Positions 1 to 64,000 of a stretch of 64,000 nt of DNA are shown here, in pieces. Position numbers and translations under genes: made by a program. How positions within the stretch are numbered: the stretch's first letter is position 1; the number at the start of each line of letters is the position of its first letter. Origin of the DNA: Candidatus Enterousia intestinigallinarum (GTDB taxonomy: Bacteria; Pseudomonadota; Alphaproteobacteria; Rs-D84); contig DVJI01000009.1 of the NCBI GenBank assembly GCA_018716885.1, positions 7,448-71,447 on the forward strand, read 5' to 3'. The notes under the pieces were generated by a model. It was not told the origin of the DNA and made no database searches. It was given only the letters and a program-made list of their open reading frames with translations.

Positions 1-211
1 GTCAGTTGACTTGGGCGTCTGATAAAGAAGATTTTCGGATGAATATGAACGCGTTATTATCAGACGTTATGGCGTAAACATATATTTGTGTAATTGTCAA
101 GCATTTGTTATCGTTTGTTATAATTCCTTGACACTTGTGTCATAAAATGATAGTTTTAAGTAATGACGCCCGAAAGTGGGCCACAAATTTAACAAAAACA
201 AAGGATAAAAA

Positions 212-445
212 ATGACAACTTTTGAAAAAGTAAGAAAAATCGTAGCCGACAAATTGGGTGTTCAGGAAGCGAAAATTGAAGAAACATCCGCATTTGTGAA
301 CGATTTGGGTGCTGATTCCTTGGACGTTGTGGAATTTGTTATGGAAGTTGAAAAGGAATTTGACATTACAATCCCAGATGAAGAAGCCGCGAAATTGACA
401 ACCGTTGGCGACGCTGTTAAATATATCGAAGCGCACAAAAAATAA
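212..445 (+). CDS. acpP: acyl carrier protein
   Basis: 77 aa; the conserved phosphopantetheine-attachment motif [10 protein letters not shown]; sits upstream of fabF as in the canonical fab cluster. Confidence 0.95.
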
Positions 446-474
446 TTCTGGGGGATATGCCAGATTAAATATAA

Positions 475-512
475 ATCCGTCACGGTATTTGTTTATCGTT
501 GACGGATTTTTT
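475..512 (+). terminator. intrinsic terminator/attenuator between acpP and fabF
   Basis: inverted repeat tccgtca...tgacgga followed by a T7 run. Confidence 0.5.
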
Positions 513-584
513 TCTGTACGTATGCTTAGAAACAGTTTATTATATGGTTGTGTTTTATGTAAAACTTATAAAGGATAAAAAAGT

Positions 585-1838
585 ATGAAAAGAGTTGTTA
601 TTACTGGTATGGGTATTGTGTCGCCGGTTGGAACGGGAATTGAATATGCGTGGAAAAATATTGTGAACGGTGTTTCCGGTGTACGCAAAATTGATACGTT
701 CGATGCGTCTGACCTGACATCACAGATTGCGGGGTTGCCGGTAATTGGAACTGAACCCGGCCAGTATAATCCGGACGCGGTTGTTGATGCGCGTGAACAG
801 CGTAAAATGGACAAGTGCATTATATACGGTATTGTTGCCGCGGATGAGGCGATACGTGACGCTGGACTGATTGATTATGACGGTGATAAAACACGTATGG
901 GTGTGTCCATCGGTGCGGGTATTGGCGGATTAAATACCATATATGACAACTGTGTTGAATTGTATGCAAATGGGCCGCGTCATATCAGTCCGTTCTTTAT
1001 TCCAAAAGTTATTATCAATATGACCGCGGGTCACGTATCAATCAAGTACGGATTAAAGGGACCGAATTTATCCGTTGTTACGGCGTGTGCGTCGGCCGCC
1101 CACTCAATCGGCGAAGCCGTTCGTCTGATTCAGCACGGTGATGCGGATGTTATGATTGCCGGTGGTTCCGAAGGCGCGGTTGGTAAAATCGGTGTTGCCG
1201 GCTTCTGCGCGATGAAGGCATTGTCAACACGTAATGATGAACCGGAAAAGGCGTCACGCCCGTGGGATAAAGACCGCGATGGATTTGTTATGGGTGAAGG
1301 TGCCGGTATTCTGGTTCTGGAAGAATATGAACACGCTGTTGCACGCGGTGCAAAAATTTATGCCGAGGTTGCCGGATATGGCCTGTCGGGTGATGCATAT
1401 CATATTACTGCACCCGCACCAGAGGGCGAGGGCGGCTTACGTGCGATGCAGGCCGCATTGAAAGATGCTGGATTGACCCCGTCGGATGTTGATTACATCA
1501 ATGCACACGGAACATCAACCGGATTGGGCGATTTGGGTGAATTGGCCGCAGTTAAAACTTTGTTCGCGGGCACAAATGCGTGTATGTCTTCCACGAAATC
1601 TATGACGGGACATCTGCTGGGTGCTGCTGGCGCGGTAGAGGCGATATTCTGTGTCCTGGCTATACGTGACGGAATTGTTCCGCCGACAATCAATTTGGAA
1701 AATCCGGTGGACGAAGTTGGCGATTTCAACCTGGTTCCGAATGTTGCCCAGCAACGCCCGGTAAATGTTACTGTCAGTAACTCGTTCGGGTTTGGTGGCA
1801 CAAACGCCAGTTTGGTTATCAAACGATTCGAAAAATAA
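585..1838 (+). CDS. fabF: 3-oxoacyl-ACP synthase II (beta-ketoacyl-ACP synthase)
   Basis: 417 aa; VVTACASAAHSIGEA active-site Cys region, the HGTST and GHLLGAAG motifs, and the C-terminal SNSFGFGGTNASLV. Confidence 0.95.
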   Translation: MKRVVITGMGIVSPVGTGIEYAWKNIVNGVSGVRKIDTFDASDLTSQIAGLPVIGTEPGQYNPDAVVDAREQRKMDKCIIYGIVAADEAIRDAGLIDYDGDKTRMGVSIGAGIGGLNTIYDNCVELYANGPRHISPFFIPKVIINMTAGHVSIKYGLKGPNLSVVTACASAAHSIGEAVRLIQHGDADVMIAGGSEGAVGKIGVAGFCAMKALSTRNDEPEKASRPWDKDRDGFVMGEGAGILVLEEYEHAVARGAKIYAEVAGYGLSGDAYHITAPAPEGEGGLRAMQAALKDAGLTPSDVDYINAHGTSTGLGDLGELAAVKTLFAGTNACMSSTKSMTGHLLGAAGAVEAIFCVLAIRDGIVPPTINLENPVDEVGDFNLVPNVAQQRPVNVTVSNSFGFGGTNASLVIKRFEK

Positions 1839-1840
1839 AA

Positions 1841-1868
1841 AAAATCCCGCCACTGGCGGGATTTTTTA
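1841..1868. terminator. bidirectional intrinsic terminator
   Basis: hairpin atcccgcc-actg-ggcgggat flanked by A and T runs. Confidence 0.7.
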
Positions 1869-1935
1869 TGCATAAAACTATTGAACAAAAGTAAGTATAT
1901 ATTGATATAAAAACAGCGGGATATTCCCGCTGCTT

Positions 1936-3624
1936 TTATTTTTGTTTTTCGTCGTCCTTGCTCAAACCAATTACATTTTTTACAGGTTCTATGATTGTAT
2001 CCTTGGCGCTGTCCAATGTGCGAATTAAAGCACGACGAATTTTACCAGATATTGTCATAGGCAAACTGTCAACGAATTCAATTACGCGCGGATATTTATA
2101 TGATGCAGTACGCGCGCGGACGTGATCTTGTAATTGACGGATTAAAACGTCGGTGCCCTGGAAATACTTGTTCAGTACGATTGTTGCCTTGACCGCCATT
2201 CCGCGCGATGGATCTGGGATTCCGGTAACGGCCACTTCGCGTACGGCGGGGTGTTCCAACAGGACGCTTTCAACCTCAAACGGGCTGACACGATATCCAG
2301 ATGTTTTTATCAAATCGTCGTTACGCCCAACAAACCAATAATATCCATCATTATCACGATATGCAACGTCGCCGGTATGATAAAATCCATCGCGGAATAC
2401 CTTAGACGTCAATTTATCGTTTTTATGATATCCCTGGAATAAGCCAACCGGATGACCATTTTTCAGTGATACGCAAATTTCACCAACTGTGCCGTTGGGA
2501 ACAGGGCGGCCACCTTCGTCCAATAATTGAACGTCCCAACCAGCGGCCGGCATTCCCATACTGCCGGGTTTGGGTTCAATCCATTGGCTCGTAAACATCA
2601 TAACACACGTTTCTGTTTGGCCAAATCCTTCGTGTAATTTTATGCCCGTGGCCTTTTGAAAACGTTCAAAAACTTCTGGATTTAGTGCTTCGCCAGCGAC
2701 GTCCGCTTTGGTTAAAGCAGATAAGTCATATTTGCTGAAGTCCGCGTGTATCAGCATTTTATATACAGTCGGGGGCGCACAAAATGATGTTATATGGTTT
2801 TCCGCCATTGCTGATAACAAATCGTGTGCAGTTGCAATGCCCGAAAAATCAAATACAAATACTGTTGCACCAGCCAGCCATTGACCGTACATTTTGCCCC
2901 ACGAACATTTTGCCCAACCCGATTCTGATAATGTAAAGTGAATATCACCGTCGTGCAGGCGTTGCCAGAACATAGCCGTATTTATATGTCCCAATGGATA
3001 TGCGAAGTTGTGCGCGACCATTTTGGGCATATCCGTTGTTCCACTGGTAAAGTAAATTACCATTGTGTCGCTGTTTTCGTTTGGCACGCGTTCCAGTGTA
3101 TCCGGCATAGTACTAATTGATTTAGCCACTTCGTCATTTGATATCAACTGGACATTTCTGTTACCAATCGCAGTTTTTATTTCGTTTAGAATATGGCCGT
3201 CATCAAATACTATTATTGCCTTGGATTCAGCTTGTTCAATACGGTATTCAATATCTTCGGCCTTTAACTGATTTGTTGAAGGAATCGGAATTACGCCGAT
3301 TTTGTGCATTGCCAGCATTAAAATCCAATATTCCCAACGACGGCGCATAAACAGTAATACCGTGTCACCACGTGTCAAGCCGCGTGATAACAAAAAGTTT
3401 GCAACTGCATTTGACATACGTGATAAGTCACGAAATGTAAATTTCTTTTTTTCGCCCGAATCGTTTTCCCATAATAATGCGATATTATCAGGTGTTTCGT
3501 TTGCTAATACATCAATAACATCGTATGAAAAATTAAAGTGTTCTGGAACAATAGGGGCACCATTTTCAATATAATCATCATAATTATCAAATTTAGTTTT
3601 CTTTAAGAATTTAAGTCCAAACAT
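1936..3624 (-). CDS. AMP-forming acyl-CoA synthetase/ligase (medium-chain type)
   Basis: 562 aa; AMP-binding motif YFTSGTTDMPKMV, the TGD..GY..GR..DLIK.SGYRV motif and the C-terminal ISGKIRR. Confidence 0.85.
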   Translation of the reverse strand: MFGLKFLKKTKFDNYDDYIENGAPIVPEHFNFSYDVIDVLANETPDNIALLWENDSGEKKKFTFRDLSRMSNAVANFLLSRGLTRGDTVLLFMRRRWEYWILMLAMHKIGVIPIPSTNQLKAEDIEYRIEQAESKAIIVFDDGHILNEIKTAIGNRNVQLISNDEVAKSISTMPDTLERVPNENSDTMVIYFTSGTTDMPKMVAHNFAYPLGHINTAMFWQRLHDGDIHFTLSESGWAKCSWGKMYGQWLAGATVFVFDFSGIATAHDLLSAMAENHITSFCAPPTVYKMLIHADFSKYDLSALTKADVAGEALNPEVFERFQKATGIKLHEGFGQTETCVMMFTSQWIEPKPGSMGMPAAGWDVQLLDEGGRPVPNGTVGEICVSLKNGHPVGLFQGYHKNDKLTSKVFRDGFYHTGDVAYRDNDGYYWFVGRNDDLIKTSGYRVSPFEVESVLLEHPAVREVAVTGIPDPSRGMAVKATIVLNKYFQGTDVLIRQLQDHVRARTASYKYPRVIEFVDSLPMTISGKIRRALIRTLDSAKDTIIEPVKNVIGLSKDDEKQK

Positions 3625-3761
3625 CTTTTACTATTCCTTTATTCCTGTTGGATACCCCAAAAAGTATTGCAAAAAAAATTCCTGTAGTAAAAGGAAAATA
3701 ACAAATAAAAATAGTTGATTTTTTCCGTACGCAGTTGCATAATCGGGTTACTTTTGAAATA

Positions 3762-3821
<60 letters not shown>

Positions 3822-3838
<17 letters not shown>

Positions 3839-3861
3839 GAATTTGCCACCGTTGGTGGTAT
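3822..3861. repeat. direct repeat copy 1 (tRNA-Pro 3' end plus downstream terminator hairpin)
   Basis: cagtcactccgaccagaatttgccaccgttggtggtatttttttt recurs at 3976-4020 with 2-3 mismatches. Confidence 0.7.
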
Positions 3862-3975
3862 TTTTTTTGACTGGGGGCGAACCAGCGAAGTAAGCGGTTC
3901 GAACCGCAGGCGAGAGGCGAACGGCAGGGCGCCGGTGAAGCGCGTTACGCGCGAACGAGCCCAGGTGGCGCAGCA

Positions 3976-4020
3976 GCCCAGTCACTCCGACCAGAATTTG
4001 CCACCGTGGGTGGTGTTTTT
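3976..4020. repeat. direct repeat copy 2 (duplicated tRNA-Pro 3' end plus terminator); att-like remnant
   Basis: cagtcactccgaccagaatttgccaccgtgggtggtgttttttt; the intervening 113 bp is GC-rich and holds a T-arm-like hairpin gcggttcgaaccgc. Confidence 0.6.
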
Positions 4021-4062
4021 TTGTTTTTGTGATATAATTCTTGTATTGGCGAGGGAAAAAGT

Positions 4063-5361
4063 ATGGCAGAAGTACAAGATTTTGTGTCCGGTATTCAAAA
4101 ATTGCAGGATTTTGAAGATAACGTTCAGGCCCAGGTAAAATATATGTCTGATATGAATAACTGGGTTATGGTGCACGCAACCAAGTATATGCCACGACGC
4201 TTATCGGACGGCAGTTTGGCAATTCCAACGACTGCGATGGCGACAAATTACGATGTTCCGCGCGCCACGGTGCATACTACGCTGAATCATATTGTTGATG
4301 CAAATTCCGGTGGCAATTGGAACGATATGTCTGTTGTAATATTGGCGCCGTTTAATGATGTTGTTGGCAAAAATGAAAATCCGATAGAGGTTAGTTTGCT
4401 GGATACTTATTTCGCGCCGGATGTAAAAACAGGATTGGTTTTGCCGCCGTCGGCGCATATTGTGCGTGCCGGTGATGTGCCAGATGGAAAATTGTTTGAT
4501 GTTCAAAAAAATGAAACCGTTTATAAAATAGACGGTTTTACGGATTCTGAAAAACAGCAAATTATTGCACGTATGGGGTATATGGCTCGTGACAGATATA
4601 TGAAATTGGAACGCGGTGACATAGAAGATTGGGAAGTTAAACAGGCGCTGATGTTTGCAGGGCCGACAGCACAGAAACTGTATGACGGCGCACGGGACAA
4701 GTCGGCGTTTCTGCGCGGGATGTTTATTGATGAACAAAATGCGATATTGGCAAATACCGTACGTGATATGGCGGTTGACCAGACAATACGGGATATGGGC
4801 TATCGCAGAATAACATCCAGAAGTGATGCTGGGGATGTCGCGCAACAGGTTGCAAAAACTGCACTGGCAAACAAAATGTCCGGTAATGCAAGTAACAAGG
4901 GGCATTTTAATTCTGTACTGGCAAAACTGGAATGGACGTATGCCGATATAACATCTTTTTTCAAAGATAATTTGTTTAACCAATCGTCCGATCTTGACAA
5001 GTTATACAACTATATCAGTTCTGAATTAAATAAGCGTAAACCGTCGGTGCAGGCAACCGATTTCGTCAAAGATATAACGGGTGTCGCGCCGTTAGATTTT
5101 CATAAATATTTTAATGAAACCTTTGATTTTTGGGCACAGAATAATAAATTGGATGCGAAAAGTATCACCGAATACAACAAAAATGTATCTGTTACAGTTG
5201 ATAACTGGATAAAGAAATTTAGTAACGAATATATGCAGTGGCGTAATAAACTGCAATCAATGTCGGGGTATAATCAGTTTGTTACGCGACTGCGTGGGTT
5301 GATGGTCGCAAAAAATGCAGAAATGGCAAAACATATGCTAAATCGTGCAATGGGGGATTAA
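4063..5361 (+). CDS. hypothetical protein (432 aa, no signal peptide, no recognised motif)
   Basis: long ORF with RBS-like aggga upstream; lies just past the att-like repeat. Confidence 0.55.
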   Translation: MAEVQDFVSGIQKLQDFEDNVQAQVKYMSDMNNWVMVHATKYMPRRLSDGSLAIPTTAMATNYDVPRATVHTTLNHIVDANSGGNWNDMSVVILAPFNDVVGKNENPIEVSLLDTYFAPDVKTGLVLPPSAHIVRAGDVPDGKLFDVQKNETVYKIDGFTDSEKQQIIARMGYMARDRYMKLERGDIEDWEVKQALMFAGPTAQKLYDGARDKSAFLRGMFIDEQNAILANTVRDMAVDQTIRDMGYRRITSRSDAGDVAQQVAKTALANKMSGNASNKGHFNSVLAKLEWTYADITSFFKDNLFNQSSDLDKLYNYISSELNKRKPSVQATDFVKDITGVAPLDFHKYFNETFDFWAQNNKLDAKSITEYNKNVSVTVDNWIKKFSNEYMQWRNKLQSMSGYNQFVTRLRGLMVAKNAEMAKHMLNRAMGD

Positions 5362-5365
5362 AAAA

Positions 5366-5400
5366 GTTGCAATCTTCGTGATTGCAACTTTGTTTTTTAA
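5366..5400 (+). terminator. intrinsic terminator overlapping the mltG promoter
   Basis: hairpin gttgcaatc-ttcg-tgattgcaac followed by tttgtttttt. Confidence 0.5.
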
Positions 5401-5418
5401 TTGTATAATTGTTCTGCT

Positions 5419-6435
5419 ATGAAAAAAAGAAAAATAATCCCATCGAATAAGTATGTAAATATTATATGTGCAGTGGTTGTGCTGGTTGTTGTTGCGCTGG
5501 TGTACATATTTGGGGTGCGTTCCGTTGTTTCACGCGACGTGGTAGTTAACGTAACCCGCGGGGGCAGTGTTTCCAGTGTCGCGGAACAGTTGGTCGCACG
5601 TGATATAATCGATTCGCCAGTATTATTCAAAATTGCGGTGCGCGGCAATGGCGGATGCGTTCAATCTGGCCAGTATGATATTCCACGTGGCACCAGTGTA
5701 TGGCGTATTGCAAATATGTTTGCACACGGCGATGTCGCCGCCACAACCGTTGTCGTACCCGAAGGATTGACTGTAAAACAAATCAAGGAAATGTTGCTGG
5801 CGGATGAAAATCTGACTGGCGGGGTGGAATGCGGCCCAGATACCGATTTGCCGGTATGCAATCTGCGTGATGGTGACTTGTTCCCGGACACATACCGTGT
5901 TGCGCGTGGCACATCACGACTGGCGCTGTTGGATTTGATGCGCAAGAAAATGGTTGAATTGGAACAAAACTGGGATAAGGCGGGCAAGGTTGCACCACGA
6001 CCGCTGAAGACCTGGGACGATGTGGTGACATTGGCGTCCATTGTGCAAAAGGAAACGTCCAAGAAATCAGAAATGCCCATCGTGGCCAGTGTATATTTGA
6101 ATCGGTTGCGTGATAATATGCGCCTGCAGGCGGATCCGACGGTGGTTTATGCGCTGACGGGTGGATTGGGCGATATGCGTGGTCGGCCGCTGTTGCGCGA
6201 AAACCTGAAAATAGAAAGCCCATACAATACTTATACAAATTATGGGTTGCCACCGGGGCCGATTGCAAATGTGGGGCTGGATGCGATACACGCGGTTTTG
6301 TCGCCCGCCGATACGAACTATCTGTTTTTCGTTGCAGACGGGCGGGGTGGACATAAGTTTGCACGCACGTACCAAGAGCATATGAAAAATCACGCTGACT
6401 GGCGCGTAATAAAAAAATTTCAAAATGAAAACTGA
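5419..6435 (+). CDS. mltG: endolytic murein transglycosylase MltG (YceG family)
   Basis: N-terminal TM anchor; YceG motifs LASIVQKET, ADPTVVYAL, YNTY...GLPPGPI and FFVADGRGGHKFARTYQEH. Confidence 0.85.
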   Translation: MKKRKIIPSNKYVNIICAVVVLVVVALVYIFGVRSVVSRDVVVNVTRGGSVSSVAEQLVARDIIDSPVLFKIAVRGNGGCVQSGQYDIPRGTSVWRIANMFAHGDVAATTVVVPEGLTVKQIKEMLLADENLTGGVECGPDTDLPVCNLRDGDLFPDTYRVARGTSRLALLDLMRKKMVELEQNWDKAGKVAPRPLKTWDDVVTLASIVQKETSKKSEMPIVASVYLNRLRDNMRLQADPTVVYALTGGLGDMRGRPLLRENLKIESPYNTYTNYGLPPGPIANVGLDAIHAVLSPADTNYLFFVADGRGGHKFARTYQEHMKNHADWRVIKKFQNEN

Positions 6436-6501
6436 AAAAGCGTAATTTATTAAATCTTTTAATAATTTTGCTTTTGAATAAATTTTTTAATAGGATATTA
6501 A

Positions 6502-6530
6502 AAACGCCCGGCTTTCCGGGCGTTTTGATA
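6502..6530 (+). terminator. intrinsic terminator after mltG
   Basis: hairpin acgcccggctttccgggcgt followed by a T-run. Confidence 0.6.
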
Positions 6531-6608
6531 ATTTTTTGTGAATAAAATCCGATTCGCGCACTGGCGTATCATAGCATATTTAGGGATAAAATGCAAAAAT
6601 CTTTTACC

Positions 6609-6638
6609 TTGAAAACACCCCGAATCGCGGGTTAAAAT
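6609..6638 (+). promoter_or_regulatory. sigma70-like promoter (TTGAAA-N18-TAAAAT) for the OMP gene
   Basis: hexamer match about 55 nt upstream of the 6694 start. Confidence 0.3.
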
Positions 6639-6693
6639 ATTCCTAGCTAGGTAGAGAGAATCTAGTTTTTTAACTAAACCATAAGGATATAGT

Positions 6694-7458
6694 ATGAAAA
6701 AATTAGTTTTAACATCTTTGTTGGCAGTTTTTGCAGCGACGGGTGCGAACGCTATGGCAATAAATGATAATCCGATGTACCGTCCGGATGCCGGCAAATT
6801 TTATAGTGTTACAGAATTGAATTCTCATTCTGAAAATGCAGATTCGTGGATGTTGGCTGAAAAGTTTGGTTATGGTATAACTGATCGTGCCGCAATCTAT
6901 GTTGGTACAGATTTCAGCGAAATGGATTGGTTCGATGGTATGGGATGGAACACATTTGAAATCGGTGCCGATTACCGTCTGTTGGACGAAATGAATTGGA
7001 AGATTGATGCCTATGCATCATATGCGCTGAACCCGGTTTGGGGTGACCATCAGCCGTTCTTGGATGAAGATTACACATCTTATTTGTGGACAGTTGGTGT
7101 TCGTGCTGGCTATGTAACAGATATGTGGACAGTTGCCGGTCACGTTGAATTCAACTATGGCAATACAGAATCGTTCAACTGGGGTGATGATGGCATACAC
7201 ACACTGCGCGCCGGATTGGATGGTTTTATGTCAATAACGTCTGACTGGGCATTGTTGCTGGGTGCGGAATACACCGGTGTTATGGATGATTGGGCCGAAA
7301 ACGCAGGTGTTTGGACCGGAAAGGTTGGTGTGAACTATAACATCGACAATGATATGTATGTTGGTGCATACATCTCTGGTGAAATGGATCACAGCACAGG
7401 CGATTGGGAAATTGCTGATGGATTCGGTTTTGGCGTAAAGTTTGGGGCACAGTTCTAA
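6694..7458 (+). CDS. outer-membrane beta-barrel protein (family unknown)
   Basis: signal peptide MKKLVLTSLLAVFAATGANA, alternating aromatic/Gly strands, C-terminal ...GVKFGAQF with terminal Phe (OMP signature). Confidence 0.6.
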   Translation: MKKLVLTSLLAVFAATGANAMAINDNPMYRPDAGKFYSVTELNSHSENADSWMLAEKFGYGITDRAAIYVGTDFSEMDWFDGMGWNTFEIGADYRLLDEMNWKIDAYASYALNPVWGDHQPFLDEDYTSYLWTVGVRAGYVTDMWTVAGHVEFNYGNTESFNWGDDGIHTLRAGLDGFMSITSDWALLLGAEYTGVMDDWAENAGVWTGKVGVNYNIDNDMYVGAYISGEMDHSTGDWEIADGFGFGVKFGAQF

Positions 7459-7476
7459 ACCAGACGCTATGTATCC

Positions 7477-7508
7477 AAAAAAATCCCGCCAATGGCGGGA
7501 TTTTTTTA
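7477..7508 (+). terminator. intrinsic terminator
   Basis: hairpin atcccgcc-aatg-ggcgggat followed by a T8 run. Confidence 0.7.
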
Positions 7509-7538
7509 GAGAACAGAGTACAGATAACAGAGTACAAT

Positions 7539-7817
7539 TTATTGTTCTTGGTTGGGGGTGGGGATAATTTGTCGTTCAATCCAAAAATCCAGGCCAAACG
7601 TAAATATCTTTAATAATAAAACATCGGGTATTACCGCGCGGTCGTTTTCATAATGTTGCCATATCCGCGGACTGACACCGAACTGGCGTGCCATAAATTC
7701 AATTCCCACACCCATAATCATACGGGCTCGTTTTAATAATTGACCGGCGGTTTGTTGGGCACCAAAACTTTGGCGCAGTATTTCACGACGAAATTTTTGT
7801 CTGTGGTTATCGGACAT
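7539..7817 (-). CDS. XRE-family HTH transcriptional regulator
   Basis: 92 aa; helix-turn-helix GIEFMARQFGVSPRIWQHYENDRAVIP typical of Cro/C1-type regulators. Confidence 0.65.
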   Translation of the reverse strand: MSDNHRQKFRREILRQSFGAQQTAGQLLKRARMIMGVGIEFMARQFGVSPRIWQHYENDRAVIPDVLLLKIFTFGLDFWIERQIIPTPNQEQ

Positions 7818-8027
7818 TTTTATCCCCCCTAAAAAAATTATTCAATAAAAACACCGCCGTGATGAAGGGCGGTTGGAGGTTGTCTTTCGAGGTTCTTATA
7901 CCCCGCATTGGTAATCGGTCAATGTGCATCAATTATATCATAATGATTATATTTTTCAATCCTTATGATTTGATACCGATTGCGTGTATGCGGGGCGGGG
8001 TGCAATTATTGGGATATGGTTACGTAT

Positions 8028-8783
8028 ATGAACAAAATTGCATTTGCCGCGATGTTGGTATTTTTGACCTGTGGCGTATCGAACGCCGCGCGACTGGACG
8101 TCAGTCGACTGACGCAATCGGGGGAATTTTCCGCATCGTTTGGCGCGGCGTTCAAAACTGGTGCAAACAGTGACGACACTGCCCAGACGGACTTTATGTC
8201 TGGACGGGTGCACGAATTGTCGCTGGATTTGGACTATACGTTTTTGGACGATTGGACCGTGTCGTTCAGTACCGATAACGACTATGCCGATTCCCAGGTC
8301 GGTATTAAATGGAAATGGGTAACAAATCAGGCGTTTAAGTTGGATTTAATGGCGGACTATGGTATTGCCTGGACCAAAAATGCAAAGACCGATGTGCGAC
8401 TGGGGAATAATAACTTTGATTTTGGTGCGCGTATTCACGGCGTTGCGTGGCGCGATTTTCAATGGGCGTTAAAGGTTATGGGGCAGTTTGTTTTTGCAGA
8501 TCCGCAAAATTTCTGGAATATAAACTTGACAGCCGAAGCGATGTATTATTTCCGTGCCGATATGGCGACCAAGGTTGAGTTTGAATACGATTTTAATGAA
8601 ATCAGTGCGCCTGTGACACAATATGACCGGTCGGTTAAATTTGGGGTTATCTATAATATGTCGGATACCGCGTCCGTGCATCCGTATATAAAATATCATT
8701 TCAAAACTGCAAATGCGGATAACGATGTTGATGCGCCTGATGATTTTTGGAAAATAGGGCTGGAATTTTCGGTTGAATTTTAA
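8028..8783 (+). CDS. outer-membrane beta-barrel protein, paralog-like of 6694-7458
   Basis: signal peptide MNKIAFAAMLVFLTCGVSNA, C-terminal ...GLEFSVEF; similar size and composition to the upstream OMP. Confidence 0.6.
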   Translation: MNKIAFAAMLVFLTCGVSNAARLDVSRLTQSGEFSASFGAAFKTGANSDDTAQTDFMSGRVHELSLDLDYTFLDDWTVSFSTDNDYADSQVGIKWKWVTNQAFKLDLMADYGIAWTKNAKTDVRLGNNNFDFGARIHGVAWRDFQWALKVMGQFVFADPQNFWNINLTAEAMYYFRADMATKVEFEYDFNEISAPVTQYDRSVKFGVIYNMSDTASVHPYIKYHFKTANADNDVDAPDDFWKIGLEFSVEF

Positions 8784-8920
8784 TTGCTGTTTATTATTGA
8801 CATCGTTTGATGTTCAATAAATTTATACTAATAAAAAAATCGTCACGTTACGATATGATAAACATCCCGGTTTTTTGGGATTTTCCAGCGGTTTTTTTGA
8901 TAAAAAATCCCAGATTCTGC

Positions 8921-8949
8921 TTGACAATACGCGGGTTCGTGGTTATAGT
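8921..8949 (+). promoter_or_regulatory. sigma70 promoter TTGACA-N17-TATAGT for the rpsL operon
   Basis: near-consensus -35 and -10 hexamers with 17-nt spacing, about 150 nt upstream of rpsL. Confidence 0.5.
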
Positions 8950-9096
8950 ATGTTCGCTTTCCGTGTAAACAAGGAAAGAAAAAAACACAGAAATCTGCAT
9001 ATTCTGACGGATTTATAATCGCGGCGACGCCGTTGAAATAAGTCCGAAAGGTTGTCTTATGCAGATAAAAATGTACACAAAACAAAGAGATTTTGA

Positions 9097-9468
9097 ATGC
9101 CAACAGTAAATCAACTGATTCGGAAACCACGTAAGAAGGTTGTTGTTAAATCAACGGCACCGGATATGATGGAAGCTCCGCAGAAACGTGGTGTTTGCAC
9201 ACGTGTGTACACAACCACGCCGAAAAAACCTAATTCGGCCCAGCGTAAGGTCGCCCGTGTAAAACTGGCGAATGGTCGCGAAGTTACGGCCTATATCCCG
9301 GGCGAAGGGCATAATTTGCAGGAACACAGTGTTGTTATGATTCGTGGCGGTCGTGTAAAGGACTTGCCCGGTGTTAAATATCATATTATCCGCGGTGTTC
9401 TGGATACCAAGGGTGTCGAAAGCAGAAAGCAGGGACGTTCCCTGTACGGTGCCAAGGCCGGTAAATAA
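9097..9468 (+). CDS. rpsL: 30S ribosomal protein S12
   Basis: [14 protein letters not shown]...[11 protein letters not shown] conserved S12 sequence. Confidence 0.97.
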
Positions 9469-9537
9469 TAATACACGCGGCGCGGCCGTGTGAGTAATTC
9501 GGGATTGTCCCGGATGAAGAAACAAAAGGAAAAGTAA

Positions 9538-10011
9538 ATGTCAAGACGTAAAAGTGCAACTAAACGTGAAATTCTGCCAGATTCAAAGTATAATAATCTG
9601 GTCGTTGCAAAATGTATCAATGTTGTTATGTGGGACGGCAAAAAAGAAGTTGCCGAAAATATCGTTTATGGTGCATTGGATAAACTGAAAAAGATTGCAA
9701 AAGACGGTGATGAATTGGCCGCATTTTTGGAAGCGGTTGATGCCTTGAAACCATCAGTTGAAGTCAAGGGCCGTCGTGTTGGCGGTGCAACCTATCAGGT
9801 GCCGGTCGAAGTCAGACCTGCGCGTCAGCAGACATTGGCTTTGCGTTGGTTGATTATGTTTGCGCGCAAGCGCGGTGAACGTTCTATGGAAGACAGATTG
9901 TTCGGCGAATTGCGTGATGCGTTAAATGGCCAGGGTGGTGCGTTCAAGAAAAAAATTGATACCCACAAGATGGCTGAAGCGAACAAGGCCTTTGCGCATT
10001 TCCGTTGGTAA
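9538..10011 (+). CDS. rpsG: 30S ribosomal protein S7
   Basis: 157 aa; S7 family sequence; str operon position. Confidence 0.95.
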
Positions 10012-10084
10012 TCTGATTTACGCAATGGTTATTTAACAACAGGCAAACACAAACAACTAAAAATAAAATAAGGGAAAGAATAAT

Positions 10085-12166
10085 ATGTCAGTCGGAAAAA
10101 CCGCTCCTTTGAATATGTATCGCAATATTGGTATTATGGCCCATATTGACGCCGGTAAAACAACTACATCAGAACGTATTCTTTTCTATACAGGAAAAAC
10201 GTACAAAATCGGCGAAGTGCACGATGGTGGTGCGACTATGGACTGGATGGAACAGGAACAGGAACGTGGTATTACCATTACGTCCGCGGCAACAACTTGC
10301 TTTTGGCGCGATCACCGCATCAATCTGATTGATACGCCGGGACACGTGGACTTTACAATGGAAGTGGAACGTTCTTTGCGTGTTTTGGACGGTGCGGTCG
10401 CGGTTTTTGAATCTGTGTCCGGCGTTCAGCCCCAGACAGAAACTGTATGGCGTCAGGCAGACCGTTATAATGTTCCGCGTATTTGCTTCGTGAACAAAAT
10501 GGATCGTATTGGTGGTAATTTCTTCCGCTGTGTGGATATGATTCGTGAACGCTTGGGTGCAAATCCGTTGGTTGTAAATTTCCCGATTGGTGCAGAATCT
10601 GATTTCCGTGGCGTTGTCGATGTTGTCGAAATGCGTGGTATTGTTTGGGAAGACGATTTGGGCAAGGATCCCCACATCGTTGACATCCCGGATGATTTGA
10701 AGGAAAAAGCCGAAGAGCTGCACAACAAATTGATTGAAGAAGTCGTAACCCTGGACGACGATATTATGGAAGCGTATATGGAAGGTAACAAGCCCGATGT
10801 CGCAACCATTAAAAAACTGATACGCAAGGGTACGATTGCACAAAACTTTAACCCGGTTCTGTGTGGTACTGCATTTAAGAACAAGGGTGTTCAGCCGTTG
10901 TTGGACGCGATTGTTGATTATCTGCCCAGCCCGCTGGATATTCCGGCAATCAAGGGTACGGCGATGGATGGCGAAACTGTTATCGCGCGTCACGCGGATC
11001 CCAAGGAACCGTTCAGTGCACTGGCGTTCAAGGTTGCAAATGATCCGTTCGTTGGAAACCTGATGTTTATCCGTATTTATTCTGGTAAGCTGGTGTCCGG
11101 TTCGTACATCTATAATTCCAACCGTGATAAGCGTGAACGTGTTGGACGTATGTTGTTGATGCACGCAAATCAGCGTGAAGAAATCAAAGAAGCGTCTGCT
11201 GGTGACATTGTTACATTGGTTGGTATGAAGGAAACAATTACCGGTGATACGCTGTGCGATGAATCAAATCCGATTATTTTGGAAAACATCCACGTTCCAG
11301 ATCCGGTTATGAGCATTGCGGTTGAACCCAAGACCAAGGCCGACATTGAAAAAATGTCATTGGGTCTGCAGGCGTTGGCCAAGGAAGATCCGTCTTTCCG
11401 TGTATCTGTTGACGAAGAATCAGGTCAGACGATTTTGGCGGGTGTTGGTGAACTGCATCTGGAAATTTTGGTTGATCGTTTGCTGCGTGAATTTAAGGTT
11501 GATGTGAACGTTGGTGAACCGCGTATTGCATATCGCGAAACATTCAGCAAGCCGGTTACCGAAGAATATACCCATAAAAAACAGTCCGGTGGTTCCGGTC
11601 AGTATGCTCAGGTGAAGATTGAATTTGAACCATTGGAACCGGGCAAGGGTTATGAGTTCGAAAACAAGATTGTCGGCGGTGCAATTCCCAAGGAATATAT
11701 CCCCGGCGTTGAAAAGGGTTTGAAGATAGCGCAGCAGACAGGTGTTCTGATTGGCTATCCCACAGTGGATTTCAAGGCGACATTGGTTGACGGTAAATAT
11801 CACGAAGTCGATTCCAATGTATTGTGCTTTGAAATTGCGGCGCGTGCGTGCTTCCGCGAAGCAATGAAAAAAGCGGCGCCAAAATTGTTGGAACCGATTA
11901 TGAAACTTTCGGTTACTACGCCGGAAGAATATGTCGGTGACATCATTGGGGACCTGAACAGTCGTCGTGGACAAATCAACGGTATCGAAACACAGTTCGG
12001 TAATCAGATGATTTCAGCATACGTGCCACTGGCGAACTTGTTCGGATACGTCAAGACATTGCGTTCTTTGTCACAGGGGCGTGCAAATCCGTATATGGAA
12101 CTGTCGCACTATGATGAAGTGCCGAAAAATGTCGCAGACGAGGTTATAAAGAAGCTGACAAAATAA
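10085..12166 (+). CDS. fusA: elongation factor G
   Basis: 693 aa; G-domain motifs [22 protein letters not shown]. Confidence 0.97.
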
Positions 12167-12277
12167 AAAAATAATAAAAAAAGATTGTGATTTTTGATTT
12201 CTGGTTTATGATTTGATGTAATGAATCGGAAATCAGATTTCAGAAATCAAACTTAACAAAGCCCTAAGGAGAAAACT

Positions 12278-13465
12278 ATGGCAAAAGAAAAGTATGTAAG
12301 AACCAAGCCACACGTCAATATCGGTACTATTGGTCACGTTGACCACGGTAAGACGACTTTGACGGCCGCTATCGTTCACTACTATGGCGTTGGTGCCGAC
12401 CAGGCCAAGGGTGTCGATCAAATCGACAATGCGCCGGAAGAACGCGCACGTGGTATAACAATCAACACCGCGCACGTTGAATACGAAACAGAACATCGTC
12501 ATTATGCGCACGTTGACTGCCCGGGACACGCGGACTATGTTAAAAATATGATTACTGGTGCCGCGCAGATGGACGGTGCTATTCTGGTTGTTGCCGCGAC
12601 CGATGGTCCGATGCCGCAGACACGTGAACACATCCTGTTGGCGCGTCAGGTTGGTATTCCAAAAATCGTTGTTTATCTGAACAAGTGCGATTTGGCCAAC
12701 GATCCGGAACTGTTGGAATTGGTTGAAATGGAAATTCGTGAACTGTTGTCTGCGAACGATTTCGATGGCGAAAATGTGCCAATCATTCGTGGTTCTGCAG
12801 TTTCCGCATTGGAAGGCAAAAACGACGGTTTGGGCAAAGAATCCATCGATGCGCTGTTGAAGGCGTGCGATGAATACATCCCGCTGCCGGAACGTCCGGT
12901 TGACAAGCCGTTCTTGATGCCGATTGAAGACGTGTTCTCTATCACTGGTCGTGGTACCGTTGTTACCGGTCGTATCGAAGCCGGCACGGTCAAGGTTGGT
13001 GATGAATGCGAAATCGTCGGTCTGCGTCCGACACAGAAAACAACTGTTACCGGTGTTGAAATGTTCCGCAAATTGCTGGATCAGGGTGAAGCCGGTGATA
13101 ACGTTGGTCTGTTGCTGCGCGGTACCAAGAAGGAAGATGTTGAACGTGGCCAGATTATCTGCAAGCCGGGTTCCATCACACCGCACACAGATTTCGAAGC
13201 TGAAGTTTATATTCTGACCAAGGAAGAAGGTGGACGTCATACTGCGTTCTTCAGCAACTATCGTCCGCAGTTCTACTTCAGCACAACAGACGTAACAGGT
13301 ACAATCACGCTGCCGGCTGACAAAGAAATGGTTCTGCCGGGGGACAACGTTCGTATCACGGTGCAACTGATTGCTCCGATTGCTATGGACGAAGGTCGTC
13401 GCTTTGCTATCCGTGAAGGCGGACGCACAGTTGGCGCAGGCGTTGTATCGAAGATCATCAAATAA
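12278..13465 (+). CDS. tuf: elongation factor Tu
   Basis: 395 aa; [25 protein letters not shown]; lies between fusA and rpsJ. Confidence 0.97.
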
Positions 13466-13548
13466 TAAACAAAATGTCGCGGGTCGGTGTAACTGGATGA
13501 AAAACGCCAGTGATTACCGGCCCGGATAACGATAAGGAAAACGAACAA

Positions 13549-13860
13549 ATGGTACCAGCATCTAAAATTCGCATCAAATTGACAGCGTTTGACCACAGGG
13601 TCTTGATGGAATCTGTGGATGAAATAGTCAAAACTGCAAAGCGCACAGGCGCGGATGTAGTTGGACCCGTTCGCTTGCCGACATTGATTAAGAAATTTAC
13701 TGTGAACCGTTCGCCTCACGTCGACAAAAAGTCGCGCGAACAATTCGAAATTCGCAATCACAAAGCGGTTGTTGATATCGTGAATCCAACCCCTCAGACA
13801 GTAGATGCATTGATGAAGTTGGATTTGGCGTCCGGTGTTGATGTAAAGATTAAATTGTAA
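13549..13860 (+). CDS. rpsJ: 30S ribosomal protein S10
   Basis: [18 protein letters not shown]... S10 signature; ATG at 13549 preceded by aagga (the ORF-track start 13510 is a GTG). Confidence 0.9.
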
Positions 13861-13932
13861 AGTGTTTGTGTTGGGCGTACGTAAATATGGTGTGTACAGG
13901 CGTCCAACCTACTAACGAATAAAGGCAAAAAA

Positions 13933-14661
13933 ATGAAACGTAGCGGTTTAATAACAACAAAAATAGGTATGACTCGTTTGTATGACGACGCCGGTGTGGC
14001 GCACGCAGTGACGGTTTTGTCCGTTGGTGACTGTGCGGTTATCGGCAATCGTACAATGGACAAGAACGGTTATGTCGCGAATATTTTGGGTATGCGCGAA
14101 GCAAAAGCTAAACATATTGCAAAACCACAGGCCGTCGCCGCCCAAAAAGCCGGCGTAAAGCCGTATCGCAAGGTTGTTGAATTTCGTGTCTCGGACGATT
14201 GTGTAATTCCGGCGGGAACGGAATTGTCTGCGTCTCATTTTGTTGCCGGTCAATTCGTCGATGTCCAGGCGACCAGCAAGGGTAAAGGATTCCAGGGCGC
14301 TATGAAACGTCATAACTTTGGCGGTAAAGAAGCGACCCACGGTGTTTTGAAGGCGCATCGTTCCATCGGTGGTACGGGTATGCGCGAATGGCCGGGACGC
14401 GTTCTGAAGGGTAAAAAAATGGCGGGACAGATGGGTAATGAAACTGTCACCGTTCAGAATCTGAAGGTTTTCGGTGTCGATGACGCAGATAATCTGATTT
14501 TCGTTGAAGGCGCAGTTCCGGGCGCAAACGGCACATTTGTGTTGGTTGTCGATGCGGTTAAAAAAGAACAGGCAGATCTGCCAATTCCGACAAAAATGAA
14601 GGTTGCACAATCCGCGGAACAACCAGCGGCTGAACCCGAAGCAGAAACTGTTGCGGAATAA
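13933..14661 (+). CDS. rplC: 50S ribosomal protein L3
   Basis: 242 aa; L3 family; FVAGQFVDVQATSKGKGFQGAMKRHNF. Confidence 0.95.
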   Translation: MKRSGLITTKIGMTRLYDDAGVAHAVTVLSVGDCAVIGNRTMDKNGYVANILGMREAKAKHIAKPQAVAAQKAGVKPYRKVVEFRVSDDCVIPAGTELSASHFVAGQFVDVQATSKGKGFQGAMKRHNFGGKEATHGVLKAHRSIGGTGMREWPGRVLKGKKMAGQMGNETVTVQNLKVFGVDDADNLIFVEGAVPGANGTFVLVVDAVKKEQADLPIPTKMKVAQSAEQPAAEPEAETVAE

Positions 14662-14695
14662 TTCAGGTGGCAGCAGATAGAGTAAGGTGGAAAAA

Positions 14696-15316
14696 ATGCA
14701 AATAGACGTTATAAATTTTGATGGCAAGTCGGTCGGCAAGGTTGAACTGGCAGACCAGATTTTTGGAATCAATGCGCGCGCAGATATTCTGCATCGTGTT
14801 GTTACCTGGCAGCGTGCTAAGTCACGTGCAGGTACGCACGCGGTAAAGACCGTTTCCGATGTCGCGGGCAGCGGTAAAAAAGCGTTCAAGCAGAAAAAAA
14901 CCGGTAACGCGCGTCAGGGTGAAAGATACAACGTACATATGCGCGGCGGTGGTGTTGTTCACGGACCTGTTGTTCGTGACCACGCGATTGATCTGCCGAA
15001 AAAGATTCGTGCGTTGGGACTGAAAATGGCGTTGTCGTCCAAGGCAAAAGATGGAAATCTGATTGTTATTGATTCCGAAAAATTGCCAGCGGCCAAGACA
15101 GCGGCGTTTGCAAAGCAACTGAAAAAGTTGAACTTGACGTCAGCATTGTTTGTTGGCGGGGCTCAGTTGGATGAAAACTTCCAGAAATCCGCAGCGAATA
15201 TTCCGAATATTGACGCGTTGCCGACAATTGGTTTGAATGTTTTGGATATTCTGAATCACGACAAACTGGTTTTGACGGCCGATGCAGTCAAAGCGGTGGA
15301 GGCGCGTTTGGCATAA
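14696..15316 (+). CDS. rplD: 50S ribosomal protein L4
   Basis: L4 family; ATG at 14696 preceded by aaggtgg (track start 14687 is GTG). Confidence 0.9.
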   Translation: MQIDVINFDGKSVGKVELADQIFGINARADILHRVVTWQRAKSRAGTHAVKTVSDVAGSGKKAFKQKKTGNARQGERYNVHMRGGGVVHGPVVRDHAIDLPKKIRALGLKMALSSKAKDGNLIVIDSEKLPAAKTAAFAKQLKKLNLTSALFVGGAQLDENFQKSAANIPNIDALPTIGLNVLDILNHDKLVLTADAVKAVEARLA

Positions 15317-15357
15317 TTATACTATGTCGATAACGCAAGACGAAAAGGTATAACAAA

Positions 15358-15690
15358 ATGGCAGAAAAGAAAGTTACATCAGAGAAAAAAGTCGTGCGCA
15401 CCGCTGGTATTTATGATATACTGCGTCGCCCGATAATCTCGGAAAAGGCGGCAAAGCTGTCCGAAAGCAACGGTGTTGCGTTCGAAGTTGCGGCAAACGC
15501 GACCAAGGCGGATGTTGCACGTGCCGTCCAGGCAATTTACAATGTAAAACCGATCAAGGTGAACATTGTTGTTGTCAAGGGCAAAGAAAAATCTTTCCGT
15601 GGCCGTGGTACCGGTACACAGCGTACTGTTAAAAAGGCGTATGTGTCCCTGCCGGCGGATGCGAAATTGGATTTGTCCGCAAACATATAA
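15358..15690 (+). CDS. rplW: 50S ribosomal protein L23
   Basis: 110 aa; L23 family and position. Confidence 0.9.
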   Translation: MAEKKVTSEKKVVRTAGIYDILRRPIISEKAAKLSESNGVAFEVAANATKADVARAVQAIYNVKPIKVNIVVVKGKEKSFRGRGTGTQRTVKKAYVSLPADAKLDLSANI

Positions 15691-15770
15691 ATAACAATGA
15701 AATCGCCACGGCAGAGAACCCGTAAATAAAATGGATGTTAGTGTCGTGGCAGAAACAAAGGTAAGAAAAA

Positions 15771-16604
15771 ATGGCATTAAAGCATTATAAGCCGACAACA
15801 CCGGGTACGCGTGGTTTGACTCAGGTTGACCGCAGTGAACTGCATCGCGGCGCACCGGAAAAGGCGTTGACGGTTGGTTTGAAGTCCAAGGGTGGACGTA
15901 ATAATTTTGGTCACGTTACCGTTATGCATCAGGGTGGCGGACACAAGCGCAAATATCGTCTGATTGATTTCGCGCGCAAGAAAAAGGGTGTTCCAGCGAC
16001 GGTTGTTCGTTTGGAATACGATCCGAACCGCACGGCGTTTATCGCATTGATTGAATACACGGACGGTGCGCGTTCTTATATATTGGCGCCGCGTGATTTG
16101 AAGGCGGGCGATGTTGTCATTTCCGGCGAACGCGAAGATATCAAGCCGGGTAATGCAATGCCATTGAAAAATATGCCAATCGGTACAATTGTGCATAATG
16201 TTGAGTTGAAGCCGGGTGCTGGTGGCCAGTTGGCACGCAGCGCGGGTTGCTATGCACAGTTGATGGGTAAGGACGGTGTCTATGCCCAGATTAAAATGAA
16301 CAGCGGTGAACTGCGCAAGGTTCATTCCGATTGTATGGCGACGGTCGGCAGTGTTTCTAACCCCGATCAACGCAATGTCAACTTGGGCAAGGCCGGTCGT
16401 GCACGCTGGTTGGGCATTCGTCCGTCAGTTCGCGGTATGGCGCAGAACCCGGTTGATCACCCGATGGGTGGTGGTAATGGTCATTCCAAGGGCCACGAAC
16501 CGGTATCACGTACAGGTATTCCGGCCAAGGGATATCGTACCCGTAGCAATAAACGTACTGCAAAGATGATTATCCGCAGCAGACATTTGGCAAAGAAAAA
16601 ATAA
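15771..16604 (+). CDS. rplB: 50S ribosomal protein L2
   Basis: 277 aa; GGGHKRKYR and [17 protein letters not shown]2 signatures. Confidence 0.97.
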
Positions 16605-16626
16605 TAAGTAAAAAACGGAGTAATTG

Positions 16627-16911
16627 ATGTCTCGTTCAGTATGGAAAGGTCCTTATGTTCATCCGTCCATCTTGAAAAAGGTTGCGGCGGCAAATGAAAA
16701 AAATGATCATAAGCCGATAAAGACCTGGTCACGCGGCAGCACTATCGTACCGCCGATGGTTGGTTTGACGTTTGAAGTTCACAATGGAAATAAATTCATT
16801 CCGGTGTCCATCGTCGAAGATATGATTGGCCACAAATTGGGTGAATTTGCGCCGACACGTACGTTCAAGGGTCACGCGGCAAATAAAAAAGCGGCGGCCG
16901 CCAAAAAATAA
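16627..16911 (+). CDS. rpsS: 30S ribosomal protein S19
   Basis: [11 protein letters not shown]... S19; ATG at 16627 (track start 16624 is TTG). Confidence 0.93.
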
Positions 16912-16956
16912 TAATTTCCGGCCCCAAACTGGAACATAAATAATAGGGTAACAGTT

Positions 16957-17376
16957 ATGACAACGACAAGATATGGAATTAAAGATAATCAAGTGCGTGC
17001 GTTCAACAAAATGATACGTATCAGCCACCAGAAATTGAATCTGGTTTGTGATATGGTACGTGGTCTGCCGGTTGATCGTGCAATCGATGTCTTGAAATTT
17101 TCTAAAAAGCGCGTATCTGGCGAAGTTCTGAAAACTTTGTTGTCGGCCATCGCAAATGCAGAACACAATAAAAATCTGCCGGTGGAAAGTTTGTACATCA
17201 AAGAAATTTGGTGTGGCAAGGCACTGACAATGAAGCGTATTTTCCCAGGACCGCGCGGAAGTGCTCGTCCGATTTTGAAACCTTTTTCAAATCTGACGAT
17301 TGTTTTGGAATCGGGCGTTGCGCCGACCAAAAAGGCACCAAAGGCAAAAACAGTAAAAAAAGAAAAGGCAAAATAA
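16957..17376 (+). CDS. rplV: 50S ribosomal protein L22
   Basis: 139 aa; L22 family with a Lys-rich C-terminal tail. Confidence 0.9.
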   Translation: MTTTRYGIKDNQVRAFNKMIRISHQKLNLVCDMVRGLPVDRAIDVLKFSKKRVSGEVLKTLLSAIANAEHNKNLPVESLYIKEIWCGKALTMKRIFPGPRGSARPILKPFSNLTIVLESGVAPTKKAPKAKTVKKEKAK

Positions 17377-17471
17377 TAAATACGGTCGGTGGTATGGGGC
17401 GATGGTTCCTGAATAAAGATTCTTGCCAAATCTTCAAGAACACCGACCGAAAACAGTAAGGAAAAAATAAA

Positions 17472-18173
17472 ATGGGACAGAAAGTATCACCTATCTCGTT
17501 GCGTGAATTTATAAACAAGGTAACAGATTCGCGCTGGATTGCGGGCAAAAAGGACTATGCAAATTTGCTGGCCGAAGATATCAAAATCCGCAAGTTTATT
17601 GAAAAGAAATTAAAAAAAGCCGGTTTGGCCAAGGTTGTTATCGAACGCTTTGCCAAAAAGGTTGTGGTTACAATCCACACATCTCGTCCGGGTATGATTA
17701 TCGGTAAAAACGGTGCCGATATCGAAGCGTTGCGCAACGATATTAAAAAGTTGGTGAAAAATGACCAGGTCGTTGTCAATATTTATGAAGTTCGTCGTCC
17801 GGACTTGAACGCGCAATTAGTTGCGCAGAACATCGCGCAACAAATCGAAGGCCGTGTTTCCTTCAAACGCGCAATGAAAAAGGCCGTCCAGAACGCCACC
17901 AAGGCCGGCGCCCAGGGTATCAAGGTTATGTGCTCGGGCCGTCTGAACGGTGCGGAAATCGCCCGTAGTGAACAAATCCGCGAAGGTCGTATTCCGCTGC
18001 ATACATTGCGTGCTGATATTGACTATGCGTCAATTCAGGCAAAAACAACGTACGGCGTTATCGGTGTAAAGGTTTGGATTTATACCGGCGACGTAGTGAA
18101 CAAGGAAAAGCTGGCATCTGAAATGGCGCGTCCCGCCGAATATGCCGGCAGCAGCGAAAGAAAAAGCAAGTAA
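17472..18173 (+). CDS. rpsC: 30S ribosomal protein S3
   Basis: 233 aa; [11 protein letters not shown]... KH domain S3. Confidence 0.95.
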
Positions 18174-18242
18174 TTTTTGACGGTCATCTATATGGTGCCG
18201 GTAAAATCAAAAATTAAACCAAGAAATTAAAAGGTAGTTATT

Positions 18243-18656
18243 ATGTTGATGCCAAATAAGACAAAATTTCGCAAACAGCACAAAGGACGTATTCACGGCG
18301 TCGCCAAGGGCGGCAGCGAATTGGCGTTCGGTTCCTTTGGCTTAAAAGCGATGACGCCGGAACGTGTTACCGCGCGTCAGATAGAAGCCGCACGTCGCGC
18401 AATTACGCGTCATATGCGCCGTATGGGTAAGCTGTGGATTCGTGTGTTCCCGGATGTTCCGGTAACTAAAAAGCCCGCAGAAGTCCGTATGGGTAAAGGT
18501 AAGGGTGCGGTTGAATACTGGATTTGCCGTGTAAAGCCGGGTCGTATTTTGTTCGAACTGGACGGTGTAAAACCGGAGGTTGCATACGAAGCGTTCGCTT
18601 TGGCGGCGGCGAAATTGCCGGTTAAAACCAAGGTTGTTGAACGCAAGGTCAACTAA
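18243..18656 (+). CDS. rplP: 50S ribosomal protein L16
   Basis: 137 aa; [17 protein letters not shown]16 N-terminus. Confidence 0.95.
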
Positions 18657-18705
18657 TTCATAATCCACACCGCGGCCACGCGGGGCAGGGCAAAAAGGTT
18701 AAAAA

Positions 18706-18900
18706 ATGGCAGAAAAGAAAGTTGAAAAAGAATCTTTGACAGCAGAGGCATTGCAAAGCAAACTGGAAAATCTGAAAAAAGAACAGATGAACCAGCGCTT
18801 TCAGCACGCAGCGGGCCAGATGCCGAAAACACACGTTATGCGTCAGACCCGTCGCGAAATCGCACGCGTGAAAACTCAAATAAACGCTGCGAAAAAATAA
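18706..18900 (+). CDS. rpmC: 50S ribosomal protein L29
   Basis: 64 aa; L29 family and position. Confidence 0.85.
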   Translation: MAEKKVEKESLTAEALQSKLENLKKEQMNQRFQHAAGQMPKTHVMRQTRREIARVKTQINAAKK

Positions 18901-19038
18901 AAATTGCCGATTTTTGTTGAGATTTCTAAATTTTTAGTTATCATATGGCGAAATCGGATAAAAAAGGTGGTTGATTTGTGCGGTCATTTTTATACTGATA
19001 CGTGCAAATTGGAACAAATGATATAAGGGACAAAAGTT

Positions 19039-19308
19039 ATGCCAAGACGTATACTGCAGGGAACAGTTAAAAGTACAGCAAATGACAAAACTGTCGTTGT
19101 AGAAGTTGAACGCCGTTTCCGTCATCCGTTGTACGGTAAGTTCGTAAAGCAGAATAAAAAATACAAGGCGCACGATGAAAACAACGAATACAAGGTTGGT
19201 GATATCGTCGCTATTGAAGAGCATCGTCCGATTTCCAAGACAAAATCTTGGGTCGTAAAGGGTCGTGTCGGTGTTTCCAAGGACGAGGCCGTAGAGGTCA
19301 CGGACTAA
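19039..19308 (+). CDS. rpsQ: 30S ribosomal protein S17
   Basis: 89 aa; RILQGTVKS...KTVVV S17. Confidence 0.93.
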
Positions 19309-19417
19309 CATTGTAAAGCAATGGTCACAACAGGTTCTTTGAGGCGTGATACGCAGTCGGAACCTATAACAAAGCGGCGGGGGATTGCCCCGCACGCAGG
19401 ATAAAAGGTGAAGTGTT

Positions 19418-19792
19418 ATGATACAAAATGAAACAGTTATGACAGTTGCCGATAACTCTGGTGCGCGCAAAGCAATGTGCATCAAGGTTTTGGGTGGTTC
19501 TCATCGTCGCTATGCGACGGTTGGCGACAAAATCGTTGTCGCAATCAAAGAAGCGATTCCACGCGGCAAAGTACAAAAAGGTACGGTTCAGCGTGCAATT
19601 ATCGTTCGTACCAAGTTCCCGGTAAAACGTCCGGACGGTTCAATTATTCGCTTTGACGACAATGCGGTTGTGCTGATAAACAAAAACAACTTTGAACCGA
19701 TTGGCACACGTATCTTTGGACCGATTGCGCGTGAAGTTCGCCGCAAATACGACGTTCAGAAAATTGTATCTTTGGCGCCAGAAGTGATATAA
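19418..19792 (+). CDS. rplN: 50S ribosomal protein L14
   Basis: [19 protein letters not shown]14 N-terminus. Confidence 0.95.
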
Positions 19793-19829
19793 TTACACGG
19801 GCCAAATGCAACAGACAAAGGGTTATGAA

Positions 19830-20132
19830 ATGAAAATCAAGAAAGGCGATGAAGTCGTAGTTATTTCGGGAAAATTCAAGGGCGTCAAGGGCAAGGTTTT
19901 GCAGGCGCGTCCGTCTGAATCCCGTGTCGTGGTCGAAGGTGTCAACCGTCATAAATGGCACATAAAGCCGACCCAGGAACAGCCCGGTCATATCGTTGAC
20001 CGCGAAGCCCCGATTCACGTTTCCAACGTTGCCTTGGTCGATCCAAAGACCAAAAAGGCGTCTCGCGTTGGATACAAAATTGATGGCGATAAAAAGGTTC
20101 GCATTGCAAAAAAATCCGGTGCGGAATTATAA
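19830..20132 (+). CDS. rplX: 50S ribosomal protein L24
   Basis: [21 protein letters not shown] motif; the ATG at 19830 has aaggg upstream; an alternative in-frame ATG lies at 19806. Confidence 0.88.
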
Positions 20133-20182
20133 GGAAAAACTGGTTCCCGCTGTTACGGGGACAAAACGTTAAGGAATAAAAA

Positions 20183-20728
20183 ATGCAAAGCAGATTGCGT
20201 GAAATTTATGAAAAGCAAATTGTGCCCGAATTAGTTAAAGAATTCGGATACAAGAATCAGTTCGAAGTACCGAAACTGACAAAAATTGTATTGAATATGG
20301 GTGTCGGTGAAGCGGTTTCTGATAAAAAGAAACTGGATTCCGCGGCCGCGGACTTGACAGCGATTGCCGCGCAGAAGTCCGTTATCACACGCGCGAAAAA
20401 ATCCATCGCAACGTATCGTCTGCGCGAAGGTCAGCCCATCGGTACCAAGGTTACATTGCGCGGTAAAAGAATGTATGATTTTCTGGATAAGTTGATTACT
20501 GTTGCGTTGCCGCGTGTAAAGGATTTCCGTGGTCTGTCTAAATCAAAGTTTGACGGACGTGGCAACTATGCGTTCGGTATCAAGGAACACCTGATATTCC
20601 CGGAAATTTCCGTTGATAAAATTGATGCGATTCGCGGGATGGACATCGTCATCGCAACAACGGCAAAAACAGATGACGAAGCGCGTGCACTGCTGACCAA
20701 AATCGGCCTGCCGCTGGTTCTGAAATAA
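20183..20728 (+). CDS. rplE: 50S ribosomal protein L5
   Basis: 181 aa; L5 family. Confidence 0.95.
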
Positions 20729-20744
20729 TAAAAGGTAAGTAAAG

Positions 20745-21047
20745 ATGGCTAAATTAGCGTTGATAAACAAACAGAAAAAACGTGAAAAAATGGTCGCCCA
20801 GTACGCTAAAAAACGCGAAGCAATCAAGGCGAAAATGTCTGTGAACGCGACGCCCGACGAACGTATGGACGCGATGAAGAAATTAGCAAAATTGCCGCGT
20901 AATGCGAACCCGACCCGTTTGCATAATCGTTGCGCGGTGACGGGACGTGCACGCGGTTATTTCCGTCTGTTCGGTCTGTGCCGTCAGCAGGTTCGTACTA
21001 TGGCGTCCGAAGGTAAACTGCCGGGTGTACGCAAGTCCAGCTGGTAA
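20745..21047 (+). CDS. rpsN: 30S ribosomal protein S14
   Basis: 100 aa; long-type (non-zinc) S14, ...RNRCAVTGRARG. Confidence 0.93.
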   Translation: MAKLALINKQKKREKMVAQYAKKREAIKAKMSVNATPDERMDAMKKLAKLPRNANPTRLHNRCAVTGRARGYFRLFGLCRQQVRTMASEGKLPGVRKSSW

Positions 21048-21124
21048 TTTTGCAAATATTAAAACCCAGTTGTGGACAATGCAGCTGGTTGTGACAATTT
21101 GTCACGTAACAAGGAGTACAAAAG

Positions 21125-21523
21125 ATGTCATTATCACACCCAATCGGAGATATGCTGACCCGTATTCGTAATGGTCAGAATGCCGGTAAAGAATTTGTAA
21201 CTGTCCCGAACAGCAAACTGCGTGCAGCAGTTCTGGCCGTGTTAAAGGACGAAGGTTTTATCACTGATTTCCGCAAAGAACAAATTGACGAACATCGTGC
21301 CAATTTGGTTATTGAATTGAAGTATGTCGGCGGAAATGGTGCTATCCAGGAAATCACAGTCGTTTCAAAGCCGGGACGTCGTGTCTATTCCGGCAGTGCA
21401 AAAATGCCAAAGGTTTTGAACGGTTTGGGTATCGCGATTGTTTCTACGCCAAACGGGGTTATGACTGATCACAAGGCGCGCCTGATGAACGTCGGCGGTG
21501 AAGTATTGTGCAAGGTTATCTAA
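21125..21523 (+). CDS. rpsH: 30S ribosomal protein S8
   Basis: 132 aa; MSLSHPIGDMLTRIRN S8. Confidence 0.95.
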   Translation: MSLSHPIGDMLTRIRNGQNAGKEFVTVPNSKLRAAVLAVLKDEGFITDFRKEQIDEHRANLVIELKYVGGNGAIQEITVVSKPGRRVYSGSAKMPKVLNGLGIAIVSTPNGVMTDHKARLMNVGGEVLCKVI

Positions 21524-21544
21524 TATTATAGTGAGGATTGAATT

Positions 21545-22096
21545 ATGTCTCGTGCAGGAAAACATCCAGTTAAACTGAAAGAGGGCGTATCGGCCGTAAT
21601 TGCGGACGACGTTCTGACTATCAAGGGCCCCAAGGGCGAAATCAAGATTCCGCTGACAACTAAAAACGCCGGATTGGTTGATATTGTTGTTGAAGCAGAT
21701 CAGGTTACCGTTACACCAAAGGATGCCGAAGATAAAACATCACGCGCAATGTGGGGGACTATGACCCGCAATGTTCGTGCTGCTGTCGAAGGCGTCACCG
21801 ATGGCTTTGCCAAGGATATGTATATGAAGGGTGTTGGTTACAAGGCGTCTGTCAGTGGTAACAAGTTGGTTTTGGTCGCGGGTTATTCTCACGATGTTAT
21901 TATGGAAATCCCGGCGGGGCTGACCGTTCAGATGGGTGAAACACCGACTGAATTTTCTATCCGCGGTGTTGATAAGTGCCTGGTCGGTCAATTTGCGGAC
22001 AAAGTTCACAAGGTTCGTCGCGTTGACCCGTACAAGGGCAAGGGGATTTTCTATAAGGGTGAAAGAATCCGCCGCAAAGAAGGTAAAAAGAAATAA
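21545..22096 (+). CDS. rplF: 50S ribosomal protein L6
   Basis: 183 aa; MSRAGKHPV L6. Confidence 0.95.
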   Translation: MSRAGKHPVKLKEGVSAVIADDVLTIKGPKGEIKIPLTTKNAGLVDIVVEADQVTVTPKDAEDKTSRAMWGTMTRNVRAAVEGVTDGFAKDMYMKGVGYKASVSGNKLVLVAGYSHDVIMEIPAGLTVQMGETPTEFSIRGVDKCLVGQFADKVHKVRRVDPYKGKGIFYKGERIRRKEGKKK

Positions 22097-22144
22097 TAAA
22101 TAGGTAATTCCCGCTGTTACGGGGATTGGAAAAAAGGAAACAAA

Positions 22145-22501
22145 ATGTTGAAACATTTGTCTACAGAAGAAAGACGTACACTGGCAAATCGCAGTGCGTT
22201 GAAAAGAAAGAACCCGGGCAAAATCCGTCTGTCGGTTTTCCGTTCGGGTCGTCACATTGAAATCCAGGCCATCGATGATGTAAAGGGGCACACTGTATGT
22301 GCAGCATCGTCCAAGGAAAAAGATTTCAAGGGCAAGGGCTGGAATATTGCCGGTGCCGAAATGGTTGGCAAGGCGTTTGCCGAACGTGCGGTCAAGGCAA
22401 AAATCGCCGACAACTGCTATTTTGATCGTGGGGGATATCGCTATCACGGCCGTATCAAGGCACTGTGTGAAGCTATCCGCGCGGGTGGCGTCAGAATTTA
22501 A
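22145..22501 (+). CDS. rplR: 50S ribosomal protein L18
   Basis: 118 aa; L18 family. Confidence 0.92.
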   Translation: MLKHLSTEERRTLANRSALKRKNPGKIRLSVFRSGRHIEIQAIDDVKGHTVCAASSKEKDFKGKGWNIAGAEMVGKAFAERAVKAKIADNCYFDRGGYRYHGRIKALCEAIRAGGVRI

Positions 22502-22523
22502 TCGGTAATATACGGAGTTTATT

Positions 22524-23081
22524 ATGGCACGTTTTGATGATAAAAAATTGCAAACGGATAATTTGGTAGACAAACTGGTTTCTATCAACCGTGTTTCTAA
22601 AACGGTAAAGGGTGGACGCAATATGTCGTTCTCGGCCCTGGTGGTGGTTGGCGACAAGGCCGGTCGTGTCGGCTTTGGCAAGGGCAAGGCGCTGGAAGTT
22701 CAAAGCGCAGTGCAAAAGGCGACCAAGGCGGCCAAGGCGAAAATGATCCGTGTTCCGCTGAAAGAAGGACGCACACTGCATCACGACAGCGCGGCTAAAT
22801 ACGGTGCCAGCAAACTGGTTGTTCGCAGTGCTGTTCCTGGTACTGGTATCATTGCTGGTGGTGCGTTGCGTGCGGTGTTCGAATGTCTGGGGGTTCAGGA
22901 CGTTGTTGTAAAGTCCCAGGGTTCTAACAATCCGAACAATATGATTCGCGCGGCGTTTCTGGCATTTGAAAAAATGAATTCGCCGAAAACAGTTGCGGCG
23001 CGTCGTGGAAAAACAGTTGCGGAAATCATTGCCGGTCGTGACGGTAAAAAGGTCGAAACCGAATCCGCCGAAGACAAATAA
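22524..23081 (+). CDS. rpsE: 30S ribosomal protein S5
   Basis: 185 aa; S5 dsRBD and C-terminal domain. Confidence 0.95.
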
Positions 23082-23110
23082 TTTATTCGCTAAAAACGGA
23101 GAAATGTATT

Positions 23111-23290
23111 ATGGCAAAGATAGTTGTTAAACAGGTTAGAAGCATTATCGGCCGTCCGACCGCGCAGCGCAAGGTTGTTGCCGCGTTGGGACTGGGACGT
23201 ATCGGCAAATCGCGCGAGGTTGAAGATACACCCGCCGTTCGCGGTATGGTTGCCAAGGTATCACACCTGGTCGAAATTGTTGAAAAATAA
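23111..23290 (+). CDS. rpmD: 50S ribosomal protein L30
   Basis: 59 aa [40 protein letters not shown]... not in the ORF track (below 60 aa); found by manual translation. Confidence 0.9.
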
Positions 23291-23372
23291 AAATTAGTTA
23301 AACCGAGTACGCTGTTTTCGGCGTGCGACACAGAACCGTAATTCGGTTCACAGGACAAAAGGAAAAAATAAA

Positions 23373-23831
23373 ATGAAACTGAATGCTTTGATGGATAATT
23401 TCGGTGCACGCAGCAACGCCAAGCGCGTTGGTCGTGGTATCGGTTCCGGTATGGGCAAAACCGCTGGTCGCGGAAACAAGGGTCAAAAGGCACGCAGTGG
23501 TTCGCGCAAGCAGGCGACGTTCCAGGGTGGTCAGATGCCGATTTTGCGTCGTTTCCCGAAATTTGGATTTAACAATCCGTTTGCCAAGGAATATGTTACA
23601 ATCAATCTGGGCGATATTGAAAAGTTCATTGCATCTGGAAAGATTGATGCATCGGCGCCGATTACTGTTGATACGCTGATGGCGGCGAAAATTATCAATC
23701 GTACCAAGGATGGTTTGAAGATTTTGGCCAAGGGCGAAATCAAATCGTCTATAAACATTGTTGCCGACAAATGGTCCAAGGCAGCCGAAGAAGCGATTGT
23801 CAAGGCCGGCGGTACAATCAAAAACAAATAA
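23373..23831 (+). CDS. rplO: 50S ribosomal protein L15
   Basis: 152 aa; Gly/Arg/Lys-rich L15 N-terminus. Confidence 0.93.
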   Translation: MKLNALMDNFGARSNAKRVGRGIGSGMGKTAGRGNKGQKARSGSRKQATFQGGQMPILRRFPKFGFNNPFAKEYVTINLGDIEKFIASGKIDASAPITVDTLMAAKIINRTKDGLKILAKGEIKSSINIVADKWSKAAEEAIVKAGGTIKNK

Positions 23832-23889
23832 TTTGGGCATTTGCATCTGGGGGTACCCGGATGCAAATAACAATTAAAAGTTCGTTCGT

Positions 23890-25206
23890 ATGAAATTTTT
23901 GAGAGAATTTTTTGGCAGTATGTCCGATTTACAAAAGCGCATATTATTCACAATAGGTGCGCTGATTGTATATCGTATCGGTTCGTTTATTCCACTGCCG
24001 GGGGTAAATGCGTCCGCGGTTCTGCACCTGTTCACGGGCGAGGGCAGCGGTATGATGGGGATGTTCGATATGTTTGCCGGCGGTTCGCTGTCGCGTATGT
24101 CGGTTTTGGCGTTGAACATTTTCCCATACATTTCGGCATCTATCGTTTTGCAGTTGTTGACCGCAACCAGCAAATCGTTAAACGAACTGCGCAAGGAGGG
24201 TGAATCCGGACGTATCAAAATCAACCAATACACTCGTTATCTGGCGGTATTCCTGGCAGTTGTTCAGGGCTGGGCCGTGGTTCGTGGATTGGAATCTATG
24301 GCACCAGTGAACGGTGTTGCGGCGGTTGTAAATCCAGGATTTGCATTTGAACTGTCGGCGATTATTGCATTGGTCGGCGGAACCGTGTTTGTTATGTGGT
24401 TGGCCGAACAGATTACCGCGCGTGGTATCGGCCAGGGGGCATCCCTGTTGATTTTCGCTGGTATTATTGCAGAGGTTCCAGGCGGTGTTGCCCAGTTGTT
24501 CTCGCTGGGGTCGGTGGGACAGATTTCGCCGGCTATGATCGCGCTGATTGTGGCGTTCGTTGTCGGTATAGTTGCACTGATTGCGTTCTTTGAACAGGCG
24601 CAGCGTCGTATTCAGATTCTGTACCCGCGCCAGGTTATGGCGAACGGTGTTATGAACACGAACGCATCTTATTTGCCGATAAAGGTAAATATGTCGGGTG
24701 TTATGGGCCCGGTGTTTGCGGCCAGTATTATGATGCTGCCGGCGTTTATTCAGCGCTTTGTGCAAAGTGAAAATCCGATTGTCCAGTCGATTATGGGATT
24801 CTTTACGTACGGCACGTGGTCATATATCATAACATATACGATACTGATTGCGTTCTTTGCGTATTTCCAGACGGCGGTTATATTTAATTCCGAAGAAACC
24901 GCTAACAACCTGAAAAATGCGGGCGGATATATTCCGGGGGTGCGTCCAGGTGAACAGACAATGCACTATTTGGATTCCGTCGTATCGCGTACAACCGCAA
25001 TCGGTGTTTTGTACCTGGTGGTGGTGTGCGTGGTGCCGATAATACTGAATTCGCACGCAGGTATGCCGCTGACCATCGGGGGAACCAGTGTGTTGATTGT
25101 CGCCGGGGTTGTTCTGGATACTGTGAACCAGGTTCAATCATATCTGGTTGCAAAGCAGTACAGAAGCGTTATTAAAAAGGCGCAGAAAAAGGGACGTTTC
25201 CGTTAA
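23890..25206 (+). CDS. secY: preprotein translocase subunit SecY
   Basis: 438 aa, 10 predicted TM segments, SecY signature sequences. Confidence 0.97.
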   Translation: MKFLREFFGSMSDLQKRILFTIGALIVYRIGSFIPLPGVNASAVLHLFTGEGSGMMGMFDMFAGGSLSRMSVLALNIFPYISASIVLQLLTATSKSLNELRKEGESGRIKINQYTRYLAVFLAVVQGWAVVRGLESMAPVNGVAAVVNPGFAFELSAIIALVGGTVFVMWLAEQITARGIGQGASLLIFAGIIAEVPGGVAQLFSLGSVGQISPAMIALIVAFVVGIVALIAFFEQAQRRIQILYPRQVMANGVMNTNASYLPIKVNMSGVMGPVFAASIMMLPAFIQRFVQSENPIVQSIMGFFTYGTWSYIITYTILIAFFAYFQTAVIFNSEETANNLKNAGGYIPGVRPGEQTMHYLDSVVSRTTAIGVLYLVVVCVVPIILNSHAGMPLTIGGTSVLIVAGVVLDTVNQVQSYLVAKQYRSVIKKAQKKGRFR

Positions 25207-25236
25207 ACAATAATTTTGGCGGAAATAAAACAAAAT

Positions 25237-25264
25237 TTGACTTTTGCGGCATTTTGTATAAAAT
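25237..25264 (+). promoter_or_regulatory. internal promoter-like element (TTGACT-N16-TAAAAT) upstream of rpsM
   Basis: hexamer match; belongs to a ~50-bp motif that recurs upstream of rpoA. Confidence 0.4.
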
Positions 25265-25371
25265 AGTGCGGCAAAATAAAATACGTGTGTAGTTCAAATA
25301 TTTGAATTACAGGCGTTTGTATCGGGGCGTGGTAACGCGCGCACCGCAGTAAATAAAAAGGAAAATGAAAA

Positions 25372-25749
25372 ATGGCACGTATAGCAGGTGTGAACATTCC
25401 GACAGAAAAGCGCATTGAAATCGCGTTGCAATACATTCACGGTATTGGCCCGGCCAAGGCGGCACAGGTTTGCAAGGCCTTGAAATTAAAAGACGGGTTG
25501 CGCGCCAAGGACTTGACTGACGAGGATGTTGTTAAAATTTCTAACTACATTGAACAAAACTTCAAGGTCGAAGGTGACGTTCGTCGCGAAGTTGCGATGA
25601 ATATTAAACGTCTGCAGGATCTGAAAACATATCGCGGTATTCGCCACCGTAACCGTTTGCCGGTTCGCGGCCAGCGTACCCAGACAAATGCACGTACCCG
25701 CAAGGGCAAACGCGTCGTTGTCGCAGGTTCCGCGGTCAAGGGTAAATAA
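25372..25749 (+). CDS. rpsM: 30S ribosomal protein S13
   Basis: 125 aa; [11 protein letters not shown]13. Confidence 0.95.
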
Positions 25750-25815
25750 TCTAACGTCTTTAGGTAGAGATTAACACGATAGTTAATTGAAGACATCTAA
25801 CAAAGGTATAAAATA

Positions 25816-26199
25816 ATGGCAGTAACAAAAGCTAAAAAGAAAGTCGTAAAGAAAGTATCACACGGCATTGCCCACGTGGTCGCGACAAACAACAATACAC
25901 GCATTACAATCACGGACCAGTCGGGCGCTGTTTTAACGTGGGCGACCGCTGGTGCAAACAACTTTAAGGGTGCAAAAAAATCCACCCCGTATGCCGCGAC
26001 GGTTGTTGCCGATGCAGTTGGCAAAAAAGTTGCAGAAATGGGTATGAAAACGGTTGACGTTTTGATGCGCGGTATTGGCCAGGGTCGCGAATCTGCTGTC
26101 CGCGGTTTGGCAAACGCCGGGCTGATTGTTCAGTCCATTACTGATACGACACGCATTCCGCACAATGGATGCCGTCCGAAAAAAGTACGTCGTGTTTAA
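25816..26199 (+). CDS. rpsK: 30S ribosomal protein S11
   Basis: 127 aa; S11 family. Confidence 0.95.
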   Translation: MAVTKAKKKVVKKVSHGIAHVVATNNNTRITITDQSGAVLTWATAGANNFKGAKKSTPYAATVVADAVGKKVAEMGMKTVDVLMRGIGQGRESAVRGLANAGLIVQSITDTTRIPHNGCRPKKVRRV

Positions 26200-26203
26200 T
26201 TCT

Positions 26204-26233
26204 TAAAATCCCGCAAAATGCGGGATTTTTTAT
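26204..26233. terminator. bidirectional intrinsic terminator after rpsK
   Basis: hairpin atcccgcaaaatgcgggat followed by a T-run. Confidence 0.65.
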
Positions 26234-26859
26234 TGTTTATAATAACAGTTTTGGGAAAATGTGTATGTGCCATAACCATCTGTTTGGTTATAATTATTGG
26301 GGATATAGCAGTCTGTGATTTTATTAAAACCTGCTTCGCTTGTTATCCCCGATGCGTTGTTCCCGTTGCGTGGGCACGGCAGGCAGCCATAACTTTGGGC
26401 AGAATAATATTCCCCTCGTTCACAGTGTTCTTCCCATCCGTGTTGACAAGCACCCCCGACATCGTCATCATAATAATATTCACTCCATTTATTTAAGTCA
26501 CTGCCACTAAGATAATTGGGCTGACTATAAAAGAATATTTCCCAATAGTTGTCAAATAGTAAATTTTTTGGTGCACATACGATTGTTAGGCGGACATTAT
26601 CCATACCAATGGAGCCTGTATTTAACCAGCAGCCTTTGGGGCCTTCATTAGCTTCTTGGGTGCTTTCACATTGTTGCGGTCCATTGTTTTTATATTCAAT
26701 TTCTTCAAATGAATCATAGCAGTATGTTTCCAGACAGTATGCGACAAAATCTGATGGACCAGAATTTTCAGTATAACAATATGTACCACAATTATCTTTT
26801 AATTCGCTAAAATCTTTTAATCGTGCGCTGGCTGGGAAAGTATATAATAATATTGGCAT
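26230..26859 (-). CDS. hypothetical Cys/Tyr/Asn-rich protein (209 aa), low GC, inserted in the alpha operon
   Basis: long ORF in a compositionally AT-rich segment; weakly hydrophobic N-terminus; no recognisable motif. Confidence 0.5.
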   Translation of the reverse strand: MPILLYTFPASARLKDFSELKDNCGTYCYTENSGPSDFVAYCLETYCYDSFEEIEYKNNGPQQCESTQEANEGPKGCWLNTGSIGMDNVRLTIVCAPKNLLFDNYWEIFFYSQPNYLSGSDLNKWSEYYYDDDVGGACQHGWEEHCERGEYYSAQSYGCLPCPRNGNNASGITSEAGFNKITDCYIPNNYNQTDGYGTYTFSQNCYYKQ

Positions 26860-27029
26860 AAAAAAACCGACGTTTGTTTTCGACAGAAACAGGAGTAAAA
26901 AATGTCAGTAAAAACAATAAAAACACAAATTATAAAAATTGGGAATATAATCGTCCGTTTGGATTCGGCGTGTTTTATGTAAAGTTATCCATATAATTTT
27001 ACCTGGATTTTATATTGTTTGCAATAGAA

Positions 27030-27058
27030 AAAACGCCCGATTGGGCGTTTGTTTTTTT
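27030..27058 (-). terminator. intrinsic terminator for the 27068-27490 gene
   Basis: hairpin aacgcccgattgggcgtt with a flanking T-run. Confidence 0.6.
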
Positions 27059-27067
27059 GTATCCCGT

Positions 27068-27490
27068 TTATCGGGCACACGTGCCAAACTGTGGATTCGG
27101 CGCGTCGATATAGCGGCGGGTTGTATATTCACCGGCCGGCTTGTACGTTACAACGGGCTGATATACTTGATAGTGGTCTATGACCTCGGTATACGTTTTT
27201 ACACGGACGGGCTGCATCTTTTTAGATGCCGGCGCGTTGCAACCACAGGGTTTGCGTGCAACGTCCAGTGATGATGCCACGCGGCAGGGGGCCGGTTTTT
27301 CCGCCCGAACCGCGGCGCGTGCGACGCGTGGTGCAACGTATGCGGCGTCAACGTATGTGACCGTGTCTATTTGTATCGTTTCATATGTATTCACGGTTTC
27401 CGTTTCTGTATACGCAAATCCATCGGCGGACGCATTGGCGCAAATCCCCAGAATACCCGCAAAAACACCAAAGAAAATTGCTTTTTTCAT
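27068..27490 (-). CDS. small secreted protein (140 aa), unknown function
   Basis: signal peptide MKKAIFFGVFAGILGICANASA; Thr/Tyr/Val-rich. Confidence 0.55.
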   Translation of the reverse strand: MKKAIFFGVFAGILGICANASADGFAYTETETVNTYETIQIDTVTYVDAAYVAPRVARAAVRAEKPAPCRVASSLDVARKPCGCNAPASKKMQPVRVKTYTEVIDHYQVYQPVVTYKPAGEYTTRRYIDAPNPQFGTCAR

Positions 27491-27605
27491 ACCATATTCC
27501 TTATTGTTGGGTTTATTTGCACATTAGTACAATATTTATTGATTGTCAATATTTTTGGCGAAATAAAATTTATCGCGACAATTATCTATATTATTCAAGA
27601 AATGT

Positions 27606-27634
27606 TTGACTTTTGCGGATTTGTGTTATAAAAT
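27606..27634 (+). promoter_or_regulatory. promoter-like element (TTGACT-N17-TAAAAT) upstream of rpoA
   Basis: ttgacttttgcggatttgtgttataaaat; near-duplicate of the motif at 25237. Confidence 0.4.
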
Positions 27635-27707
27635 TCGCGGGCGCGTTGGATAATCCATTGCGTGAAACTATTGGCGAAAATGATAAACTAAGCCTATGGA
27701 GGAATTT

Positions 27708-28736
27708 ATGATTGAAAAAAACTGGGTCACTTTGATTAAACCCAAAAAACTAAACATCAAGACAGACGAACACAATCCTAATCAGGCGACTTTGATTGCC
27801 GAACCGTTGGAAAAGGGTTTTGGTTTGACACTGGGGACTGCATTGCGTCGTGTTCTGTTGTCATCGTTGCAGGGTTGCGCACCGATTTATATCAAGATTG
27901 ACGGTGTCCAGCACGAATTTTCCAGCATATCCGGTGTTCGTGAAGATGTTACCGATATTATTTTGAATCTGAAGGGTGTTTATTTCAAAGCATTGACCGA
28001 AGGACAGCACAAGGCCACATTAAAGGTCAAGGGGCCGGCTGTCGTCACCGCGGGTATGATTGAAACAACCGGCGGGGTAGAGGTTATGAACAAAGACGCC
28101 GAAATTTGCACATTGGATAATGGCGCAAATCTGGATATGGAAATAACCCTGTCCACGGGACGTGGGTATGTTCCGGCATCGGCGCACGCGGACGGTCTGC
28201 CGTTGGGTGTGATTCCGGTTGATTCAATCTTTTCACCGATTTTGAACGTCGCGACCGAGGTTTCTGAAACCCGTGTTGGTCAAAGCACTGATTACGACAA
28301 ACTGGAAATGACCGTAAAGACAAACGGTTCCGTTTCGCCCGAAGATGCGATTGCACTGGCGGCACGTATTTTGACAGATCAGTTGGTCGTATTTATCAAC
28401 TTTGAAGACCCGGCGCAAATCAATGCTCCGGCCGAAGAAGAAAAGGCCAAAGATGCATTGCCGTTCGATCCGAAACTGTTAAAGCACGTTGATGAACTGG
28501 AACTGTCCGTCCGTGCGAACAACTGTCTGAAAAACGACAAAATCAACTGGTTGGGCGAATTGGTTCAAAAGACCGAAGCCGATATGTTGAAAACACCGAA
28601 TTTTGGCCGCAAGTCACTGAACGAAATCAAGGTTCAGTTGGAAGCAATGGGCCTGAGTTTGGGTATGGAAGTACCAGGATGGCCACCGGAAAATATTGCG
28701 GAATTGGCCAAAAAGTACGAAGACCCATACAAATAA
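27708..28736 (+). CDS. rpoA: DNA-directed RNA polymerase alpha subunit
   Basis: [13 protein letters not shown]...; the ATG at 27708 is preceded by GGAGG (the track start 27696 lies inside the RBS). Confidence 0.95.
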
Positions 28737-28876
28737 ATTTATTACTTTACAAACGACGGGCAGTTTATATAATTGTACCGCAAAAGTAAAACAATCCCGC
28801 GTTACTGAAAGTAATTTTAGGGCGTGGCGTCTCAACAATCCCCGTAATGGGGCGGAAACAATAAAAGGAGTAATCG

Positions 28877-29422
28877 ATGAGACATATGAAAGCAGGTCGC
28901 ACATTTAATCGCGACACAAACGCACGCAAGGCCCTGTTTGTTGGTCTGGCGAAAAACTTGATTGAAAAAGAACAGATTAAAACTACTTTGCCCAAGGCCA
29001 AAGATTTGCGCGGCGTTGTTGAAAAATTGATTACCCGCGCCAAGGTGGATACGGTTGCAAATCGTCGTCTGGTTGCCAGTGAATTGGGCAATGGTTCGGA
29101 TGCAACGGTTAAAAAACTGTTCACTGTTTTGGGGCCGCGTTATGCCAAACGTCCTGGTGGATACACCCGCGTGTTAAAGGCCGGTTTCCGTTATGGTGAC
29201 GCTGCGCCGATGGCTATTATTGAATTGGTTGACCGTGATGTGAACGCGAAAAAGGTTGTAAAACCAGCCGCCACCACGGAAGACAAGGCGACAGAAAAGT
29301 CCGCGGACAAGGCACCGAAACAAGAAAAGACCACTAAAGCACCTGCGGCTAAGGCCGACAAGGATGCCGATGCGGCAAAAGAAAAAAAGCCGGCGACAAA
29401 ACGTCGCAGCGCGGCGAAATAA
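28877..29422 (+). CDS. rplQ: 50S ribosomal protein L17 with a Lys/Ala/Asp-rich C-terminal extension
   Basis: [22 protein letters not shown]17 core (about 120 aa) followed by an approximately 60-aa low-complexity tail. Confidence 0.92.
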
Positions 29423-29449
29423 AAAACGGGGCATTGCCCCGTTTTTTTT
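29421..29449 (+). terminator. intrinsic terminator ending the ribosomal superoperon
   Basis: hairpin acggggcattgccccgt followed by a T8 run. Confidence 0.7.
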
Positions 29450-29649
29450 ATGGAATAGATAACAGAGTTTATATATCGGTCTGCGACCATTTTGGCGCAG
29501 TATTTTTTTATTTGTTGCATTGCCACGTGGTGCGAAATTGCAAGCTTATAAATAGTAAAATCGACTTTGTGGTTGATTTAATCGTTGTGTATGATAACAT
29601 ACAAACGTCAGTGGGTGTTCCATTGACGGGGTGTAGTAGCCCTTTGTAA

Positions 29650-29805
29650 TTGTCAGAGATGACATAAAATATCGCCTCCACAATTTAGGTTGGAGGGTTG
29701 TGAATATCACGAATAAACAACACTATTATTACAATAGCTACTAACCTCCAACCACCTGAAATATTTTGGTGGTTTTTTCATTCGCAATGAAAAAGGAGGT
29801 TTAGA
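29650..29805 (+). promoter_or_regulatory. conserved structured 5' leader with an intrinsic terminator (candidate attenuator/riboswitch-like element), copy 1
   Basis: hairpin cctcca...ggttggagg (29685-29706), distal complement cctccaacc (29755-29763), then terminator aaccacc-N11-ggtggtt-tttt (29760-29788) about 20 nt before the RBS aaggagg; the same architecture precedes the paralog at 38675-38880 (minus strand). Confidence 0.45.
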
Positions 29806-30228
29806 ATGAAAAAACATTTAATCATCGCTGGCATAATTTGTGCGGCATCAATCCCACCAGCGTATGCAGTAACAAAATGCGTAAAACTAACGTCGTCAAC
29901 AACGTGTACAAGTTCCTCTGGCGCGACCGGTCAGTCAAATTGGTCTGCAACCTGTGGCGGTATAGAAATTCAGGGTGTTGCATTTTGTGGCTCTCAAGAT
30001 GGTTATTCATTTGGCGCAACATCCGAAACTGTCACGACCAGTTCAACCAGTGACGATAACAAATATTGTTGGTGCAAAATGGTTTCGCCTGCGGTGTCGC
30101 GCTGGGTTTTCTTCAACGCGCGCACGTCGGCCGGTATTTGCCTTAACTCTTGCGCGAACGGCTGTGCGTTCATCGCCCAGGTCGATGCGTCTTTCCGGTC
30201 GGTGCTGTTTAGTGGACTATCTGACTAA
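29806..30228 (+). CDS. small secreted Cys-rich protein A (140 aa)
   Basis: signal peptide MKKHLIIAGIICAASIPPAYA, 11 Cys, Ser/Thr-rich; about 90% nt-identical paralog at 38252-38674. Confidence 0.7.
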   Translation: MKKHLIIAGIICAASIPPAYAVTKCVKLTSSTTCTSSSGATGQSNWSATCGGIEIQGVAFCGSQDGYSFGATSETVTTSSTSDDNKYCWCKMVSPAVSRWVFFNARTSAGICLNSCANGCAFIAQVDASFRSVLFSGLSD

Positions 30229-30240
30229 ACGGGGGCGAAT

Positions 30241-30519
30241 ATGAAACGTATATTTATTTTTGTACTAGCGATTGTGCCGATTGGCGCATTTGCCGCCGCG
30301 CCGTCAACGTCGTGTCCCACGGGTTATGTTGCGGTTGTGGAATCGTATATGGAAATCGCGGACAGCACGTGTCCCGCTGGATATACATCCGCCGGTACGG
30401 CGGACAGTTGTCTGGCGTCGTCACCGGCCGGTTCGTGCATAATGTATGCGCCAACTGGTGTAACTTATACCGACGACAGCGGTTCATATGAATTTACATC
30501 TGCCTGTCCATTGGAATAA
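30241..30519 (+). CDS. small secreted Cys-rich protein B (92 aa)
   Basis: signal peptide MKRIFIFVLAIVPIGAFA; near-identical paralog at 37961-38239. Confidence 0.7.
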   Translation: MKRIFIFVLAIVPIGAFAAAPSTSCPTGYVAVVESYMEIADSTCPAGYTSAGTADSCLASSPAGSCIMYAPTGVTYTDDSGSYEFTSACPLE

Positions 30520-30520
30520 G

Positions 30521-30546
30521 CAAAACGCCCAAATGGGCGTTTTGTT
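30521..30546. terminator. bidirectional intrinsic terminator
   Basis: hairpin aacgcccaaatgggcgtt followed by a T-run. Confidence 0.6.
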
Positions 30547-31405
30547 ATCTGGTACGTTGTAATACCACAATCATTTCTGAATTGACATTTGTTTTGTCTT
30601 TGCGTATGCAGCCAATGCGAGCCCAGCGTTTGAATTTTTTTACAGCATCACGATATGCCGTAATTTTGTGCGCTATACCCCAGTTGCCGGTTTGGGCTAT
30701 TATCGTGCCACCTGGACGGACGTGGTTGCGCAACGACGCCAATGTCTGGTGTATTTGTTGCGGGGTCATATATTCAAATATATTTGACAGATTTATTGTA
30801 TCGTATTCACCGATCAGATGTGTGTGCAATGATTTTATATCCGACCATATGAATTTGAATGGTTCGTGTATTTTGTTACGCATTTGGGCATATTCGTCGT
30901 CTGTTGGTACAATATTCGCATAGTACGACGGGTTTAATCCGTTACTGAATATAGGATAAGCCGCCATTTGCTTTATAAAATATGCACTGTTTTGCGGAAT
31001 GTCATCAATCAATGTTCCGATTTGCTTTATATCCGATGCGCGATGTGCGGTATGCATATCGGACAACAGCTGTATATATTCCACACGGGATAATTTCTTT
31101 AACGCAGCGGTTTTAATGTCCATTGCCGCTTTGGCACAGAAAGACAGGTCGAATGTATCGATTTTTGTTGCGCCGCGCATAGCATAAAACATAGGATGAT
31201 CGCCAGACGCCGCAACGGTCAAAACGCGCGGCCCATCATTTTTTGTCAGTTCCGAAACCCAACGAATATCTTCGTTTGTCAGGACGTACGACGGGGAATA
31301 GTTTGAAAAGCCCAACATTTGATTATAAAATGTTGTGCCGTTCCCGCCGATAATGTATTCAGCGTGGGCATTGTCAATATTTAATCTTGGTGTTGCGTAT
31401 TTCAT
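30545..31405 (-). CDS. class I SAM-dependent methyltransferase-fold protein, DUF3419/BtaA-like
   Basis: 286 aa; RVLTVAASGDHPMFYA (SAM-binding-like GD motif) and the C-terminal GEYDTINLSNIFEYM...VRPGGTIIAQT resemble BtaA-family proteins; assigned from memory of family motifs only. Confidence 0.4.
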   Translation of the reverse strand: MKYATPRLNIDNAHAEYIIGGNGTTFYNQMLGFSNYSPSYVLTNEDIRWVSELTKNDGPRVLTVAASGDHPMFYAMRGATKIDTFDLSFCAKAAMDIKTAALKKLSRVEYIQLLSDMHTAHRASDIKQIGTLIDDIPQNSAYFIKQMAAYPIFSNGLNPSYYANIVPTDDEYAQMRNKIHEPFKFIWSDIKSLHTHLIGEYDTINLSNIFEYMTPQQIHQTLASLRNHVRPGGTIIAQTGNWGIAHKITAYRDAVKKFKRWARIGCIRKDKTNVNSEMIVVLQRTR

Positions 31406-31566
31406 TTCGCTCCCTCAGTTATTCTTTACTCAATATTATATAGTACAAAATAACCGATTGTCAATATCTGGCATTTTTTATGTTAAAAATATAATTGCGA
31501 CAGAAAAAATGCTTTCAATAAATTCATTAAATGTGATAAAATCTGATAAATAGGAAGGGCCTTTTT

Positions 31567-34557
31567 ATGAAAAAAATTGCAATTTTTTGTGCATTATTGA
31601 TGGGTTTTGTATATAACGCAGATGCGGCAACTGCACGTAATCCGCGGGGCAGCACGTCTGCAGCAACGGGTACGACGACTGCAACGCGTTCGTCTGGTGC
31701 GGCGACTGCGCGTAGTGCCACAACCGCACGCAGTGCGACCGCCACCCGCAGTGCGGCAACGCCCGCCACCACGGCACGCGCGGCGACGGCTGGTCGTACC
31801 ACTGTCAGCAGAACCCCCACCGCAACATCAACAACATCGGCCAGTACGGTCACACGCAGTGCAACCACGGCCCGTGCCGGTACAACACAAAAGGTCTTGA
31901 ATACTGGTACCAGTGTTGCCGCGGCAAATGAAAATGTTGTTGTCAGCGCGGAATGTCGCCAGAAATACTATGGTTGTATGGATTCTTTTTGTATGTTGGA
32001 TAACGACAGTGGTGGCCGCTGTATCTGCAGTGATAAAAATGCCGAATATGACGACATTTTGGCTCAAATAGAAGAATTGGATCAACAGTCGTATCAAATG
32101 GCGACGTACGGCGTTGAACGTATTGAAATGGGTGATGCGGCCGATGTTGCGATTGCAAACGCAAATGCGGTGGCACAGTCAATTATGGACGAAGCTGCCA
32201 AAGAGGAAGAAGATGATCGTCGCACGTTGGATTTGACGTCGTGGTTGTCGCCGGTTGATTTTTCTTCTGAAGACATTTTTGCCGATACCGGTATGATGGC
32301 CAGCCCGATTGAGGGCAAGGAAGGTGATGCACTGTACCAGGCATCGCATCAGATTTGTGCACAACAAATGCCAGAATGCAGCAATGAAATGAGTATGTTG
32401 CAACTGATGTATGCGCAACAAATTCGTTCTGACTGCAGCGCGTATGAAAACAGTTTGAAACAACAGAAAAATGCCAGTGCACAAAAACTGTATGCGGCGG
32501 AACAGGCACTGCGTGAAGCGGCACTGGAACAATACCAGACAGCTAATAAATATGACCTGGGGCAGTGTACCGTTGAGTTTAAGAATTGTATGATTTCAAC
32601 GGGTGGCTGTGGGGACGATTTTTCTGGCTGTGCGTCTGTTGCTGCGTTTGATTCAACAAATACACGTGGACGTGGCAGCGGTGCCGACACATATGAAATT
32701 CAGGGTAGTGCAACCAGCATAGAAATCCAAGCATCAACGTACGATATCTTGTTATCTAAAAAGCCCTTGTGCGAAGGCGTTACGAAGCAGTGTCAGTTGG
32801 TCGCTGACCAGGTCTGGGATACTTTCCTGCGTGAAGTCGCACCACAGGTCAAATCTGCAGAACTTATTGCTGAAAACAATGCAAGACAAAACTGCATCGG
32901 TAATATTTCTTCCTGTTTCCAGCAGGCCTGTCGTGATACTATTGACCCAAATGATCCGGACGGCTCTTATGATATGTGTCTGACCAGACCAGAAACTATG
33001 TTAAACCTGTGCCAGGTTCCTTTGAACGCCTGTGGGATTTCTACCGCGTCCGCAAGTGATGCAGAAGAATCTCCTATTTGGGAATTTGTCGTCGCGCGTT
33101 TGGCCTCTATGCGCGTCAATTCCTGCTCTACTCAGTTCAAAGAGTGTCTCCAATCTACAGACCGGTGTGGACCAGATTATACTCAATGTATCGGATTGGA
33201 TACGGATACCATTATGCGTATGTGCCCGTATGATACGCTGGTCGGATGTCAGCAACAGTATGGTGAAACTGAAATTATGGGCGAAGACGTTTATGATGAA
33301 TTGTATAATATCGCACAGGGTATTTTCCTGAATATCGATAATAATATGCTGACCGAATGCCAAAATGCCGCAAATGAAGCTATGATAAAGGTCTGTGGCG
33401 ATACAGAAACCTGTACTAATCTGACCACAGATGAAAATATCGGTGCTCGTTCGCTGGAATACAAGATTTGTGAATACACCAGCAGTGATAACAGTTTGGA
33501 TATTGATTATGCCAAATGTAGAACGGATGTTTCGCAAATTTTGGATACTGAATTGGGACGTGTTGAGGGCTCGACCAGCAGCGAATTAGGCCCAGTTACT
33601 CCGTTCGCCGGCGTTATTGACGGTACTATTTACTGGGAAAGCGTTGAAATTGACGAAGATGGTCGCCTGGCCAGTGTTGATGATTATCTGGAAAACATTG
33701 GTGAAACAAATATGAATGCAGCGACCAAGGATAAATTGTCGTCGGAATTGGCGGTATTACAGAAAAATATTGATACCGCAATCAATGCGATAGAGGCCGA
33801 CCCCAAGGTACAATTCTGTATGACTGGGCGCAATGTTGACGGTATTACAAACCGCAATGTCGTTGACCGCAGTTCCAGCACGACGGGACGCTTCCCGGAA
33901 CTGACTAAACAAATGCGTATGATAATTGCCAATGCCGCATTAAAAGTGGCTAAAGATAATTATTATAAAAAGTATGATGAATTAAATGAAAAAATGTTAC
34001 AGGATTACGCCACAATTGGTGAACGTATGGCGGAAATTCAGGGTGAAAATGCATTGGATGCCAGACGTGAAATTGCACGTATTGCGTGTGTGAATTTTGC
34101 AGAAATGGCCAGTTTGCCAAAATCGCCGGATCCACCGAAAAACGCATTTGGTAAAATCTTGTCTGCGGTGGCCTTGGTTGGTGCAGCAGTTGCAATACCG
34201 TTTACCGGTGGTTTGTCGGCGGTTGCAATTGCGGGCATCGGTGGTGCAGTAAGCGCCGGGGTAGGCGTGGCCGCTGCAGGTGCCGCGGTGGCCGGAATCG
34301 GATTGCTGGGCAATGTTGGTTCGGGCAGTGCAAATGGTGCGGATGCATCGGCACAGCGTGAACTGATTGGTTCCAAACAGTTGAATCAATGGAATTACAA
34401 AGAAACCATTACTTCAACGTTTGAATGGGATACGCTGATTTGCCACAAGTGCACGCGTACACAGCAGTGCAGCAAGACCAAGAACCCATTGTTTGGTAGC
34501 AAGTATTGCAAAACTTGGGCTGATCCGGTTGAAACCTGTACGGATACACAGTTCTAA
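31567..34557 (+). CDS. large secreted Cys-rich repeat protein (996 aa), lineage-specific family
   Basis: signal peptide MKKIAIFCALLMGFVYNADA; ATTARSAT-type low-complexity region; multiple Cys-rich modules including GGCGDDFSGCASVAAFDS and DRCGPDYTQC; C-terminal glycine-zipper hydrophobic stretch. Confidence 0.75.
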   Translation: MKKIAIFCALLMGFVYNADAATARNPRGSTSAATGTTTATRSSGAATARSATTARSATATRSAATPATTARAATAGRTTVSRTPTATSTTSASTVTRSATTARAGTTQKVLNTGTSVAAANENVVVSAECRQKYYGCMDSFCMLDNDSGGRCICSDKNAEYDDILAQIEELDQQSYQMATYGVERIEMGDAADVAIANANAVAQSIMDEAAKEEEDDRRTLDLTSWLSPVDFSSEDIFADTGMMASPIEGKEGDALYQASHQICAQQMPECSNEMSMLQLMYAQQIRSDCSAYENSLKQQKNASAQKLYAAEQALREAALEQYQTANKYDLGQCTVEFKNCMISTGGCGDDFSGCASVAAFDSTNTRGRGSGADTYEIQGSATSIEIQASTYDILLSKKPLCEGVTKQCQLVADQVWDTFLREVAPQVKSAELIAENNARQNCIGNISSCFQQACRDTIDPNDPDGSYDMCLTRPETMLNLCQVPLNACGISTASASDAEESPIWEFVVARLASMRVNSCSTQFKECLQSTDRCGPDYTQCIGLDTDTIMRMCPYDTLVGCQQQYGETEIMGEDVYDELYNIAQGIFLNIDNNMLTECQNAANEAMIKVCGDTETCTNLTTDENIGARSLEYKICEYTSSDNSLDIDYAKCRTDVSQILDTELGRVEGSTSSELGPVTPFAGVIDGTIYWESVEIDEDGRLASVDDYLENIGETNMNAATKDKLSSELAVLQKNIDTAINAIEADPKVQFCMTGRNVDGITNRNVVDRSSSTTGRFPELTKQMRMIIANAALKVAKDNYYKKYDELNEKMLQDYATIGERMAEIQGENALDARREIARIACVNFAEMASLPKSPDPPKNAFGKILSAVALVGAAVAIPFTGGLSAVAIAGIGGAVSAGVGVAAAGAAVAGIGLLGNVGSGSANGADASAQRELIGSKQLNQWNYKETITSTFEWDTLICHKCTRTQQCSKTKNPLFGSKYCKTWADPVETCTDTQF
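31650..31870. repeat. imperfect tandem low-complexity repeat (codons for A/T/R/S) inside the 996-aa gene
   Basis: reiterated gcgac/gccac...cgcagtgcg units coding for ATTARSAT-like repeats. Confidence 0.6.
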
Positions 34558-34586
34558 ACAAAAACGGGGCGTTCGCCCCGTTTTTG
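34558..34586 (+). terminator. intrinsic terminator
   Basis: hairpin aacggggcgttcgccccgtt followed by a T-run. Confidence 0.65.
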
Positions 34587-34634
34587 TTGTGTTGGTACAG
34601 AATTATAAAAATAAGATTATATCGCGAATAACAG

Positions 34635-35693
34635 TTAGTGCAGGTCGTTCAAATCGGTTATAACCGTTATACCATCGCGGGTCCATTGCGCGCGGCGTGC
34701 GTCCAGGTCAAGTATGTTCGTTTGTCCCAGGTACAATACTGGACGCACGCCGCGCGCCACGCCGGCCGCCAATACCGCGTCGGCGGGTGATGGCTTTTGT
34801 TTCCCAGATGCAAACCAGTTTGTATCGTCGGCTATCCAGAAATCGGGGTCATTATGCGCGGCAATCGCATCTTGTAATGTGAATATTATCCCGGATTCTA
34901 TTGTGTGTTCGATGCCTTTGGCAGACAAGTATTCCGCAACCGGTCTTAAATCGTCCGTTACATCGCCGGGTAATTGTGTTGGGGCGGGGGCCGGCTTGTT
35001 TTCTATTGGCGCTTGTGCGTCAGTATCAGCGTCGGTGGTGCCGGTGTCATTGTCAAAGTTCACATCGGAAAATACCGGCGCAAATGTTGGGGTACCCATA
35101 TCAAACGGATTGTCTTCGGCAACATCAAAATCTGTGGGCAAGGGCAGTTCAGTTGCGGGCTGTAGTTCCGGTTGCGGGGATGGTGTGGCTGGGTGGGATG
35201 ATGTAATATTGCTGATATCAAAGTTTGATTTTGGGGCGTGGCCACTGTGCGCGCGTGCACGAATAAATGCCGCACGCAGTTCCGTTGGAATTTCTTTTGG
35301 TGCGGGTGTTGGGGTGGTATCGACAATCGGCGCCGTGTCCGCGTTTTTGGGGGCTGTGTCCTGGGTCGGTTTGATTGTATCGTCTGGGACGGGCTGCATA
35401 AATTGTGGTAATGGTATTGTGAACAACGGCTTTTTAGTGCGTAAAATGATACTTGTTGTGGCAATGTACATCGGTATAGCCGCCAAAATCAGTATCCCGA
35501 AAACAAAACCCGGAAAACCACGCAGTTGTGCGTGCATCAAAATATGCCACTGTGCGCCGGAAAATATGTCAAAGTTGAACAGCCATTTCAAAACAGCCCA
35601 TATAATCACGCCATAACAAATCGTCCATATCAGCGCATATTTATTTTTTTGCAAAAATTCCAGGACTTTTTTCATCTTTATTATTATAGACAA
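34635..35693 (-). CDS. inner-membrane protein with a Pro/Thr-rich linker (352 aa)
   Basis: two N-terminal TM helices, PTPAP-type linker, acidic C-terminal domain; no recognisable motif. Confidence 0.55.
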   Translation of the reverse strand: MSIIIKMKKVLEFLQKNKYALIWTICYGVIIWAVLKWLFNFDIFSGAQWHILMHAQLRGFPGFVFGILILAAIPMYIATTSIILRTKKPLFTIPLPQFMQPVPDDTIKPTQDTAPKNADTAPIVDTTPTPAPKEIPTELRAAFIRARAHSGHAPKSNFDISNITSSHPATPSPQPELQPATELPLPTDFDVAEDNPFDMGTPTFAPVFSDVNFDNDTGTTDADTDAQAPIENKPAPAPTQLPGDVTDDLRPVAEYLSAKGIEHTIESGIIFTLQDAIAAHNDPDFWIADDTNWFASGKQKPSPADAVLAAGVARGVRPVLYLGQTNILDLDARRAQWTRDGITVITDLNDLH

Positions 35694-35809
35694 TTTTATT
35701 TATTTGTCAATAAACTTGTTGGGTTTGTGTTTATTTTATGTCTAAAAAGTGCTTTTTTTAGTGTTGCTTTAATGGTATAATTAAACAGATATATCAAGGG
35801 GGAGTTTTT

Positions 35810-37909
35810 ATGCAATCTTTGCTGAAGTTATTTGGTACATCTGTGGCGGGACTGGGAATCTTTGTCTTTGTTGGCAATGCGTATGCCGTTACCGCGCGCA
35901 ATACTGCGGGAAATGTTGCCCAATGGAACAGTCGGGCCGGCGTAACCACTTCTGTGTCGTCACAGCGTATGCCGACTATGCCGACATTGCCGAATTTTAC
36001 GGTTGGAAATGTGTCACCAGATTTGCCGAATAATACAACCCCCAGTAACCCAGGTGACCCGGATAATCCTGATAATCCTGATAATCCCGACCCGGAACCA
36101 GAGCCGGAATGTCCGGACGGTGGGGTCAAGGATTCTGAATACACAGTTGACAGCTGTATGAACGACGTGCTGATGTGTATAAACACCGGGGCGTTGCCGG
36201 GTGGATTGAACGATTTGTTTAATGAAGATTTGCGCAATTCCATTGTGAACGGTATGAATCTGTGTGCCACCCAGGTTGAATACTGTATCGCAAATGTTCG
36301 TAAAAACTGTTCGTATGTTTATCGGTCGGCCGCAGATGTGTGGATTGACTTTAATGCGCGCAAGGTTCAGCCCGCTTACTATAACTTTGTTTTACGCAAG
36401 ACGGGATTGACGCCGAACCAGGCGGAAAATACGTGTCTGTTGCTGGACGTGAATACATATGGTTCTTCGTTTAATGCGGTTGCTAATTCGGGCAGCGTTA
36501 CATCAGAATATAACATCGGTGTCGGTGCTTATAACAGCCAGAACGGAAATATGCTGATTAAAAATAATCCCCAGGGGGCTGAATTGAACTATGGCAATCC
36601 CGGGGTTGATGGTCAGCGTGGTCATTATGCGCGTTGGGATCCAACGACGGCGGAATGCTGGCTGCGTGTTGCGGCGTATAATAAGGATACCCAAATTAAA
36701 AACAGTTGGTTGTTTGGTGCCGCCGGAAACGACCAGCCGGCCGAAGTATGGCGCCAGGCGGGTGAAACATTTACGTGCAACCGTGATTTGTTTGGCTTTT
36801 CATTGATGAACCAGACAAATACTGCGGCGGTTGTTGGTGTCGGTGGCGGCGCGGTTGTTGGTGCCGGGGTTGGTGCGATTGCTGGACACGGCGCACGTGC
36901 CTTTGACTGCAGCAGGGCCAGCCATCGTGAAATGCTGACCGAAGAATTGCGGGCAGACGCCAGTTTTGGTTCAATCAGTGAATATCTGGAAGACCCGATT
37001 TTGGCAACGGTTGATGAAATAACACGCGACCAATGTGAACAGATTGTGTTGCTGTATGACAAGTTTGTTCAGGTAAAAGAAGCACTGAAAAAATGCAATA
37101 CGATTGAAGTCACATCGTCTGAAACAACGATTTATTCCGATGTTGCAGTACAATGTAACAATTATATAAATATTGAAGATTGCTTTTCTAATGTTGCTAT
37201 GCTGAATCCTTGCAAAGGACAGGGATTTACCACGGCACAACAGTGCGCGAACTTCTTAGCCCAGCAAAATGCGGATGCGGCCGCTGCGTTGGTGGACAAT
37301 GATCCGGCTGCGTCGGAAAATGAGTTCTGTTCGTTCCAACCGTTGAATCTGGCGCGCGCCAGTGGTACCGGCATATACTGTAACGCCGGCGGGGCGGGAT
37401 GTCAAAATGCGGTTCAAATATCGGTGGATGTAGAACGTCTGGACGATATATTCACATCTGAAATCAAGGATCTGTTACAAAATGGCGAAGAATCCAATAT
37501 GGGCAAGTCAATCGGTATTGGCATTGGTGTCGGCGCAGGTGCCGGTGGGTTGGCAACGGCGATTACCGCGTTCGTTGAACGCAGTAACATCAGTTGTCAC
37601 GTTGGTGACGGACTGGCGCAGGTCGGATATGGCAAATCATATTCGATTGGGTCGCTGAAAGATTTCTATGTCAAATGGAACCTGAATCTGCCAGACACAA
37701 TTACCCCAACGGGAACGGCGGTGGATTGTGATTCTTGGAAACGTGCGTGCGGTACAATTACTAACCTGGAACAGTGTGCGTCGGCTCAGTTAAATTATAA
37801 ACCGGCCGATGCGGCGACAACAACGTTGGTACCGACGGCGTGCACAGTATCGGGCAGCGTGTGCATAGAAAATTATCCGGTTGCCAAATCGTACGGTGCG
37901 TGTGAATAA
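35810..37909 (+). CDS. large secreted Cys-rich protein (699 aa), same family
   Basis: signal peptide ...FVFVGNAYA followed by VTARN (compare ATARN in the 996-aa protein); PDNPDNPDNPDPEPEPE repeat; 24 Cys; glycine-zipper segments AVVGVGGGAVVGAGVGAIAG and IGIGIGVGAGAGG. Confidence 0.75.
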   Translation: MQSLLKLFGTSVAGLGIFVFVGNAYAVTARNTAGNVAQWNSRAGVTTSVSSQRMPTMPTLPNFTVGNVSPDLPNNTTPSNPGDPDNPDNPDNPDPEPEPECPDGGVKDSEYTVDSCMNDVLMCINTGALPGGLNDLFNEDLRNSIVNGMNLCATQVEYCIANVRKNCSYVYRSAADVWIDFNARKVQPAYYNFVLRKTGLTPNQAENTCLLLDVNTYGSSFNAVANSGSVTSEYNIGVGAYNSQNGNMLIKNNPQGAELNYGNPGVDGQRGHYARWDPTTAECWLRVAAYNKDTQIKNSWLFGAAGNDQPAEVWRQAGETFTCNRDLFGFSLMNQTNTAAVVGVGGGAVVGAGVGAIAGHGARAFDCSRASHREMLTEELRADASFGSISEYLEDPILATVDEITRDQCEQIVLLYDKFVQVKEALKKCNTIEVTSSETTIYSDVAVQCNNYINIEDCFSNVAMLNPCKGQGFTTAQQCANFLAQQNADAAAALVDNDPAASENEFCSFQPLNLARASGTGIYCNAGGAGCQNAVQISVDVERLDDIFTSEIKDLLQNGEESNMGKSIGIGIGVGAGAGGLATAITAFVERSNISCHVGDGLAQVGYGKSYSIGSLKDFYVKWNLNLPDTITPTGTAVDCDSWKRACGTITNLEQCASAQLNYKPADAATTTLVPTACTVSGSVCIENYPVAKSYGACE
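36061..36087. repeat. 9-bp tandem repeat x3 (ggataatcc[t/c]) encoding DNPDNPDNP
   Basis: direct observation; in-frame. Confidence 0.8.
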
Positions 37910-37926
37910 GTTTTACCCAAGGTGTC

Positions 37927-37955
37927 AAAACCGCCCGCAAGGGCGGTTTTTTATT
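37927..37955. terminator. bidirectional intrinsic terminator
   Basis: hairpin aaccgccc-gcaa-gggcggtt followed by a T-run. Confidence 0.65.
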
Positions 37956-37960
37956 TTATA

Positions 37961-38239
37961 TTATTCCAATGGACAGGCAGATGTAAATTCATATGAACCG
38001 CTGCTGTCGGTATAAGTTACACCTGTTGGCGCATACATAATACACGACCCGGTCGGTGACGACGCCAGACAACTGTCCGCCGTACCAGCAGATGTATATC
38101 CACTGGGACACGTGCTGTCCGCTATTTCCATATATTCTTCCACCACGGTAACATATCCAGCGGGACACGACGTGGACGGTGCGGCGGCAAATGCGCCAAT
38201 CGGCGCAATCGCTAGTACAAAAATAAATATACGTTTCAT
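37961..38239 (-). CDS. small secreted Cys-rich protein B' (92 aa)
   Basis: differs from the 30241-30519 product at only a few residues. Confidence 0.7.
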   Translation of the reverse strand: MKRIFIFVLAIAPIGAFAAAPSTSCPAGYVTVVEEYMEIADSTCPSGYTSAGTADSCLASSPTGSCIMYAPTGVTYTDSSGSYEFTSACPLE

Positions 38240-38251
38240 ATTCGCCCCCGT

Positions 38252-38674
38252 TTAGTCAGATAGTCCACTAAACAGCCCCGACCGGAATTTGGAGCTGCGC
38301 TGAGCGTGGAGCGCACAGTTGTTCGCGCAATTGTACGCGCAATAGCCGGCGGTCATCTCTTCGAAGTAGAACACCCACGACGAAACCGCTGGTGAAACCA
38401 TTTTGCACCAGCAATAATAGTTATCGTCACTGGTTGTACTGGTCGTGACATTTTCGGATTTGGTGCCAGCTGAACCACCATCTTGAGAGCCACAAAATGC
38501 AACGCCCTGAATTTCTATACCGCCACAGGTTGCTGACCAATTTGACTGACCGACCGCGCCAGAGAAACTTGTACACGTTGTTGATGAAGTTAGTTTTACG
38601 CATTTTGTCACCGCATACACTGGTGGGATTGATGCCGCACAAATTATGCCGGCGATGATTAAATGTTTTTTCAT
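38252..38674 (-). CDS. small secreted Cys-rich protein A' (140 aa)
   Basis: MKKHLIIAGIICAASIPPVYA...; ATG at 38674 with RBS aagggaga; the track's longer ORF (to 38716) adds an upstream in-frame MKKGDKN. Confidence 0.7.
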   Translation of the reverse strand: MKKHLIIAGIICAASIPPVYAVTKCVKLTSSTTCTSFSGAVGQSNWSATCGGIEIQGVAFCGSQDGGSAGTKSENVTTSTTSDDNYYCWCKMVSPAVSSWVFYFEEMTAGYCAYNCANNCALHAQRSSKFRSGLFSGLSD

Positions 38675-38880
38675 ATTCTTATCTCCCTTTTTCATTTTTT
38701 GATATGAAAAAACCACCAGAAATCTTCAGGTGGTTGGAGTTTAAGAACAATCAGTAGTAATTGCGTGGTTTATTCAATATATTCACCACACTCCAACCAA
38801 AATACGGTTGGATTTATTTTACGTCTTGCCGACGCTACTGACGGGTTCTTAAGCCCATCGGCGGAATACCCACCGACATT
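38675..38880 (-). promoter_or_regulatory. conserved structured 5' leader with terminator, copy 2
   Basis: the reverse complement carries ...tccaacc-gtatttt-ggttgga...ctccaacc then aaccacc-tgaagatttct-ggtggtt-tttt; the compensatory change in the first hairpin relative to copy 1 preserves pairing. Confidence 0.45.
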
Positions 38881-39009
38881 GTTTATAATATCGTGTTAGT
38901 TATTTTAATGCAAGGGATAATAGTTTTTTATTGTCGGACGTTTATAAGTTTGTTCTGTTTTTTTGGGGGGCTGTCGGTAAAGAAACATCCCGCCAGTTGG
39001 CGGGATGTT

Positions 39010-41679
39010 TTATGATGCGCATTTATTATTAGAAAACTGTACTTCTACCTTGCGGCAATTTTTATCATACTTGCTGGTGCTGTTACATTGGGTCGAACCA
39101 ACACCGCTGGCCGTTATGTTTGACGCGGACAGCCCACCAGATACCAGTGCATTTTTTACCGCATTTGCACGTCGTTCGGATAGTGGCTGATTTATTGCAT
39201 CGGTACCGCTTTTATCTGTGTGACCGGTAACGGTAATACAATAATCTGTATTGTTGCCAACCTGGGCTTTAACGTCTGTGACAAATGTGTTCAGAACATT
39301 TTGTGCATCGGATGTTAAATTTGACGAGTTCAATTCAAACAGGTTGCCTGTATTCAATGTAATTGTTGGAATTTCGACAACTGGTTGAACAATTTCGGTT
39401 ACAGCAGGAATTATCTGCTTTGTAACGCATTGACCCTGGGCATTGATTTCGTGTGTTGCGGTCGGACAGTGGCATTTTGGTGTTGCGTCACTGCTTAAAG
39501 TATATCCGTCGGTACATTCGCAATCGCCGGTGTTTGGGTCAACGGTGACGTGTCCGGCGGAAGTATCACATTTTGCCGTTACGGTTGGTGCTGTGGGGGT
39601 AACACACGTATTGTTTTCACCGGGTAATGTTCCGTCTGGACAGCCACAGGTGTTATTCACAGAAACCATATCGCCGGGACAGGATTCGCACATATTTGTA
39701 TTTGCGTTATGTATGTATTTTGTATTTGTACATACGCAGTTTGGATATGTTCCAGTTGCGTCAGACGGACATTTAGCCGTAGATTCAGCGTCCGGCAATT
39801 TTGCGGTATTGTCGCGTAATTTCTTTAATGGTTCATATTTTGCCAGAATTTCGTCAGAACTTTCGCGTGGTTTATCACCGACATAGTTAGTCAACACATC
39901 GCCCACAATTCCAACAACCGCACCCGCGCCGGCAACAATAGCACCTGTTTTTAATTGTGATGATGTATCGGACTTCTGCGCCGCCCATTCTGCCGCATCC
40001 GCGCCGGTCGGATCAGACAACGCACGTGACAATGACGTATATGCTCCGTCGGTTATACCAGTCGCCGCATTGTCGTACAAACCAGACGTCGCCGCATCCA
40101 GAATAACTTCGGATTCTATACCTGGGGTCATACCAAGGGCCTCTTTACGCGTTTTCAAATCTGCTGCTAATGTCGTATATTCGTTATATATCGGCAATAA
40201 TACATTTGCGCCGGGCAGTTGTATGTTTGTTTCGCCACCGCTGATTGTCATACCCTGGCCATAGTCGCATTTGAACGTTGCAAGATACGCCGCCATATCA
40301 CGTTCGGCGTCCGCATCGGCATTTTGTTCGGCCAGTGCGGATGCTACCTGCATCCCGCCAATACCCATTGCGCCGATACCCGCACCACCAATCAGACGAT
40401 TTGCCAACGATTGTTCACGTTCTTTCATTGCGTCGGCGTTTTCCTGTAATTCCGCGATTTGCTTTTGGGCATCTTCCTGTGACAGGGTTGGTTCGATACA
40501 GGATTTTTTATCATTGCTGATGCTGTAGCCGTCGCGACAGGCGTCTATAATACATACCTCGACACCGGCGGTGGAATCGTATTCACGATGTGCAGATGTC
40601 GCATTTTCCGGCATCGGACTGCAGTTGCCAGATATAGCAATACATTTGCCGCCCGATACCTCATATCCGGCATCGCATTCAGTTGCGTGACAGACGCCAC
40701 GCTTTAGTTCGCCGGCCGTTGCGTGTTCGATTTGTTGAACTTGGGCGTCGGTACAGGGACCTTCGCTGACATCACAGGCGGTGCCGGCATCGTTTGGTAA
40801 ATATCCCTTGTTACACTTTTTAATTTCGCATTTTAGTGTATTGTTTTCCCAAACATATTCGGATTTTGATGCATTTGCATCGGTTGCGGTGCAGTCCTTG
40901 CCAACCTGATCTTCACATTTATCGCCGGCAGCATTTAATACATAGCGTGGCGATTCACAGTTTAATGCATCACAAGTATTTGCTTTTTTGTTTAATGTGT
41001 AACCATATGCGCAATCGTCCGGAACACAGTATATACCATTGCCGTCGGCATTGCGGGCGGTGTGACCAGATGTGGCATTTATTGCGGCTAATTCTTCGCC
41101 CGTACAGTCACGTGATTTCCATTGTTCCTCAACAACAATTTCATCCAGTAATTCGGCATCTTCGGTCAGGGTTATATTCATATTTTGACCGGGTGTCAGG
41201 GTTTGGTCTTTGAACCCGATGTATGATATTTGAACATCACGGTCACTGGGGAAATTATCAAGTGTAAAATTCCCATCCATATCAGATGTTGTACCAATAC
41301 CCGTGGACGCACCAGATGGAACAATAGTCGCGCCAATTAAAGGTTCACCGTTTTCATCAACAATACGACCAGATATTGTCATTGTTGCAGCTGCGGAATT
41401 TAATTCTGACGAATTTTCATTTAATGTTTTTTCGCAGTAATTGCGTATCATTTCGGCACGTTGTTCGGCAGTTACGCTTGATTTGAATCCGCCGGCACAG
41501 GAAATTGAGTTATCAATATTTACGTTGCCGCCACTTGTAACACGATTGCAGTTTATTGACGAACCGCTGGCTATATTGCATATTTGACTAAAAAAATCAA
41601 TCTCCGCGTCAATATCGATTGCGCCGAATGCGGGCAGGGCGAATAATACTGCAAAAAATCCGAACAAATATTTTCTCAT
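39010..41679 (-). CDS. multidomain secreted protein with a C-terminal OmpA-like peptidoglycan-binding domain (889 aa)
   Basis: signal peptide MRKYLFGFFAVLFALPAFGA; CarbopepD_reg-like segment ISGRIVDENGEPLIGATIV...; Cys-rich EGF-like repeats; glycine zippers; C-terminal VTGHTDKSGTDAINQPLSERRANAV OmpA/MotB signature; ATG at 41679 with RBS aggaag. Confidence 0.8.
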   Translation of the reverse strand: MRKYLFGFFAVLFALPAFGAIDIDAEIDFFSQICNIASGSSINCNRVTSGGNVNIDNSISCAGGFKSSVTAEQRAEMIRNYCEKTLNENSSELNSAAATMTISGRIVDENGEPLIGATIVPSGASTGIGTTSDMDGNFTLDNFPSDRDVQISYIGFKDQTLTPGQNMNITLTEDAELLDEIVVEEQWKSRDCTGEELAAINATSGHTARNADGNGIYCVPDDCAYGYTLNKKANTCDALNCESPRYVLNAAGDKCEDQVGKDCTATDANASKSEYVWENNTLKCEIKKCNKGYLPNDAGTACDVSEGPCTDAQVQQIEHATAGELKRGVCHATECDAGYEVSGGKCIAISGNCSPMPENATSAHREYDSTAGVEVCIIDACRDGYSISNDKKSCIEPTLSQEDAQKQIAELQENADAMKEREQSLANRLIGGAGIGAMGIGGMQVASALAEQNADADAERDMAAYLATFKCDYGQGMTISGGETNIQLPGANVLLPIYNEYTTLAADLKTRKEALGMTPGIESEVILDAATSGLYDNAATGITDGAYTSLSRALSDPTGADAAEWAAQKSDTSSQLKTGAIVAGAGAVVGIVGDVLTNYVGDKPRESSDEILAKYEPLKKLRDNTAKLPDAESTAKCPSDATGTYPNCVCTNTKYIHNANTNMCESCPGDMVSVNNTCGCPDGTLPGENNTCVTPTAPTVTAKCDTSAGHVTVDPNTGDCECTDGYTLSSDATPKCHCPTATHEINAQGQCVTKQIIPAVTEIVQPVVEIPTITLNTGNLFELNSSNLTSDAQNVLNTFVTDVKAQVGNNTDYCITVTGHTDKSGTDAINQPLSERRANAVKNALVSGGLSASNITASGVGSTQCNSTSKYDKNCRKVEVQFSNNKCAS

Positions 41680-41700
41680 ACTTCCTGTTGCCCCCAAACT

Positions 41701-43542
41701 TTAACGCGATGATACGCCACGTGTTGATACCGTGCGTGTTCCTAATGTGCCGCCACTGGTTCCCGTACCCAACATATTGCCAATGCCGGAATTTGTTCCG
41801 CCCAGCAAACCGCCACCATTATTATTACCAGTTAAACCAGATGTTAAATCAATCTGCAAATTCAGTTCACATTTTTGTGTTTCAGAATTATATTTTTGAT
41901 TTGCACCACATTCGCACATACCGGTTACATTATTAAATGTACCACCATTATTGCAAATGCATTTACCATTTACCCACGAACCAACAATTTTACAACGCTG
42001 TTCTTGTTCACTGATTAGAAGTGGTGTGGTTTCTGGGTCACGTTCCTTGCACCGGCCATTAAAATCGTCCCAGATTTGACCGTCGCCACATTGGGGTTCG
42101 CTGCAAAAACCGTTTCGCCACGTGCCACCCATCTTTTCACATTCGGCCTGGCGGGCCGCCGCGTCAGGGCGAGAGGACAGTATCCCGTTATCTGTTTTAT
42201 TAGATTCTGAATCTGTATCGGATTCGGTGGCCGCGTCCGGTGTGTTGTCATCGGTATCAGCATTGCCACTGTCGCCATAGTTTTCGTCGTATTCCGCCTG
42301 GGCGTCTTTCAGTGCATTTTCGGCCTTTTGACGGTCAATCGCACGTGTAATAGCGCCGGATGTAATAGCACCCGCCGCAACACCCAAACCAGAGCCAAGT
42401 AATGCCGATGATGCCGATGTTTGTGACCGGGTCAGACGATATGCGTTTTCCATAAATGTTGTTATATCGATTCCAAACCAATTCGGGGTGCAACTGAATA
42501 TGTCACCGGCGTACGCCTTTTTCGATGCATACAGTGTTGTATCATCCCCAGCATAGAAATTGACCGTATAGACGCAACTGAATGTGCGTTCATCGAACAT
42601 TGCGCCCAATGTTTGACACTGAGTCGCCATTTCGTCGCGCAATTCATACAAGCGTTGTTCATCACGCTGAACCTGTTCTTCGGCGTCAACGCGCAGGTTT
42701 GCAAATACCTGCATCGCGCGTGATGCCAGGCCACTGTCTTGTTGTGTACAGTTATCGGCGATTGTTTTACATTTTGCGATTGCCGCGTCGCCTGCAGATT
42801 TGCCCAGGCACTTGCTGAACGTTGTTCCGCATTCTGTCACGATACAGTCGTTATAACGATTGCCACAATCCAATATGGCGTTATATGATGCCAATCGTGC
42901 GTTCATATCGCGGTCTGATTTTATTTCCGCGGCGAATAATCTGTATTCTTCGCCAGTACAGGTGGCATCAATAGAATTGCGACACGAATCCATTTTATTA
43001 CCCCACGTGGTGTCGGTGTCGCCACTGCAATTTGTAAAGTCGGTACCACATTTTTCCTGCATACAGGCACGCAGACCAGAATCACAGGCATTGCGCCCAC
43101 CTGTCGTGGTGGATTTTGTGGCCGTATTTATGGCACTTTGTGCATCCAATTCGGCGCGCTGTTGACGAATTAGTTCTGCCAAGCGGTCCGACGATGTATC
43201 TGTGGCAGTTGTGCTGGCCGTTGATAATGTAGTGTCAAATTGTGATGCCTTGTTTTCAATTACAACTTCGTCATCCGTGCTGTCTGTTTCGGGTGCGGTT
43301 GTTTCGGTTTCTGTTTCCGTCGTTGTTGTAGTTGTTGTCGATGTTGACACGGTTGCCGACGGCATTCGTCCAGTATTGTTCGTGCGCGTCGATACCGTTG
43401 GGCGTGCGGAAACATTTGATGCCGCGCCACGAGATACAACCGCCGCATTTGCGTCAAATGCAAACAATGCCATTATCGCAGAGCATATAATTCCACGAAA
43501 TGCTGGGGTGTATCGATAAAAATTTTTTTGTGTACTAATCAT
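41701..43542 (-). CDS. secreted Cys-rich protein (613 aa), same family
   Basis: N-terminal hydrophobic segment ...ICSAIMALFAFDANA followed by AVVSRGAASNVSARP; poly-Thr/Glu linker; CGTDFTNCSGD Cys modules; Gly-rich C-terminus. Confidence 0.7.
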   Translation of the reverse strand: MISTQKNFYRYTPAFRGIICSAIMALFAFDANAAVVSRGAASNVSARPTVSTRTNNTGRMPSATVSTSTTTTTTTETETETTAPETDSTDDEVVIENKASQFDTTLSTASTTATDTSSDRLAELIRQQRAELDAQSAINTATKSTTTGGRNACDSGLRACMQEKCGTDFTNCSGDTDTTWGNKMDSCRNSIDATCTGEEYRLFAAEIKSDRDMNARLASYNAILDCGNRYNDCIVTECGTTFSKCLGKSAGDAAIAKCKTIADNCTQQDSGLASRAMQVFANLRVDAEEQVQRDEQRLYELRDEMATQCQTLGAMFDERTFSCVYTVNFYAGDDTTLYASKKAYAGDIFSCTPNWFGIDITTFMENAYRLTRSQTSASSALLGSGLGVAAGAITSGAITRAIDRQKAENALKDAQAEYDENYGDSGNADTDDNTPDAATESDTDSESNKTDNGILSSRPDAAARQAECEKMGGTWRNGFCSEPQCGDGQIWDDFNGRCKERDPETTPLLISEQEQRCKIVGSWVNGKCICNNGGTFNNVTGMCECGANQKYNSETQKCELNLQIDLTSGLTGNNNGGGLLGGTNSGIGNMLGTGTSGGTLGTRTVSTRGVSSR

Positions 43543-43550
43543 TTATTCCA

Positions 43551-44420
43551 CTAGTCCAACAGGTTGCACGCTGTGTCATAAAATTCGCACAGCAGGTTTG
43601 CATTTACACGTTCCGATTCGTATCCTTCGCCGCACTTGTTCGGCATATTGCGTTCGCATACCGTTTCAATGCACGCGTCGCGACCGGCGTTATTTGTGCA
43701 ATTCGCCTGTGCCGTTACCATTTTTTGTTCGCGTGCGGTTTGATATCCAGCAACTAAACTGGCAATCAGCGTGTCGGCGTTTTGAATTGCTGTATCGCGT
43801 GCAGCGGTCAGCGTCGTACGTATGTCTGCAATATAATCGCCGCAACCCGTTGCCTCTACACTGCAGGCGGAAAAGAAATTATCAAATGCGGCGTCATCTT
43901 CGCACGCACTGTAATCCGGACCGCATCGTTTTGCATCAACCATACACGCACGAATTGTAGATGTACAACTGGACGCGCTGGCTGTGTTTTTATTTGCGTC
44001 AGCAATTGTTGCGGACATTTGTGCGCTGATACCAGCCGCACGACAGGACTGTTCAATCAATTCATCATATACGTCGGATACATCGTCCGGCGTGCAACCG
44101 TCAACCTTTTTAATACATTGCGCAGTCGCCCAGACATATCGCTGACCAGGATCGGTTGGCGCATCTTCCAATTCGTCTTCACTTAAAGTATATCGGGCGG
44201 ATGCCCCCAGTGATAAACTGCGCATACCAGATGATGCCGGCGGAGTTCCCGCACTGGATGTACCGCAATACTGGCACCGCGCAGCCGGATTTGACGATAC
44301 GTTTATCGCGCATACGGAATCCAGACATCGCGTCAAATTCATTGTCGAACACGTGGCCGCCACCGCAATACCAGGGCAGGCAATCAAGCCACATATAAAA
44401 AATAGGGTACTTTTTTTCAT
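43551..44420 (-). CDS. secreted Cys-rich protein (289 aa), same family
   Basis: signal peptide MKKSTLFFICGLIACPGIAVAA; KRCGPDYSACEDDAAFDN module almost identical to the GGCGDDFSGCASVAAFDS and DRCGPDYTQC modules of the 996-aa protein; apparently first gene of a minus-strand operon with the 613-aa and OmpA-domain genes. Confidence 0.7.
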   Translation of the reverse strand: MKKSTLFFICGLIACPGIAVAATCSTMNLTRCLDSVCAINVSSNPAARCQYCGTSSAGTPPASSGMRSLSLGASARYTLSEDELEDAPTDPGQRYVWATAQCIKKVDGCTPDDVSDVYDELIEQSCRAAGISAQMSATIADANKNTASASSCTSTIRACMVDAKRCGPDYSACEDDAAFDNFFSACSVEATGCGDYIADIRTTLTAARDTAIQNADTLIASLVAGYQTAREQKMVTAQANCTNNAGRDACIETVCERNMPNKCGEGYESERVNANLLCEFYDTACNLLD

Positions 44421-44573
44421 TTCTCTCTTTCCATAAAGTATATCAAAAAACGGATTGCGTGCAAAGTGAAAATAAGTAATAAATTGCCCGATAAATAAAA
44501 ATTTTGATTTTACAGTTGACAAATAATTAAATTTGTCCTATATTGTCGTGTGTAGAAAACAAAGGGATAAAAA

Positions 44574-45260
44574 ATGGCTTTGAATAAAAAAGTTTTGATT
44601 CATACTGGCGCTGGGATTGCGGCCGTAATTTTGCTGGCGTTCGGCATCACACAGTGCAGCCAAAAGCGTAGCGAACGTGAAGCCAACGATTCCGCAATGC
44701 GCAAGATTGAATCTAATAGACAAGAAATGCAGGCGGCAAATGAAACGCTGAAACGTGCGACTTGTGTGTTGGACAGTTTGCTGGATGCTAATTTGATCCA
44801 AGCCGATTCCATTATCGTTCTGAATGATTCTATTGCGGTTCTGAACGATTCGCTGGATTTGGTTCAAGGTCAACTGGATGACTGCAGAAAGGGAAAGCGT
44901 AATCCGACGCCGACACGCCCAACACCGACGCGTCCGACACCGGTAAAGCCGACTAACCCGCATAATGGAAACCGTACCAGAATTGATATGCGTGACAATT
45001 CCATCAATAACGAACAAATCGTTGTTCAAAATGATGGCGGAAATGGTAATGATACGGAAATAACCCTGGGTAATGGTACAACAAATAACGGCCAGATTGT
45101 CGTCAATAATGGTGGCACGGTTACAATCACGTCTAACCAGGCGGCAATTGATTCACTGCGCAATGCGGTTGACTCGTTGCAGATGAAAAATGGTAATTCG
45201 TTTGCTGGGTCCAGTGTTGTTGTCATTAAAAAGGTGAAAACATATACTCGTACACGCTAA
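44574..45260 (+). CDS. membrane-anchored coiled-coil protein (228 aa)
   Basis: N-terminal TM anchor, PTPTRPTPTRPTPVKP repeat, C-terminal TEITLGNGTTNNGQIVV...TITSNQAAIDSLRNAVDSLQMK. Confidence 0.55.
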   Translation: MALNKKVLIHTGAGIAAVILLAFGITQCSQKRSEREANDSAMRKIESNRQEMQAANETLKRATCVLDSLLDANLIQADSIIVLNDSIAVLNDSLDLVQGQLDDCRKGKRNPTPTRPTPTRPTPVKPTNPHNGNRTRIDMRDNSINNEQIVVQNDGGNGNDTEITLGNGTTNNGQIVVNNGGTVTITSNQAAIDSLRNAVDSLQMKNGNSFAGSSVVVIKKVKTYTRTR

Positions 45261-45414
45261 ATGATAACGCGTATGTTGACCATATAAAACAACCCCGTTC
45301 TATCGATACGGGGTGTTTTTTTTATATGCCTTTTCTACTAGACAAATAATAAAACAGTGTGTATTATGATTCTGGACAGGGGGAATGGTGTATAAAACTG
45401 TACAAGGATAAAAA

Positions 45415-45960
45415 ATGAATTGGAAAAGAATTATTGGTGCTGGTTCCGTAGTGGTGGCGGCTGTTGCGGTTGTGTTTTTTGCGAAAACTTGTTCAGACCA
45501 GCGGGTCAGTGATGCTATTCAGGAATCTTATAAAACTATTGCCGATACCAAGCAGGAATTGGTCGATGTGCGGCGTCAAAATGATTCTTTGCGTAAGATT
45601 GTGGAATATCGTGATTCTGTTGCCGCGCCGCGTGACAGTGTGCCGGTGAAGAAAACGGCGGCGCGCGACAGTGGCGTAATTGTTGTGCGGCATACGACCA
45701 CACCAACAGTGACGCGTCGTGCGGTTGCATCGACCAAGCCGGTCAGTGGAAAAACAACCGTTCGTATGCAAGAAAATGCAAAAAATAATAAAAACATTAT
45801 TGTTCCAGCAGATGCTACGCGTGGCGATGAAATAGAAATCGTTTTGGGTAACGGTGCGGTCAATGATGGAAACATAATTATTGGCGGTGACAAAATTATT
45901 GTTACCAGTCGTGATTCTTTGCGCAATGTTATCGACACGTTGCACGTAAAAACGCGATAA
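45415..45960 (+). CDS. membrane-anchored coiled-coil protein, paralog (181 aa)
   Basis: shares the TM anchor plus EIVLGNGAVNDGNIII...IIVTSRDSLRNVIDTLHVK module with 44574-45260. Confidence 0.55.
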   Translation: MNWKRIIGAGSVVVAAVAVVFFAKTCSDQRVSDAIQESYKTIADTKQELVDVRRQNDSLRKIVEYRDSVAAPRDSVPVKKTAARDSGVIVVRHTTTPTVTRRAVASTKPVSGKTTVRMQENAKNNKNIIVPADATRGDEIEIVLGNGAVNDGNIIIGGDKIIVTSRDSLRNVIDTLHVKTR

Positions 45961-46088
45961 CATAATATAATATATAAAGTATATTGCTGACCCGGACAGA
46001 TGTACTGTCCGGGCTATTTTTATGGAAAGTTTTTTCTAGACATAGAATTTGATTGTATGTTATGATGTTTTTACAGAGAGAATTTTCA

Positions 46089-49000
46089 ATGAAATACATC
46101 AGATTATTACTGTTTGCATTGTTTTTGATTCCGGCGGGTGCTGTTGCGGCGACAACCGCAAATAACAGCGAATTTATGGTTGCGGCGCAATTATTGGCCG
46201 CGGCAAAAAATGCCGATATTCAACAGGTGCAGTTGCTGATAAGCAATGGTGCAAATGTGAACTATGTTGACAGCACGGGATTGTCGTTGGTTTGTACCGC
46301 GTTGATGAACAATGACGTTCGGGCGGCGCAAATTTTACAAATGTATGGCGCGGACGCGTCACAATGTGACCGCCAGATAAAGCAATATAATTCGCGAACG
46401 CAAACGGAAAGCAGTGGGGGGCTGTTCAGCGGATTATCCTCCGCCCAGACAATATCTTTGGCGGCGGCGGGGGCCGCCGTTGTTGTAGGTGGGCTTTTTT
46501 TGTTGACTGATTGGTTGGATCCGGGAAATGAAAATGGTGGCGGGTCTTCATCTGGCAATCGGCCAAACGGTGGTGGCGATGATGACAATGGTGGCGGAAG
46601 TGCCACGGCGGGGGCCGAAATTCCTGTGGGGCCGGCGTATTTTACGTCTGACGGCGAAATCGCGTACAGCACAGCAGCGTATGAATCAAATTTGGCACAG
46701 TGGGATCCGTCGGCTGGTGGGGTGCGTGAAGCGGACTTTAATTATTTCCGCCCAACAACACAGCCGGAAAACAATTATGTTGTTGATGGTATTTTGTTGC
46801 CGTTGCAAAACTATTTGCTGATAATGCACGGATATTCTTCGTTTGCAAATGGGTATATGGGACAGACAACATTCCGTGACAATAATCATAATCCTATACG
46901 CGTATTAAATTCAACTGGTGGTGGACGCCCTGTTTTAGCATCTTTGATTACCGCAAATGGTATAAATGCGGCCGGTTCCGCGGCACGTTCGGTTGATGGT
47001 ATTGCTTGGTCGGATTCAACGGCGGTGAATTCCAATACAGACAGATTTGATAAGTATGCTAATTACAACAAACCGTCAAATGGAAATCTGGGGACGGAAA
47101 TTTCCGGATTTGACCTGTCGGGCAGTGGTACGGCAATGAATCCGTTTGCAAGTGCAACGGAAAGTGCGTTGGCAAAAATTGTCGGTGGCTGGGAAGCGGG
47201 TGGTCGTGCATACGGCGACTTGTACGGATTTGTGCCAAACGGTCAGTTGGCGATTTACAGAACCGGTGGCGGTGGAAAATGGGTTGATGTTGAAGACCCA
47301 ACCAGTGGGGAATTGATTGGTACGCTGACGGATTCTGGGGCTACGACTAAGGTTGGAACGATTGAGCCGGGTGATGTTATAACGTTGGCAAACGGTGTTA
47401 AATATACAATATCTAATGCACTGGATGATGCGGGGGTTACCAATCCAACCATAGAAATAAATGGCAAAACATATAAACTGGGCGCGGGCAGCATACTGCT
47501 AAAGGGAACCTGTACCAGCGATACACCGTCGGAATGTGAAAATGTTTCCGACATTGCGATTTATCAGGGTACTGACGGGTACTATTATGTGAACAGTACT
47601 GGTGGCGATACGGTTGATGCGGTGTATGTTATAAATGATAACAATATTTACGTGCAAAAAGAGTGGAAGGAATCCGATGTCCGAAATTTTGAAGCGATAT
47701 ATAACGCGCGTACTAATGGTTCCGCTGTTATTGCCAATGTTGCATTAAATCCCGAATCGCGCAAGGTTTCATATACCAATATTGGTGAAATAGAATCATA
47801 TTTTGCGCTGGGGGGCAGTACAGATAAAAAAACGTTATTCGCTGCGCTGATAAATAATTATTATGAAAAGGATTCGTCTGATTCCACAACCCAGGGTGGC
47901 TATGCAAATTCCATATTTAATGGATATAATTCCAGTTTGCCGATTTTGGTTATGCCGGCGGGCGAATTTGCTTGGGGGCAGGGCGATGGAAAAACAATGA
48001 ACGTGTTGGATGCAACGTTTGAAAACTATGCGCCTGCACTGTATGACAGTAATTTGGAACATATGTTTATGACCGTTGTTGCTGTTCAGCATTCCAAGGG
48101 AACGTCTGATGCAGACAGCATTGGTGATTATGGTAATGGTATAAATGATGATTTCGGGCCACTGTATCTGTCTATGTGGACGGACAATAACGGTACGCCC
48201 GATGATACCAGTGACGACACGCGTTATATGTCGCGTAAGTGTGGTATTGCGGGATTGGGATTAAATGGCGTCGATCCGTGGTGTTTTTCCGCCGCCGGAC
48301 CGACCGCGGAAATGGCAACAGCGTCCGCTGCGGGGGCGGTGGCTGCGTTAAAGGGGGCGTTCCCTTATATGACAAACGGTGATATTTTCACTTTGATGGC
48401 GTTGACCGCAGACGGGCCATATTTGGGAACTGATAATGCCGGTAATGCATTTACGGTTGATTCGTTGGTGTCATATCTGAAAACGATGTATTCTTTGCCG
48501 CCGGATTATCACGCGTCTGAATTGACCGGCCAGGATTATTTGGATGCCTTTGCCGAAGTTTACGGTTACGGTATGATAAATCTGGAACGTGCAATGACGC
48601 CCGGTAACAAGATTTATTATTATGACGGAAACAGTATTGTGTCTGGTAATGGAAATGCGTATTGGCGCGCGGCGTCTAACACCGTTTTTCGTGCGTCGTC
48701 CGCGTTCAGCCCCAGTACCGCGAAAATTAGCGCGCCGTTCTTTGACATATTGGAAAGTGTTGATGGCAAAATGACCCTGCCGCGTGTTTGGAAAAATGAA
48801 TTTGCGTTGGGTGTTACCGACAAGCGCGGGTTGTATATGGGTGATGTATTGGGCGAATTCAAAACTCGTAATGACGCCCCGCAACGCGTGCAATTTGGAA
48901 ACTTTGGTTTTTCAATGACAACATCGGAAAAGCCGTATGCTGATAACTTGAACGGGTTGGATAATATGCGTTTGGATTATACGTCCGGTAATTGGAATTT

Positions 49001-49835
49001 TGCAGCCGGATATCAGCGGCACTTTACCGATGGGGCGTCGCGCTTTGATGGTATGTCCAATCCGATTTTGGGACTGACGTCAAATGCGATGACAACAGAT
49101 ATTGCGTATAATATGGGACGCTGGACATTTGGGGCACGTGCGTTTTCGGGGGCAATTACTGATGAAACTATGCTGGACAGTGATCCGACATTGGCGTCAC
49201 AATATTTGCCTGCGCGTCTGGGGCTGATGCAGGGTGCACAATCAGACATCTCGTGGCAGGGTGAACGTTTCGGATTTACCACGTCAGTTGGTGCCGCACA
49301 CGAAAATAATACGTTACTGGGGGCGGTATCAGGTGGATTGTTGGATATGGGTAACGGCGACACTATATATGTTGATTCGGAATTTCGGTACAGCCCGGCG
49401 GAAGACGTTACGCTGACTATGCGGTCGACATTTGCACGTACCACCGCCGACGCCACAGGACAATTTATCCTGGGGATGAGTGATATAGATTCCAATGCGT
49501 TTGCATTTGGTGTTGATGCCGGCAATTTCAGTTTCAGCGTATCGCAACCGTTGACGGTCAGCCGTGGGTATATGCAATTCCCATATGCCGAATACGAATT
49601 GGTTGATTTGGGTGACGGAAAATATGATTTAGATATAACTGATATGCATATTGAAAATGTCAATTTAAGTCCTGATAAGCGCGAAGTACGATTTGCGGGT
49701 GCATATCGTCATAACTTTGGGGAATTTACAGACGGGGCAATAGGGTTTATATATCGTGTGAATCCGAATAATACCGATGAGTTTGGAAACGAGTCCATAT
49801 TTATGATGAAAATGACACATCGACTTGGCATTTAA
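46089..49835 (+). CDS. giant surface protein: signal peptide, ankyrin-like repeat, TM/Gly-rich linker, large passenger region, autotransporter-like C-terminal beta domain (1248 aa)
   Basis: MKYIRLLLFALFLIPAGAVAA; ankyrin-like LLISNGANVNYVDSTGLSLVCTALMNNDVRAAQILQMYGADA; C-terminal 300 aa with alternating hydrophobic beta-strand pattern; a weak subtilase-like stretch GPTAEMATASAAGAVAAL is inconclusive. Confidence 0.6.
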   Translation: MKYIRLLLFALFLIPAGAVAATTANNSEFMVAAQLLAAAKNADIQQVQLLISNGANVNYVDSTGLSLVCTALMNNDVRAAQILQMYGADASQCDRQIKQYNSRTQTESSGGLFSGLSSAQTISLAAAGAAVVVGGLFLLTDWLDPGNENGGGSSSGNRPNGGGDDDNGGGSATAGAEIPVGPAYFTSDGEIAYSTAAYESNLAQWDPSAGGVREADFNYFRPTTQPENNYVVDGILLPLQNYLLIMHGYSSFANGYMGQTTFRDNNHNPIRVLNSTGGGRPVLASLITANGINAAGSAARSVDGIAWSDSTAVNSNTDRFDKYANYNKPSNGNLGTEISGFDLSGSGTAMNPFASATESALAKIVGGWEAGGRAYGDLYGFVPNGQLAIYRTGGGGKWVDVEDPTSGELIGTLTDSGATTKVGTIEPGDVITLANGVKYTISNALDDAGVTNPTIEINGKTYKLGAGSILLKGTCTSDTPSECENVSDIAIYQGTDGYYYVNSTGGDTVDAVYVINDNNIYVQKEWKESDVRNFEAIYNARTNGSAVIANVALNPESRKVSYTNIGEIESYFALGGSTDKKTLFAALINNYYEKDSSDSTTQGGYANSIFNGYNSSLPILVMPAGEFAWGQGDGKTMNVLDATFENYAPALYDSNLEHMFMTVVAVQHSKGTSDADSIGDYGNGINDDFGPLYLSMWTDNNGTPDDTSDDTRYMSRKCGIAGLGLNGVDPWCFSAAGPTAEMATASAAGAVAALKGAFPYMTNGDIFTLMALTADGPYLGTDNAGNAFTVDSLVSYLKTMYSLPPDYHASELTGQDYLDAFAEVYGYGMINLERAMTPGNKIYYYDGNSIVSGNGNAYWRAASNTVFRASSAFSPSTAKISAPFFDILESVDGKMTLPRVWKNEFALGVTDKRGLYMGDVLGEFKTRNDAPQRVQFGNFGFSMTTSEKPYADNLNGLDNMRLDYTSGNWNFAAGYQRHFTDGASRFDGMSNPILGLTSNAMTTDIAYNMGRWTFGARAFSGAITDETMLDSDPTLASQYLPARLGLMQGAQSDISWQGERFGFTTSVGAAHENNTLLGAVSGGLLDMGNGDTIYVDSEFRYSPAEDVTLTMRSTFARTTADATGQFILGMSDIDSNAFAFGVDAGNFSFSVSQPLTVSRGYMQFPYAEYELVDLGDGKYDLDITDMHIENVNLSPDKREVRFAGAYRHNFGEFTDGAIGFIYRVNPNNTDEFGNESIFMMKMTHRLGI

Positions 49836-49852
49836 CAGATATTCGTCCGGCA

Positions 49853-49881
49853 TCCCCGCGGATTTTTCCGCGGGGTTTTTA
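49853..49881 (+). terminator. intrinsic terminator
   Basis: hairpin ccccgcggatttttccgcgggg followed by a T5 run. Confidence 0.65.
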
Positions 49882-49955
49882 TTCCCGTGAAATGTACTTG
49901 ATAAAAAAAATTGGTGGTGTAATATTGGTTGACAAAAACAAAAAGGGTTAAATAA

Positions 49956-50360
49956 ATGAAAATTTTGCAAACGATAAAGGATTATTTTGCCCCGGCATAC
50001 AGTGTTAAATATGCTAATCCGGTTGAAGACGTAAAAATTTTATCTGCTATTGGGCGTGAAGCATTGTTCTTGACGGCCAGAAACGGGAAAAATTATTTTT
50101 ATTATTTCCCGGGTACGGAAAATAATCTTTCATTGGCCAAGTATTTGTTGGTGCGGAACGGGATTTCAGCGAAAACACATATTACAACATATCATTATAA
50201 AAAGGAACCGTGTCTGCGGGTTCTGGCAAAATCTTTGGGTAAAAATACGCCAGCGCGTCGCTTTGTTGACAGTATCGATGTTTATCAAGCGCGTCACTAT
50301 ACGGAAATAAACGAACGGTTGGAAATCATTCGTCAACAGATGCAGGGCAGGGTAAAATAA
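49956..50360 (+). CDS. hypothetical protein (134 aa)
   Basis: ORF with RBS-like agggt upstream; no recognisable motif. Confidence 0.4.
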   Translation: MKILQTIKDYFAPAYSVKYANPVEDVKILSAIGREALFLTARNGKNYFYYFPGTENNLSLAKYLLVRNGISAKTHITTYHYKKEPCLRVLAKSLGKNTPARRFVDSIDVYQARHYTEINERLEIIRQQMQGRVK

Positions 50361-50512
50361 TTTGTATCTGTTATTTCGCCGTCCGATAAAAATGCCTTCG
50401 CATAACATCGTGTTATGTTACTGGTGGCAGTGATACAGCTGGTTCATATTCTTATACACAAAATTGTTATTACAGCAATTAAAATACGCCCCGTAATTGT
50501 GGGGCGTTTTTA

Positions 50513-51106
50513 CTATTTACATACAACAACCATTGCTGTTCGTAAAACTGTATCGCCGAACATATATCCAGGTTGCAGTTCTTCAATAATAGTATTTGGC
50601 GCGGGACGCGGATCGGCATCCGCAGGGGCGTCGATAACCTGAATCGCGTTATGAAATTTTGGATCCAAAACCTGGCCGACCGAATCGATTTTTATTATAC
50701 CGACCTGGGCAAATGCGTCATTCATTGCCATTGCCATTGATTTGATACCCGCGTCATCAGGCGCGTGTTTTTGTGCCGCTTCGATTGCATCCATTACCGG
50801 TAAAAACTTTTTTGCAACGGACATAGCGCGGTTGCGGGCACTTGATTCAATATCCAATGCGGCACGACGACGGGTGTTTTCCAATTCCGCCGCCAGACGT
50901 AGAAATTTATCCGTCAGTTCGGCAATTTGGGCATTTAATTTGTCTGTTTCAGAATCTGCGGCGTTTTCATTTGCCGGTGTATCGGGTGTATTTTTTGCGT
51001 CCGCTTTTTCGGGTGCTGTGTCCGATTGCGGTGCAGTCGTACTTTTTTCCGGTTCGGTGGAAATAGAAACTTCATCAATCTTTACGTTTTTTTCGTCCAT
51101 ATTCAT
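50513..51106 (-). CDS. grpE: nucleotide exchange factor GrpE
   Basis: 197 aa; acidic N-terminus, coiled coil, C-terminal ...IIEELQPGYMFGDTVLRTAMVVV GrpE signature. Confidence 0.9.
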   Translation of the reverse strand: MNMDEKNVKIDEVSISTEPEKSTTAPQSDTAPEKADAKNTPDTPANENAADSETDKLNAQIAELTDKFLRLAAELENTRRRAALDIESSARNRAMSVAKKFLPVMDAIEAAQKHAPDDAGIKSMAMAMNDAFAQVGIIKIDSVGQVLDPKFHNAIQVIDAPADADPRPAPNTIIEELQPGYMFGDTVLRTAMVVVCK

Positions 51107-51162
51107 ACCTGCCTGTAACAGTTTGGGGGCGGCGGATATGCGCCCCCGGTTTAACTATACAT

Positions 51163-51867
51163 TTATTTAACACTGGTTATTATAGGTATGAAATCGTCCG
51201 GTTTCAAGGATGCGCCACCAACTAAAACGCCGTCAACGTGTGGTATGGACATAATGTCCGCGGCGTTTGCGGCCTTTACACTGGCGCCGTACAGAACCGG
51301 CGTTCCGCCCAGACCCATAGATGCCAATGTATCCGCAATCAGTTTATGGGCTTCGGCGATTTCCGCCGCTGTCGGGGTCAGACCAGCCCCAATCGCCCAA
51401 CGTGGTTCATATGCGATAATTATATCAGCATCAACGTCACTGGGGACGGATTCGCGTACGCCAGATTCAATAATGTCCATTGTTTTTCCGGCCTGCTTTT
51501 CGTCCATTGTTTCGCCGACACATATAATCGGTGTCAATCCCGCGGCGATTGCGGCGGTGGCTTTTTGACGGACGGTATCATTAGTTTCACCGTGGTATTG
51601 GCGACGTTCACTGTGGCCGACAATGACATATTTGGCGCCGGTATCGGCAATCATAGTGGCGGAAACTTCACCCGTATATGCACCGTGGTCGTGCGCGCTG
51701 ACGTCCTGGGCACCCAGGGCGACGTGACCACCGTCAACACACAGCATTGTATAGGGTACGCACAAAACAACCTTGTTTTCTGTTTTCACACTTTGCAGTG
51801 CATCAACCATTTCACGCAGTGCGGTGCGTGATCCGTTCATTTTCCAATTCCCAGCAATAACTTTCAT
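51163..51867 (-). CDS. tpiA: triosephosphate isomerase
   Basis: MKVIAGNWKMNGS..., ...IAYEPRWAIGAGLTPT..., GASLKPDDF; ATG at 51867 with RBS aagggga (the track ORF extends upstream to 52065). Confidence 0.92.
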   Translation of the reverse strand: MKVIAGNWKMNGSRTALREMVDALQSVKTENKVVLCVPYTMLCVDGGHVALGAQDVSAHDHGAYTGEVSATMIADTGAKYVIVGHSERRQYHGETNDTVRQKATAAIAAGLTPIICVGETMDEKQAGKTMDIIESGVRESVPSDVDADIIIAYEPRWAIGAGLTPTAAEIAEAHKLIADTLASMGLGGTPVLYGASVKAANAADIMSIPHVDGVLVGGASLKPDDFIPIITSVK

Positions 51868-51935
51868 TGATTTTCCCCTTTTTTTCGTTGATTTTCGTGA
51901 TATCGTTTTGCTATGGTATCGCAAAAGGGGATTAA

Positions 51936-53348
51936 ATGCTAGAATATTTACGTAATGCGGCGGACAAGCCGGTCGCAAAGATTCTGATTGGAATTTTGGC
52001 GTTTTCTTTTGTTGGCTGGGGCGTGGCGGAATGGATTTTCGGCGGCGCGGCCAGTGATACGACATTGGTTCGTACCGGCAGTTCAGAGGTTACTATCCAA
52101 CAGTTCAGTTTGGAAAAATCGCGTGAATTGGCCGCGATGACGCGTGAACAACAGCGTGCGCTGTATGCCGACCCGGCCCAGACAGATGCGCTGAACGGGC
52201 GTATTATGTCCAATCTGACAACCCAGGCGATGGCCGACAGTCGTGCCGCCGATTTGGGTTTTGTTGTATCAGATGCTCAGATTGCGCGCGAAATTCGCGA
52301 ATTTCCGGAATTTCAAATAGACGGCCAGTTTTCAACATATATGTTTGATACCGTTTTGGCCAACAGCGGATATAGCGAGGCCGCATTTGCCGACGTCCTG
52401 CGTCGCCAGGTATTGCGCGGATATACGTTGGGGGCGATGTCTGTGCCGGTTGCGGTGCCTGACTTTGCAGTTCGGGCGGCATACGATGCGCGCTATGCCC
52501 AACGGGCGATAGATTATGCCACGGTAAAGTTTTCTGATTTTACGGTTGGTACGCCGACAACGGAACAGTTGCGTGCGTTTTATGACCAGAATCCGCACGT
52601 TGTCCCGGAACAGCGCACCGTGTCCTATGTTCTGATTCCGGCGGAAATGGATAAACCGGACAGTTATGATGCCGCGTATGAAAATGCTATTGCGGTTGAA
52701 GATGCAATTATCGCAGGTGACGCTATGGCGGATGCGGCCGTGGCACACGATGCTAAATACGTTGCGCTGGGAACGTTTGATGCGGACAGCCGTCCGGTTG
52801 ATGAAATCCTGACCGATGCGATGATGAATCGTATATTTGGTATGGAAGAGGGACTGGAAAGCGAACTGATTGAAACCAAAAAGGGTTTCGTCATAGTTCG
52901 TGTTGATAAAGTAATTCCCGCACATAATGCCGAATTTGATGACGTACGTGAACAGCTGGTCACCGGGTGGACGCGTGCGGAACAGCGCAAACAGGCGTAC
53001 GTTCGTGCAAATGAATTACTGGTTGATTTGAACGATGGTGGCGAATTGGCCGGCAAAAAGACGGTAACTGTGACACGTGCGTCAGGCGCGCCGCTGGATG
53101 TGTTGAGTGCCGCGTTTAATTCGGAAATTGGTACAAATTCCATTGTAACGGCTCCAGACGCGTTTTATGTATTGCATATAGAACGTGAAATTATGCCGTC
53201 GGATGACGAAAAAAAGATGGCCGATATTCGTGCCGAACTGGAAAAAACGTCAACTCAGGATATCATTGATGATTACAATGCGTTCCTGATTCGTGAATAT
53301 CCGGTAAAGGTGAACGAAAAGGTGTTTAATCGCTTCTTTGCGAAATAA
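51936..53348 (+). CDS. ppiD: periplasmic chaperone PpiD-like (SurA-N family, membrane-anchored)
   Basis: MLEYLRNAADKPVAKILIGILAFSFVGWGV matches the canonical PpiD N-terminal anchor; 470 aa. Confidence 0.7.
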   Translation: MLEYLRNAADKPVAKILIGILAFSFVGWGVAEWIFGGAASDTTLVRTGSSEVTIQQFSLEKSRELAAMTREQQRALYADPAQTDALNGRIMSNLTTQAMADSRAADLGFVVSDAQIAREIREFPEFQIDGQFSTYMFDTVLANSGYSEAAFADVLRRQVLRGYTLGAMSVPVAVPDFAVRAAYDARYAQRAIDYATVKFSDFTVGTPTTEQLRAFYDQNPHVVPEQRTVSYVLIPAEMDKPDSYDAAYENAIAVEDAIIAGDAMADAAVAHDAKYVALGTFDADSRPVDEILTDAMMNRIFGMEEGLESELIETKKGFVIVRVDKVIPAHNAEFDDVREQLVTGWTRAEQRKQAYVRANELLVDLNDGGELAGKKTVTVTRASGAPLDVLSAAFNSEIGTNSIVTAPDAFYVLHIEREIMPSDDEKKMADIRAELEKTSTQDIIDDYNAFLIREYPVKVNEKVFNRFFAK

Positions 53349-53376
53349 AAAAATCCCCCATTCGGGGGATTTTTTA
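53349..53376. terminator. bidirectional intrinsic terminator
   Basis: hairpin atcccccattcgggggat followed by a T-run. Confidence 0.65.
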
Positions 53377-54612
53377 TGACAGTTTGTGGATTACCAGGCC
53401 ACTGCGCAGTTTGGGTTCAAACCACGTTGTTTTTGGTGGCATAATATTGCCGGTGTCCGCGATATCAATTATCTGGCGCATCGTTACGGGGTACAGTGCA
53501 AATGCCGCTGCCATTTCACCGGAATCAACACGCTTTTGCAATTCGCCCAGACCACGAATACCACCGACGAAATCGATTCGCTTGCTGGTACGCAGGTCGC
53601 CCAGATTTAATATTTTATCAAATACCAGATTGGACAGCACTGTTACGTCCAGAACCCCGATCGGGTCGTTGTCGTTATATGTGCCCGGCTTTGCCGTCAA
53701 TGAATACCATTTGCCGTTCAAATACATTCCAAAGTTATGCAGTTTTGTCGGCTTGTATATTTCCGTGCCCATTTCAACAACGTCAAATGATTCGCGCAAT
53801 TTTTCTAAAAATTCATCCGGGCTAAGGCCGTTCAAATCTTTCACCACGCGGTTATAGTCGATGACCTTTAACTGGCTTTCCGGGAATATCACGGCCAGGA
53901 AATAGTTGTATTCTTCATCCCCAGTGTGATTCGGGTTTTGTTCACGCTTTTCCGCGCCGACGCGTGCGGCGGCGGCGGTTCTGTGGTGGCCGTCCGCGAC
54001 GTACATTGCCGGAATATCACGGAATATTTCCGTTATGCGGTTTATGATTTTGTCATCGTCAATTTTCCAAAATGTGTGGCCAAATCCGTCCGGTGCAACA
54101 AAGTCGTATTCCGGTTCGTGGGATGCGACATAGTCCGCAATGATTTTGTTCATTTCATCAACGTCCGGATATGCAAAAAATACTGGTTCAATATTCGCGT
54201 TTTGAATACGTACGTGAATCATACGGTCGTCTTCTTTGTCGCGACGGGTCAGTTCGTGTTTCTTTATTTTGCCGTTCATATAATCATCAACATTGGCGGC
54301 GGCAACCAAACCGTATTGAGTGCGACCGTCCATTGTTTGGGCATAGATGTAGTACATTTCTTTGTCATCTTGAACCAGCCAGCCACGTTCCTGCCACAGT
54401 TTGAAATTTTCAACTGCTTTGTCATATACGGGCTGTGAATGTTCGTCGGCAATCGGGTCGAAATCAATTTCCGGTTTGATAATATGCAGTAATGATTTTT
54501 CACCGGCTTCGGCTTTGGCCTCGGCAGAGTTCAGAACGTCGTACGGACGTGATGCTACATCGGCGGCCAGTTCTTTGGGTGGACGTACACCAGCAAATGG
54601 TTTGATTTTCAT
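53374..54612 (-). CDS. DUF1015 family protein
   Basis: MKIKPFAGVRPPKELAADVASRPYDV... and the ADGHHR motif; ATG at 54612 with RBS aaaggaga. Confidence 0.7.
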   Translation of the reverse strand: MKIKPFAGVRPPKELAADVASRPYDVLNSAEAKAEAGEKSLLHIIKPEIDFDPIADEHSQPVYDKAVENFKLWQERGWLVQDDKEMYYIYAQTMDGRTQYGLVAAANVDDYMNGKIKKHELTRRDKEDDRMIHVRIQNANIEPVFFAYPDVDEMNKIIADYVASHEPEYDFVAPDGFGHTFWKIDDDKIINRITEIFRDIPAMYVADGHHRTAAAARVGAEKREQNPNHTGDEEYNYFLAVIFPESQLKVIDYNRVVKDLNGLSPDEFLEKLRESFDVVEMGTEIYKPTKLHNFGMYLNGKWYSLTAKPGTYNDNDPIGVLDVTVLSNLVFDKILNLGDLRTSKRIDFVGGIRGLGELQKRVDSGEMAAAFALYPVTMRQIIDIADTGNIMPPKTTWFEPKLRSGLVIHKLS

Positions 54613-54699
54613 ATGTTCTCCTTTTTGGTGTTTGGTATAAATTATATACTCATAAAACAAAAAGGCAAAGTGCCACCAGCAAAAATATTTTGATTGATT

Positions 54700-55794
54700 T
54701 TATCGATTTATTTGTACCGGAATTATGGTTTCAACCTGTGGTGTGTCCAATGGGTGTGTTTGAAACGGTATAGTGTCAAAATCGATTTTTGATAAATCTA
54801 TTTCGCGGATTGTGCGGTTGTACATTGTGTGATAGTACACGACTTTGTTGCGTGTGTCGGTGGCGATTGTCCATTGGGTTGCCGACGGCATATTATTTGG
54901 CGCGGCGTTTTGTGCAAACTGAACCCCCAGTGGTACATCAAAGTTATTCAGTATATGAAACGCTGCCATTGCGGTATCGTGTCCGTTTTCCTGGGGCAGG
55001 GAATATTCTTGTAAAAACGCGGCGCGCACAAATCGTGACGGCGGTGTAAAATCGCCCGGCAGTCCCAGCAATCCAGAACCCGCCCCAAATGCGCGCAGTG
55101 TTATCGGTCCCATTTTGACTGGCCCGGCCGTGCCAGGATGCAGATTTACATAGTTATTCAAATTCTTTATGTGCCACGGGTATTCGGGGGCATTTGTTAA
55201 AACGCCCAGTTTGCTGTCGTAAAATGTTGCAACGCCGTTTATGATTTCCAAAATAACCTGGCGACCAGATGGTTCGGTTATGCGCCAGTGCAGGGTGTCT
55301 ATGCGCGGGTCAACGTGTACTATGCGTACATTTTTTATGGCGTCTTTGACCTGGTCAATGGTTGAAAACTGTGACAGAATCCAGGGCACCACCTGGGCGT
55401 CGGCCAATGTTTGTGATTTATATTCCGGATTGTATTCGGGATATTGACCGTATTCTGGGAAATAGAACAGGGCGGCCGACAGGCCCGCTTCGTTTATGCC
55501 GTCAATAACAAATTCTGTTTGCGCCAGTCCCAATCCAACAAAACCGTATCGCGCGGCAAACGTATTTCCGTCATTTGCACCGTCGGGCAGCATTGATTGT
55601 TGGGCATATCCGCGGGGCGCAATCAGATAAAAACTGTCCATTTCTTCGCGTGACCAATCCATAGTGCGTGCAACGATAACCGCACCGTCGTTCGCCGTAA
55701 GTGTTATGCCAGTACAGGCCGACGCCGTATTATTTTGGGTATAAAATCCAGCCAATGCAACCGCGGTTGCAAATATAATTTGTTTCGTTTTCAT
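54700..55794 (-). CDS. secreted linear amide C-N hydrolase, choloylglycine hydrolase (Ntn) family
   Basis: signal peptide ending ...NTASA immediately followed by CTGITL (N-terminal nucleophile Cys); 364 aa. Confidence 0.75.
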   Translation of the reverse strand: MKTKQIIFATAVALAGFYTQNNTASACTGITLTANDGAVIVARTMDWSREEMDSFYLIAPRGYAQQSMLPDGANDGNTFAARYGFVGLGLAQTEFVIDGINEAGLSAALFYFPEYGQYPEYNPEYKSQTLADAQVVPWILSQFSTIDQVKDAIKNVRIVHVDPRIDTLHWRITEPSGRQVILEIINGVATFYDSKLGVLTNAPEYPWHIKNLNNYVNLHPGTAGPVKMGPITLRAFGAGSGLLGLPGDFTPPSRFVRAAFLQEYSLPQENGHDTAMAAFHILNNFDVPLGVQFAQNAAPNNMPSATQWTIATDTRNKVVYYHTMYNRTIREIDLSKIDFDTIPFQTHPLDTPQVETIIPVQINR

Positions 55795-55799
55795 TTTGC

Positions 55800-56897
55800 T
55801 TACTGCGCTGTTCTGTTTATCTGAACCGGTATCACGGTTTCGCGTTTAGTTGTATCCAATGGATGTGACTGGAACGGGATGTTTGCAAAATCAATCTTGT
55901 TCATATCGATTGAACGCAATGTCCGGTTGTACATAGTGTGATAGTACACTATGCGGTCGTGCATATCGGTGGCGATTGTCCATTGTGTTGCCGACGGCAT
56001 ATTTACTGGTACCTGGCCGACGGGAAATTCCGTTCCCAATGGCACGTCAAAATTGTTCAAAATATGAAACGCCTGCAGAACCGAATCGTATGAAGTATCC
56101 TGTTGCACGGAATAGGTCTGTAAAAACGCGGCACGCACAAATCGCGACGGCGGTGTAAAGTCACCCGGCAATCCCAAAAATCCCGACCCCGCGCCAAACG
56201 CGCGCAGTGTAATCGGCCCCATTTTTACTGGCCCGGCCGTGCCCGGTATTAAATTTACGTAATTGTTCAGGTTCTTTAACTGCCACGGATATTCTGGTGA
56301 ATTTGTCAGTACGCCCAGTTCGCTTTCATATACCTGGGGGCGGCCGTCGACAAATTCAATAATAATCTGTTTGCCGGACGGTTCCGTTACACGCCAGTGT
56401 GCGGTTGAAGCGCGCGGATCTATGCTGACAACGTCGATGTTTTGAATTGCGTTGCGTACCTGGTCAACGGTTGAAAATCGCGACAGTATCCACGATACCA
56501 GTTGAAAATCTGAAATTGTGCGCGCCTTGTTTTCCGGGTTATATTCCGGGTATTCGCCGTATCCGGGAAAATAAAACAATCCTGCGGACAGGCCTGCTTC
56601 GTTCATACCGTCCATAACCCAGCCCGGTTGCACCACGGCCAGGCCAACGTATCCATACATACTGGAAAACGTCATACCGCCCGTGTCGCCACCCGGCAGC
56701 ATTGATTGCTGGATATATCCACGTGGAACAATGGTGTATAAATTTTCCATTTCCGATTCGCCCCACTCAATCGTGCGGGCGGTGACAACACCGTTATCTT
56801 TGGATTTCAGGGTGATGCCCGTACAGGCATCCGCCCCGTTTGCGCAAATAGTGCCCAATATTACGGCCAGCGCAGAAAAAATTTTTCTCTTTCCCAT
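55800..56897 (-). CDS. secreted linear amide C-N hydrolase, choloylglycine hydrolase (Ntn) family, tandem paralog
   Basis: signal peptide ...ANGADA followed by CTGITL; colinear with the downstream paralog over most of its length. Confidence 0.75.
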   Translation of the reverse strand: MGKRKIFSALAVILGTICANGADACTGITLKSKDNGVVTARTIEWGESEMENLYTIVPRGYIQQSMLPGGDTGGMTFSSMYGYVGLAVVQPGWVMDGMNEAGLSAGLFYFPGYGEYPEYNPENKARTISDFQLVSWILSRFSTVDQVRNAIQNIDVVSIDPRASTAHWRVTEPSGKQIIIEFVDGRPQVYESELGVLTNSPEYPWQLKNLNNYVNLIPGTAGPVKMGPITLRAFGAGSGFLGLPGDFTPPSRFVRAAFLQTYSVQQDTSYDSVLQAFHILNNFDVPLGTEFPVGQVPVNMPSATQWTIATDMHDRIVYYHTMYNRTLRSIDMNKIDFANIPFQSHPLDTTKRETVIPVQINRTAQ

Positions 56898-56963
56898 ATT
56901 GCTATTATGCGATGTGCGGACATTTTATTCCACAGGAAAGATATCTAGATTTAATATATAAAT

Positions 56964-56992
56964 AAAAACGCCCCAAATGGGGCGTTTTTATT
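56964..56992 (-). terminator. intrinsic terminator for the autotransporter gene
   Basis: hairpin aacgccccaaatggggcgtt with a flanking T-run. Confidence 0.6.
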
Positions 56993-59900
56993 TAGAAGTC
57001 GTATCTGAACTTCAACATACCGGTCTGTGAAGTGTAATCTTCGTGCAGATCCAAATCATAGTTCAACGATACTGTCAGACCACGCCATTCGGCAGTCAGG
57101 CCGATGCCAAATTCGCCGCCAAAGCGTGACAGACGATCGGCGTCGATGACGTATGATACGCTGCCCGGGGCGGTTATTGTCGCAACCGCTGCATCAGACA
57201 AGAAATCATATGTCGCCGCCGCACGCAGTTCCGGACGGAATTTCAATTCCATATCCGATTCGATTTCGAACGCGTAACGGATACCAGCAACACCGGTCAG
57301 ATAATCCATATCTGCGCCGTCAACGTGACCCAAAGCGACGTCATACGCGTCCTGGCTGATGTGCAGGTAACGGGCGCCGATTTCCGGGGTCAGACCAGAT
57401 GCGAAATCATAACCGGTCATAACCTGGCCACCGAACGAATCGACATCGTATTCGGATTCAAACTGAACACCGAACGGATTTGATGTTTCCGTATAGTTGC
57501 CCATTGTATAGTTCAACGCGGCATTGACATACCAGTTGTTCGGTTTGTATTGGCCGTACAGGAACAAGCTGTTCGATTCGATTTTCGTATCGCGAGAATC
57601 AGAATCAACGTCTGTATCGTTGTACGCATAACCGATACCGATTGTGTTTTTACCGTCAATCAATGCGTCTGCACCGACGGAAATACCGGTCGTGTCGCCC
57701 TTGAACTGGCCATTTAATTTAGAATGGTTATACAGACCCTGGGCCCAGATGCCATAATCTGCATTTGCCAAATCACCACCGCTGCGTCCAACTGTGCCGC
57801 CAGTCATACGGCCCGCCGCCAGTGACAGAACCTGGTTCTGGACGGATGACGAAATGGAATGTGCAACCGGTTTGTTTTCTGGATTCAGTTTAGCCGTTTC
57901 GTGTTCGACATAATCAACATTGCCTGCCGCCAGTTCAGTTTGGGCGCGCAATGAAATTGCAGTCAGAACATCGTCATCTGTATTGGCCAACACTGCGATT
58001 GTGGCTGCGCCCTGGTTGGACAGGCCGGTGTCTGCCGCGATATCTTCAACCGCCTTGATAGCGATTTCAATACCGTCCGCGCCATTGTTTATGACGTCGT
58101 ACGCCAGGCCAGCATCAATGGTGATGTCTTCGTGCGCAATGCCGCCGAATATGTCGTATGTGCCGACACTGCCGATTGTCAGTTGCAGTTTGCCGTTTTC
58201 ACCGGTTGTAATGCTGTCAGCCAACAATTTGCCATAGTTGTCGGAACTCAACATAGATGCGTTCAATGTACCGTCGATGTCGATGGATGCCTGTTCAACG
58301 GTTGTTGTGCCGATATCCAATGTTGCACCATCCGCAATGGTCAGTGTACCGTCACCGGTAATACCACCACCCAGCGTAGTTGTGCCGGATGCGACCGTCA
58401 TTGTGCCGATATTATGAATATCGTTTGCAACACCATCCGCCATATTGCCACTGAACACGTTTTCACCGTTCAGGGTCATAGCAACGGTGTTATATATTGC
58501 ACCACCGTTCACACCAGCTGTATTGTCGGTAAATGTTGCACCGTCAATCGTCAACGATGAATTTTCTGCCGATGCGCCGATACGTGTGGAAATTGCACCG
58601 CCGTATGTGCCGGATGAATTCTGGCTGAACACAGAATCACGAACTGTGGTGTTGGATTGGTCATACAAGAATATTGCGCCACCACCATTATTTGCATAAT
58701 AGGCGGGTTGACCTTCTTCAACATCCTCGATTTTTACCGTTCCAGTTGTTTTGTTCCCGATAAATTCAGAATTAGTAATCGTCATTGTCGCATCGGAAAC
58801 AATGGCGCCACCTTCGGCATCGACCGAGTTCGATTTAAATATTGATTCATCAATGTTTATCGTCGCGGTTGACCCATCGGCCTGAGATATCGCACCACCA
58901 GCAACAGCCGCCGTATTAGAACTGAATATTGAATTATTTATATTCAATTCGCCTGCGGCATTTGTTCCAACTGCAATGGCACCACCTATGCCAGCGGCGG
59001 TATCTGTTGCTTTGTTGCCAGAAAATGTGAAATTATTTAGTGCCAGATTTGTGTTCATTGAATTATAGAATATGGCACCACCCTGGGTTGCAGTATTATT
59101 TACAAATATAAAGTCACTGCCCAGATTCATATTATTGCTGCCCAGATATAATGCACCACCAGCTTTTGTACTGGAATTGGCAATGAACTGTGCGTAATCA
59201 GCGATTGTCAGATGTGAATCTGCATATGATGCTTTTATTGCACCGCCACCTGTTAGGGCTGCTTTGTTACCCTGGAACAAGGCGTCTTTGCCGATTGTCA
59301 AATTACCATTATTACCCAGGGATATTGCACCAGATTGTAAACCGCGTGTTCCGTGTGTGTTATCAACAAACTTTACATTGTCGCCGATTGTGGTTGTGGC
59401 ACCGGTGCCCATAAACAATGTGCCGTCGCCGGTGTTTCCAGAAAACGTAACATTGTCACCAATGTTTAACGTACCGGAATTGTATATTGCCCCACCGTCA
59501 CCGGTATCGGTTGAATTGCCACTGAATACGGTATTGTCTGCAACGGTCAGGGTGCCGCTGTTATATATTGCGCCACCTTGGCTGGCTGCATTTGTTGCGG
59601 TGTTATTTTTAAATGTTCCAGCAACGGACATTTCGCCAGCGTTATAAATTGCGCCGCCGTGACCACGTGTAGCAGTTGTGCTGTTGCCGTCAAATGTGCC
59701 ATCGACATTCATTGTTCCCAGATTGTAAATTGCACCACCTGTTTTGGCAGAATTTCCCGTAAACGTTGAACCAGATGCAATATTTACGGTGTTATAGAAA
59801 TCTGTTTTATTTTCAGCTTTGTCACTATTCAGGTTGGCAATGGCACCACCACGGTTTGCAGCCGTATTGCCGGTAAAATCAGTACGTCCCAGTGTCAGTT

Positions 59901-60456
59901 CAGTGCCACTTGTTGCGCCATTGGATTTGTCTGTCCAGATTGCGATTGCGCCACCGTCCGCTTCTGTGGAATTGGATTCAAATTTCGTGTTGTCACCGAT
60001 TGTGACCGTGCCAGCGGATTCAATACCCAGTGCACCACCCAGCCATACCGATGTATTGCCAGAAAATGTTGTCCCGTTTCCAAGTACAATATTTCTGTTT
60101 GATTCGGCATCTTCTGGGATTTTTACGTACAGACCACCAGACATCTTGTCAGAATGGTTATTTGTAAATGTCCAGCCATCACCCGCGACAAATCCATTTA
60201 ACGCCTTCATCGCACCGCCAGAATTTACGGATGAATTCTTATTAAATGTTACATTGTTGACCCCCGACGTTGTCAGTGAATCACCATATGTAATTGTCAA
60301 TCCCGCAGCATTCTGATTAGCATCGTCATTATTTGTTTGATTTTCTATTACTTGCCCTTCGGTTATATCAACTGCTGCAAACGCCGGCATAACGGCCAAC
60401 GCGGGCAGTACAGAGCAAATCTTTAGCAAATCGGCTAAATGTTTGTATCTGGACAT
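56992..60456 (-). CDS. Pmp-like (polymorphic membrane protein repeat) autotransporter adhesin (1154 aa)
   Basis: signal peptide; more than 15 reiterations of FxGN...GGAI(Y/A) (e.g. FTGNSAKTGGAIYNLG, FSGNSTDTGDGGAIYNSG); C-terminal beta-barrel region ending ...LKFRYDF. Confidence 0.8.
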   Translation of the reverse strand: MSRYKHLADLLKICSVLPALAVMPAFAAVDITEGQVIENQTNNDDANQNAAGLTITYGDSLTTSGVNNVTFNKNSSVNSGGAMKALNGFVAGDGWTFTNNHSDKMSGGLYVKIPEDAESNRNIVLGNGTTFSGNTSVWLGGALGIESAGTVTIGDNTKFESNSTEADGGAIAIWTDKSNGATSGTELTLGRTDFTGNTAANRGGAIANLNSDKAENKTDFYNTVNIASGSTFTGNSAKTGGAIYNLGTMNVDGTFDGNSTTATRGHGGAIYNAGEMSVAGTFKNNTATNAASQGGAIYNSGTLTVADNTVFSGNSTDTGDGGAIYNSGTLNIGDNVTFSGNTGDGTLFMGTGATTTIGDNVKFVDNTHGTRGLQSGAISLGNNGNLTIGKDALFQGNKAALTGGGAIKASYADSHLTIADYAQFIANSSTKAGGALYLGSNNMNLGSDFIFVNNTATQGGAIFYNSMNTNLALNNFTFSGNKATDTAAGIGGAIAVGTNAAGELNINNSIFSSNTAAVAGGAISQADGSTATINIDESIFKSNSVDAEGGAIVSDATMTITNSEFIGNKTTGTVKIEDVEEGQPAYYANNGGGAIFLYDQSNTTVRDSVFSQNSSGTYGGAISTRIGASAENSSLTIDGATFTDNTAGVNGGAIYNTVAMTLNGENVFSGNMADGVANDIHNIGTMTVASGTTTLGGGITGDGTLTIADGATLDIGTTTVEQASIDIDGTLNASMLSSDNYGKLLADSITTGENGKLQLTIGSVGTYDIFGGIAHEDITIDAGLAYDVINNGADGIEIAIKAVEDIAADTGLSNQGAATIAVLANTDDDVLTAISLRAQTELAAGNVDYVEHETAKLNPENKPVAHSISSSVQNQVLSLAAGRMTGGTVGRSGGDLANADYGIWAQGLYNHSKLNGQFKGDTTGISVGADALIDGKNTIGIGYAYNDTDVDSDSRDTKIESNSLFLYGQYKPNNWYVNAALNYTMGNYTETSNPFGVQFESEYDVDSFGGQVMTGYDFASGLTPEIGARYLHISQDAYDVALGHVDGADMDYLTGVAGIRYAFEIESDMELKFRPELRAAATYDFLSDAAVATITAPGSVSYVIDADRLSRFGGEFGIGLTAEWRGLTVSLNYDLDLHEDYTSQTGMLKFRYDF

Positions 60457-60850
60457 ATTTTCTCCTTTTGTATATAAACTGTCCTTCGATTTTTCAGCGT
60501 ATCACAGTTGAAAGAAATCGCAATAAAATTTGTCAGGATTTTTTCCCCAATAAAAACGCCGCCAAATCAGCACAGATGTGGCGGTCGGGGAGTTAAGAAA
60601 ATCAACCAAATCGTGACCCCGCCAGTTTTCGGGAAACCCTGTTTTATAACTGACGGCCCCCCGACCTGTATTGCGGGGTGCGGGATAATAAAAGGCGCCC
60701 AAATCGCGCCGTAATTTATCCCCAGGCGGATTACGACATAACGATATGTCGGATTTGGTTAGGTTTTCTTACGACCCCGAACCCACATCCCTGTGGATTC
60801 GTAATTTAAGTATACGTTGACAGTTACGATAAATCAAACAAAAAAATAGA

Positions 60851-60879
60851 TTGCAAAGCCGCACAAAGCAATATATAAT
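60851..60879 (+). promoter_or_regulatory. sigma70 promoter TTGCAA-N17-TATAAT for tRNA-Gln
   Basis: near-consensus hexamers with 17-nt spacing, 12 nt upstream of the tRNA 5' end. Confidence 0.5.
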
Positions 60880-60890
60880 GTGGCGCACAT

Positions 60891-60964
60891 TGGGGCATAG
60901 TTTAACGGTAGAACTCCGGACTCTGACTCCGTCAGTGTTGGTTCGAATCCAGCTGCCCCAACCA
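60891..60964 (+). tRNA. tRNA-Gln (anticodon CUG)
   Basis: U1:A72 acceptor TGGGGCA/TGCCCCA typical of tRNA-Gln, anticodon loop CUCUGAC, T-loop GGTTCGAAT, encoded CCA. Confidence 0.8.
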
Positions 60965-61784
60965 AGATTGACAACCGTTCAGTTCCATCAGGATGTTGAA
61001 CGGTTTTCTTATTGAATATACTAATTTTTTATTTTTCAATTCGCAGTTCGAAAGCAGCAGGTTCAAAAGTGCACGTTTTTGTTCTACTTTCGAACTTTTG
61101 AACAGTTCCGACGCGTGTGACGCCACAGATAATAACGATTCAACCGTTGTTATAAAGTCGTCATCTGCCTTGGAATGTGCTTCTAAACGCACGCCTACAT
61201 CATACAATTCTTTCTCTATATCATTCTTTTTATCTGCGTATTCTTCTTGTGTAATACTGCCGGTCAGTAAAAAATCTAACAGGCGACTTCTTTTGGACTT
61301 TAGGGCATCTTGTTTTTTACGCAGATTGTCTATCTCTGCCAGCGCATAGGCGTTTTCCGCCTGTGATATATTGGTCAGACACTGTACCACTTCCTGCATA
61401 ATATCGCGTGGAAAAGAGAGTTTATTCAAAATTTCATCCTGAATCTGCTGCAACAAATCGTTTTCATTAATCGCTGGTTGTGTACAATTACCCTTAAAAT
61501 GTGAACAAGATAGATATGTATAGGTCTTGCCGCTGGGCTTTGTCTTTGTGTCGCTGGTAATCCGCAACAATTGCAATTTTTTCTCGTTGTGCTTTAACAA
61601 AGTTCAGCATTTCAACGAACTTTTTACGGTCGCCCTTTGTTGAACTCTCGGTAATTTGAAAGGTTTTAAGCAACGTTAACCCATTGCGCTGGATATATTT
61701 GTTCAGATTATCCAGTTGGGCATCAATAGACATACCATTTTCTTGCTCACGCGATGAAACACGAGCAAGTATTACTGCTTTCAT
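60932..61784 (-). pseudogene. large serine recombinase (integrase), frameshifted and internally truncated
   Basis: N-terminal resolvase catalytic domain MKAVILARVSSREQ...SIDAQ (61784-61494, frame a) and C-terminal zinc-ribbon/coiled-coil part YTYLSCSHFKGNC... (61600-60932, frame b); total span about 285 aa against about 450-550 for intact enzymes; the 3' end overlaps tRNA-Gln by 33 nt. Confidence 0.55.
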
Positions 61785-61809
61785 GTTATTCACCGAACAA
61801 AATATTGTT

Positions 61810-62553
61810 TTAACAGAGTCCAAAAGCGTTTAATAATAGCTTAATTGTTGGAATTTGATTTATATTGGCAAGCAAAACCTCACGTCCAACTTTAGTATTT
61901 AAAAATCGTTTAAAAACAATTTCATTTTTTTGTCTGTTTATATCGTTAATTTTAAATTCTATTGATTTGATGGTTTGCTTATAATTGGTTTCTTCTCCGG
62001 TTAATTCTTGCTTGGCATTGATATAACGTGCAATTTTAGTGTCGCAAGCATCTATGAATTTTTTATCGTCTTCTGTTAGCGTGACAGCAGATATTTCTGC
62101 ATCTAACATTTCTTTCATTTTTTTTGTCGTTTTTCCGCGCAAAATTTTCTCAGAGACGCCAAGAAGCATTAAAATTAATCCCTCTATAGAATTTGGCGAA
62201 GAAACAATTAAGATGGGGTTTTTATTGTTAATATTTGTATTTTGTAAATCTGTATACGGAATGTCTTTTAATTTTCCGTCGGTTAAATGCCATCTTTTTT
62301 CTAATGCCGCTAAAACATCTTCACTTATTCGCAGTTCTTTAACAAATTGAAAGTCTTCGTCAAAAAACGCAAATACAACCTGACCATAATCAGAGCACTT
62401 AAAAGCGGTATTTAACACGTTATCAGCGTCCTTGCCATAACAAGGTTGTAAATTTAACCTAAAATCGCTAAATTGCCCGATATGTTCTAGAAAATATTTT
62501 TCTCTATATCCCTCATGAACTACCAGTATAGATTTGCGTTTTTTCTTTACCAT
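61810..62553 (-). CDS. Toprim-like (RloB/DUF4276/AbiLii-like) partner protein
   Basis: 247 aa; N-terminal ...KSILVVHEGYREKYFLEHI (EGxxE motif of OLD/RloB-type Toprim); ATG at 62553 with a GGAGG RBS inside the 3' end of the upstream ATPase gene. Confidence 0.5.
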   Translation of the reverse strand: MVKKKRKSILVVHEGYREKYFLEHIGQFSDFRLNLQPCYGKDADNVLNTAFKCSDYGQVVFAFFDEDFQFVKELRISEDVLAALEKRWHLTDGKLKDIPYTDLQNTNINNKNPILIVSSPNSIEGLILMLLGVSEKILRGKTTKKMKEMLDAEISAVTLTEDDKKFIDACDTKIARYINAKQELTGEETNYKQTIKSIEFKINDINRQKNEIVFKRFLNTKVGREVLLANINQIPTIKLLLNAFGLC

Positions 62554-62555
62554 TA

Positions 62556-63746
62556 TCAAGCCTCCTTTATCTTTGGGCGGCCATCATATTCTCCCGCTAG
62601 ATATTTTATGAAATAATTTTCATCGTTTCTAACTCCTTGAATGTCATCTAATCTCGTAAGCTCTGTTTCGCTTTTTGAGTTTTTTTCCGCTATAAATATC
62701 TGTGTCTTCGTTAAATTTTGTAGAAACCATGGGTTGTGCGTGGTAAACAAAATCTGTGAATTATTCGGATTTTTTTCTGGGTCTAAAAATCTATTGATAA
62801 TTCTGCTTGTTATATCAGGATGAAGACTTTGTTCAAGCTCATCAGCTATTAACAACCCGCCGTCTCTAAAGATTTTATATAGGTGTACGAACAAATCAAT
62901 ATAAGACAAGGTGCCACTAGATTCTTGAAGTAGTAACAAAGGATGAACCTCTCCATCAATAGTATGTTTGGTCACTATTGCAGAATATTCTTCTTCACCA
63001 TTTACATCAGAATTTATTTTTTGTAATTTTCCAAACCCTAATTCAGAAATACCAGTATCTATGTTTTTTAGTTCTTCCATTAATTCTTCAAATAACAACT
63101 TATCTTTTTCTAATTCTTTTGATATTTCGCTAAGTCTACGCAATGGATTATGTTGGCCAATAACGACTTCTGGGCGAACATTAGTTAAAAGTTTTTTTAC
63201 TGTTCCTAATTCACCTTTGCCAAAATAATTTAGTTCCAATAATAATGACAACAAAGACATGTCATCGCGTAAGCGCTCTAAATCTTGTGTATTGACAGAG
63301 AGCGTGTTTTGTATGCGTTTGCCTGATTCTCGTTTAAAAATCGTATTATATCGCTTTGTGTTTTCTTTTAGTTCTCCTAACCATTCTTTTTGAACTTCTC
63401 CCTTAAAAAGGCCAATTTCATATTTATATTGTTTTTGGTTGTCTATAAATTCTGTAGAAAATTCTGTAGGCGCATTTTCACAACAAAAATGTGTATCTAC
63501 ATTACCTTCTCCTCTTAAAGAAGGAACAGAATAAGAACGACAAATATATCGCAAAAAAAACACGATAGCCTTTAGGATATTGCTTTTTCCACTAGCGTTT
63601 GGCCCGACTATACATGCAATATTATTTATAGCCTTGCCTCCAACCTCAGAATAAGCATTTTTTCTTTGGCTTTCAGATATTTCAAAGTTGACGACAATTT
63701 CTTTACCAATAGACCTATAATTTGTTATTTTAAAGTTCAAAAACAT
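62556..63746 (-). CDS. AAA_21/ABC-type ATPase (AbiLi/AriA/OLD-N-terminal-like)
   Basis: FKITNYRSIGKE...GPNASGKSNILKAI (Walker A), LLIADELEQSLHPD (Walker B/D-loop), LFTTHNP (H-loop); ATG at 63746 (a longer ORF runs to 63791). Confidence 0.7.
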   Translation of the reverse strand: MFLNFKITNYRSIGKEIVVNFEISESQRKNAYSEVGGKAINNIACIVGPNASGKSNILKAIVFFLRYICRSYSVPSLRGEGNVDTHFCCENAPTEFSTEFIDNQKQYKYEIGLFKGEVQKEWLGELKENTKRYNTIFKRESGKRIQNTLSVNTQDLERLRDDMSLLSLLLELNYFGKGELGTVKKLLTNVRPEVVIGQHNPLRRLSEISKELEKDKLLFEELMEELKNIDTGISELGFGKLQKINSDVNGEEEYSAIVTKHTIDGEVHPLLLLQESSGTLSYIDLFVHLYKIFRDGGLLIADELEQSLHPDITSRIINRFLDPEKNPNNSQILFTTHNPWFLQNLTKTQIFIAEKNSKSETELTRLDDIQGVRNDENYFIKYLAGEYDGRPKIKEA

Positions 63747-64000
63747 GGTTTTGCTCCATTTTTGACGATTTTCTGTTAAATTTTGCCTCAAAATATTATA
63801 AAAGTCAATAAAAAACGAACCTTATGAAAAGGTTCGCTAAACTTATTTTAATTTATAACACTTTTGCTGTAGATAATACTTTTGTATGTATATTTCAAGG
63901 GCATAAGACCTATTTTTATGACATTTTCATGACACTTATTGCAAAAAACTTTTACCTCATTTGACAACCTTCTAAAGCAATTTCTATTAATAAATCGCTT

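Follow-up and report, generated by a model that had tools for sequence, protein, structure and literature searches.

A recently mobile island at the CCA end of a tRNA-Gln gene, bounded by a partly deleted large serine recombinase gene whose reading frame runs into the tRNA

Positions 60959–64000 of the window, the 64,000-nt stretch of DNA analysed here, are with a probability of roughly 85% the right 3 kb of a 7,877-bp element that was inserted by a large serine recombinase (LSR) at the CCA end of tRNA-Gln, with attP lying inside the LSR reading frame and the enzyme later killed by a deletion. The island is real, was recently mobile and is now non-autonomous. An integrative element at this tRNA gene was the central claim of the original prediction, and it is borne out by an isogenic strain in which the tRNA-Gln site is empty and the island absent (contig L007).

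The target, tRNA-Gln(CTG), occupies 60891–60964 on the plus strand with its CCA encoded (ARAGORN; Rfam RF00005, 62.9 bits in the identical contig L001). Its acceptor stem and T arm make up the B' arm of attB, and its sequence in L007 is that of the window. In silico deletion of positions 4912–12788 from L001 yields L007, with identity over 13,314 nt. Since the flanks are identical over this length in a strain without the island, its gain or precise loss was very recent. L001 corresponds to the window with 0 mismatches across 11,445 nt, window position 64000 being L001 position 9747. The island length of 7,877 bp follows from the empty site and the far junction in L001. As anticipated, the second boundary falls past 64000, at the equivalent of ~68,836–68,843, which leaves ~4.84 kb of the island outside the window. 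The AT-richness noted downstream to the window end was also confirmed, GC content being 0.461 for positions 1–60890 vs 0.337 for 60967–64000; it is 0.330 for the whole island vs 0.467 for the flanks. The host is a gut alphaproteobacterium, probably akin to Ca. Enterousia, of ~46% GC and the element has ~33% GC.

Alignment of the empty site, the far end and the tRNA end was used to define the junctions. An 8-bp common core, CAACCAAG (CTTGGTTG when read on the minus strand), bounds the island at both ends and lies at 60959–60966 at the tRNA-proximal junction. The tRNA junction reads ...GTCAATCTTGGTTG followed by GGGCAGC, and the far junction consists of the host terminator, CTTGGTTG and ACGATAGTAAACGAATTACGAAC. 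The reconstructed attP is ...GAACGGTTGTCAATCTTGGTTGACGATAGTAAACGAATTACGAAC... and attB is ...GGGTTGAATTCTTGGTTGGGGCAGCTGGATTCGAACC.... Judged from the alignment, the crossover must lie within 60959–60966. The minimal core CAACCA (60959–60964) corresponds to the recombinase codons Trp-Leu (TGG TTG antisense). Adjoining the core, the element-side half-site or P arm (60965–60990, ...GAACGGTTGTCAATCT) is within the recombinase coding sequence and is kept in 11 related elements; its extent of ~25 bp is estimated from LSR att-site sizes (PMC3783163).

If the crossover dinucleotide, whose exact position we infer from the sequence, is the last TG of the core, then the P' arm motif ATTTCGAAC is at half-site positions 16–24 and the tRNA T arm GATTCGAAC at 11–19. 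This offset matches the 5-bp shift of the zinc-ribbon-domain motif between attP and attB of the LI integrase (PMC3783163). Dyad symmetry of attP and attB, examined by hand, is convincing only for the outer motif of the P' and B' arms, and the inner half-sites (P arm, B arm) have little evident dyad symmetry with their partners.

The 11 related elements are 4.7–9.5 kb long and have differing host flanks. Their ends share only TGGTTG/CAACCA (6 bp), and the P' arm is conserved. Four more far junctions were recovered from metagenomes (L076–L079), each with TGGTTG first and then the P' arm. The far ends of the tRNA-Pro clade were also probed, with nothing found within 10 kb. Among 62 related genome loci, an antisense tRNA is present at the LSR end in 44, and in 40 an in-frame TGG (W) falls on the tRNA CCA, this Trp codon being invariant. 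Because the same in-frame layout is found in so many independently retrieved relatives, the tRNA overlap is not due to chance. Target tRNAs among the relatives are Gln, Pro, Glu, Asn, Val and His, with Leu in a phage-database scaffold, and the ORF tails past the core vary from 2 to 104 residues depending on the tRNA. Tails resembling tRNA antisense are present in at least 85 of 146 further 50%-identity cluster representatives. The clade comprises 219 clusters (50% identity, E <= 1e-30) from Alphaproteobacteria, Myxococcota, Melainabacteria, Cyanobacteria, Actinomycetota, candidate-phyla-radiation (CPR) bacteria and others. Its members share the C-terminal motif SSKVEQKRxLLNLLLSNC...KPF...W, and an AlphaFold model of a relative has long helices at 341–445 after the zinc ribbon. 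Overlap with the tRNA is a property of the whole clade. This clade of serine integrases is apparently undescribed; no description of tRNA-specific serine integrases was found in the literature searched, and an earlier one may exist.

The reconstructed attP junction, exact or degenerate, gave 0 matches in JGI metagenome contigs and 0 in IMG/VR. A shorter attP pattern gave 0 viral matches and 4 metagenome matches, all of which are integrated far junctions with no excised circle. Protein P0011 was considered as an attP-state protein and rejected, its contig (L075) being a chromosomal remnant with two P'-arm-like copies. Two faecal scaffolds labelled 'Bacteriophage sp.' were likewise rejected as free genomes, as they are integrated forms beside tRNA-Glu and tRNA-Leu.

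Whether the ORF extension has a function is a separate matter. The circle would encode a long integrase with a natural C-terminus of 36–47 residues and the integrated form a shorter one ending in a junk tail; these isoforms would differ in activity or directionality and sense the integration state, as proposed for IntP/IntX of phage Mx8 (PMC6070905). All reconstructed attP forms keep the integrase frame open for 36–47 codons, in contrast to the remaining two frames, in which stops usually come early; at such composition, a run of 36 codons free of stops has a probability of 0.046. Over codons 10–21 pN/pS is 0.43 in the integrase frame vs 0.8–1.2 in the other frames, although these values come from few, non-independent sequences. 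A non-integrated relative (L080) has a 42-residue tail, whereas the tails of attP-state relatives extend from 7 to 47 residues, some ending 2–3 codons past a conserved RT. This RT is better explained as a DNA motif, and 'FRT' after the Trp was dropped as a protein motif for the same reason, since GAAC persists with R, G or K as the encoded residue. A helical tail is predicted, but AlphaFold confidence in an attP-state relative is 54–70 in the tail vs a pLDDT of 89 in the body, so that the model leaves the tail structure unsettled. Furthermore, the authors of the Dehalococcoides study deemed an analogous overlap non-functional (PMC3146451). A functional tail is a doubtful suggestion. Equally doubtful, for this large and apparently undescribed clade dedicated to the tRNA CCA, with attP ~40 codons before the gene end, is the idea that the C-terminus swap on integration is a built-in switch of direction or activity. 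If the C-terminus change does alter activity, serine integrases would have a new way, and a very simple one, of controlling directionality.

The main reading has the insertion catalysed by the element's own LSR. LSR-driven recombination is inferred and not directly observed, and the recombinase in the window is dead, which leaves room for some other insertion route (a lost tyrosine integrase, homologous recombination or transposition) with a coincidental overlap of recombinase and tRNA. Such a route is very improbable. The in-frame overlap described above extends to several phyla and at least 7 tRNA species, the LSR is the sole recombinase found in the 11 delimited elements, and the precise boundaries and short core are typical of serine integrases. 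No tyrosine recombinase was found among the island ORFs (Pfam, PHROGs, NCBIfam), and the island has no further ORF with a resolvase domain. Catalysis by the element's own LSR is the likely route.

The original prediction correctly placed the end of the recombinase frame 33 nt inside tRNA-Gln on the opposite strand, where the minus-strand ORF 60932–61600 has its TGA at 60934–60932. It took this to mean that the element reconstitutes the tRNA 3' end, as in the usual signature of tRNA islands (PMC4383910). With such a tyrosine-island layout the element would bring the tRNA 3' half (at least 33 nt), the recombinase 3' end would be element DNA and the original half would be displaced to the other boundary. 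This layout is refuted, as the far boundary has only CTTGGTTG and no more tRNA sequence, the empty site assigns all of the tRNA-side sequence past the core to the host, and the ends of the 11 related elements have no more than 6 bp in common. A long direct repeat of the tRNA-Gln 3' end, expected downstream, was sought in the extended contig by eye and by the empty-site comparison, and the 8-bp core alone was found. Lack of a repeat is a criterion suited to tyrosine integrases, whereas a serine integrase is expected to leave only a few identical bases, as is the case here. Because the core shared by the ends is only 6–8 bp (CAACCA[AG]), the 27 nt of ORF past the core are host DNA. They encode the tail GQLDSNQH plus TGA (60932–60958, minus strand), lie antisense to the acceptor stem, T arm and variable region, and are the same in the empty site. 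By this comparison the last eight codons and stop of the recombinase ORF are host tRNA DNA, and at most the last 6 nt of tRNA-Gln could be element-derived. With attP inside the integrase gene, its ORF runs on across the junction.

Two overlapping minus-strand ORFs, 61494–61823 and 60932–61600, together contain ~284 homologous codons of the recombinase. In Pfam searches the first matches the first half of Resolvase (PF00239, profile 1–74 of 145, E 4e-10) and the second weakly matches the second half of Zn_ribbon_recom (PF13408, profile 18–57 of 58; E 0.014, under the cut-off). An intact 501-aa LSR is encoded on contig L003 (Resolvase E 7.5e-16, Recombinase E 1e-9, Zn_ribbon E 1e-8; phrog_95 integrase in PHROGs, E 7e-67), and an intact recombinase is also present on L013. 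The window copy differs from the L003 gene by one 653-bp gap (alignment columns 1060–1712), whose junction at 61561–61562 has ATT microhomology. The 5' fragment (61562–61784, minus strand; MKAVILARVSSREQ...KIAIVAD) keeps the catalytic Ser10 and has 1 mismatch to L003 upstream of the deletion. The 3' fragment (60932–61561, minus strand) has ~96% nucleotide identity to the L003 gene and, from an alignment of 12 homologues, retains the zinc ribbon's second half and the coiled coil, together with the C-terminal motif specific to the clade (SSKVEQKRALLNLLLSNC...KPF...W) and the host tail. The deletion removes approximately codons 76–293, that is the remaining catalytic domain with the conserved Arg79 and Arg82, helix E, the Recombinase domain (PF07508) and the first zinc-ribbon CxxC. 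Since 653 mod 3 = 2, a single deletion accounts for both the frame change and the missing domain. The predicted decayed LSR of about 285 codons, split over two frames and lacking its middle, is thus correct in outline, but there is one deletion where a separate frameshift and deletion had been proposed. The window gene is a pseudogene of the LSR family, and its product cannot act by itself. An assembly or sequencing artefact, with the gene intact in the organism, is hardly credible even though the source is a metagenome assembly and contigs L009–L012 break inside the recombinase 3' part, suggesting strain mixtures, because 653 bp and not one base are missing, the junction recurs unchanged on four contigs from independent assemblies and different samples (L001/L006, L002, L008), and the intact version is found on other contigs (L003, L013).

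These results suggest the following history. The element's own LSR would have put it into the 3' CCA end of tRNA-Gln(CTG), using the Trp-Leu codons, antisense to the tRNA end CAACCA, as the common core for strand exchange. As attP and attB have the same core, the tRNA sequence is unaltered. The recombinase ORF, parted from its natural last 36–47 codons, which are now at the far end of the island, reads eight codons of antisense tRNA to a chance TGA. Later, the 653-bp deletion with its 3-bp microhomology removed codons 76–293 and shifted the frame, leaving the enzyme dead. The AbiLi/AbiLii cargo is intact, as are both att junctions. The island would now be a resident defence island, movable only by a related recombinase in trans. 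Immobilisation, as originally proposed, therefore describes the recombinase, which is inactive by itself, but goes too far for the island, given intact att junctions, a recent gain or loss and possible mobilisation in trans.

Insertion would also have shifted the tRNA-Gln terminator 7.9 kb away. The host hairpin AACCCGC-TGTA-GCGGGTT adjoins tRNA-Gln only in the empty site. In the window a hairpin followed by UUUUCUUAUU is located just 3' of tRNA-Gln at 60973–61007 on the plus strand, inside the recombinase 3' coding region. RNA folding gave -18.8 kcal/mol (z = -3.75), and 0/200 shuffles were equally stable. This hairpin and its U-tract probably replace the displaced host structure and are a candidate terminator supplied by the element.

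The layout has known precedents in the Dehalococcoides ssrA islands (DsiB) and in phage Mx8 (a tyrosine integrase). In the Dehalococcoides islands, as here, the LSR gene is at the island edge and its ORF crosses attL into the antisense of an RNA gene (McMurdie et al. 2011, PMC3146451). Both are small and non-conjugative with variable cargo. The Dehalococcoides islands differ in targeting the tmRNA gene (mid T-loop) with a 20-bp direct repeat, whereas here the tRNA CCA end and a 6–8-bp core are used, and in possessing a six-gene integration module with a second small serine recombinase, DsiA, which has no counterpart here (PMC3146451). The NCBIfam CcrB model gave 75 bits, well short of its cut-off of 900. 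In Mx8 IntP/IntX and the SSV-type integrases attP is within the integrase coding sequence, as here, and integration gives a new 3' end (PMC6070905, PMC4383910). Unlike the serine type found here, these are tyrosine recombinases with other chemistry and longer identity segments, and the SSV gene is split in two halves. Mx8, like the island here, integrates into a tRNA gene.

Phage serine integrases (A118/LI, phiC31, Bxb1, TP901-1) have the same order of Resolvase, Recombinase, zinc ribbon and coiled coil as the clade, together with a short core and a 5-bp motif shift between attP and attB, as here. In the canonical phage systems attP is outside the int gene, and attB is mostly in protein-coding genes or intergenic DNA. 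The clade differs from them in its own C-terminal motif and is distantly similar to the A118 integrase (4kis, E 5e-5) and the TP901-1 catalytic domain. Islander/TIGER islands resemble the present one in occupying the tRNA 3' side with the tRNA intact, the integrase beside the tRNA and AT-rich defence cargo. In contrast to those tyrosine-integrase islands, there is here no tyrosine integrase and no displaced tRNA fragment, and just 6–8 bp are duplicated.

The Islander paper (2014) stated that tyrosine integrases alone were known to target tRNA genes (PMC4383910). The clade contrasts with this statement in providing serine integrases at the tRNA CCA terminus, with the att site inside the integrase gene. 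It offers a rule for island boundaries that escape searches for tRNA fragments, the duplication being only 6 bp long, and an explanation for unusual recombinase gene calls with their ends in tRNA genes. Serine integrases with natural tRNA-end targets (Gln, Pro, Glu, Asn, Val, His, Leu) could serve genome-engineering landing sites. The elements also represent small 5–10-kb vehicles for defence genes in little-known gut Alphaproteobacteria. The window's own biology is more ordinary, that of a recently acquired AbiL island with its integrase deleted.

The cargo within the window consists of two minus-strand genes. An intact AbiLi-like AAA_21 ATPase gene is at 62556–63746 (PADLOC PDLC02335, E 4.1e-71; Pfam AAA_21, E 3.6e-29), and an identical copy of its protein is found on 7 contigs. 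The adjacent AbiLii-like gene at 61810–62559 overlaps it (62556/62559); its product is a weak match (PADLOC PDLC02337, E 1.2e-6) with no Pfam or NCBIfam family, and is always found with AbiLi in L001, L013 and L023. The AbiL system is likewise a two-gene unit, an AAA_21 ATPase then a small partner, the assignment here being putative in view of the weak AbiLii match. The pair may constitute phage-defence cargo. No capsid or conjugation genes were found in the element, which gave just a weak HUH Rep-like match (E 9e-4), and no recombination directionality factor was identified in it. Most backbone genes of the elements have no function assignment in Pfam, PHROGs or NCBIfam. The remaining island within the window (63747–64000) is, by its match to L001, intergenic DNA and the 3' end of a 145-aa gene from ~63952. 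On the host side, a TTGCAA-17-TATAAT element (60851–60879, plus strand; 10/12 in a consensus scan) ends 12 nt upstream of tRNA-Gln as read off the sequence, and is a putative sigma-70-like promoter of the tRNA gene.

tRNA-Gln(CTG) was located by ARAGORN at 60891-60964 on the plus strand. On the minus strand the downstream one of two recombinase ORFs (60932-61600) has its stop codon (TGA, 60934-60932) 33 nt within the tRNA gene as revealed by the ORF list, and the upstream ORF (61494-61823) overlaps it in another frame. Pfam searches matched the upstream ORF to Resolvase over profile positions 1-74 of 145 (E 4e-10), the first half of that domain, and gave a weak match of the downstream ORF to the second half of the recombinase zinc ribbon. 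GC content is 0.461 at 1-60890 versus 0.337 at 60967-64000. All elements of the earlier observation, namely the recombinase frame ending inside tRNA-Gln on the opposite strand, its division between two frames and the AT-rich DNA downstream, therefore stand. The interpretation attached to them was largely correct, but three points had to be amended: the position of the junction, what the lesion is, and which repeat is to be expected.

The contig was extended by an identity look-up of the AbiLi-like protein (62556-63746), which led to L001 (ENA ERZ5324126, 384 kb), a contig that matches the window without a difference across 11,445 nt and reaches beyond position 64000. The AT-rich segment ends approximately 4.8 kb past 64000, adjoining the start of a 777-residue autotransporter gene, so the other boundary lies outside the window as the original prediction had it. 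The direct repeat of the tRNA-Gln 3' segment expected there was not found, as no long repeat of the tRNA-Gln end is present at the far end of the AT-rich segment in L001. An empty site, which comparison with related genomes was expected to reveal, was found in L007 through look-up of the 1,154-residue autotransporter adjoining tRNA-Gln. This contig has only a terminator hairpin and tRNA-Gln between the two autotransporter genes, and is the only one with an empty site among 23 contigs read. Alignment of L007 with both island ends gave CGCGGGTTGAATT[CTTGGTTG]GGGCAGCTGGATTCG for attB, CGCGGGTTGAATT[CTTGGTTG]ACGATAGTAAACG for the far junction and GAACGGTTGTCAAT[CTTGGTTG]GGGCAGCTGG for the tRNA junction. 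The 8-bp core that bounds the island, CAACCAAG (window 60959-66), consists of the last six bases of the tRNA and two more. Cutting L001 4912-12788 out in silico leaves a sequence that matches L007 over 13,314 nt with 0 mismatches; the island is therefore 7,877 bp core to core. Since identical flanks occur with and without the island, its gain or precise loss is very recent. L001 and L007 agree at all 13,314 flank positions compared, so insertion or precise excision was extremely recent, despite the deletion that the integrase has already suffered. Large autotransporter genes with faint Chlamydia-PMP-type repeats border the integration site on either side (window 56992-60456; L001 2453-4786). 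Two paralogous choloylglycine-hydrolase-family genes lie downstream of the 1,154-residue autotransporter gene, as would fit a gut bacterium.

The tRNA side of the core is entirely host DNA, so it is the host tRNA gene that supplies the recombinase codons GQLDSNQH and their stop (60958-60932). The proposal that the element restores the tRNA 3' half has to be abandoned, as six tRNA bases at most can be element-derived. The core is the recombinase codon pair Trp-Leu (TGG TTG). The attachment site sits inside the recombinase ORF.

The decayed recombinase was compared with that of L003, a contig in which the same AbiLi/AbiLii pair is followed by an intact 501-residue large serine recombinase with Resolvase, Recombinase and Zn_ribbon_recom domains (E 7e-67 to PHROG integrase phrog_95). 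This gene also ends in tRNA-Gln in the same manner. DNA alignment revealed a single 653-bp gap in the window copy with a 3-bp ATT microhomology at its edges, and the deletion junction falls between 61561 and 61562. Because 653 mod 3 = 2, one deletion accounts for both the frame change and the missing middle; the original prediction was right about these two defects and wrong in treating them as separate lesions. Residues 76-293, approximately, are removed, including the remainder of the catalytic domain, which holds Arg79 and Arg82 (both invariant in the homologue alignment), helix E, the Recombinase domain and the first CxxC of the zinc ribbon. An assembly error is ruled out because the identical junction recurs in L002 and L008, contigs from other samples. 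Upstream of the deletion (61562-62620) the window differs from L003 at one base, about 0.1%, versus approximately 4% of positions downstream (60965-61561). This unequal divergence suggests mosaicism, in which element variants may have recombined within the recombinase gene.

The first 44 nt inside the far end of the element are conserved in ten other loci, and elements delimited by this conserved end are 4.7-9.5 kb. In every one the host flank has a different terminator hairpin and ends in TGGTTG, followed by ACGATAG(T/C)(A/T)AACGAATT(T/A)CGAAC, and the tRNA-side junction reads ...GAACGG(T/C)(T/C)GT(C/A)AA(T/G/C)CT + TGGTTG + GGGC. The minimal common core is TGGTTG, which would put the crossover inside the tRNA's CAACCA. 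With the final TG of the core as the assumed crossover dinucleotide, ATTTCGAAC lies at half-site positions 16-24 of the P' arm, the element half-site at the far end, and GATTCGAAC at positions 11-19 in the tRNA T arm. The zinc-ribbon-domain motif of LI integrase has the same attP/attB positions with a 5-bp shift (Rutherford et al. 2013, PMC3783163). Such a geometry would agree well with how serine integrases work, and it suggests the T-loop as the feature recognised by the enzyme. Two copies resembling the core and P' arm (2778-2828 and 4805-4834) flank PHP and NUDIX genes in contig L075, adjoining a 134-residue recombinase remnant.

An invariant Trp is common to 12 homologues of the C-terminal fragment. 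The tails after it include WLGQLDSNQH, WSGRKDSNLR and WQSQRESNP, in which DSN is GAT TCG AAC, the tRNA T-loop antisense. Scanning one genome per species yielded 62 loci from gut Alphaproteobacteria (Ca. Enterousia and relatives, 54-96% identity) and from Myxococcota, Vampirovibrio/Melainabacteria, Cyanobacteria, Peribacteria, Actinomycetota and others. 44/62 have an antisense tRNA gene at the recombinase gene end; CCA is encoded in 42/44, and in 40 of the loci scanned the Trp codon TGG is in frame exactly on CCA. The targets are tRNA-Gln (two anticodons), Pro, Glu, Asn, Val and His, with tRNA-Glu(ttc) and tRNA-Leu in two faecal scaffolds filed as phages. These scaffolds (L081, MT836653.1; L082, MT837677.1) are 6-9 kb GenBank entries named 'Bacteriophage sp.' whose recombinase relatives end in the respective tRNA; L081 uses a different frame through the tRNA and has CCA without Trp. 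Among 1.84 billion proteins searched with a C-terminal profile, the number of cluster representatives recovered was 219 with E <= 1e-30 and 3,518 with E <= 1e-10, and at least 85/146 new cluster representatives have tRNA-antisense-like tails. Because tRNA-encoded tails range from 2 to 104 residues, some stopping after two, they look like read-through rather than a domain. MAG CAMWON01 has two clade recombinases (L014 and L032), one at tRNA-Gln and the other at tRNA-Glu, as does MAG CALXXV01, with L031 at tRNA-Gln and L029, where no tRNA is detectable on a contig ending 124 nt past the recombinase match. Since single genomes carry two clade recombinases at different sites, trans-mobilisation of defective copies is conceivable.

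To reconstruct attP, the two island ends were joined, and ten sequence variants were examined. The recombinase frame stays open 36-47 codons further in all ten (e.g. WL-TIVNELRTVYYDDIINLAPE...), and the other two frames are mostly closed at once. The chance of 36 open codons in random sequence of the same composition is 0.046. pN/pS over codons 10-21 is 0.43 in the recombinase frame versus 1.21 and 0.82 in the others, and L080, a non-integrated relative whose soil contig holds an SSB gene but no tRNA, has a 42-residue tail after the Trp. For these reasons the natural gene end is probably about 40 codons past the crossover, and integration replaces it. That this replacement acts as a functional switch is unlikely, as tails in attP-state relatives vary from 7 to 47 residues, the DNA motif GAAC, present whichever of Arg, Gly or Lys is encoded, accounts better for the conserved 'RT', and the AlphaFold model of the L080 protein has pLDDT 89 overall but only 54-70 in the helical tail.

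The window copy is unremarkable, being a defence island that integrated recently and has lost its integrase to deletion, and the wider pattern is more interesting: a large serine-integrase clade specific for the CCA end of tRNA genes with attP inside its own gene. As far as could be established, this combination is new. According to the Islander paper only tyrosine integrases are known to target tRNA genes (PMC4383910), and a literature search of incomplete coverage found nothing later contradicting this. Among published cases the Dehalococcoides ssrA islands come closest: there a serine recombinase ORF likewise crosses attL into the RNA gene antisense, an overlap that the authors judged unlikely to be functional (PMC3146451). 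However, those islands target the tmRNA T-loop, carry a 20-bp repeat and include a second recombinase in a module of six genes; no such feature was found in the present island. Extension across attP is also seen in the integrases of Mx8 and SSV (PMC4383910; PMC6070905), which are tyrosine enzymes. By sequence the recombinase is distantly related to A118 integrase (E 5e-5), and its scores fall far short of the XisF and CcrB cut-offs in NCBIfam.

Integration leaves the tRNA-Gln sequence unaltered, and a promoter-like site (TTGCAA-17-TATAAT, 60851-60879) lies in host DNA. The host terminator hairpin is moved to the far end, 7.9 kb away. Another hairpin (60973-61007; -18.8 kcal/mol, z = -3.75) begins 9 nt after CCA, is followed by UUUUCUUAUU and sits within the recombinase coding sequence for ...KPFNILMELNG.... 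Judged from sequence, this element hairpin and U-tract are a plausible candidate substitute for the displaced terminator.

No capsid or conjugation genes were found in the island. A 171-residue protein (L001 7640-8155), kept in 7/11 related elements, gives weak matches to rolling-circle Rep families (PF23343, E 9e-4; phrog_3584), contains an HxH motif read by eye, and possibly has a replication or mobilisation function. Pfam, PHROGs and NCBIfam scans assigned no function to the remaining backbone genes. Across related elements a cargo slot adjoins the recombinase. In the window it holds an intact pair, AbiLi (an AAA_21 ATPase) and AbiLii (61810-63746), next to the dead recombinase. The pair (PADLOC E 4e-71 and 1e-6) is present in L001, L013 and L023, and 7 contigs from different samples encode an identical AbiLi. 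The slot holds an AAA_15/AAA_21 ATPase (442 residues) with a 174-residue partner in L016, and a minus-strand protein of 1,216-1,259 residues without a Pfam match in L014, L015 and L017. At the far end of L018, L020 and L023 is a Mrr_cat nuclease-like gene (286 residues). All three may be further defence systems, and by gene content the elements look like small integrative carriers of defence genes. L013, an element from a related species with an intact recombinase, aligns collinearly with the window island (93-97% identity).

Follow-up and report, generated by a model that had tools for sequence, protein, structure and literature searches.

Pairs of an ATPase and a Toprim protein are a widespread defence architecture, the mechanism of which is understood for PARIS, OLD and Gabija only and is still open for AbiL/RloAB (PMC13064643). 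AbiL has been placed alongside PARIS among the systems that combine an ABC ATPase with a TOPRIM protein, and anti-phage phenotypes have been demonstrated for both (PMC13064643, PMC11464382). In PARIS, a hexamer of AriA sequesters AriB, which is released by Ocr and cleaves tRNA-Lys as a dimer (PMC11464382). The NetFlax pairs, each consisting of an AAA antitoxin and a TOPRIM_OLD toxin, were validated by neutralisation assays (PMC10440598). The Toprim superfamily also includes RloB and DUF4276 (PMC12065111).

Here, a pair of this kind was analysed at one end of a 64,000-nucleotide stretch of DNA (the window). The host is an uncultured gut alphaproteobacterium. The preliminary description had proposed a candidate module of an ATPase and a split Toprim nuclease, possibly a divergent variant; the module can now be placed in the AbiL/RloAB class, of which it is indeed a divergent representative by sequence comparison.

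The ATPase gene and its coupling to the partner gene

The first gene of the pair, identified by its open reading frame, HMM matches and motifs, encodes an AbiLi-like ABC-type (AAA_21) ATPase of 396 amino acids (62556..63746, minus strand). At full length the open reading frame extends over 62556..63791 on the minus strand and gives 411 amino acids from a TTG start. The likely start is the ATG at 63746, with GGAG 9 nt upstream, and the resulting 396 amino acids are the length common to every ATPase homologue found. Walker A (GPNASGKS, G48-S55, 63605-63582), Walker B (LLIADE, L298-E303, 62855-62838) and the H-loop (TTHNP, H337 at 62738-62736) were all located on the minus strand, together with a signature-like motif, ESSGT (ES-GT, residues 275-279). 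All four motifs are kept in homologues with 31-33% identity.

Comparison with Pfam gave matches to AAA_21 (3e-29) and AAA_15 (4e-15), in agreement with the type assigned to the ATPase in the preliminary description. Among PADLOC models, AbiLi (PDLC02335) was the top of 116 matches (E = 1.2e-69, 232.8 bits), and the runner-up models AriA, HEC-01A, PDC-M07A, GajA and PtuA all scored ≤100 bits.

The stop codon of the ATPase gene (TGA, 62558-62556) is followed by 'TA' and then by the ATG of the partner gene at 62553, leaving a gap of 2 nt. The ribosome-binding site of the partner gene had been described as lying inside the 3′ end of the ATPase gene, and the Shine-Dalgarno sequence AAGGAGG was found there (62561..62567, minus strand), 7 nt before the ATG. 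On the other side of the pair, a terminator-like hairpin with a 10-bp stem and a T-run, recognised from the sequence (63814..63838, minus strand), closes the upstream gene, so that the ATPase and its partner appear to form their own transcription unit. A promoter-like site (TTGACT-17 nt-CAAAAT, 63780..63808, minus strand), which is a consensus match only, precedes the ATPase start by ~35 nt.

The two open reading frames are not chance ones, given 396 and 247 codons in DNA of 33% GC together with low dN/dS. In comparison with 68-83% identical homologues (loci L010 and L016), dN/dS was 0.06-0.09 for the ATPase and 0.11 for the partner; purifying selection acts on both genes. The partner changes faster: its amino acid identities are 68% and 48% where those of the ATPase are 82-83% and 73%.

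The partner protein, its family and its C-terminal hairpin

The second gene (61810..62553, minus strand) encodes a protein of 247 amino acids, which HMM, profile and motif evidence marks as an RloB/AbiLii-like Toprim-type putative nuclease. Its N-terminus reads MVKKKRKSILVVHEGYREKYF. The sole PADLOC match was to AbiLii (PDLC02337, E = 1.6e-6), a weak match of 26.8 bits that covers the core only. The window partner has no match to Pfam RloB (PF13707), DUF4276, DUF4435 or any other Toprim-clan model even at E ≤ 1, and no relevant match was obtained among Pfam, NCBIfam or PHROG profiles. Thus, of the profile matches envisaged in the preliminary description, those of the ATPase to AAA_21 and AAA_15 and those of the pair to the PADLOC AbiLi and AbiLii models were found, whereas those of the partner to RloB, DUF4276 and DUF4435 were not.

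The partner family is rare. A word-indexed search of 5.8 billion proteins returned four close clusters, and nine when the family profile was used instead, none of them named in either case. When 1.84 billion representatives were searched exhaustively with a profile, 85 matches were obtained, mostly of ~200 amino acids and covering residues 1-155 only. Within an alignment of 65 relatives, the two PADLOC AbiLii models recover 29 and 17 sequences and Pfam RloB recovers 12; neither the window partner nor any of the 65 matches DUF4435 (PF14491) or PADLOC AriB. Alignment of the family profile by hhalign with two Pfam-verified RloB proteins gave probabilities of 88.9% (E = 2.4e-6) and 93.3% (E = 2.8e-7); the EGxxE and P..E motifs are in register both times, and DxD in the Rhizobium one. 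Both of these RloB proteins sit downstream of ATPase homologues, on Rhizobium and Klebsiella plasmids. The earlier assignment of the partner to the RloB/AbiLii type is upheld by the AbiLii match and by this profile alignment.

The hallmarks of Toprim domains are an invariant Glu after β1, a Gly after β2 and a DxD motif after β3 (PMC6755086). Across the 65 relatives, E14-G15, G40, D65 and D67 are invariant, and position 18 is Glu in 63 sequences and Asp in two, which agrees with the EGxxE motif noted before. An acidic residue occupies position 124 in all 65; K147, N107 and P120 are likewise found in 65/65, W88 in 64/65 and S118 in 60/65. The codons of the putative catalytic residues lie on the minus strand at 62514-62512 (E14), 62361-62353 (D65 to D67), 62184-62182 (E124) and 62115-62113 (K147). 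E14/E18, D65/D67, E124 and K147 parallel E400/E404, D455/D457, E508 and K562 of BpOLD, and the acidic ones among them also E26/D30, D88/E90 and E122 of AriB, in line with the two-metal sites of OLD and AriB.

An AlphaFold model of the partner, built from the 65-sequence alignment, reached a pLDDT of 96.7 and a pTM of 0.91, and contains strands 8-13, 32-37, 60-65 and 114-118 with a helix after each. E14, G40 and D65/D67 come directly after the first three of these predicted strands, which is the Toprim arrangement of motifs. The structure prediction that had been suggested as a check gave a confident model with strands before the Toprim motifs, but a Foldseek search of this model against the PDB returned nothing at E ≤ 1e-3. 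The best globular structural neighbour was PH0156, a PDB entry reported as an HHpred match of lactococcal AriB (PMC11381338); taken together, the fold searches gave weak support at most. Two Foldseek matches to topoisomerase VI (E = 0.37-0.5) were too weak for use. In searches against PDB chains, the single partner sequence found no match, and the 65-sequence profile found only PU.1 ETS-domain matches (E about 0.01), which were discarded as spurious. The preliminary description had allowed for a partner lacking any Toprim likeness; the invariant Toprim motif set and the RloB profile alignment speak against this, and the identification of the partner as a Toprim-type putative nuclease is supported by these comparisons.

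The partner carries a C-terminal helical hairpin (residues ~161-221) that is specific to a rare subfamily, comprising 7 of the 65 family representatives. Members of this long-tailed subfamily extend for 82-88 amino acids beyond position 160, compared to 33-56 in other relatives, and R216-F217 of an FKRFL motif are invariant among them. Their sources are gut and other metagenomes only. The hairpin is the sole distinctive feature of what is otherwise an expected AbiL/RloAB-type pair.

The tRNA-Gln island and the distribution of the pair

The GC content is 0.30-0.36 over positions 61000-64000 and 0.42-0.52 over the remainder of the window. Directly next to the pair lies the pseudogene of a large serine recombinase (60932..61784, minus strand), present as two fragments, an N-terminal Resolvase part and a C-terminal Zn-ribbon/coiled-coil part. 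An internal deletion of about 652 bp, with an 8-nt overlap at its junction, has put the two fragments into different frames; in contigs of the same species (L001-L004) the recombinase is intact, with 501 amino acids. The 3′ end of the recombinase reading frame overlaps by 33 nt the 3′ end of a tRNA-Gln(CTG) gene (60891..60964, plus strand), which marks the boundary of the island and its attachment site.

The whole island could be delimited in the contigs of the same species, the flanks of which are 98% identical. It is a low-GC element of ~8 kb that ends at tRNA-Gln(CTG). Besides the ATPase-partner pair and the serine recombinase, it encodes a PIN_8 protein and five small unknown proteins. The low-GC island claimed in the preliminary description is thereby confirmed and given its extent. 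No defence-island context was seen among the other island genes, except for the PIN_8 protein, which lies outside the window.

In another species, the module is present with 95% nucleotide identity between flanks that are 65-80% identical, a difference that points to recent transfer. A 68% identical relative adjoins tRNA-Gln(TTG), and a 48% identical relative lies in a 7-kb low-GC patch without a recombinase, which also ends at tRNA-Gln(CTG). The module is horizontally mobile. We suggest that it entered this genome as low-GC cargo of the ~8-kb serine-recombinase island, integrated at tRNA-Gln. The recombinase is by now dead and the island would for that reason be fixed, while the pair remains under purifying selection.

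Pairing elsewhere was counted over those metagenomic loci of the long-tailed subfamily (9-sequence subfamily alignment) in which about 200 nt or more were available upstream. In all 31 of these loci, a homologous ATPase gene comes first and ends 1-14 nt before the partner gene. The ATPase is also upstream, with a 1-nt overlap, in two distant relatives of about 30% identity (P0069 and P0091, at loci L014 and L015), and on plasmids ATPase homologues of 27-33% identity are followed by genuine RloB proteins. Elsewhere the pair forms a low-GC cassette (0.33-0.40) amid unrelated genes at 0.42-0.54 GC, its neighbours including seryl-tRNA synthetase, MFS transporters, a glycosyltransferase and a PLP enzyme. 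The two genes are thus strictly paired, usually low in GC and set among unrelated housekeeping genes. Conservation of the pair at the same position in island-free relatives, which the preliminary description had considered, was not observed: the pair was found in low-GC islands or cassettes and never among conserved core genes. The partner family itself showed no sign of being phage-borne, as no match was obtained when phage and plasmid collections were searched with it by tblastn, nor from PHROGs or a scan of IMG/VR.

Relation to described systems and proposed mechanism

The pair resembles AbiL (AbiLi and AbiLii) of Lactococcus lactis pND861, in which an ABC/Rad50-like ATPase is likewise followed by a small Toprim/OLD-like protein on mobile DNA. 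Unlike AbiL, the window partner has the additional helical hairpin at its C-terminus (about 45 amino acids), and the pair, known here from its genes alone, belongs to a Gram-negative gut alphaproteobacterium, where it is carried not by a plasmid but by an island at a chromosomal tRNA-Gln gene. RloA/RloB (PF13707), from Campylobacter type I restriction-modification loci and many plasmids, shares with it a homologous ATPase and a partner related at profile level; however, the window partner falls below PF13707 even at E ≤ 1. There is no type I restriction-modification context, as neither the window nor the complete island of L001 contains hsd genes.

PARIS (AriA and AriB) has the same split architecture of ABC ATPase and Toprim protein. 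The acidic set E-x3-(D/E), DxD/DxE and a later E is common to the partner and AriB (E26, D30, D88, E90, E122), as is PH0156 as a structural neighbour, the latter for lactococcal AriB. In contrast to PARIS, the ATPase is smaller (396 versus about 450-500 amino acids), and although PADLOC AriA models match it with E-values of 6.9e-29 and 1.3e-15, the better of them aligns only as a generic AAA_21-like model does. Membership of PARIS was rejected, since the partner lacks DUF4435 and has no PADLOC AriB match.

These comparisons confirm that the ATPase and its partner belong, as a divergent pair, to the known AbiL/RloAB class. By PADLOC-style criteria the pair is AbiL-type: it has an AbiLi-type ATPase and an AbiLii-type partner (the latter by a weak match), adjacent on the same strand with the ATPase first.

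We consider it probable that the pair is a two-gene anti-phage module of AbiL/RloAB type, acting in an abortive-infection or toxin-antitoxin-like manner. PARIS is the best mechanistic template for it, by analogy. The AbiLi-like, ABC/Rad50-like ATPase would be made together with the small metal-dependent Toprim nuclease through translational coupling. On the model of PARIS and the NetFlax pairs, an oligomer of the ATPase may keep the nuclease inactive and serve as the sensor of infection. A phage-derived trigger would then, via ATP binding or hydrolysis, free or activate the nuclease, and the freed enzyme might cut nucleic acid of the host or the phage, either tRNA or DNA, so that growth and phage production stop. 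Cleavage is expected at a two-metal site formed by E14, E18, D65, D67 and E124, with K147. We infer the nuclease activity, its substrate, the trigger and the defence phenotype, and likewise, purely by analogy, the step in which the nuclease is sequestered and released.

The main rival is a constitutive complex of the OLD/Gabija kind that would act on invading DNA directly, recognising and cutting it under the control of ATP or nucleotide levels, and would release no toxin. In OLD and GajA the ATPase and Toprim domains are fused in one polypeptide, whereas here they are encoded by two separate open reading frames, and Class 2 OLD and GajA have a helicase partner, whereas no UvrD/GajB-like helicase is found next to this pair. 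OLD/Gabija membership was rejected on these two grounds. A constitutive complex is also made unlikely by the AbiLi match of the ATPase, which lies far above those to GajA and OLD models (233 versus about 47-52 bits), and by the behaviour of the split ATPase and Toprim systems studied so far, PARIS and NetFlax, which are pairs of toxin and neutraliser.

Alternatively, the pair could be a pure addiction (toxin-antitoxin) cassette that stabilises its carrier and has no role against phages. It is a minimal two-gene cassette found in many unrelated contexts, it directly adjoins the island recombinase, and NetFlax classes such pairs as toxin-antitoxin systems. On the other hand, strong purifying selection on the pair persists after inactivation of the recombinase, and the homologous classes AbiL and PARIS have anti-phage phenotypes (PMC13064643, PMC11464382), which together leave a purely addictive role with a small probability. 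Addiction and anti-phage roles of the pair are compatible and not mutually exclusive. That the locus is instead a housekeeping SMC, RecF or ABC-type ATPase beside an unrelated small protein (of DNA repair or transport, for example) is barely credible, since the weak local matches to SMC_N, RecF and ABC_tran span ~25-30 residues of the P-loop region around Walker A and lie far below the curated cut-offs, none of which the ATPase reaches, in contrast to the housekeeping scenario of the preliminary description, and since the genes are low in GC, horizontally transferred and patchy in distribution and the partner has an invariant Toprim catalytic set.

Within the preferred reading as an AbiL/RloAB-type anti-phage module, a more speculative proposal concerns the hairpin. 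The 247-amino-acid partners might constitute a separate, rare, long-tailed AbiL-like subtype, with the hairpin as a new regulatory element, either a latch that docks on the ATPase or a dimerisation arm; we regard this as doubtful. If true, such a latch or arm would imply a mechanism of sensing and release unlike those of PARIS and of classical AbiL/RloAB.

The locus records a defence cassette and a serine-recombinase tRNA-Gln island in uncultured gut Alphaproteobacteria, and is otherwise the expected kind of find. The pair is compact (396 and 247 amino acids) and strictly coupled, its catalytic set is fully kept, and the structure of its effector is predicted very confidently. It is a reasonable candidate for testing whether sequestration and release of the PARIS kind may operate in AbiL-type systems.

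Island boundary and recombinase remnant

The low-GC island that carries the AbiLi-like ATPase and its RloB/AbiLii-like putative nuclease partner is bounded by a tRNA-Gln gene (window 60891-60964, + strand). Islands of this low-GC kind are repeatedly bounded by tRNA-Gln: three lineages have the CTG anticodon and a fourth has TTG. Among the loci compared, the boundary tRNA-Gln lies at ~12240-12316 in L001 (a same-species contig), L009 and L010, and at 14028-14101 in L005. The final 33 nt of the adjacent recombinase ORF overlap the 3' end of the tRNA, which suggests that tRNA-Gln genes are targeted by a serine-recombinase element.

In the window, the large serine recombinase (60932-61823, - strand) survives as a pseudogene: ~652 bp have been deleted from within the gene, leaving an 8-nt overlap at the junction (61559-61566). 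The deletion takes out approximately residues 76-290 and shifts the reading frame. The recombinase is whole in the same-species contigs L001-L004 (501 aa; Resolvase, Recombinase and Zn_ribbon_recom domains).

Sequences flanking the island

Between the tRNA-Gln gene and the start of an autotransporter gene, a sub-threshold match to sRNA-Xcc1 was found (60575-60666, - strand; Rfam score 39.3 bits, where the gathering threshold is 53; E = 2.8e-4). This intergenic site may be a small RNA, a leader element or a chance match. The Pmp-repeat (GGAI-type) autotransporter (56992-60456, - strand) has 1154 aa, and its L001 counterpart 1034 aa. The segment at ~58510-59690 could not be aligned to L001, while the rest is 96-98% identical, indicating strain-to-strain variation in the repeat region of the passenger domain.

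Remaining island genes and phage relatives of the ATPase

The upstream part of the island, which lies beyond the window, was examined in L001 (4153-8552). Its genes specify a 357-aa PIN_8/PIN_12 protein (E = 1.4e-52) and five short proteins of 181, 80, 171, 159 and 145 aa, for which Pfam gave sub-threshold matches only (E = 8e-4 to 5e-3) and PHROG no match. These could provide element functions or be additional defence genes. Proteins of matching size (145 and 159/160 aa), which may be their counterparts, occupy equivalent positions in the 68%-identity version of the island (L016-L018).

No phage-borne relatives of the partner were found, in contrast to the ATPase, which matches phrog_5836, a family of phage proteins of unknown function (E = 1.2e-57; residues 5-406 of the 1071-position profile), and also, at 27% identity, unannotated contigs of human-faecal phages. 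The ATPase thus has phage-borne relatives.
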